Part shown: in pieces, positions 1 to 28,782 of the stretch
How positions within the stretch are numbered: position 1 is the stretch's first letter
Layout: the number at the start of each line of letters is the position of its first letter
Source of the DNA: a virus
Lineage: Duplodnaviria; Caudoviricetes
Reading direction: 5' to 3' (one strand)
Length of the DNA stretch: 28,782 nucleotides
Virus record (IMG/VR): IMGVR_UViG_3300009095_000057
Span: 1-28,782 of that record
Notes under the pieces: model-generated
What the model was told of the DNA's origin: nothing
Database searches by the model: none
What the model saw: only the letters and a program-made list of their open reading frames with translations
Translations under genes and position numbers: made by a program

Positions 1-1880
1 AATTTAGTTCCAGACTGTGCACTTTTAGCTTTACCCTTTTTAACTTTACCTTTAGCTAAAGCATCACTATCAAGATTAAATTCCTCTGCTGTATCGAGAA
101 TAGCACTCTGTATGTTAGAAGCGATTTGCTTTTTCTCAGCTATATTTTTAAGTTTCATGTTACCTCCTTCTATCATTGCTTTTCCTGATGAAAAGGTTAA
201 CTTCTCATAAGGATCATTCATATCAGAATTTTCTATAAGTTCTGTTCCTTTTTCTAGAATTTTATTTTGTTTATCCTCTATTTTACTTAATTCCGTAATA
301 TAGTTTTTAAACTTTTTACCTTTAGCTTTAGGATCATTTAATTCAGAAACCCCGTAAGATGGAATTTTCATATTACCAAATACAGTAAGACTATCGTTAT
401 TTCCTCCATCCTTAAGTTTAACAGCAGGCTCTCCTCCTTCAACTTCTATTTTATTTTTACCATAGTTAATACCAATACCTCCCTCAGAATGAGAATCTCC
501 TTTGAACATAACTGATTCACCTGCATCAGGAAGATAAGGGTTGTATGAAATAGGTTCAACTTCTCCTCCCCACAAAGTTTGTAGTTCTCCACTATTTTCC
601 AATACAGTACCACCATGTTTCATAAATGAGGTGTATTGATTATGTAAAGATTTAGTACCTTGATTAAATGCAGCCATTCCTAAATTTTTCTGGGCAGCTT
701 TTTGATTTTTTCGTATTTCTTTTTGTCCTTGTCCACCAATTATTCCCCCTATAACACCTCCTACTGTAGAGCCTATTATTTGACCTCCGGGTATAAAACT
801 ACCAGCTATTCCACCTAATGTTGAGCCTATTTTACCAGCACCAGTTTGTTGCCCCTGTCCTCCTCCTATTAAACTACCTAACATATTACCAAAATTTCCT
901 TCATTTCCTGAACCAGAAATATTAGTTAATATATTAGATATATTTCCACCAAGTTGTAACTTCTTACCATTTTTTGCTAAGAAATTAGTACCTGTACCGT
1001 AACTTGAAGCTACTGTATTAGGGTCTATAATAGCATCTTCAGGTCTTACGTATTTCCTTTGAACTCTATCTGGAGCTAATTCAGAAGCTTGTTTAACTAC
1101 TTGACTTAACTTATTAAATTGTCTAGCTTGTTGTTTTTGTCTTTTTTGTTCCTTTATCATTTGAAAACCTTGTACTAAATCCCCCACTATAGGCATAGCT
1201 TGAGTAATACCTTGTCCTATCTTTTCAAGATTATTAGTATCAAGACCTAACGATTGAGTATCTTGCATAGATACTTTACCTGTAATATTATCAACTATCC
1301 CAGAGTTAGGATTATAAGTAGCAGTTGAGTTAATCCCCCATTGTGCCTTTTTTCTAACAGGGTATTCTGTAACTTCAGAACCATCAAATAAATAATCATT
1401 ATCTGGATACATCATTTTTAAATCACCTGTATCAGATATACCTATAACTGGAGTTTTAACCCCTTTCATAGTGATCTTATTTGATTTAATCTTGGTTACT
1501 TTTCCTGGATGTGCCCATTGTCCTCTATTGTCTTCAATAACTCCTCCATTTTTTAAACCATATGCCCTACCCAATACATTACCATAAGGTACAGGTTTGG
1601 CTTTCGATTTAGGTTTATATGGAGAAAATCCCCCACTTGGGTCACGTAATGCTATGATAGCATCAGCATTTGCTTGGGAGTGCTCAAGCTCTTTGTTATA
1701 TAGTTCTACATCTTCTGGCTTCATTCTACCTAATGCTTGTTTTCTATGCCAAGCATAATATTCATCAGCACTTTTAAAATCTGGAGTCTTTTCAACATTT
1801 AAATTATCTAAAGGTAGAGGGATTAAGTTTCCACCCATTTGATATTTACTGACCTTTTTTACTTTCTTTTTCGCTTTCAT
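1..1880 (-). CDS. Partial (runs off window) cargo/ejection protein, crAss001 gp45-like, at least 626 aa
   Basis: Not in ORF track because it has no stop in the window. Hand translation from ATG at 1880 (MKAKKKVKKVSKYQMGG...) stays open to base 1. Contains repeated xxGG motifs, a GQWAHPG..ITMKGV domain, a glycine-zipper hydrophobic segment and GDSHSEGG..EVEGGE. Position after the muzzle gene matches crAss-like synteny. Confidence 0.8.
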   Translation of the reverse strand, partial: MKAKKKVKKVSKYQMGGNLIPLPLDNLNVEKTPDFKSADEYYAWHRKQALGRMKPEDVELYNKELEHSQANADAIIALRDPSGGFSPYKPKSKAKPVPYGNVLGRAYGLKNGGVIEDNRGQWAHPGKVTKIKSNKITMKGVKTPVIGISDTGDLKMMYPDNDYLFDGSEVTEYPVRKKAQWGINSTATYNPNSGIVDNITGKVSMQDTQSLGLDTNNLEKIGQGITQAMPIVGDLVQGFQMIKEQKRQKQQARQFNKLSQVVKQASELAPDRVQRKYVRPEDAIIDPNTVASSYGTGTNFLAKNGKKLQLGGNISNILTNISGSGNEGNFGNMLGSLIGGGQGQQTGAGKIGSTLGGIAGSFIPGGQIIGSTVGGVIGGIIGGQGQKEIRKNQKAAQKNLGMAAFNQGTKSLHNQYTSFMKHGGTVLENSGELQTLWGGEVEPISYNPYLPDAGESVMFKGDSHSEGGIGINYGKNKIEVEGGEPAVKLKDGGNNDSLTVFGNMKIPSYGVSELNDPKAKGKKFKNYITELSKIEDKQNKILEKGTELIENSDMNDPYEKLTFSSGKAMIEGGNMKLKNIAEKKQIASNIQSAILDTAEEFNLDSDALAKGKVKKGKAKSAQSGTK

Positions 1881-1881
1881 A

Positions 1882-2754
1882 TTATTTGTATGAGATTTGT
1901 GATGGAGCAGATGAGAACATACTAACTAAATTAATGTCATCTCTATTATCTAATATACTCCTAATTTTAATATCTTTTGCTCTAATTTTATCCTTTTTAA
2001 ATGACCTAATTGAATAATCCATATTATCTTGATTAACTTCTTTGTCGTAACTTAATGATTTACAAGAAGTTATGAATAGTGGACTTTCTACATTTTTAGC
2101 TATATTCCAAAAAGTATTATATTGATAAAAATTATCACTTTTAGTATAAGTTATAGTTTTACTTTCGGTATTGTATTTAGGAAAAGAAAGTTGAGCTTTC
2201 ATATTATTTTTAGGCTTATTTTCAAGTTCTAATATACCTGTGGACTGCTGATCATTATATATAACAACTTTATTAAAATAACCATCATTAATTTGTATTT
2301 TCCTATTATTATCAGAATTACCTCTGTCTTCAGGTAAGTACTTAAACACTTTTGTATAATCCTTTACGTTTTGTAGAATCTCATCATTAAATTCATAAGC
2401 GATGGGTTGCTCTAATATATAAGGATGAATACAACCGTAGAATGAATTATATTTAGTATTATCTTTTAAATGTTTCCAGATAGAGGATGTGTTCTTACTT
2501 TCTGGTTTAGATGCTGCTAACTCAGGTTTGGTTATTGTTCCTATAGGGATATTAATAAACTTATTACAGCAGTTTTCCCCACCAAACACTACTTTTATCA
2601 CCTTTACATCATCTTCTATTTGTAATGAAATTCCTGAAAGTAACTCTTCTCTTAAAACTGAAGGTAATAGAATATTACCTCTATCATCTTGCAATGAAAA
2701 AGTATCTATTCTATTACCTATTTTTTTGAGTTTTATAACTATTACTTTACTCAT
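1882..2754 (-). CDS. Probable C-terminal part of tail stabilization (muzzle) protein, with an added ~70-aa N-terminal domain
   Basis: From about residue 90 (SSIWKH..YNSFYG..PYILE..FNKVVIYNDQQSTGILEL) it resembles the C-terminus I recall for crAss-like muzzle proteins. The N-terminal domain aligns by eye with that of 2756..3295. Confidence 0.65.
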   Translation of the reverse strand: MSKVIVIKLKKIGNRIDTFSLQDDRGNILLPSVLREELLSGISLQIEDDVKVIKVVFGGENCCNKFINIPIGTITKPELAASKPESKNTSSIWKHLKDNTKYNSFYGCIHPYILEQPIAYEFNDEILQNVKDYTKVFKYLPEDRGNSDNNRKIQINDGYFNKVVIYNDQQSTGILELENKPKNNMKAQLSFPKYNTESKTITYTKSDNFYQYNTFWNIAKNVESPLFITSCKSLSYDKEVNQDNMDYSIRSFKKDKIRAKDIKIRSILDNRDDINLVSMFSSAPSQISYK

Positions 2755-2755
2755 A

Positions 2756-3295
2756 TTATGGGCAATCTAAAGTAGTATCGGAGCCAATTACACCTGTACC
2801 TGAATCTATGTTATAAATATCTCCAACTCCTTCTTCCATTATATAATTTTGCCCAGTTAACAAAATTGTCAATGATGGATCAGTATATATTGTACTACCT
2901 GGGGCAATAGTTTCACCCCCTCCTGTATACACAGGATCTAATCCTCCTGAACAAACGTTTTCAGTAGTTGTTCCATATCTTACTATAAATTGTAAAACTC
3001 CCTCGCTAGTTGTAGTTGTAGTGGTTACTGGTGGTTCTGTAGTTGAACTAGTTGTAGTTGTAGTGGTTTCCTCAATTGATATATCTACGTAGTTATTACA
3101 TAGAGGTCCAGTTGATTGAACTCTTATAACTGTAGTACCTTCAGGTACAAGATAGGAGGTGTATCCTGATTCTAAATCTAATTTAGCTATACTACTTTCA
3201 AAAGGTACAGTAAATCCATCTATATTAGATAATAGATTGAAAGGTCCTGTATCTGAACCAGCTGTAGTTAATGTTATTAAAACTGTAAGTGCCAT
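2756..3295 (-). CDS. Two-domain putative virion accessory protein with poly-Thr linker
   Basis: 179-aa ORF: beta-rich domain ending in CNNYVDISI, then a TTTTTTSSTTEPPVTTTTTT linker, then a second beta-rich domain with two Cys. Confidence 0.7.
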   Translation of the reverse strand: MALTVLITLTTAGSDTGPFNLLSNIDGFTVPFESSIAKLDLESGYTSYLVPEGTTVIRVQSTGPLCNNYVDISIEETTTTTTSSTTEPPVTTTTTTSEGVLQFIVRYGTTTENVCSGGLDPVYTGGGETIAPGSTIYTDPSLTILLTGQNYIMEEGVGDIYNIDSGTGVIGSDTTLDCP

Positions 3296-3309
3296 AATAT
3301 TTTTATTTA

Positions 3310-3585
3310 TTATAATGTGGTAGTTGTAGTTGTTGTCTCCTCTACTCCAGTAGTAGTTGTAGTAGTAGTAGGTGCTTCTGTTGTAGTAGTTGTAGTAGTT
3401 GAAGGGGTTATGTCGTATGCTGTTCCTTCTAAGTCACACTCAGTTATTAAAAACGCAACTCCTTCTAATTCACAACTCAAAACTTGTAACTCTCCCTCAA
3501 GTTCACAATCAAAAGAAGGTTCTTGAGAAGTTGTAGTAGTTGTAGTTTCTACTATTTCAGCAGCAAATATATCTAAATCACATCC
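3310..3585 (-). repeat. Four Cys-peptide repeats C[DE]L[DE] with poly-Thr tracts at the muzzle C-terminus
   Basis: CDLDIFA, CELEGEL, CELEGVA, CDLEGTA with Cys codons starting at 3582, 3507, 3474, 3438; four Thr runs of 6-7 residues. Confidence 0.9.
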
Positions 3586-6500
3586 TGTATTTAAACCTGA
3601 GTAGAAAAAGTTATTCTCAGCTATATAGAAATTAGGTATGTAGGAATGAAAACTGATCCAAGTTTTAGTATTTAAATTAAAGGATAGTGTCCAAGATTTA
3701 TTACAGAAATATAAAGGATCACCTAATTGCACTATTTGCTTTAACCCTTTATCTGTTTCAATATAGAAATCTCCATCGTATTTAATATCAGAAGATAGAG
3801 GAATATAATCAAGTTTTGTAATAATTACCCTATCGTATTTGGTATCATATACCCCATGTAATCCTATTCCCTTAAAATGGTTATCCGTATTAATCTCAGG
3901 AAAATAATCAGATATTTCAAAAGGTAAATGGTCAGTAAAAAACTGATTCATACCTAATCCTAATGCTGATAAATCTTCTACCGAATTTCCAGATATGAGG
4001 AAAATTTGACCCCTTTTAGCATCTGCTGTAATTTGACCTTGTGGTATTCTAAGAAGCATTTTATGCTGAGATCCTACAAACCCCGTGTCTGTTTCTGCAA
4101 AATCAATAGGAGGAGAGCTTCTAAATAAACTATCATTACCTAAGTAAGCAGCTTGAGGATTACTTGTATCTATTGTAAGTAGTGTGTTGTATAACAAAGA
4201 TTTATTATGAAATCTTGCCAATACTCCTCTATTTTGAATACTGTCAATAGATGTTAAATTTCCATAATTTTGAGGAAAATCAAAATAAGAAACAGGTCTA
4301 TATATTAACCAGTTATTTTTAGAAGGTCCTCCAGCAGGATCAGAATATATAGCCCTAAATGGAAATTTAGTAAAACACAAATCATCTTCCCAATCAGCAG
4401 GTAAATGAGAGAAGAAATTCTCTCTATTTTGTTTAGAGTAAGTTACGTTATAATAATAAGTATTATCCTGTACAATAGGAACAAAGCTTTCTTGTAACCA
4501 ATCATCAGGTATACCTGAAGAGACATGAGGATAGAAATCCCCTTCTCTATTATTAAAAGCTTGCCTTAAATCTAAATTTATTGAACTTTCACAGTAAAAT
4601 GAAGGTATTCCGTAAGCAAACATATACATTTTACCATCATAGTAAGTTCTACCTGGATTAACTACTTTTGGTGAAGCAGTGTCATCAGGCACAGGTAATT
4701 GATTATTAGGACAATCAAAGTTATGGGCTTTAACGGATATAATGTTTTTTAAAACTTCAGAACCCAACTTAGAATCCGTATAATCATATAAAATAGATCT
4801 TGCTGAATGCCAATATTCAGGATATGCAATATTACCTATTTCATCATAATATATATCACTATCGTCAGGAGCGCCTACTCTATTATCAATAAAAAATGGT
4901 AACTTAGTCTTAAATGTGTGTTTTCCTATAAAAGTATCTCCACCAAATACATATGCTGTATTTTGATTATCTGAGAACATTATTTGAGTCCCAGTATCTA
5001 CAGTTTCATAAGAATAGATTTGACCCCATTGGTTTAAAAATGTATTTTTAAGAGAAGCATAATATACTACAGAAGATATATCAAACTGTTCTTCTGGTTG
5101 AGAACAATTTATCTGAGAAGCAATATACCTAGAATTATCACTAACTAAGCTTTCTGTGCCTAATAATAAGGAGTTAGTTTGTGAAGGATAAGGTAAAGAG
5201 GAGTTAGTTTTAATATAAACCGAGCTTTCTCTTTGGTAATTATTTAGATTTAAATCATCATTTACAGACTGTACTCCCGGATACAGATATTGAGAGGTGT
5301 CAATTTTTCTTTGCTTTATTCCTTGAGAATTATCTACAGGGGAGGAATAATTATAATTCAATATAGAATTATAACTGTATCCGTAATTTCTCCTAGTTAT
5401 TCCATTTAAATATATTTGTAAATAAGCTTGGTATGCTGTAAATAATGCTGTGCTGCTAAAAGGAGAAGTAATATCTGCAATTGCTACACTTGATTTTAAC
5501 GCATCTTCTTGTGCTTCTTTACTAATTAGTCTGTAAAGAGCGTTTTTCTTTACTTGTACAAAATGGGCTTTTCCTGCCCCAAATATAACATTTTCTATTT
5601 TAAGAACATCTCCTAGAAAGGGTTGACCGTAAGAAGTTTCAGGAGAGTTAAATACTTGTCTAGATTTGCTATCTTCATCAGTAAATGCTTTTAATTTATC
5701 TGGATAGCAGGCACTGTTTCTTGAGTCAGTAGGTATTTGAGTTATTGTATGAGGAGCATTACCAAAAGGAATAAGGGTTGAGGGTTTAGTACTAACTTGT
5801 ACATTTACAATAACAGGAGAACCTGCAAAAACTAATACAGATTGATTGTCCCCATTTGTATCAGTATATTTAAAATATACTCTATTAGGAATAGAAACAA
5901 ATGATCCTGTTAAACTACTAAAACCTTGAACAGAGAGTTCGTATGTCTCATATCCTATTTCCGTAACAGTTCCTGCACTTGAAGGGTCAAGAACAGGAGT
6001 AGATAATGAACAAACTTGTATAGTTTGACCACTTGTTATTTCTTCACCTATTAACGTATTAGTAAAACAATCTGTATATTCGTATCTACAGTCTGAAGTA
6101 GTTACAATTTCATATGTCCTACATTCTGAATTATAAGCGTTGCTTTTTTCTAGAAGAAAAGGGTCTTCTTTAAGATCATTATATGGATAGTTTGGAAAAT
6201 AATATTGAGTTCCTTCTCTTTCATATTTTCCTACGTTTCTAAGAATACCTTTAGCTACAATAGATTTATTGGTACTTCTATCACCTCTAACTATTTTAAA
6301 TCCTACAATACTATCTTTTTGAGATTGAGTTAAATCTGATTGATTTATTAAATTTTGTATTTGACTAATATCTATTTTAACTCCAATAGGATAGATTGCC
6401 CTATCCTCCATGTTTAGATTAGTATATTTACCATCAGCATCTGTATCTATAGTAGGACTTTCAAATATAGGACATAAATTAACATCTGGAAATTTATGGT

Positions 6501-7959
6501 GTCTAATAGGCTGTCCTGCTAAATCTCCCCAAACTTCAGTATCACAAGGATATAATTCAGTTGATTCCCAGTAACCAAATTCACCATATTGATGAGGACC
6601 TTTATACTCAGGATCAGATGTTGATTCTGTAGCTAATATAGTAGCTGTATTATTGTTTCTCCAAAAAGGATTAGGTTGTCCATCAGGACCTATATAATCA
6701 GGATCAGAAGAATTAACTTCTCCATAACTTAAATCAGAGGGAGATATCACCCTACCCGGAATGTGAAAGCTGTCTAACTGTTTACCATTGTTTAAAAGTG
6801 GAACAAACTCAAATGGATAAACCTCATCTCTCAAATAACTTCTAAAATTAGTAGCATTTAGTTCATCTGCATAATTTTCACCAGCAGGTAGTCTCCAAGT
6901 TTGCCACTGTAATGTTATTTGATTAGCTATTTTCTGTAAATTCATTCGATCTACAGAAGTCAACCCTTTCCAAACAAGTACGTCACTAACTGCTGTTACA
7001 TCATCTGCTATCTCGTAAGATGGGAATTTTTCAAATATATCATCTATGGTGAGTCTAATTTGTGTCTGATTTTGCCCACTATATATAATTTCTTTATTTG
7101 AAGAATCTACATTATATGTTCCTACTAACTCTACTGAAGGTATATTATTTACTGTTTTTATAACAGCAAGATTGAAGTATTCAAATACCCCAGATATGTC
7201 AATGTTGTCAATTTCTAATATAACTGACTTACCCACAGGATAGTTAAAATCAGCAGTGGTTATTTGATTGTTTGCTACAGGGAGAGGGTTAGTTACTGAA
7301 TAGTAAGAAGTATAACCAAAACCATTTACGTCACAATATTGTATTGCAAACTGTACAGTTCCTGCTGTTAGATTACCTCCACTAATAACATCTTTTATTG
7401 TGATATTTGGAATATCAAATTTAGGCTGTACACTTAATTGGTTACAGTCTACATCATTCGTAAATTTATTATCACATACATCAGTATTTTCTTGCCTTTT
7501 GTAAGGAATTTCATCAAGATTTAAAAATCTCCTTGGGTTAAATCCATCAGCCCAATATATCTCAATACCACAATTAGTTGTTCTGTGAGCACATTTATGT
7601 ATAGGATGGTCTATGTGAAAGTTTAAACAATCAGCATTAACTAATGTCTTATATACACACTCATTATTTTCACTATATCCTATTTCTGACCTACCTTCAT
7701 CAGGATTAACCAAAAAGAATATGTGTTTTTTAGCTTCAGGAATAGTATACTTACCTATTACAGAGTATCCTTCTGGAAACTCAAAGCAAGATATGTTACC
7801 TTGTTCGTTTTGATAGTTAATTGAATTACCATCAAAATTTTGAACATTGGCGTTTAGAGCATAAGAAACCTTACCTTTCTGTATTTGACCTACAGAAGAA
7901 TCGGTATCCATACCTAATCTAGAAAACTGAATATGGTTATTGATATTTGATTCAGCCAT
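3310..7959 (-). CDS. Tail stabilization / muzzle protein (P22 gp10-like, crAss Tstab), N-terminal major part
   Basis: 1549 aa. GMDTD..YALNA N-terminus, IYWADGFNPRR, RHHKFP, FGGDTFI, WTLSF..WISFHSY motifs; follows the tail tube gene. Confidence 0.85.
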   Translation of the reverse strand: MAESNINNHIQFSRLGMDTDSSVGQIQKGKVSYALNANVQNFDGNSINYQNEQGNISCFEFPEGYSVIGKYTIPEAKKHIFFLVNPDEGRSEIGYSENNECVYKTLVNADCLNFHIDHPIHKCAHRTTNCGIEIYWADGFNPRRFLNLDEIPYKRQENTDVCDNKFTNDVDCNQLSVQPKFDIPNITIKDVISGGNLTAGTVQFAIQYCDVNGFGYTSYYSVTNPLPVANNQITTADFNYPVGKSVILEIDNIDISGVFEYFNLAVIKTVNNIPSVELVGTYNVDSSNKEIIYSGQNQTQIRLTIDDIFEKFPSYEIADDVTAVSDVLVWKGLTSVDRMNLQKIANQITLQWQTWRLPAGENYADELNATNFRSYLRDEVYPFEFVPLLNNGKQLDSFHIPGRVISPSDLSYGEVNSSDPDYIGPDGQPNPFWRNNNTATILATESTSDPEYKGPHQYGEFGYWESTELYPCDTEVWGDLAGQPIRHHKFPDVNLCPIFESPTIDTDADGKYTNLNMEDRAIYPIGVKIDISQIQNLINQSDLTQSQKDSIVGFKIVRGDRSTNKSIVAKGILRNVGKYEREGTQYYFPNYPYNDLKEDPFLLEKSNAYNSECRTYEIVTTSDCRYEYTDCFTNTLIGEEITSGQTIQVCSLSTPVLDPSSAGTVTEIGYETYELSVQGFSSLTGSFVSIPNRVYFKYTDTNGDNQSVLVFAGSPVIVNVQVSTKPSTLIPFGNAPHTITQIPTDSRNSACYPDKLKAFTDEDSKSRQVFNSPETSYGQPFLGDVLKIENVIFGAGKAHFVQVKKNALYRLISKEAQEDALKSSVAIADITSPFSSTALFTAYQAYLQIYLNGITRRNYGYSYNSILNYNYSSPVDNSQGIKQRKIDTSQYLYPGVQSVNDDLNLNNYQRESSVYIKTNSSLPYPSQTNSLLLGTESLVSDNSRYIASQINCSQPEEQFDISSVVYYASLKNTFLNQWGQIYSYETVDTGTQIMFSDNQNTAYVFGGDTFIGKHTFKTKLPFFIDNRVGAPDDSDIYYDEIGNIAYPEYWHSARSILYDYTDSKLGSEVLKNIISVKAHNFDCPNNQLPVPDDTASPKVVNPGRTYYDGKMYMFAYGIPSFYCESSINLDLRQAFNNREGDFYPHVSSGIPDDWLQESFVPIVQDNTYYYNVTYSKQNRENFFSHLPADWEDDLCFTKFPFRAIYSDPAGGPSKNNWLIYRPVSYFDFPQNYGNLTSIDSIQNRGVLARFHNKSLLYNTLLTIDTSNPQAAYLGNDSLFRSSPPIDFAETDTGFVGSQHKMLLRIPQGQITADAKRGQIFLISGNSVEDLSALGLGMNQFFTDHLPFEISDYFPEINTDNHFKGIGLHGVYDTKYDRVIITKLDYIPLSSDIKYDGDFYIETDKGLKQIVQLGDPLYFCNKSWTLSFNLNTKTWISFHSYIPNFYIAENNFFYSGLNTGCDLDIFAAEIVETTTTTTSQEPSFDCELEGELQVLSCELEGVAFLITECDLEGTAYDITPSTTTTTTTEAPTTTTTTTGVEETTTTTTTL

Positions 7960-7961
7960 GT

Positions 7962-8888
7962 TTAATTACGTCTCCAAGTAGATCTCCATCTACCTGTATG
8001 TACCTCATATTTTTTATTTCTGTCAAGAGTATCTTGGATACCTCTTATCTTTTCGTAAGGTGTCTTTTTCTTAATTTCAATTTCAGCTAAGATATAAGCC
8101 TCATCTGCAAGATTTTTATAGTATGCCTTTTTTTGTTCAAGTTGATTGAATGTTTCATCATTAACTTGATTTGTTAAAGTTTCAAAGCATTTGAATTTTA
8201 AGAAATGTTCAATATATTCCCTTATTCTATAATTATCAGGAATTAATTGATTGCCTGTATCATCATAGTCATAAGCATAAAATACTAAATAGACATTACC
8301 TTTTCTAAAACTTACAACAAATTTATTACCTCTAATATCAAAACTGTCTGCACCAGAAGAACCAAAATTCTTACAATCAAGAGAGCAATGCTCTTTAACG
8401 GAAATATTACCCGGCTTAAGTAAATATTGCCTTTTATAAGATCTTAATGTCTCATTGTTAGTTTTATATACAGCTTGTATAAGTACAGGCATACAGTTAC
8501 CATCGTCACATCCCTCTAAACAATCCTCATTCGTACATGGTTTACCACCTGATGTTACTGGTGAAACTTGTATTGTAGTTTCAGAAGAAGCTTGAGAATA
8601 GAAAGAATTTGCAGATTGATAAGGAAGAGCATCAACTGTTGTACATAACCACGCTTCTCTAACCGCATAAAAATTATCAGGTAACCTAGCTTCAAAGTCC
8701 TCTATATCAAGAACAGTGTGAACTATATTATATGAGCTTTTACCAAGTTTATTCAAACACTTATTGACGTAAGTCGGAAATAGTAAATCATCAATTGCTC
8801 CAGAATCAAAATAGGATTTTAATTCCTCTTTTACTGTAGCAAAAATTGGTTCAGGACTGACAAAATTATATTTATAGTAATACGCCAT
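7962..8888 (-). CDS. Tail tubular / ring protein (Ttub, P22 gp4-like)
   Basis: 308 aa, ARLPDNFY and LIPDN motifs; located between IHF-like and muzzle genes as in crAss-like phages. Confidence 0.7.
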   Translation of the reverse strand: MAYYYKYNFVSPEPIFATVKEELKSYFDSGAIDDLLFPTYVNKCLNKLGKSSYNIVHTVLDIEDFEARLPDNFYAVREAWLCTTVDALPYQSANSFYSQASSETTIQVSPVTSGGKPCTNEDCLEGCDDGNCMPVLIQAVYKTNNETLRSYKRQYLLKPGNISVKEHCSLDCKNFGSSGADSFDIRGNKFVVSFRKGNVYLVFYAYDYDDTGNQLIPDNYRIREYIEHFLKFKCFETLTNQVNDETFNQLEQKKAYYKNLADEAYILAEIEIKKKTPYEKIRGIQDTLDRNKKYEVHTGRWRSTWRRN

Positions 8889-8894
8889 TTTAAA

Positions 8895-9380
8895 TTACAT
8901 TATCCATTGTTTATATATATGTTGGTACTTTTCATCTGTTTTTAAATAATGAGCAAGTATTCTTGAAGTTACCCTTGAAGGTTTAAACCACCAAAGATCA
9001 GAATGTTTAAATCTTGCCGTCTTTTTTAACCATATCCATCTAAAATGATACCCCTCTGTATGATAATTAAAGTTGTATATTCTTTTACCTTTCTCTTTAG
9101 TTTTTTTCCAATCTATAGGGAGATTAATATATTCTTTTCCTGTTTTAGGGTTTTTCTTGATTCTTTTTCTCTTTTTCTTATTTATAGAAAATTCACCAAA
9201 ACCAAGAGGTAATTTGGCTTTATCCCCTGTTTCTAAAATATAATCTCTAAAATTTTCATTAAACATATAGATTATATTTCTCCATTCATCAAATGTGATT
9301 TTGATTTCAGGATGTTTTTTACAGAAAGAAATATAGTTATCTTTTTGAGAACTTCGCCAATCGACTGATACTCTAGGCAT
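8895..9380 (-). CDS. IHF/HU-like DNA-binding protein
   Basis: Very basic 161 aa, LETGDKAKLPLGFGEFSI HU-like motif, IDWKKTKE..IYNFNYHT..Y.F.W tail typical of the crAss IHF-like gene. Confidence 0.75.
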   Translation of the reverse strand: MPRVSVDWRSSQKDNYISFCKKHPEIKITFDEWRNIIYMFNENFRDYILETGDKAKLPLGFGEFSINKKKRKRIKKNPKTGKEYINLPIDWKKTKEKGKRIYNFNYHTEGYHFRWIWLKKTARFKHSDLWWFKPSRVTSRILAHYLKTDEKYQHIYKQWIM

Positions 9381-9395
9381 ATTTTAATTTTATTA

Positions 9396-10121
9396 TTAAT
9401 CTGTATTTCTGCTACCGGGAGATTGTCCATCAATAGAATTCGATGTCTTATCTACTGGAAGATTAAAATAAGTTTGTAGTAATTTTTGACTTACAAGATC
9501 AAGAACTTGTTTCTCCAGATACCCAGGAATATTAGCAGGGAGATCTAGTGGGTTTTTGCATATTTCCTCATTTGTAGCTTTAGTACCACAATCACAATCA
9601 GGAAACATTATTTTATTAGGAATGTCTTCTTCAAAACTGGCAGATATTCTTACAGCTTTTACTGAAGGGTTAGTAACATAAAGATAGTCATTTACTATAA
9701 AGTAATATTCTTCTTTTTTAATAACAGGTAGTTTTAGTAAATTTATATACCTATTAACTGTTATTTCTTTTAGTTTCTTACCTGTACCTGATAGAGCATT
9801 TATTGAATATACTCCCTGTATAAGGTACTGATAATTACCTTCTCCTATCTTTGGAAGTTTATATTTACTTCTAGCTATATTACATTCATCCACAAAATCA
9901 CAACATTCAGAAATAGGAACTTCCATCATTTCTAAACATGGAATAGTTGTAAATAAAGTATCAGTAGCCCATAATTTTCTAAGATTAGTTTCTCTTTTAA
10001 TCAATAGAGAACCTGTTCTCTTTATTTCTGAGAAAATAAGTCTGTCATTAATATAGGAATCAGAGGAAAGTATTTTATGCAATCCTCTAACTCCACTCAC
10101 TAGTTCTCTACGAGTTGCCAT
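9396..10121 (-). CDS. Tail ring protein (crAss001 gp40-like)
   Basis: 241 aa; QTIPCLE-like (TTIPCLE) motif, YLYV..SASFED-like segment, synteny. Confidence 0.6.
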   Translation of the reverse strand: MATRRELVSGVRGLHKILSSDSYINDRLIFSEIKRTGSLLIKRETNLRKLWATDTLFTTIPCLEMMEVPISECCDFVDECNIARSKYKLPKIGEGNYQYLIQGVYSINALSGTGKKLKEITVNRYINLLKLPVIKKEEYYFIVNDYLYVTNPSVKAVRISASFEEDIPNKIMFPDCDCGTKATNEEICKNPLDLPANIPGYLEKQVLDLVSQKLLQTYFNLPVDKTSNSIDGQSPGSRNTD

Positions 10122-11353
10122 TATAATCTAAATTCAAATTCTGCGATTTTCCCTTTTTCAGGATGATATACAAATGCTAATGCTGCTCTAATTTGGTTTA
10201 TATATCCATTGTCTTGATGCCACCTATCTGTTCCCGACAATGATGGGACTTGTTGTACTCTTACTCCTGTACCGTTTATTTCTTTAGCCATGTAGTGATG
10301 TTTATCACCAGTGTGTACTTCTCTATATTTAGCTAAACCGAAAGCCATTGCACTATCTGGAGAGGTAGCAAACATAATGGGTAAGTTTTCTAGTTTACAG
10401 TTGTTACCATGATGGTAACCTATAAAAGTATCTCCAACTACTGTAAATTTTGTTACTGAATGATGTCTTTGGAATTTAATATTTTTGTATTCTCTAAATA
10501 GTACCTCTAATGCATGTGCAACAAAAAATCCTTTTGTTCTATCATGATTCCCCTGTACTAAAATAACTTCTAACTCCTCACATTGAGTTTTTAAGAAACT
10601 GATAGACTCTGCTAATATTTCAAATCCTTTCTCATACTCTTCATCAAACCAAGCAGTTACATCTTGTGGTGTACCATTTGTTGTACTATTTTGGTAGTTA
10701 TCTGTATGGAAGAAATCGTTCGATAATGGAAATACTAATTTTCTAATTTTATAGTTAGCTGTAATTTTATTGATCAAATCCTCAATAGCAAAGAAGTAGT
10801 CAAGTTGTTTTGACGCTAAATTATCTCCTTGAAAGGTCTTTTTAGCTAAATGAAAATCGGAAATGTTAAGTTCTACGTCTACTTTCTCTAGCTTCTTAGC
10901 AGTAGGATAAACTTTAAATATATGATTTTTGATTCCAGGTTTCCAATTACTCAGAAATTTTGCAAAATCTTCTGGAGTGTAATCTTGTGGCTTTTTAAGT
11001 GATGCTAATACAGAAGAAGTAAATTTACCATTTGGTCTTAGTTTTGACCAGTAGTTTGATATTTTGTATTTATTAAGATCAATTTTATGTAGTTTTGCTA
11101 GTTCTTCTATATCTTTTGGCTCAAAAGAAACTTCTACTTTACTTTCGATTGTTCCTTTATCTACATTTACGTGGGTAGTTAATTCATTTAAGTCTTCGAA
11201 TTGATCTTCCGTTTCTTGGTTTTTAAGTTCTTTTAATAGTTCTTCTAAATAATCTTCTGTTATGTTTAATTTTTCACAATAATATTTTTTGGATTTCTTG
11301 TGACTTAATAGCTGCTGAAGTCTGTTAAGTAACTTTTCATTGTTTTCTACCAT
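10121..11353 (-). CDS. Calcineurin-like metallophosphoesterase with N-terminal helical domain
   Basis: Motifs SDFH, NDFFH, GNHD, HHG, HTGDKHH in the expected order. Confidence 0.85.
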   Translation of the reverse strand: MVENNEKLLNRLQQLLSHKKSKKYYCEKLNITEDYLEELLKELKNQETEDQFEDLNELTTHVNVDKGTIESKVEVSFEPKDIEELAKLHKIDLNKYKISNYWSKLRPNGKFTSSVLASLKKPQDYTPEDFAKFLSNWKPGIKNHIFKVYPTAKKLEKVDVELNISDFHLAKKTFQGDNLASKQLDYFFAIEDLINKITANYKIRKLVFPLSNDFFHTDNYQNSTTNGTPQDVTAWFDEEYEKGFEILAESISFLKTQCEELEVILVQGNHDRTKGFFVAHALEVLFREYKNIKFQRHHSVTKFTVVGDTFIGYHHGNNCKLENLPIMFATSPDSAMAFGLAKYREVHTGDKHHYMAKEINGTGVRVQQVPSLSGTDRWHQDNGYINQIRAALAFVYHPEKGKIAEFEFRL

Positions 11354-11375
11354 TATTAAAGGTTTAAAATTTATA

Positions 11376-11408
11376 CAAATATACGAAAATATTCTCTAAA
11401 TTACCAAA
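11376..11408 (-). promoter_or_regulatory. Bacteroidota sigma-A type promoter (TTTG-N21-TATATTTG)
   Basis: -7 element TATATTTG at 11383..11376 and TTTG at 11408..11405, upstream of the phosphoesterase and just downstream of a terminator. Confidence 0.7.
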
Positions 11409-11452
11409 TTAATTTAACGTTTTTAGTTAGATTAAATAACTGGGAAGGTTAT

Positions 11453-11488
11453 AAAATGAAAAATCCCCGCAAGTATCAGTTGCAGGGA
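11453..11488 (-). terminator. Intrinsic terminator
   Basis: TCCCTGCAA-ctgatac-TTGCGGGGA stem (one G:U) followed by TTTTTCATTTT. Confidence 0.8.
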
Positions 11489-11530
11489 CGAAACCACCTT
11501 GAAAAACCAACAAATCAAGAGGTTTTAATA

Positions 11531-11839
11531 TTAAGGACATTCTCCTATCTTTTCGCAAAGAATGGTTTTTAATGCAGGATTTGTGTCAATCGCTACAATT
11601 AAGGCATTAAATATCTCTTCTGGGGATAGTTTTTGATCAATTTTTTCAATTGCTACAGTTATTAAATCCTCAGTCTGGATTCCTGTATAGGGAAGATTTG
11701 AACCTGCATAATATAAACCATCAGAAGATAATAAAGTACTATTAGGAGTAGTACAACCTTGAGGATAAGTAGTATATACCACTAATCCACTTTGATAAGC
11801 AGTTGTCCAGCAGGGCATTCCGGGAACACATTTTGACAT
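11531..11839 (-). CDS. Small putative fibre-associated structural protein
   Basis: 102 aa, Cys at both ends, YAGSNLPYTGIQTEDLITVAIEKID module similar to the N-terminus of the neighbouring fibre protein. Confidence 0.6.
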   Translation of the reverse strand: MSKCVPGMPCWTTAYQSGLVVYTTYPQGCTTPNSTLLSSDGLYYAGSNLPYTGIQTEDLITVAIEKIDQKLSPEEIFNALIVAIDTNPALKTILCEKIGECP

Positions 11840-11860
11840 ATATACTTGATTATCAGTTAA

Positions 11861-12970
11861 TTATGGAATATACATTATAAAATATGTGGCAAGCACAGGT
11901 TGTAGGTTGCTGTGAGCTTGTCCTCCTCCTGAATTATTTATAGATATACCAGTAGCACTACTTTTAGTTCTCCCTACGTCAGCCTCTCCTGTCGCTGCTG
12001 CTATTTCATAATCACTATTACCACTAATGTCTCTTTCAGAAGCAGCATATTGACTAGCAGAGTTTATTTCATTTGCTCCTATAACTTCATCTTTAAACAT
12101 TAAATGGTGGTGTTCTGGATCAGTTACACCATGAGAGTGTGCTGGAATTTGATTAATGTTAAGAGTGGTACTATTAGAGCCAGCAAGCGTACCTAACGCA
12201 TAGTTAGGGTTAAATGTAGGATCTGAAGCAGGATTCACAGTTGCGCTTGGAGAAGGTCCAGGTACGCCAGATATGGCTCCTACAATAACTCTACCTCTAA
12301 GATCAGGTGTTCCGTTTTGTCCGTTACATAAATATATCTTTTCCCAATCTCCTGTTCCTGCACCTGTTGTATCAAAATTTGATAATGATCCGTAATAAGG
12401 TAAGATAGTATAAGGAACCATCTTATTAAAATGTTTCTCAGCTACTTCTGTACTATCTAAATAATCTTGAATAAGATCATTTAGTTCTGATAACTTTACA
12501 TAATTAGTATCTAAATCTGTAGCTAAAGCAGTTAAAGAAGTATCTATTTCACAAAGCTTTGTTATAATAGCTTGTACAATAGCATGTGTACCATCTCCTG
12601 TTGCTACTCCTTCCAAACAACCTATTGTATAATTTGCCTCAATAGTAGCAATATCTTCTACAACAGCATCTACTTGTTCTTGTAAGTTACAAGAAGCTTG
12701 AACAAGAGCTTTAAACAAGTCTAAAGCAGTTACTTCTGAACATTCTTGTAAATATTGAGAAACGAGTTCACAATATAAATCTTCATCTATATTTAGCTTA
12801 ATTCCGCTTCCATCTAATGTGCCCACTAGAAATGTAGCTAAAGCTTGCTCTACATAGGACAGAGAATCCCCATTTTTAATATCCAAAATAGGTACATCAA
12901 CTCCTGTATATTTAACACATTTATCTGAAACTATTTCAGTACATCCTGAATAGCAATTTGAACACGCCAT
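11861..12970 (-). CDS. Tail fibre protein with tail-collar domain
   Basis: C-terminal WEKIYLCNGQNGTPDLRGRVIVG ... QIPAHSH ... AHSNLQPVLATYFIMY collar/tip motifs; Cys-rich helical N-terminus. Confidence 0.8.
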   Translation of the reverse strand: MACSNCYSGCTEIVSDKCVKYTGVDVPILDIKNGDSLSYVEQALATFLVGTLDGSGIKLNIDEDLYCELVSQYLQECSEVTALDLFKALVQASCNLQEQVDAVVEDIATIEANYTIGCLEGVATGDGTHAIVQAIITKLCEIDTSLTALATDLDTNYVKLSELNDLIQDYLDSTEVAEKHFNKMVPYTILPYYGSLSNFDTTGAGTGDWEKIYLCNGQNGTPDLRGRVIVGAISGVPGPSPSATVNPASDPTFNPNYALGTLAGSNSTTLNINQIPAHSHGVTDPEHHHLMFKDEVIGANEINSASQYAASERDISGNSDYEIAAATGEADVGRTKSSATGISINNSGGGQAHSNLQPVLATYFIMYIP

Positions 12971-12974
12971 TTTA

Positions 12975-13244
12975 TTAGTTTTTATTGATTAAAATTTTTA
13001 CTCTACCTATTATCTTGTCCATACTGTAATTATCTAAATATAAAGAGTTACAATATTTATACTGTAAAATCCTCTTATAATGTAATAAATCTGAAATAAT
13101 ATCCGTGTTTATCTGCTTATTTAAAATAAACACAATATTACCATATTGCTTCTTTGCAAGATCAGTTAATTTACAATCTATCTGGGAAATTAACCCAGGT
13201 ATAGAATTACATTCCTCACATTCTCTTAATCTTGGAAATAACAT
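12975..13244 (-). CDS. Small tail protein, probable tail hub B
   Basis: 89-aa helical ORF; assignment is from synteny only. Confidence 0.5.
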   Translation of the reverse strand: MLFPRLRECEECNSIPGLISQIDCKLTDLAKKQYGNIVFILNKQINTDIISDLLHYKRILQYKYCNSLYLDNYSMDKIIGRVKILINKN

Positions 13245-13348
13245 TATTTTTTGGACTTACTGTTACAAGAAGGACATTTACCACCCCTCATTTGACAGGC
13301 TGGTAAAATTGCTGGACATAAACTACATTTAACTGAATTACATGCCAT
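13244..13348 (-). CDS. 34-aa six-Cys microprotein (MACNSVKCSLCPAILPACQMRGGKCPSCNSKSKK)
   Basis: Hand translated. Fills the gap exactly: starts 1 nt after the upstream stop and overlaps the next start as TAATG. Two CxxC pairs. Confidence 0.8.
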   Translation of the reverse strand: MACNSVKCSLCPAILPACQMRGGKCPSCNSKSKK

Positions 13349-13349
13349 A

Positions 13350-13901
13350 TTATAGATAGTTATTTCCCGGACAACCACAATTACCTTTCATAAAGATATC
13401 TAATTGACGAGAAGCTTGTATATATAATTTGTTCGATACATCCGTTGCACAATTATTAGCAGCAGCAACAGCGCCCTGTATAAGGAACCAAATTGAATTT
13501 AATTCAACTTTTGATTGCTTTTTAATAGCTTGATCACACTCCATCATATCTAAAGTCATAAAAGCTTGATCGAACTTTTGTTGGAGTTGATCTATTTTTA
13601 ATATACTTTTAGTGATAGAATATTCATGCGATGGGTATATAGAGTATTTAATTGTCCATACACCATCTGGTAAATCAACACTATCTTCAGTAGGTTCTGT
13701 TATTTCAAGTACACCTGAAGTTAATACATTGAAATCATTTGGTACAAAAGATATACTAACCAACCCTAATCCGGGCATAGTAACTTCTAATGTAGGAGAT
13801 TGAATAACTAAATCATCTGCATAAGTAGAAGCATCTGCTATACCTAAAGTTTTAGGATTGTACGTTGGAATTACTATAAAGTCTAATTTGGTATCAGCCA
13901 T
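13350..13901 (-). CDS. Probable tail hub protein A
   Basis: 183 aa, DASTY and LPDGVWTIKY beta domain followed by a helical Cys-containing C-terminus; synteny after the auxiliary capsid gene. Confidence 0.6.
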   Translation of the reverse strand: MADTKLDFIVIPTYNPKTLGIADASTYADDLVIQSPTLEVTMPGLGLVSISFVPNDFNVLTSGVLEITEPTEDSVDLPDGVWTIKYSIYPSHEYSITKSILKIDQLQQKFDQAFMTLDMMECDQAIKKQSKVELNSIWFLIQGAVAAANNCATDVSNKLYIQASRQLDIFMKGNCGCPGNNYL

Positions 13902-13908
13902 AGAGATT

Positions 13909-13953
13909 AAACAAAAAAGGGATGGGATTTTCCTATTAGGCTCCCATCCCTTT
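13909..13953 (-). terminator. Intrinsic terminator after auxiliary capsid gene
   Basis: AAAGGGATGGGA...TCCCATCCCTTT 12-bp stem running into TTTTTTGTTT. Confidence 0.85.
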
Positions 13954-13973
13954 AATCTTAGATTAGGTTATTA

Positions 13974-15110
13974 TTAAGCAGTAGTTGTAGTAGTTGTGGT
14001 TACACAAGCATTATCTGCATCTACAGAACCAAGAGCTGCTTCAAGAACTGCCTCAATACCAGCCGTTAAACCACTTGGTACAGCGATAATTACAGTACTA
14101 TCAGTTTTAACAACATCACTCCAGTTACCAGATGATTTATCGTAATCGTTAAATTTGATTACAAACTGATCATAAATTTGACCATCACTTACGTAAGATT
14201 CAAACACATTATTGTATCCAGCCAAGTGATGAAGATGTTTACCGAAACCAGTTTGATAAGAATGGAAATCTTTTTCAAGTTGACGGATTTCATCAGGTGT
14301 ACCTTTAGGATAAGTAGATTCCTGAATTACCTCAACATCAGCTACGTTTATACAAGCATCTGGTACAATAAAGTCTGCTGTAGTAGCAGGACCTTCAGTA
14401 ACAAATACGTTAAAACGCATTTTATCAAATTCAAATGGGAATGCAGCAGGGTCACAAGGTTGACCGTAAACATTTAGAGCTTTAGCATGAATTCTTAGAA
14501 TTGAGCTTGATCCACTACCAACACGTTCGAATACGAACAGATCTGTTAGTTTAATGTTATCAGGATTGATACCTGAAGCGGACTGTTCAAGTTTTTCGAT
14601 AATGCTATCAACAAGTGCTTCAGCATCTACTTCTGTACATGGATCAGCACCACACTCACAACAAGGAGCGTTTACCGTTACACTTCTGGTTAAACCATTA
14701 AAGTATAGTGTCTCCAGATATGAAGAGAATGCGCGTATGGTTACGGTCAGGACTTCTCCACACTTTACAGAGAAATTATCAACATCTGTGATTTGATTTA
14801 CTGCGGTCGCACAACCTGCAATTTTGTAAAATTCAAGTACGTTTGAGTTAGCAGCATTTGCACCTGCGTTTTGAAGAGCACCTGCAATCTTATCAGAGCG
14901 TTTGCTACCCTGTAAAAGATTATCTTCTCTTCCTTGAGCAATGTAAAAATATTTAACTCCTGCATCATCAATAGATGTAGAAGAAGCAGTTGTGTAGTCA
15001 GGTTTGAAAAACCCTACACGACCAGCCGTAAGATCCTGAGTAGAACCAGAGCTAGGAAGAGTATTTCCTACTGGCACTACAAACAGAGTAGTTAACGAGA
15101 AATCAGCCAT
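13974..15110 (-). CDS. Auxiliary capsid protein (crAss gene 73 / gp36-like)
   Basis: 378 aa, codon usage resembling the capsid gene, followed by a strong terminator; synteny; ends CVTTTTTTTA. Confidence 0.65.
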   Translation of the reverse strand: MADFSLTTLFVVPVGNTLPSSGSTQDLTAGRVGFFKPDYTTASSTSIDDAGVKYFYIAQGREDNLLQGSKRSDKIAGALQNAGANAANSNVLEFYKIAGCATAVNQITDVDNFSVKCGEVLTVTIRAFSSYLETLYFNGLTRSVTVNAPCCECGADPCTEVDAEALVDSIIEKLEQSASGINPDNIKLTDLFVFERVGSGSSSILRIHAKALNVYGQPCDPAAFPFEFDKMRFNVFVTEGPATTADFIVPDACINVADVEVIQESTYPKGTPDEIRQLEKDFHSYQTGFGKHLHHLAGYNNVFESYVSDGQIYDQFVIKFNDYDKSSGNWSDVVKTDSTVIIAVPSGLTAGIEAVLEAALGSVDADNACVTTTTTTTA

Positions 15111-15129
15111 TTTATTTTAAGTTTAAAGT

Positions 15130-15846
15130 TTATTCGTTTGTTTGTATTCTAAGTTGTGAACTTTGTACAGCAGCTATATTTTCTGTATACATTGCTAAAT
15201 GCTGTACTGCTAAATCAACTAATTCATCTTCTAAGTATTCTTCAAGTTCACAATCTTGATTTGAAGAAGCTTTATCTTCTAAATTAGTATATCCTTCTTT
15301 ATCAATGTATTTAGGGTATCTTAAATAAGATACAAATAGTTTAGTTGGTTTAAATGTACCATCTGTATAAATATTAAATTCATCAGATGATATAGTATTG
15401 AAAGTTTCTTGGTATTCAAAAGAAGGTTTTAAATCAGAATTAGTTAAAAGAAATTGAATATCTCCATGTTTAACTAAATCTTTATTTACCCATAAAGGTC
15501 TATTTTTACAATCTCCTTTATCTGCAAGTACATAAGCATCAATCCAAAACATATATTTAGGATCGAGTTTACTTACAGAAGCCTTAAATTGATTAATATC
15601 CTTATTACCTTCTGTTAAGTCTAAAGATTTGTAATCTTCAATAAGATTTTCTAAATCTTCGTATCTTTTTTTGAATCCGTCTAATCCTATCCCAGATAAT
15701 CCTGTAACTTTTTGTTTTATCAGCTTTATCTGTGCTTCATTTAAAGCAACTATTTTATCTTCTAAAGGGAAATCTTGATGATCGTTAGTTGATAGCTTAT
15801 TTAGTTTTAGACTTAGTTTGTACAATAAGCTATCTACTGGTATCAT
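15130..15846 (-). CDS. Tail ring protein (crAss gene 74-like)
   Basis: LNEAQ, KRYEDL, YLRYP, CEL..ELVDLAV motifs; synteny. Confidence 0.7.
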   Translation of the reverse strand: MIPVDSLLYKLSLKLNKLSTNDHQDFPLEDKIVALNEAQIKLIKQKVTGLSGIGLDGFKKRYEDLENLIEDYKSLDLTEGNKDINQFKASVSKLDPKYMFWIDAYVLADKGDCKNRPLWVNKDLVKHGDIQFLLTNSDLKPSFEYQETFNTISSDEFNIYTDGTFKPTKLFVSYLRYPKYIDKEGYTNLEDKASSNQDCELEEYLEDELVDLAVQHLAMYTENIAAVQSSQLRIQTNE

Positions 15847-16808
15847 ACATTAGCGAATTTTTTAGTTTTTAGTTCTTGTTCAAGAGTAATTAACTCCTCT
15901 TGATTTTCTTCATCAAGGAGAAACTTTACGTATTCGTCTTCACTAGAAGCTACTTCATATTCTCCTCTAAATAGTTTACCCCCACTTTTTAATCTAAAAA
16001 TTGAATGAGCAATTGCCTGTTTAACAGTATCTTTAACATGTAAAAGATTTTCTTTCATGTCTGCAAATTGTGTAAATACTTTTACAGGACTCAATCCGGT
16101 ATACTTACCTGAAGTAAACTCACTTTGTTTAAGTACATTGTCTATCTGATTATATACAACTTCTTCAATTGTATCATCTGTAACAGGTAATCCTAAAAGT
16201 CTTGCAACTTTACGTTTTTTCTCAGGTGACATACTGTTAAGTTTAACAATAGCGTCATTGATAAGTTTTTTCTTTTTGAACATTACCTGATTTTCAAGTT
16301 CTTCATCAGAAACATAAAATTGAGTATCTGCTGGTACTTCTCCTCTTTCATACGCTTGTAATGAAGGAGCGATAGTTGGGTGAACCCTTAACCATGCAAA
16401 TGCTAGTTCCTGAAAAGCATTATTAAAATCAAAGTAATTGTCTCCATCTATCAATTTATAAGGAGAAACATGTTTCGTATCAGTATCTGATTTACGTAAC
16501 GCATGATTCCAAAAAGAAGATGTTGGACCAAGATCTACATTTAGAATATTCTGTAATTTAGATTTAAGTTTAGTAACCCTTTCAATTTCAAGTTCTTTTT
16601 CTTGAGGGTCCTTAATTCTCTGGATATAAGCAGCATCAGGATCTAATCCTGTTCTGTATTTACCAGTAAGTTCTTTATATGGGTATTTCCATGTACCTGT
16701 TCCGGGGAGACGAGTGTATCCTGCGGCAGACAATGATTTATCCATACTCAAAACACCTGCATTAGAGAATTCTTTCTTAATGGTAGAAATTTTACCGTAT
16801 TTGCTCAT
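15843..16808 (-). CDS. Conserved crAss gene 75-like protein of unknown function
   Basis: 321 aa, YRTGLD, SSFW, HPTIA motifs; first conserved gene after the capsid gene. Confidence 0.65.
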   Translation of the reverse strand: MSKYGKISTIKKEFSNAGVLSMDKSLSAAGYTRLPGTGTWKYPYKELTGKYRTGLDPDAAYIQRIKDPQEKELEIERVTKLKSKLQNILNVDLGPTSSFWNHALRKSDTDTKHVSPYKLIDGDNYFDFNNAFQELAFAWLRVHPTIAPSLQAYERGEVPADTQFYVSDEELENQVMFKKKKLINDAIVKLNSMSPEKKRKVARLLGLPVTDDTIEEVVYNQIDNVLKQSEFTSGKYTGLSPVKVFTQFADMKENLLHVKDTVKQAIAHSIFRLKSGGKLFRGEYEVASSEDEYVKFLLDEENQEELITLEQELKTKKFANV

Positions 16809-16842
16809 ACAATATGTAGTTAAAAGTTGTTAGTTTTATTAG

Positions 16843-16912
16843 TAGCGTCCTGTGGATTTGAACCACCCCTCTAGCTTATGAGGCTAGAATGCAACCTTTA
16901 CACCTTGGCGCA
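16843..16912 (-). tRNA. Degenerate tRNA-like element with CAU anticodon (Met/Ile2-like)
   Basis: Perfect anticodon arm CTAGC-CTCATAA-GCTAG, T-loop TTCAAAT, D-arm GTGT/GCAT. Acceptor stem has mismatches, variable loop only 3 nt, no CCA. Confidence 0.6.
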
Positions 16913-17001
16913 ATGTAACGATTTTGGTGATTTAAGAGGATAAAATCGTGAACCTACCCTACTCCACATTTTTTACAGTTTTGGCTTCTGTTTTTAATTT
17001 T

Positions 17002-17049
17002 TAAAAGAGTCCCTCTCATACTCAGCAATATGAGAGGAACGGACTCTTC
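17002..17049 (-). terminator. Long hairpin with short U-tract, possible terminator or attenuator after MCP-HNH
   Basis: AAGAGTCC/GGACTCTT plus CTCTCATA/TATGAGAG stems, followed by TTTT on the minus strand. Confidence 0.55.
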
Positions 17050-17095
17050 GTATTGTTGTAATTAAGGCTTACAACAGCCCATATTTTAGAATCAA

Positions 17096-17590
17096 TTAAA
17101 TTAAATTTTTAATTTTTCCTGTTTTTCCTTTTTCTATTTCAAGAACTCTTTTGACGTGTATAATGTCAGTATAAGGACTATGTAATTCTCTATGACAGTT
17201 AGCACATAGTAACATACATTTCAAAGCTTCTTCTAAAATATCATCATCTGATTTAGATTTCAAATTTTGAATCTTTACTTCAAAATTCTTTTCGTAAGGA
17301 TTTTTATGATGAAAATCGAATGCTGATATATTTTTATTATATCCACATTTTTCACACTTTCCTCCAAAAAGTTCTATTAATTCTAACTTCTTTTGAAGAC
17401 CTCTTAATGTATACTTATTTAAACCATACTCTTCTTTAAACTTTTTCTGAGTTTCAGAAGCGTATTGATATTTGACCTTATCGTGACATTTTTGACTACA
17501 GAATCTTTTCCTTCTCTGTATCTTTTTACCTGTCTTAGTCTTTAGTTCTTTTTTACAATATTCACAATATCTAATTTGTGAATCACCCAT
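17096..17590 (-). CDS. Free-standing HNH homing endonuclease with N-terminal zinc finger
   Basis: CEYC..FCSQKC, then GGKCEKCGY..FDFHH..LLCANCHRELH. Confidence 0.85.
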   Translation of the reverse strand: MGDSQIRYCEYCKKELKTKTGKKIQRRKRFCSQKCHDKVKYQYASETQKKFKEEYGLNKYTLRGLQKKLELIELFGGKCEKCGYNKNISAFDFHHKNPYEKNFEVKIQNLKSKSDDDILEEALKCMLLCANCHRELHSPYTDIIHVKRVLEIEKGKTGKIKNLI

Positions 17591-17596
17591 TATTCA

Positions 17597-19165
17597 TTAA
17601 AAGTTTGGTATTTCCTCTATAAGTACGGTTCTTGACAAATCTTCGATAAAGATGTCACAACGATCTTCCATCCAGATAGTATATCCAGGGAACATGTTCG
17701 CAGAACTCATACCTTGTGAACGAGCAAAACCTAAGTGGTGTTGACGACCATCTACATAACCCCAAGTCATTGAAGGAGAACCTTTATGGCGCACTTCACG
17801 GATGTTGTTTACCAACGAACCATCGCTTGATGGTGATACATCAAACACCATGAAAACAGGAGTTGATTTCTTATTTTGACCAAACTCAAGGTTTGATTGA
17901 GGAAGATCAAGTTCTTTCAAGTGGAAGATATCAATTCGACCAGTTTCACGACTTACCATTGCATTAAATGCAAATCCGTAAGTAAGTTTGTTTTGAGGAG
18001 AACCTACAGTAACATTACCTGATTCAGCACCTTTAATTTCAGTAAAGAAAGTCAGACCTGAGTTCAGAGCATCTTCCTTAACTGCTTGTTGGAAAGTATC
18101 CATACCAGCTTCGTTAGTATAGATTTTTACATGACGATTTGCAATATCCACACGTCTGTAGTACAGATCACCGAATACTGAACGTAACAAGCTTGCAGAG
18201 AATTCACCCCTGTTGTATTGTACAAGGTTACCGTTATTACGCATTCTATGATATACACCAGCAGAGCTACGCTTCACTTCTTGCTTTGAACCAGAAGTTT
18301 TAACAGTACCTGGTTTGCTCCAGATAAAGCGTTTAACTTTATCTTCAAGCATTTTAATACGCATTAAATATTCAACGAATGGTTCCCAACGAACATCATT
18401 ACGAGTAATAGGCATTTGGTTCCTACGCTGAGGAGCGTATACTAGAATATCCAAAGGTTTACCATCTGAATCACGAAGAGTACGTTCATCAGCCCATTTA
18501 GTAATAGTATGCTTACGACCATATGCTCCCGATAGAGATTCAAACATTACGATCTTTTCACCCAAACGAGGAAGACCTGGAAGATCTTGATCGAATTCAC
18601 CTACTACGCTATCAATTCCTTCAAGCTCAACTCCTACTTTAAGGAAACGTGAGTCTACGAAATCAACAAGAGGATTATCACTTACAAGAGTGAATGTGTA
18701 CAGACTACCTTTACCCCAAGGAAGAGGATCTTTTACAACATATAGTTGAGGTCCGTACATACGGCTACCCAAGCTTACTTTAGAGTGAACCCCAAATTCA
18801 GCAGTATCAAGTACTAATTGAATTTCTTGACCATCAATACCTGGCTTCTCCAAATTGGCAGTAGAAGTAGGGATGTCAATGATTTTAGGGAATTTGTAAG
18901 GTACATTAACATTCCATTTCCAGCTATCGCTGTTGGTGTCAATGTAAAAAGGTTTTGACTTGTTAACCATATCCAAAAAGTCATTGCTATACAATGAGCT
19001 TTGTGTATAGATGGATATAATTTTCTTGTCATAGTCCGCAGGATCAGTTGTGTGCAGACTTTCCAAGTGGTTACTGTCGGTAAGTTTACCTACAGCACGT
19101 TTGTCAAGAGATGAGTATCTCGCATAGGTAAATCCGGTTAATCCAGGGATTGTTTGAATAGCCAT
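17597..19165 (-). CDS. Major capsid protein (crAss-like HK97 fold)
   Basis: 522 aa after the acidic scaffold; WKWNV, AGVYHRM, YTNEAG, IFIEDLSRTVLIEEIP motifs; optimised codon usage. Confidence 0.85.
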   Translation of the reverse strand: MAIQTIPGLTGFTYARYSSLDKRAVGKLTDSNHLESLHTTDPADYDKKIISIYTQSSLYSNDFLDMVNKSKPFYIDTNSDSWKWNVNVPYKFPKIIDIPTSTANLEKPGIDGQEIQLVLDTAEFGVHSKVSLGSRMYGPQLYVVKDPLPWGKGSLYTFTLVSDNPLVDFVDSRFLKVGVELEGIDSVVGEFDQDLPGLPRLGEKIVMFESLSGAYGRKHTITKWADERTLRDSDGKPLDILVYAPQRRNQMPITRNDVRWEPFVEYLMRIKMLEDKVKRFIWSKPGTVKTSGSKQEVKRSSAGVYHRMRNNGNLVQYNRGEFSASLLRSVFGDLYYRRVDIANRHVKIYTNEAGMDTFQQAVKEDALNSGLTFFTEIKGAESGNVTVGSPQNKLTYGFAFNAMVSRETGRIDIFHLKELDLPQSNLEFGQNKKSTPVFMVFDVSPSSDGSLVNNIREVRHKGSPSMTWGYVDGRQHHLGFARSQGMSSANMFPGYTIWMEDRCDIFIEDLSRTVLIEEIPNF

Positions 19166-19202
19166 TTTGTTAGTGAAATTTAAAAGTTTATGTTAATTCG
19201 TA

Positions 19203-20417
19203 TTATGAAAACCAAGAAGAAGGTTGTTCTTTTTCTTTAGTCTTTTTAACCGAAGATTTCTCTGAATGCCTATTCAACTCTTGGAATAATGTATCAGATT
19301 GTTTACTAATTCCTGCTTTTTGAATAGTTGATAAGGTAGGATCTTTTTCTAAAGTTTTTAGCAAAAGAGCAACTTTTACCTTAAGTTCGTGGTTTTCAGG
19401 TCTTTTTAAATCCAAGATCCTTTTGTCAAACTCTGATAGAGTTTCGCCAGAAGGAGTCCTGTACCTGTCAACTAAGAGAAAATCTTGTAGTTCTTGTGCT
19501 AATTTAGGATTGATAGGAATACCATCAAATTCCTTATTTTTTAGTTTATTTTGCAAAACAGTATTTACATTAGTAGCATACTGTTGTTTAGATGCAGCTT
19601 GTTGTCTAAGTCTTTCTTGACTTTCCTGCTCCATTTGAGCAAGTTTAGTTGCTTCTTTTTTAACTAATACTTTATGGTAACGTTGAGAAACTTGTTCTAA
19701 ATCACCATAATTTTTAAGTCTTTCGACTTCTGTATTAACATCCTCATGATCAAGACCTTGATCTATAAGAGTCTGTCTTATGACTGCTATTTGATTTTCT
19801 TCTTTAGAAAGATCTAATTCAGCAAAGTTTTCTATTTTATTAGCTACTGTGAAGTATTCTCTGGGATCAACTCCCTTTACATAGATAGCTTCAAATGCCT
19901 TCTGATAGTCTTCCCCAAATTGAGAGATGAAAGTATTGATCTTATTCAGAGCAGCTTTCTCTCCTTCATATTTGAATCTTTCAAGGAATTCTTCAGGAGT
20001 ATTGACTTCAATATCATCTTCTTCTTCGTCTTGAGAAAAGACTCCTAATTTTAAAAGATCCTTAGCTAAAGCGGAATACTTATTAGTTGGAGCAGGTTCT
20101 TTTTCTTCCTTTTCCTCTTTCTTTTCAGTTTTTTTAGTATCGTCTTCCTCTTCTTCCTCTTCTTCAAGAAAGCTCTTTATAGGATTACCTTCTTCATCAA
20201 GTTTAGGCTCCTCCTCTTTCTTTTCTACTTTAGTCTCCTTTTTAGGTTTTTCTTCCTTTTTTTCAGGTTCGTCTTTAATTTCCTCCACTTCTTCAGGAGG
20301 AGTAGAAACAGTTTCGCTACCTAAAAGGTCAGAAATAATAGATTGATCTCCTAATATACTGGTTTCTTCAATACTAAAATCAGTAAAGGAAGTTGTACTT
20401 TCTTTGCCTTCAGTCAT
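19203..20417 (-). CDS. Putative scaffolding protein (crAss gene 77-like)
   Basis: Highly acidic disordered N-half, coiled-coil C-half, between portal and MCP. Confidence 0.7.
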   Translation of the reverse strand: MTEGKESTTSFTDFSIEETSILGDQSIISDLLGSETVSTPPEEVEEIKDEPEKKEEKPKKETKVEKKEEEPKLDEEGNPIKSFLEEEEEEEDDTKKTEKKEEKEEKEPAPTNKYSALAKDLLKLGVFSQDEEEDDIEVNTPEEFLERFKYEGEKAALNKINTFISQFGEDYQKAFEAIYVKGVDPREYFTVANKIENFAELDLSKEENQIAVIRQTLIDQGLDHEDVNTEVERLKNYGDLEQVSQRYHKVLVKKEATKLAQMEQESQERLRQQAASKQQYATNVNTVLQNKLKNKEFDGIPINPKLAQELQDFLLVDRYRTPSGETLSEFDKRILDLKRPENHELKVKVALLLKTLEKDPTLSTIQKAGISKQSDTLFQELNRHSEKSSVKKTKEKEQPSSWFS

Positions 20418-20447
20418 ATTTAGTTAAATTTTGATTGGTTTTCTATG

Positions 20448-20479
20448 CAAAAGTATAATGTTTATTTGGAAATAACAAG
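20448..20479 (-). promoter_or_regulatory. Bacteroidota-type promoter for scaffold-capsid operon
   Basis: TACTTTTG (TAnnTTTG) at 20455..20448 with CTTG 20 nt upstream; 30 nt before the scaffold ATG. Confidence 0.65.
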
Positions 20480-20484
20480 AAAAA

Positions 20485-20940
20485 TTATACAATAAGGTCA
20501 TTTTTCTCGCATAATATAGCATTATCCTTATTTTGTTTCTTTGGTTTTTTATAAAGTTTCTTATACTTATTTATAATGTTATGAACTTTATCCACCACAT
20601 CTTCTAAGTAATAACACTCCATTTCATCATTTGTTAAGGATAGATTATACCCATGCCAGCTAAATAGGATATTTATTAGATGCTTTGCCTCATGAGCTAT
20701 TTCACCAGGTTTAGCGGTATCTTTGAAAAAGAGCATGTACCTCCTGATACCCGATTCATTTTCATAAGCATAGGTATATGCTCGTATGTGCTTTATTTCG
20801 TCATCTTTCGCTATTTTCTCAGAAGTCCTATCTCTAGCATATTCTATTCCATGATATATTGTATTAGCTACTATTACCCAAATAGTAGCTTTAAATACAG
20901 GTAATTTAAACTTATGAAATAGTACTTTTTGGTTTTTCAT
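20485..20940 (-). CDS. Small HExxH zincin-like metallopeptidase
   Basis: GEIAHEAKH followed by a downstream DEMECY acidic ligand candidate. Confidence 0.65.
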   Translation of the reverse strand: MKNQKVLFHKFKLPVFKATIWVIVANTIYHGIEYARDRTSEKIAKDDEIKHIRAYTYAYENESGIRRYMLFFKDTAKPGEIAHEAKHLINILFSWHGYNLSLTNDEMECYYLEDVVDKVHNIINKYKKLYKKPKKQNKDNAILCEKNDLIV

Positions 20941-20970
20941 AATAATATAACATTATACGTATAGTTAATG

Positions 20971-23580
20971 TTATTTCTTTTTAGGTTTAGTTTTTGCTTT
21001 ATTAGCTCTATTTTTAGCGTTAATACGGGCTATTTGTATATCGTTCTCCATGTTCTCCCTTGCTACTTGAAGCTTTTCTCTTTCAAGCCTCATTTTATCC
21101 TCTGATAACTTATACTTGTTTTGTATATCCAAAAGTTTAGCTTGGTGAGATTTTGTAACTTTATCTCGTTCAAGTGAGAGTTTATTAGCTTCATATAGGT
21201 CAGGTATCTCGTTTTGGTTACTATCTTCCCCTTCAACTTTACCAAATCCAAGAGCTGAGATAATTGCAATTTCCTTCTTATTAACCCTATCCATTTCCTT
21301 TTCATAGGATTCATGTGCTCTATCAAGTTCTTTCTCGTAAGCCATTTGCTCCATTTGTTCAGTAGCAATTTCTCTTTGTTGTTGAACTTGTTGTTGCTCT
21401 ATCTGCATTTGTTGCTGTTGCATTTCTTCTTGTTTATCCCTCAAAGTTTTAAATACTTTCTCCATTTGCCTAATAGAGTCAGTAGAATAGAGCTGGATAA
21501 CATCCAAGAAAGAACCTCCATTTTGAAGTAATGGTTGAGCTAACATTCTTAATTCTTCGAATAACTTCTTGTCTTCTGGTCTGTTTGTAGGGAATACCTT
21601 TAAATCCCTTAATTTAAGGTCATTTCCATTTACCTGTACAAAAGCTGAAGTACCTTTTGAGTTTATATAAGATAATGTAGAGGTAGGTTTTTGACTCTCC
21701 ACATATAGGGATGCATCAATGATTGCTTGGTATAACTGACCTAATACATATTCATGGGCTACAAATAGAGGTTCTGTTTGAGCATAACTTTGTTGTAGGT
21801 TTGCATTTGATGCAGTTGCTGTAGATGAAGGCGCTGATTTACCTAACCTTTCTCTATTCATACCTATTAACTCCCAACACTGAGCCTTTAACCAATCTGC
21901 CATATTAATACGAGCAGTCATTTCATTAGATCTAGTAAGGTCAATGTTCTTTGCAATAGTTGTGTTACTGGTAGGAGCTTTAGTGTTTTCTGGAGAATCA
22001 TCATCGAAACTAACGCCTCTTTCCTTCGCTTCTAACATCCACATATCTACAGCATCCTGATCATCTGAATCTTTAAGTTTAGGAATACGTCTGATATTAA
22101 TGTTTGCTATATTACCTATTTCTTTCTCCAGAAGTTGATATAGTTGATTTAAACAGATATTATATAAAACCTGAAAAGGTTTCATCATATCTATTATGGA
22201 TTTAGGTTCTGTATTCTTAATTTCAAAATTAACCCCTATAATAGGACAGTAGTTAAGTATTTTTAAAGGTTTGATATGGTATATATCTGGTCCTATTTTA
22301 AATCCTTGATACCATTGGTTAATCCATCCCCATTCTACAGAAATCTCTGTAGGAATAGTTCCTGTTTTATAATTTTCATCTACAAGAATAGTTTGTTCAT
22401 TTCCTAACTCATCCTCATAGGTTACTTTTCCTATCTTCTTTTTACTAATCCAATATGCTCTAACTACTGTATATTTATATCCAAATGCAGATACATTTGA
22501 TGATAGTCCAAGAAAATCCTGAAGACTATCATTATTTTCTTTCATACTAGCATCAGCTATAGCTCTTTCTTGTAGAACTAAAGGGTCATAAGTATCGTAT
22601 TTTACACTATCCCATCCAGGTTGTTGATTTGGATTAAATAAGTTAGATTCACGTACATTCAGAAGACCAAAGTTCTCAACTCCTTTTCTTAAGTGATCTA
22701 TTTCCTCTCTTGTTAGTTCTGGAAAAGCCTCTATAATTTCAGAGATTTCCATCACATGAACAGTACCTGCTGCATATGCACCTCTAACTCTACCTGAAGG
22801 ATCAGAGATGAACTTCCTATCTGGAGTAGTTAAAAACCATACATTTTTAGGGTTTTCTACAGTAATGTTATATCCTAATTTAGAATTATCTTCGTATATA
22901 TGATAATATTCTCTTGCAGATATACAGAGGTCTCTAAATGCTTCTTCGCTCATTTCTTTGATATTGAAATCAGCTTTTTGGCACGTAAGAATATGATTGC
23001 CCCATTTTTCAGCTTTAGAAGTATAGGCTTCGATTTCATCCTTTACTTGCTCAAAGCTCATTTGTTCTAATTCTTCATCACTTATCTGTTGTCCTTGAAG
23101 AGCAAGTTGTTCCTGTATCTTTACTTTTGCTTCTGTAATAATATACTCATTCAAAAGTTGAGTCTTAAACGCAAGTTCTTCAGATTGACTATCATCATCA
23201 AAAGCCTTTACTTTATAGTCATCCGGTCGTTTAGTAAGTTCTCCAACAAGGTTATTTAAAGGAGTGGTTATAATAGAGTAATGTTTTACATATTTAGGTA
23301 AATCCATATCCTTTGTAAGGATCTCCGTAAAACTCTTAACTTCAGGTTCCTGATAGAAATCTTCACTTTTAAGTATACCTTTTACCAGATCGTAGTTCTT
23401 TACAAACGTATCTCTATTCTTAACATATTCAGCATATGCCTTATTTGAGAAATAATCCATTGTTTGTTTTGTCCAGTCTTTACTGCCAATTTTTTCATTT
23501 TCAGTTTTAAACTGGTCTGGATATTGTATAGTGTACGGGTATTTTACCGCTTGTTCTTTAAGCGTTCTAATTATAGCCAT
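20971..23580 (-). CDS. Portal protein
   Basis: 869 aa directly after terL; KHYSII..LVGELTKRP, WINQWYQGFKIG, SIIDMMKPFQVLYNI, IGMNRERLG; Gln-rich coiled-coil tail. Confidence 0.85.
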   Translation of the reverse strand: MAIIRTLKEQAVKYPYTIQYPDQFKTENEKIGSKDWTKQTMDYFSNKAYAEYVKNRDTFVKNYDLVKGILKSEDFYQEPEVKSFTEILTKDMDLPKYVKHYSIITTPLNNLVGELTKRPDDYKVKAFDDDSQSEELAFKTQLLNEYIITEAKVKIQEQLALQGQQISDEELEQMSFEQVKDEIEAYTSKAEKWGNHILTCQKADFNIKEMSEEAFRDLCISAREYYHIYEDNSKLGYNITVENPKNVWFLTTPDRKFISDPSGRVRGAYAAGTVHVMEISEIIEAFPELTREEIDHLRKGVENFGLLNVRESNLFNPNQQPGWDSVKYDTYDPLVLQERAIADASMKENNDSLQDFLGLSSNVSAFGYKYTVVRAYWISKKKIGKVTYEDELGNEQTILVDENYKTGTIPTEISVEWGWINQWYQGFKIGPDIYHIKPLKILNYCPIIGVNFEIKNTEPKSIIDMMKPFQVLYNICLNQLYQLLEKEIGNIANINIRRIPKLKDSDDQDAVDMWMLEAKERGVSFDDDSPENTKAPTSNTTIAKNIDLTRSNEMTARINMADWLKAQCWELIGMNRERLGKSAPSSTATASNANLQQSYAQTEPLFVAHEYVLGQLYQAIIDASLYVESQKPTSTLSYINSKGTSAFVQVNGNDLKLRDLKVFPTNRPEDKKLFEELRMLAQPLLQNGGSFLDVIQLYSTDSIRQMEKVFKTLRDKQEEMQQQQMQIEQQQVQQQREIATEQMEQMAYEKELDRAHESYEKEMDRVNKKEIAIISALGFGKVEGEDSNQNEIPDLYEANKLSLERDKVTKSHQAKLLDIQNKYKLSEDKMRLEREKLQVARENMENDIQIARINAKNRANKAKTKPKKK

Positions 23581-25614
23581 TTAGGTAAATAATTTATGTT
23601 TTCTTTGTTTAAATAAAGACGAACCTCCTGTAAATAAAGGGGCACGTTTATTTTTGTTTTTATATATTGATGAAACTCTTTCGTCAGGTTCTCCTCCCAC
23701 TTTTCCAAGTATGGGGTCTAATTTCATCGCTAAAGCGATTGCTAACTCTGCTGCAATTACTCTATCATAATTACCCTCTTCATCATTATATTGTATAATT
23801 TCTTCAAGTAAAAGAGGATCGAGAATTCTATTTATACCTAATACTTGAGAAGTAATATTACCCTCCTCATCTTTCTGAATAGATATTTCTTCTTCCATAT
23901 ACTTCTTTAAACAAGTGTGTAGAAAATTCCTTATCTTTTCAGCGGATCTATGAATACCATATTCTCTATTTACAGTAGTATTAGGTACTATTTCTTTTAA
24001 CCATTGAGGCTGTTTTTCTAAATAATGAGCATCGCCTTTAGATATCATATAATCTATAAAAGAGATTTCATCATTTTCACATAGGGTTCTAGCGTTATAG
24101 TACTTTACTAATAATCTTGCCTGTTCTTCCCATTTCTCCTTTTTATCAGGTCTAGCACAATAAGAGGCAACAAACATATCTTGATACTTCTCACCTGTAA
24201 TTGAGTGCATCCTTTTATATATAAATACAGAACCTAGTGAATTACTATATTCTGATTTACCCTGTCTATATGGGTCAACTCCTGCCACATATAGTCCATA
24301 TGGAGGATTTTCTATAGGGAACTCATATATAATCACAGGAGCATCTTTTGATTCCCCTGCTTTTAGTGGGAAGTTTGAAATAGGTTCTTTATCTGTAAAC
24401 TCATGTTTTATACCATTGTCATCATTATATAGAATTACAGGAGTTCCTACTTTACCTTGGGTAATAAGTCTATTCTTTTGTCGCTTTGCTGCTTCAACAT
24501 CAAATATATTATCAGAATTAGACAAGAAGCACTCTTCAATAGTAAGAGGATAATACATGACCTTTTTCATGTATATTGTCTTATCTGGATTCTTTTTAGC
24601 AGCCTCTCTTTCCTTATCTATTGTTTGTTTCGCTAATTCTTTATCTGAAACTAAAATTGGTATCTTTTCAAGCTCTGACCTATCTTTGATTTCTTTACCT
24701 TGTGAAATTAAATAATCAGCAAGGTTTGATTCTTTCTTACAATCTTGTCTATATAAACCGGATAGGAAGATACAGGTCTTTTTACCTGTTTGTTCATCAT
24801 AGACAGATAGGAAGTTATTTGCATCAGGGTTTAAAAAGAAGTTTTCCGCATCTTTCCCATTATCAAATGACCCTCCAGTACCTACAAGAATCGGTACTGC
24901 TCTAAATCCATTTTTACCTTTCATTGCAGGAACCCCTGCTTCATATGCTTGTGAAAAAGGGTATTTACCCACTTCGTCCATTATAAAAGTTTTTGCTGTT
25001 GTACCAGCAGATACTTCAGTATTATGTCCGTCTTTAGCATTTCGAATAACTATATACGACCAAATTTCATCATCACCGCTTGGTTTTTTATATCCAAGTC
25101 TAATTTGATTTGATCGCCATGTCTTATCTAATCTAGGTATATTTAAACCTTCCCAAACGTTTTTTAATCCAAAATCAACTTTATCTTTTAAAAGGGATAG
25201 GTCATTATCGTTACCGCAAACAATTACATTTTGAGTGAGTTTGAACATTATAGAGTTCATTCCAAAATAAGAAGCTTCCATTTCAGATTTACCTCCCTGC
25301 CTTCCTCCTATCTCCATGTATCCTTTTTTCTCAAGTCTACATCTTTCGAGATACTCAGCTCTTATCCATTCGTTATCTCTAAGTAACGGTAAAGATTCTT
25401 TTCTTATTTCATTACCCCATTCGTCAGTATCATCAATACGTATCCACCAATGATTTAAATGCCAATATAACCATCCTGATATATGGATGCCGTTTATATT
25501 AACTCCTCCCTTTATCTTCTGCTCTTCCCATTTAACTAAGTCGTCAAACTCCTTAGTCCCTACTGGAGGTAAAGATTTGATATTTTTGAAAAACTCTGTA
25601 GTTTTAATTTCCAT
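23581..25614 (-). CDS. terL: Terminase large subunit
   Basis: Walker A-like GGRQGGKS, Walker B IMDEVG, coupling motif GTGG, nuclease motifs AGVDPY and NYDRV. Confidence 0.92.
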   Translation of the reverse strand: MEIKTTEFFKNIKSLPPVGTKEFDDLVKWEEQKIKGGVNINGIHISGWLYWHLNHWWIRIDDTDEWGNEIRKESLPLLRDNEWIRAEYLERCRLEKKGYMEIGGRQGGKSEMEASYFGMNSIMFKLTQNVIVCGNDNDLSLLKDKVDFGLKNVWEGLNIPRLDKTWRSNQIRLGYKKPSGDDEIWSYIVIRNAKDGHNTEVSAGTTAKTFIMDEVGKYPFSQAYEAGVPAMKGKNGFRAVPILVGTGGSFDNGKDAENFFLNPDANNFLSVYDEQTGKKTCIFLSGLYRQDCKKESNLADYLISQGKEIKDRSELEKIPILVSDKELAKQTIDKEREAAKKNPDKTIYMKKVMYYPLTIEECFLSNSDNIFDVEAAKRQKNRLITQGKVGTPVILYNDDNGIKHEFTDKEPISNFPLKAGESKDAPVIIYEFPIENPPYGLYVAGVDPYRQGKSEYSNSLGSVFIYKRMHSITGEKYQDMFVASYCARPDKKEKWEEQARLLVKYYNARTLCENDEISFIDYMISKGDAHYLEKQPQWLKEIVPNTTVNREYGIHRSAEKIRNFLHTCLKKYMEEEISIQKDEEGNITSQVLGINRILDPLLLEEIIQYNDEEGNYDRVIAAELAIALAMKLDPILGKVGGEPDERVSSIYKNKNKRAPLFTGGSSLFKQRKHKLFT

Positions 25615-25919
25615 TACTGCATTCTATGAGGAACAGTAGCTGAACCCCTAGCTTCTTTTTTAGCTTCTTCTATCTTTCTCATTGAATCTACTTCTTTTAA
25701 TAGAGAGAGATAATTCTTCATCGTTTCTTGTAAGAATTTACCTTGCTGTTCAATAGACGCAATTACCATAGGTAACATACCTCCCTTAGCAGTAGGTTTC
25801 CATTCAATACGATCTTTTAGTTCATGTATAGGATTAGCATCTATGTAAGCTTTCCAACTTTGAAGTTGAACCTCAGCCCAGTCTAATTCTATATCAACAA
25901 AAGTTTGTTTTTTAGCCAT
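25614..25919 (-). CDS. Hypothetical helical protein, candidate small terminase (likely start MAKKQ at 25919)
   Basis: Coupled to terL by TAATG overlap. Function is inferred from position only. Confidence 0.5.
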   Translation of the reverse strand: MAKKQTFVDIELDWAEVQLQSWKAYIDANPIHELKDRIEWKPTAKGGMLPMVIASIEQQGKFLQETMKNYLSLLKEVDSMRKIEEAKKEARGSATVPHRMQ

Positions 25920-26190
25920 AATCTTCGTTATCAAGAGTTAGGTTCATACCATCTTCTATAATCTTCTGTAGCTCTTGTTCATCAGTTTCATGGAAAACAT
26001 CCATTTCTAGAGTAGCCTCATATTTAGTTAGTGCATATAAGAGTTCTTTATCTGTCATTCCCCATATATCCCCATATTCATCGAGTGCTGTTGAAATGTG
26101 TCTCCCTAGGTTATAGGATGGGTACCTCTTTTTGAGTTCCATTAAAATTCCTATAGCCTGTACGTAGTAGTTTGGTTTTACATTTTTCAT
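25912..26190 (-). CDS. Hypothetical protein
   Basis: 92-aa ORF overlapping its neighbours in operon fashion. Confidence 0.7.
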   Translation of the reverse strand: MKNVKPNYYVQAIGILMELKKRYPSYNLGRHISTALDEYGDIWGMTDKELLYALTKYEATLEMDVFHETDEQELQKIIEDGMNLTLDNEDYG

Positions 26191-26435
26191 ATCATTGTAT
26201 CTCTAATATCTTGATCTGTTAGAGTCTTTTGTTCTTTTTCAATATCTTCTTCGTCAAAATTATCCTTATATTCTTCATTTATATAATCAGAAGTAAAAAA
26301 TATACCAATTGTATCTTCTCCGTTTTTATTATACCCGGATAGATCAATGAAGTCTATTCCTTTATCATACAACTGGTTAAGTATTTCGATAAATGATTCC
26401 AGTTGGATTTTTCTGATTCTAAATTCATTTTCCAT
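26187..26435 (-). CDS. Hypothetical acidic protein
   Basis: 82-aa ORF, ATGA overlap with the next gene. Confidence 0.7.
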   Translation of the reverse strand: MENEFRIRKIQLESFIEILNQLYDKGIDFIDLSGYNKNGEDTIGIFFTSDYINEEYKDNFDEEDIEKEQKTLTDQDIRDTMI

Positions 26436-26802
26436 GTTCTTTCCACTTTAAAGGTAATTGATTATTAGGGTTGTCTTTATTCCATGTTTCAATACCACAC
26501 TTATTTGACATACCTGATGTCCTAATATTTATCCCACAGCCACAAAAGGAACAATGATCATCTGTTCTGTGAGTTTTATAGTTTCGTCCTGTTAATTCTT
26601 TAAATTCATTAGAAGTAACTGCATTCTTGCTCATAAATGGACAAGTAGCACAAATCACCCTTCTTCTTATAATTTCTTCTTTCTCATCTTCAGGTAATGT
26701 ATCTAATTTAAGTTTTACATTAGATACAATACTCTCTACAATTTTAGCAGAGTTAGGTAATCCTGCTGGTATTAACTTAAGGTATTCTCCAATTGCTGAC
26801 AT
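26425..26802 (-). CDS. Cys-rich putative zinc-binding protein
   Basis: RRRVICATCP..CSFCGC..C..W pattern. Confidence 0.7.
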   Translation of the reverse strand: MSAIGEYLKLIPAGLPNSAKIVESIVSNVKLKLDTLPEDEKEEIIRRRVICATCPFMSKNAVTSNEFKELTGRNYKTHRTDDHCSFCGCGINIRTSGMSNKCGIETWNKDNPNNQLPLKWKEHGK

Positions 26803-27146
26803 TTTTCTATTCTTGGTTTTATTCCTTCTAAAAAAGCTAGGGTATTATTTAGCTTTGTTTCTATACTTTTTCTCCTGTTTTCAGTCAAGTTAGGATCTTC
26901 TAATATTTTCCTAAATGTTTTCTCCTTTGATAAGTTCTTTTCCCACTTTCTTAATGCTTTACTCTTATTAAAAAGTAGCTTCCCAAATCCTGAAATTTCA
27001 ACAGTATCATGTTTTTTAGTAGCCTCGTATATCCCCTCCATTTGGTGAACTACTACAGCATCTATAATTTTTGAAGGAATATTAGTTTTTAAAGACATTA
27101 CTTTAACTAAATAGTCCTTTACAGACATTGATACAGGTTTATCCAT
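26772..27146 (-). CDS. Second HU/IHF-like DNA-binding protein
   Basis: Helix-helix N-terminus then TVEISGFGKLLF, matching the HU V.I.GFG.F motif. Confidence 0.65.
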   Translation of the reverse strand: MDKPVSMSVKDYLVKVMSLKTNIPSKIIDAVVVHQMEGIYEATKKHDTVEISGFGKLLFNKSKALRKWEKNLSKEKTFRKILEDPNLTENRRKSIETKLNNTLAFLEGIKPRIEKCQQLENTLS

Positions 27147-27492
27147 TTACGGTTAGATTTACTTGTAACACAATATTATTAGAAAAATCTAAAAGTATTT
27201 TAGGATTAACTTTAACTTTAGTTCCGTCTTTTACTAAAACTCCTATTTTCTTTAATTTACTCACCATATTGTTTATAGTGGGAGAGGAGGAATTGTAGAG
27301 CTTACAAAATTCCTCCTTATTAGTAGAATAGGAAATATTCCCTTTTATAGCTGTGAAGGCAACTAGTTGAATCTCCCTTTCGGTGAGTTTAATCCCATTA
27401 ACTGCTGATAGTACAGAGTAATATCTGTATGCTAATCCTAATGGATTTTCTTCTTTTTTCTTTAGTTTCTGGAATATAATTTGGTTTTCCAT
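27139..27492 (-). CDS. Winged helix-turn-helix protein, likely start MENQ at 27492 (117 aa)
   Basis: LTEREIQLV..SSPTINNMVSKLKKIGVLVK..VKVNP wHTH pattern. The longer ORF-track start runs through a promoter. Confidence 0.7.
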   Translation of the reverse strand: MENQIIFQKLKKKEENPLGLAYRYYSVLSAVNGIKLTEREIQLVAFTAIKGNISYSTNKEEFCKLYNSSSPTINNMVSKLKKIGVLVKDGTKVKVNPKILLDFSNNIVLQVNLTVNG

Positions 27493-27496
27493 ACTG

Positions 27497-27527
27497 CAAA
27501 TATACGATAAATTCTTTAAATAACAAA
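27497..27527 (-). promoter_or_regulatory. Bacteroidota-type promoter (TTTG-N19-TATATTTG)
   Basis: TATATTTG at 27504..27497 and TTTG at 27527..27524. Confidence 0.75.
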
Positions 27528-27550
27528 AATAATTAAAAATTAATGCCATA

Positions 27551-27739
27551 TTATGTAGAAAATTTTTCTATCTCCTTTTCTAAATCATCAATTTTAGACT
27601 GAAATTCATAGATTAAATACTCCATTTCTTCACATTCAGAACAATTCATTGAAAAAGTCTCATACTCTAATTCTTCTAATTTCTTCTTACAATGTCTCAA
27701 TTTAGCTTGTAATGATCTCTTTGTTGGTTTCTTATTCAT
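27551..27739 (-). CDS. Small coiled-coil protein with CxxC
   Basis: 62 aa, A-rich upstream region, two helices around CSEC. Confidence 0.55.
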   Translation of the reverse strand: MNKKPTKRSLQAKLRHCKKKLEELEYETFSMNCSECEEMEYLIYEFQSKIDDLEKEIEKFST

Positions 27740-27972
27740 ATATAGTTATTTTAAATTAGACACACTATCCCCTTTATTATAATTAAACTGTCTAGGTAAT
27801 CCTTTTACCAGTACACCTATTTTCCTTACCCGGAGTATATGAGGTAGTGACCTATAGATCTAATCCCACCCAACCACCCTGCAAGTTAAGGAGAAATCCA
27901 AGTAAAATCAATAAAATTTGTTAGAAATTTTGTAACTCTCTGAGAACCAGAGAGATTATTTTTAGAAAGGAG

Positions 27973-28044
27973 AGGTGGATGTGTGAATCGAACACACTCA
28001 TAATAGTTTTGCAGACTACTACCTTCCCACTTGGCGAATCCACC
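27973..28044 (-). tRNA. tRNA-Cys(GCA)
   Basis: GGTGGAT/ATCCACC acceptor, GTAGT-CTGCAAA-ACTAT anticodon arm, GTGTG-TTCGATT-CACAC, U73. Confidence 0.92.
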
Positions 28045-28050
28045 TTATAG

Positions 28051-28124
28051 TGCAGTATGTCAGGATCGAACTGACTCTTTTCCAACTTGGAAGGATGGCG
28101 CACCACCATTTATGCGTATACTGC
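28051..28124 (-). tRNA. tRNA-Gly(TCC)
   Basis: GCAGTAT/ATACTGC acceptor, CCATC-CTTCCAA-GTTGG, GTCAG-TTCGATC-CTGAC. Confidence 0.85.
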
Positions 28125-28127
28125 GAG

Positions 28128-28198
28128 TACCCAATGATGGAATCGAACCACCTCTCTTTGTATGTAAAACAAAAGCACTTCCGTTATACTAATTGGGC
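28128..28198 (-). tRNA. tRNA-Val(TAC)
   Basis: GCCCAAT/ATTGGGT acceptor, TTTGT-TTTACAT-ACAAA, GGTGG-TTCGATT-CCATC. Confidence 0.85.
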
Positions 28199-28202
28199 AT
28201 TG

Positions 28203-28277
28203 TGGGACAACTTAGAATCGAACTAAGTTCTTCTGTTCTTCAGACAGACGCAGAATCACCAGACTTGCTCTTGCCCC
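28203..28277 (-). tRNA. tRNA-Phe(GAA)
   Basis: GGGGCAA/TTGTCCC acceptor, TCTGT-CTGAAGA-ACAGA, CTTAG-TTCGATT-CTAAG. Confidence 0.87.
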
Positions 28278-28731
28278 TTTTATTTTTACTACCAAATGTA
28301 TCTGTTTGTCTATGACAATTTGGACATAAAAATCTTAAATTTTTTATTGTATTATCTGTTCGGTTTCCATTTATATGATCTATATCTAAAGTTATTTCTT
28401 TTCCCTGCCAATGAGTCAGATCACATTTATTACATTGATAAGGAATCCCTTTTTCTATCATTGCTCTTTTTAATAAGGAATGATTAGCTCTAAAGATATA
28501 ATCGTCCTTTAATATATCATCTGCCCCTTTTCTGCGAATAAATGACGGGTTTCTACTACCTTTATGACTCTTTCCTGTAAAATGACTAGTATCTACATTC
28601 CAAAGAATACATCTTTTTTTAAGAATTTGATAACTATTGCCACTATCAGGACATCCTATTTTTCTACATAATTCAGAAAAATTAATACTGCTTATTGCTG
28701 CTTTCTTTACTTGCTCTATTGTATATTTCAT
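28240..28731 (-). CDS. HNH homing endonuclease within tRNA cluster
   Basis: CNKC..LDIDHINGNRTDN..NLRFLCPNCH. Confidence 0.9.
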   Translation of the reverse strand: MKYTIEQVKKAAISSINFSELCRKIGCPDSGNSYQILKKRCILWNVDTSHFTGKSHKGSRNPSFIRRKGADDILKDDYIFRANHSLLKRAMIEKGIPYQCNKCDLTHWQGKEITLDIDHINGNRTDNTIKNLRFLCPNCHRQTDTFGSKNKRGKSKSGDSASV

Positions 28732-28757
28732 AGACCATCTATGTTATAGTTCCATAG

Positions 28758-28782
28758 TAGCGAAGGAGGGAATCGAACCCAC
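28758..28782 (-). tRNA. 3' end of a further tRNA, truncated by the window, identity unknown
   Basis: GTGGG-TTCGATT-CCCTC T-arm followed by CTTCGCT-A acceptor strand. Confidence 0.75.

Follow-up and report, generated by a model that had tools for sequence, protein, structure and literature searches.

A crAss-like muzzle protein split over two genes, with a candidate peptide-to-domain docking system on its tail

We analyzed a window of 28,782 nucleotides (IMG/VR virus record IMGVR_UViG_3300009095_000057, positions 1 to 28,782), in which all of the features described below lie on the minus strand. Judging from homology, the muzzle protein encoded here is almost certainly split over two ORFs, a 1549-aa N-part (P0001; 3310..7959) and a 290-aa C-part (P0003; 1882..2754). 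Comparison with about 170 related loci, for co-occurrence of tags and accessory genes and for covariation of cysteines, makes it quite likely, together with a predicted fold, that a domain shared by P0003 and the neighboring accessory protein, P0002, and predicted to lack strand A, receives this strand from a Cys-led peptide in the muzzle tail. That a disulfide then locks peptide and domain together we rate at somewhat better than even.

The two muzzle genes

P0001 scored 136.5 bits against the Pfam family PF25731 (crAss_MUZ; cut-off 27) and matched PHROG 37948 with an E value of 5e-108, and CrAss_Ring_1, CrAss_Ring_2, and Crass_capsid scored above the Pfam cut-off in its gene context. The original prediction held that the muzzle is split and that its missing C-terminal segment lies in the 290-aa ORF behind an added domain, and it suggested aligning both ORFs to single-chain homologues. 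The alignments bore this out. In 88 single-chain muzzles, the C-terminal ~200 aa aligned with residues 90 to 290 of P0003, the continuation itself (W93-K290; 1885..2478) being 43 to 60% identical to these C termini, and the proteins matched by the C-part carry PF25731. In the GenBank phages Lbo-JY46 and csAssE-Sib, the P0003 match begins where the P0001 alignment stops, with the continuation aligning to aa 1461 to 1654 of Lbo-JY46. The last conserved muzzle stretch of P0001 (WISFHSY...FFYSG, aa 1434 to 1455; 3595..3660) is followed in single-chain muzzles by the next W-x-H after 4 to 19 residues.

A sequence alignment to crAss001 gp44 was out of reach, because phmmer and hmmsearch found no PDB sequence matching P0001, P0003, or the domain profile. 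With an AF2 model of the homologue P0261 as the query, the top Foldseek row was the crAss001 muzzle, 7QOK (E value of 2.9e-3, probability of 1.00, TM of 0.30, rmsd of 9.4). We rejected assembly error as the cause of the split, because the split is conserved in many loci; the two-ORF muzzle is kept in 80/80 loci of a first set and in 94/94 scorable loci of a second. Thirteen re-fused single-chain muzzles are without the tag and the domain, yet they keep 11 other near-invariant cysteines, each in 13/13. When a re-fused muzzle, P0005, served as the scan query, 10 loci were returned, none of them scorable as single-chain.

Cys peptides and the shared domain

As had been predicted, P0001 ends in four Cys peptides, which start at C1460 (CDLDIFA), C1485 (CELEGEL), C1496 (CELEGVA), and C1508 (CDLEGTA). 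They were taken to be equivalent, but on their sequences they are of two kinds, one junction and three spare, and each kind probably has its own paralogue of the shared domain. The junction peptide (C1460-E1471, CDLDIFAAEIVE; 3547..3582), a putative donor strand for the muzzle-C domain, is a separate, invariant type with no Gly at +4, and its Cys is present in 76/76 dereplicated split loci. The other three are of the CxLxG type, namely, spare tag 1 (C1485-L1494, CELEGELQVL; 3478..3507), which was recognized from sequence and motif enrichment, and spare tags 2 (C1496-I1505, CELEGVAFLI; 3445..3474) and 3 (C1508-I1517, CDLEGTAYDI; 3409..3438), recognized from sequence. The peptides had also been placed among poly-Thr linkers, which is true of the surroundings of the array, including the Thr-rich C-terminal tail (3313..3405), but not of its interior: the three CxLxG peptides are contiguous, with starts 11 and 12 residues apart, and Thr runs only flank them.

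The 93-aa tail of P0001 carries three CxLxG-type motifs, and none of 10,000 shuffles exceeded one. Likewise, 61 distinct homologous tails held 146 CxLxG motifs versus a mean of 1.7 and a maximum of 6 in 200 shuffles, and the background outside the tails, in other genes, was 11 motifs in 357,455 residues. Tags are spaced 10 to 13 residues apart in 99/99 intervals, a count for which tags were chosen as tandem by a 13-residue limit. Among relatives the Thr-rich C-terminal tail runs from 17 to 800 aa and often bears payload domains.

Both downstream ORFs open, as anticipated, with a similar domain of ~70 aa that ends in a Cys strand. In P0002 (179 aa; 2756..3295), the accessory-type domain occupies aa 1 to 75 (3071..3295), with the invariant C66 at 3098-3100; in P0003, the muzzle-type domain occupies aa 1 to 72 (2539..2754), with C62/C63 at 2566-2571. 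HHalign paired the two at 98.5% (E value of 2e-15) over 71 columns, while pairwise BLAST saw no homology between them (E value of 1.1). The shared-domain Cys opens the last predicted strand: C66 is invariant in 150/150 alignment rows, with the accessory domain having a single Cys in 145/150, and C63 is present in 75/76 dereplicated loci.

In its AF2 model, the accessory domain folded alone into six strands and a short helix (pLDDT of 81.8), and it matched FnIII structures at Z scores of 5 to 5.9. Strand A is left unmatched, because several single-domain FnIII rows (Z scores of 4.6 to 5.6) align with the domain only from residue 18 to 21 onward, through to its end. The shared domain is thus predicted to be an FnIII-like sandwich without strand A, matching FnIII from strand B on. 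The fold matches were middling, with no Z score of 8 or more and no Foldseek E value of ≤0.001, and the fibre subunits of GP4, VP1, Bas63, and A1002 were absent among the fold-search rows listed, although the folds may still agree. At 50% identity, the domain falls into 1,791 protein clusters. Neither a Pfam family nor a cultured-phage record matched it, and the ESM Atlas returned only unnamed viral clusters.

Behind its domain, P0002 continues through a Thr linker into a variable payload (aa 98 to 179, with Cys 115 and 178; 2759..3004), for which no Pfam family was found. Payload Cys counts are even in 101/135 cases. Some payloads are common to accessories and muzzle tails, with identity reaching, for example, 96.6% over 119 aa, and payload fusions occur in 20/66 tagged tails versus 6/14 tagless ones.

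Co-occurrence, cysteine pairing, and the proposed mechanism

The expectation that C[DE]LxG repeats would co-occur with the domain across phage genomes was upheld by counts. Among the first 80 loci, 62 had tag and accessory, 14 had neither, 3 had the tag only, and 1 had the accessory only; the three tag-only records encode an accessory elsewhere. After dereplication, 73/76 loci were concordant for spare tags and accessory gene. Whole-record searches found the accessory in 0/13 tagless records, 4 of them 99 to 100% complete; it was likewise found in 0/5 further tagless records. Tagless records are mostly fragments, and divergent accessories can be missed, because the whole-record search overlooked even the muzzle-C paralogue in 4/13. 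On a tree, a context-aware tag rule, set post hoc after the exceptions were known, gave eight independent contrasts, 7.5 the same way and 0 opposite (p = 0.008). Strict labels gave 5.4/8 the same way and 0.1 opposite, which is not significant (p = 0.06), and an earlier, shorter tree had only three contrasts (p = 0.25). Two loci (L164 and L234) retain tags with the accessory undetected, and under the context rule one (L216) has the accessory with no tag. A further "tag," in L250, was discarded as a false match inside a payload domain. Tag number and accessory gene number do not track each other.

Covariation of cysteines bears on where the peptide would sit. Cys at N-part position 1459 against Cys at C-part position 91 gave counts of 28/0/0/48, the top of 422 residue states tested, although this pair rests on four changes and three contrasts (p = 0.25). 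C-part C62 and C108 gave 27/0/0/49, and C-part Cys 11 and 87 occur in the same eight rows, which belong to one clade. The charge pair 1463/11 was not significant on the tree; mean charge was −2.6 for the junction peptide versus +3.6 for the first strand of muzzle-C. Taken together, these pairs would bring the junction peptide to one spot with strand B's end and strand G's beginning, and C1460 (76/76) and C63 (75/76) remain as the obvious pair. AF2 gave no fold to the tag (residues 1 to 10, pLDDT of 42) of P0261, a natural fusion of tag and domain; this cis tag may be another spare, because the P0261 clade keeps its own junction peptide. Complex prediction with the accessory domain and the three spare tags gave scores of 0.23, 0.33, and 0.04 against a mark of 0.32, with the controls unfolded; these scores do not tip the balance on binding either way.

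In the mechanism that we propose, the last ~200 muzzle residues, which are encoded by a separate gene behind one domain paralogue, would fold together with the N-part at the old junction, and the junction peptide would form strand A of the muzzle-C domain, bringing C1460 next to C63, where strand G begins. Each spare CxLxG tag would complete one accessory-type domain (C66), so that accessories would be strung like beads along the tail, and three tags on a hexameric muzzle would allow up to 18 accessory copies per virion. The Thr-linked payloads, swapped between phages, would point outward, with ligands on the cell surface or in the environment as their probable targets. The original prediction, that Cys peptides dock the shared domain, rejoin the muzzle, and leave sites for accessories, is favored indirectly by the co-occurrence, the predicted fold without strand A, and the Cys covariation, but the peptides are of two kinds rather than one. 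It also placed the decoration at the tail tip; judging from the domain order in PMC10172136, attachment is probably at the muzzle's propeller shoulder instead of its distal tip.

Several other explanations have to be weighed against this one. The shared domain could be a self-sufficient anchor on a folded tail surface (muzzle body, ring, or hub), with the CxLxG repeats serving otherwise, e.g., to cross-link six muzzle tails. The domain does fold alone (pLDDT of 82), the cis tag is unfolded in AF2, and the accessory gene lies 4 to 5 kb off, beside collar-fibre genes, in many loci. Such an anchor, however, explains neither the joint loss of tags and accessories nor why each side has one invariant Cys without a partner, and CxLxG tags are also found on small virion genes in the loci where accessories have relocated; we regard it as unlikely. 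Alternatively, the tags could be a rope on which the bead is a domain dimer or higher oligomer, as in the GP4, Bas63, and A1002 fibres, or the cysteines could pair tag to tag. Published rope systems do use dimers (PMC13730344 and PMC12609058), but a tag spacing of 10 to 13 residues suits one strand per domain, and each muzzle subunit has a single muzzle-C domain with one junction peptide, leaving an oligomeric bead or tag-to-tag pairing a slim chance.

A single chain might also be restored, by trans-splicing (an atypical split intein starting from C1460), RNA splicing, readthrough, or frameshifting. C1460 is invariant, an Asn before Thr/Ser stands five residues ahead of the conserved Trp in 52/76, and joining at that Asn would give a junction of normal length. 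Against restoration, that Asn is absent in 24/76, with His-Asn in only 1/76; the domain is predicted to be FnIII-like; Pfam and NCBIfam contain no intein family matching P0001 to P0003; and the accessory paralogue is without an extein. In addition, the stop codon is doubled (TAA TAA), each downstream gene starts at an ATG of its own, and in most relatives the accessory reading frame stays open only a few codons upstream. We rejected split intein, readthrough, and frameshift, and restoration of a single chain by any of these routes is scarcely credible.

Comparison with known systems

For other phages (A1002, GP4, and Bas63), strand completion of the rope-and-bead kind and a split nozzle have already been published. 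Literature searches turned up nothing on either a split muzzle in crAss-like phages or the shared domain. If strand completion by the tags holds, it would extend the rope-and-bead principle to crAss-like phages and would explain how the tail surface varies in a widespread clade with the conserved gate protein untouched, payload genes and 11-residue docking sites being gained, lost, and moved separately. Protein assembly and phage display would also gain a compact natural tag/catcher pair, one that is probably redox-reversible. We suggest more tentatively, at somewhat under even chances, that a large uncultured crAss-like clade has evolved a natural tag/catcher standard locked by disulfides. 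It would have two orthogonal pairs, one rebuilding an essential tail protein and the other plugging in any catcher-bearing payload; valency would be the number of 11-residue tags, tags would be mobile to other virion proteins, and self-tagged accessories could build branched chains. If true, this would be a genetically programmable display system with over a thousand payload variants.

As proposed here, the donor-strand complementation of chaperone-usher pili and the engineered SpyTag/SpyCatcher pair complete an Ig-like domain minus one strand with a peptide of another chain. Pili donate strand G and require a chaperone and an usher, and SpyTag forms an isopeptide bond; in the phage system, by contrast, strand A is the one predicted to be missing, and a disulfide is the predicted lock.

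The muzzle gp44 of PhicrAss001 (PF25731; PDB 7QOK) is homologous to the muzzle studied here, with the same context of ring proteins and crass capsid, and disulfides between proteins of the crAss001 tail have been documented (PMC10172136). Whereas gp44 is one chain, the muzzle here is split ~200 residues before its C terminus and carries peptide tags as well as an extra domain, predicted to be FnIII-like. The GP4 rope/Fiber-1 and Bas63 collar-rope/whisker systems resemble the proposed arrangement in that a rope lying in grooves completes incomplete beta-sandwiches as beads on a string; as described in PMC12609058, they differ in being attached to the collar rather than the nozzle, in having dimeric whiskers with an N-terminal helix, and in their fixed composition. 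In the Pseudomonas podophage A1002, the nozzle is split into nozzle-rope gp39 and nozzle-base gp42 and carries 11 fibre dimers; its propeller is divided over two genes and rebuilt by complementation, and one of the two pieces bears an extended rope to which fibre subunits attach by beta-sheet augmentation (PMC13730344). A1002 belongs to an unrelated lineage, and the fibre itself consists of its beads, which are dimers of 147/171-aa proteins; the available part of that paper mentions neither repeated tags led by Cys nor a disulfide lock, nor a domain common to nozzle rejoining and accessory docking, nor a variable payload. By analogy, the A1002 split nozzle is the closest functional model for the split muzzle.

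A muzzle encoded in two genes

The three ORFs and four Cys peptides of the original prediction are present as described, and its claim that the muzzle is split, with a 290-aa ORF as the missing C terminus, is borne out by alignment to single-chain muzzles. Some 70% of this C-part (P0003; 1882-2754, minus strand) is matched by 88 muzzles of 913 to 1912 aa in a search among longer proteins, in which the distance from W-x-S-F-H to W-x-H is 26 to 41 residues (measurable in 77 of the 88). On the Lbo-JY46 muzzle, the alignment of the 1549-aa N-part (P0001, PF25731; 3310-7959, minus strand) ends at residue 1468 and P0003 residues 90-290 lie on residues 1461-1654; in csAssE-Sib, whose muzzle is annotated, both alignments meet at 2059/2061. 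For P0261, a homologous C-part modelled with AF2, Foldseek ranked the crAss001 muzzle first, with a score under the significance bar. The muzzle is encoded in two genes here.

Split muzzles are common: in the viral collection 412 stretches match, and the same split site was found in 80 of 80 fetched loci and in all 94 scorable loci of a further set (97 fetched, several on shared contigs). A quick, midpoint-rooted tree covering 150 C-terminal regions gathered every split form into one supported group within the single-chain diversity, and 13 single-chain rows were nested inside that group at three places, suggesting one split and then a few re-fusions; we can only infer this order because the single-chain sample was picked by likeness to P0003. 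P0004, a single-chain muzzle among split forms, keeps one Cys on either side of the junction and resembles a deletion product of the clade with Cys at N-part 1459 and C-part 91. At four loci (L121:14360-20183, L143:14188-20216, L207 and L213), the N-part is itself broken up into more ORFs and has Thr/Cys-rich inserts at another site, which may reflect a frameshift, an assembly error or a second split.

The window is a crAss-like phage fragment. Its virion genes lie on the minus strand and comprise terminase- and portal-sized ORFs, Crass_capsid, CrAss_Ring_1, CrAss_Ring_2, a collar-fibre gene and the muzzle. Judged by the muzzle, the closest GenBank entries are Lbo-JY46 (35%), Cellulophaga phi17:2 and phi4:1, csAssE-Sib and Flavobacterium phages. 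The muzzle of the closest cultured record, Lbo-JY46 (L295, PP438436.1), is single-chain, and the phage also has a match to a crass-type capsid; its record gives a cyanobacterial host, whereas the other relatives have Bacteroidota hosts. By eye, two ORFs are HNH-like, one (17096-17590) directly after the major capsid gene and the other (28240-28731) with weak ZorE/IscB matches far under the cut-off. A phosphoesterase-like gene (10121-11353; 410 aa, weak TIGR04123 match) is conserved within the virion block between the ring and collar-fibre genes. A 378-aa gene (13974-15110) has a terminal Cys and a Thr run, as do its homologues; virion genes throughout the clade have Thr tails.

Spare tags and accessory genes

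The muzzle tail carries two kinds of peptide. The invariant junction peptide (Cys at C1460) is present in every split N-part, with its Cys in 76 of 76 dereplicated rows; the spare tags that follow it (0 to 8 per tail, 128 distinct, consensus C-x-L-x-G-T-A) are frequently tandem at a spacing of 10 to 13 residues. CxLxG is enriched far beyond chance: the 93-aa P0001 tail holds three (C1485, C1496 and C1508) against a maximum of one in each of 10,000 shuffles, and 146 were counted over 61 distinct homologous tails, where shuffling gave 1.7 on average.

Accessory genes, such as that for the 179-aa P0002 (2756-3295, minus strand), encode the shared N-terminal domain, then a Thr/Ser linker and a payload. 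Spare tags and accessory genes go together, with few exceptions. The first 80 loci gave both in 62, neither in 14, tags only in 3 and an accessory only in 1, and whole-record searches found an accessory elsewhere in all three tag-only records and in 0 of 13 tagless ones (4 of the 13 near-complete). The second set gave both in 78, tags only in 8 (5 with an accessory elsewhere), neither in 6 and an accessory only in 2; 0 of 5 further tagless records had one, most tagless records being fragments. Dereplication at 90% reduced 167 rows to 76, and the tree built from these provided 8 independent contrasts under strict labels, of which 5.4 were concordant and 0.1 opposed (P = 0.06); with an earlier, shorter tree there had been just 3 (P = 0.25). 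A context-aware rule, allowing Gly at +6 and requiring that a Thr/Ser run, a further tag or the end of the chain be close by, made 73 of 76 rows and 7.5 of 8 contrasts concordant (P = 0.008), the rule having been set post hoc with the exceptions already seen; L164, L216 and L234 remain discordant. The number of accessory genes did not track the number of tags.

The 132 payloads of comparable length form 52 BLAST clusters, and Pfam families match only 4 of 150 accessory rows, among them P0114 with its ice-binding-like payload (PF11999, E = 4e-36). Accessories share payloads with 6 of 14 tagless muzzle tails and 20 of 66 others, the best match being 96.6% over 119 aa, which places payloads at the muzzle and is compatible with more than one docking route.

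Tags also terminate Thr-linked extensions on small virion genes (L086:3780-4733, L139:2698-3471, L164:1590-1961, L169:5365-5778 and L170:5394-6035) that look by eye like window ORFs 11531-11839 and 12975-13244; these loci have relocated or duplicated accessory genes. One accessory (L139:6869-7549) has its own tag-like motif behind the shared domain. Such motifs, found in 7 of 150 accessory proteins, could let accessories chain, and several may be chance matches within payloads.

The shared domain as a candidate dock

The N-terminal domains of P0002 and P0003, predicted to be similar, are homologous by profile (98.5%, E = 2e-15), a relationship that pairwise BLAST of the two did not detect. At 50% identity the domain is spread over 1,791 clusters, and all 150 of those listed have it at the N terminus. 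The AF2 model of the accessory domain (pLDDT 81.8) contains six strands plus a short helix. Foldseek with this model returned nothing significant, the top rows being mainly Ig or FnIII sandwiches; in a wide structural search, FnIII domains matched at a middling Z of 5-5.9. Several single-domain FnIII entries aligned only from residue 18-21 through to their end, and strand A thus appears to lack a counterpart in the domain model. In the FnIII fold, strand A begins next to where G begins and B ends. An invariant Cys (C66 in P0002) opens strand G in 150 of 150 accessory rows and throughout 74 rows spanning both paralogues; the tag, too, begins with Cys.

We consider it likely that the Cys peptides dock onto the shared domain. 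The peptide would insert as a strand and a disulfide would lock it in place, with up to 18 accessories per virion, attached at the propeller shoulder (which follows IG2 in the order of domains reported in PMC10172136), and the payloads would have a binding role. The split, domain homology, motif enrichment, co-occurrence and covariation are established. Of these, co-occurrence and covariation, together with the predicted fold, support this part of the original prediction indirectly; strand insertion and the disulfide stand as its conditional steps.

An extra Cys at N-part 1459 and Cys at C-part 91 occur in the same 28 rows and in 0 of the other 48, the best pairing among 422 C-part residue states and the top mutual-information pair (z = 11.9); on the tree there are 4 changes and 3 concordant contrasts (P = 0.25), and the window itself has Gly and Ser there. 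Within the C-part, C62 covaries with C108 (27/0/0/49), and Cys 11 and Cys 87 appear together in 8 rows of a single clade. These pairings place three elements beside the old junction, namely the junction peptide and the points where B ends and G begins, and C1460 and C63 would remain as the natural pair. Re-fused muzzles retain 11 other near-invariant Cys residues (each 13 of 13), and C162 and C472 fall to 3 of 13, apparently lost as a pair. The accessory domain has one Cys in 145 of 150 rows, and payload Cys counts are even in 101 of 135. The acidic junction peptide (-2.6) and the basic first strand of muzzle-C (+3.6) are oppositely charged, but the spare tags and the accessory strands share a mildly acidic character, a difference that could separate the junction pair from the spare pair; a specific 1463/11 charge pair was not significant on the tree.

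One clade (L163:14497-15423, L260:9092-9991 and a subset of P0261-P0276) has one or two spare-type tags directly ahead of the muzzle-C shared domain, and AF2 leaves the tag of this natural fusion unfolded (pLDDT 42), which counts against docking. The clade retains the N-part junction peptide, and the cis tag may therefore be a spare one. At L164:1983-3140, right behind a tag-bearing small gene, a very divergent shared domain missed by the profiles can be seen by eye.

Relation to known tail systems

A search of openly available articles found no published description of a split crAss-like muzzle or of this domain. The strand-completion principle is already known from three phages: podophage A1002 has its nozzle over two genes, one of them bearing a rope to which 11 fibre dimers attach by sheet augmentation (PMC13730344), and in Bas63, as in GP4, a rope completes incomplete whisker sandwiches (PMC12609058). 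A split tail-nozzle protein is common to A1002 and the present system, in which the muzzle tail would act as the rope. New here are the crAss-like muzzle, its repeated Cys-led tag, a large exchangeable payload set and, if docking occurs as proposed, one domain family that both rejoins the muzzle and docks accessories.
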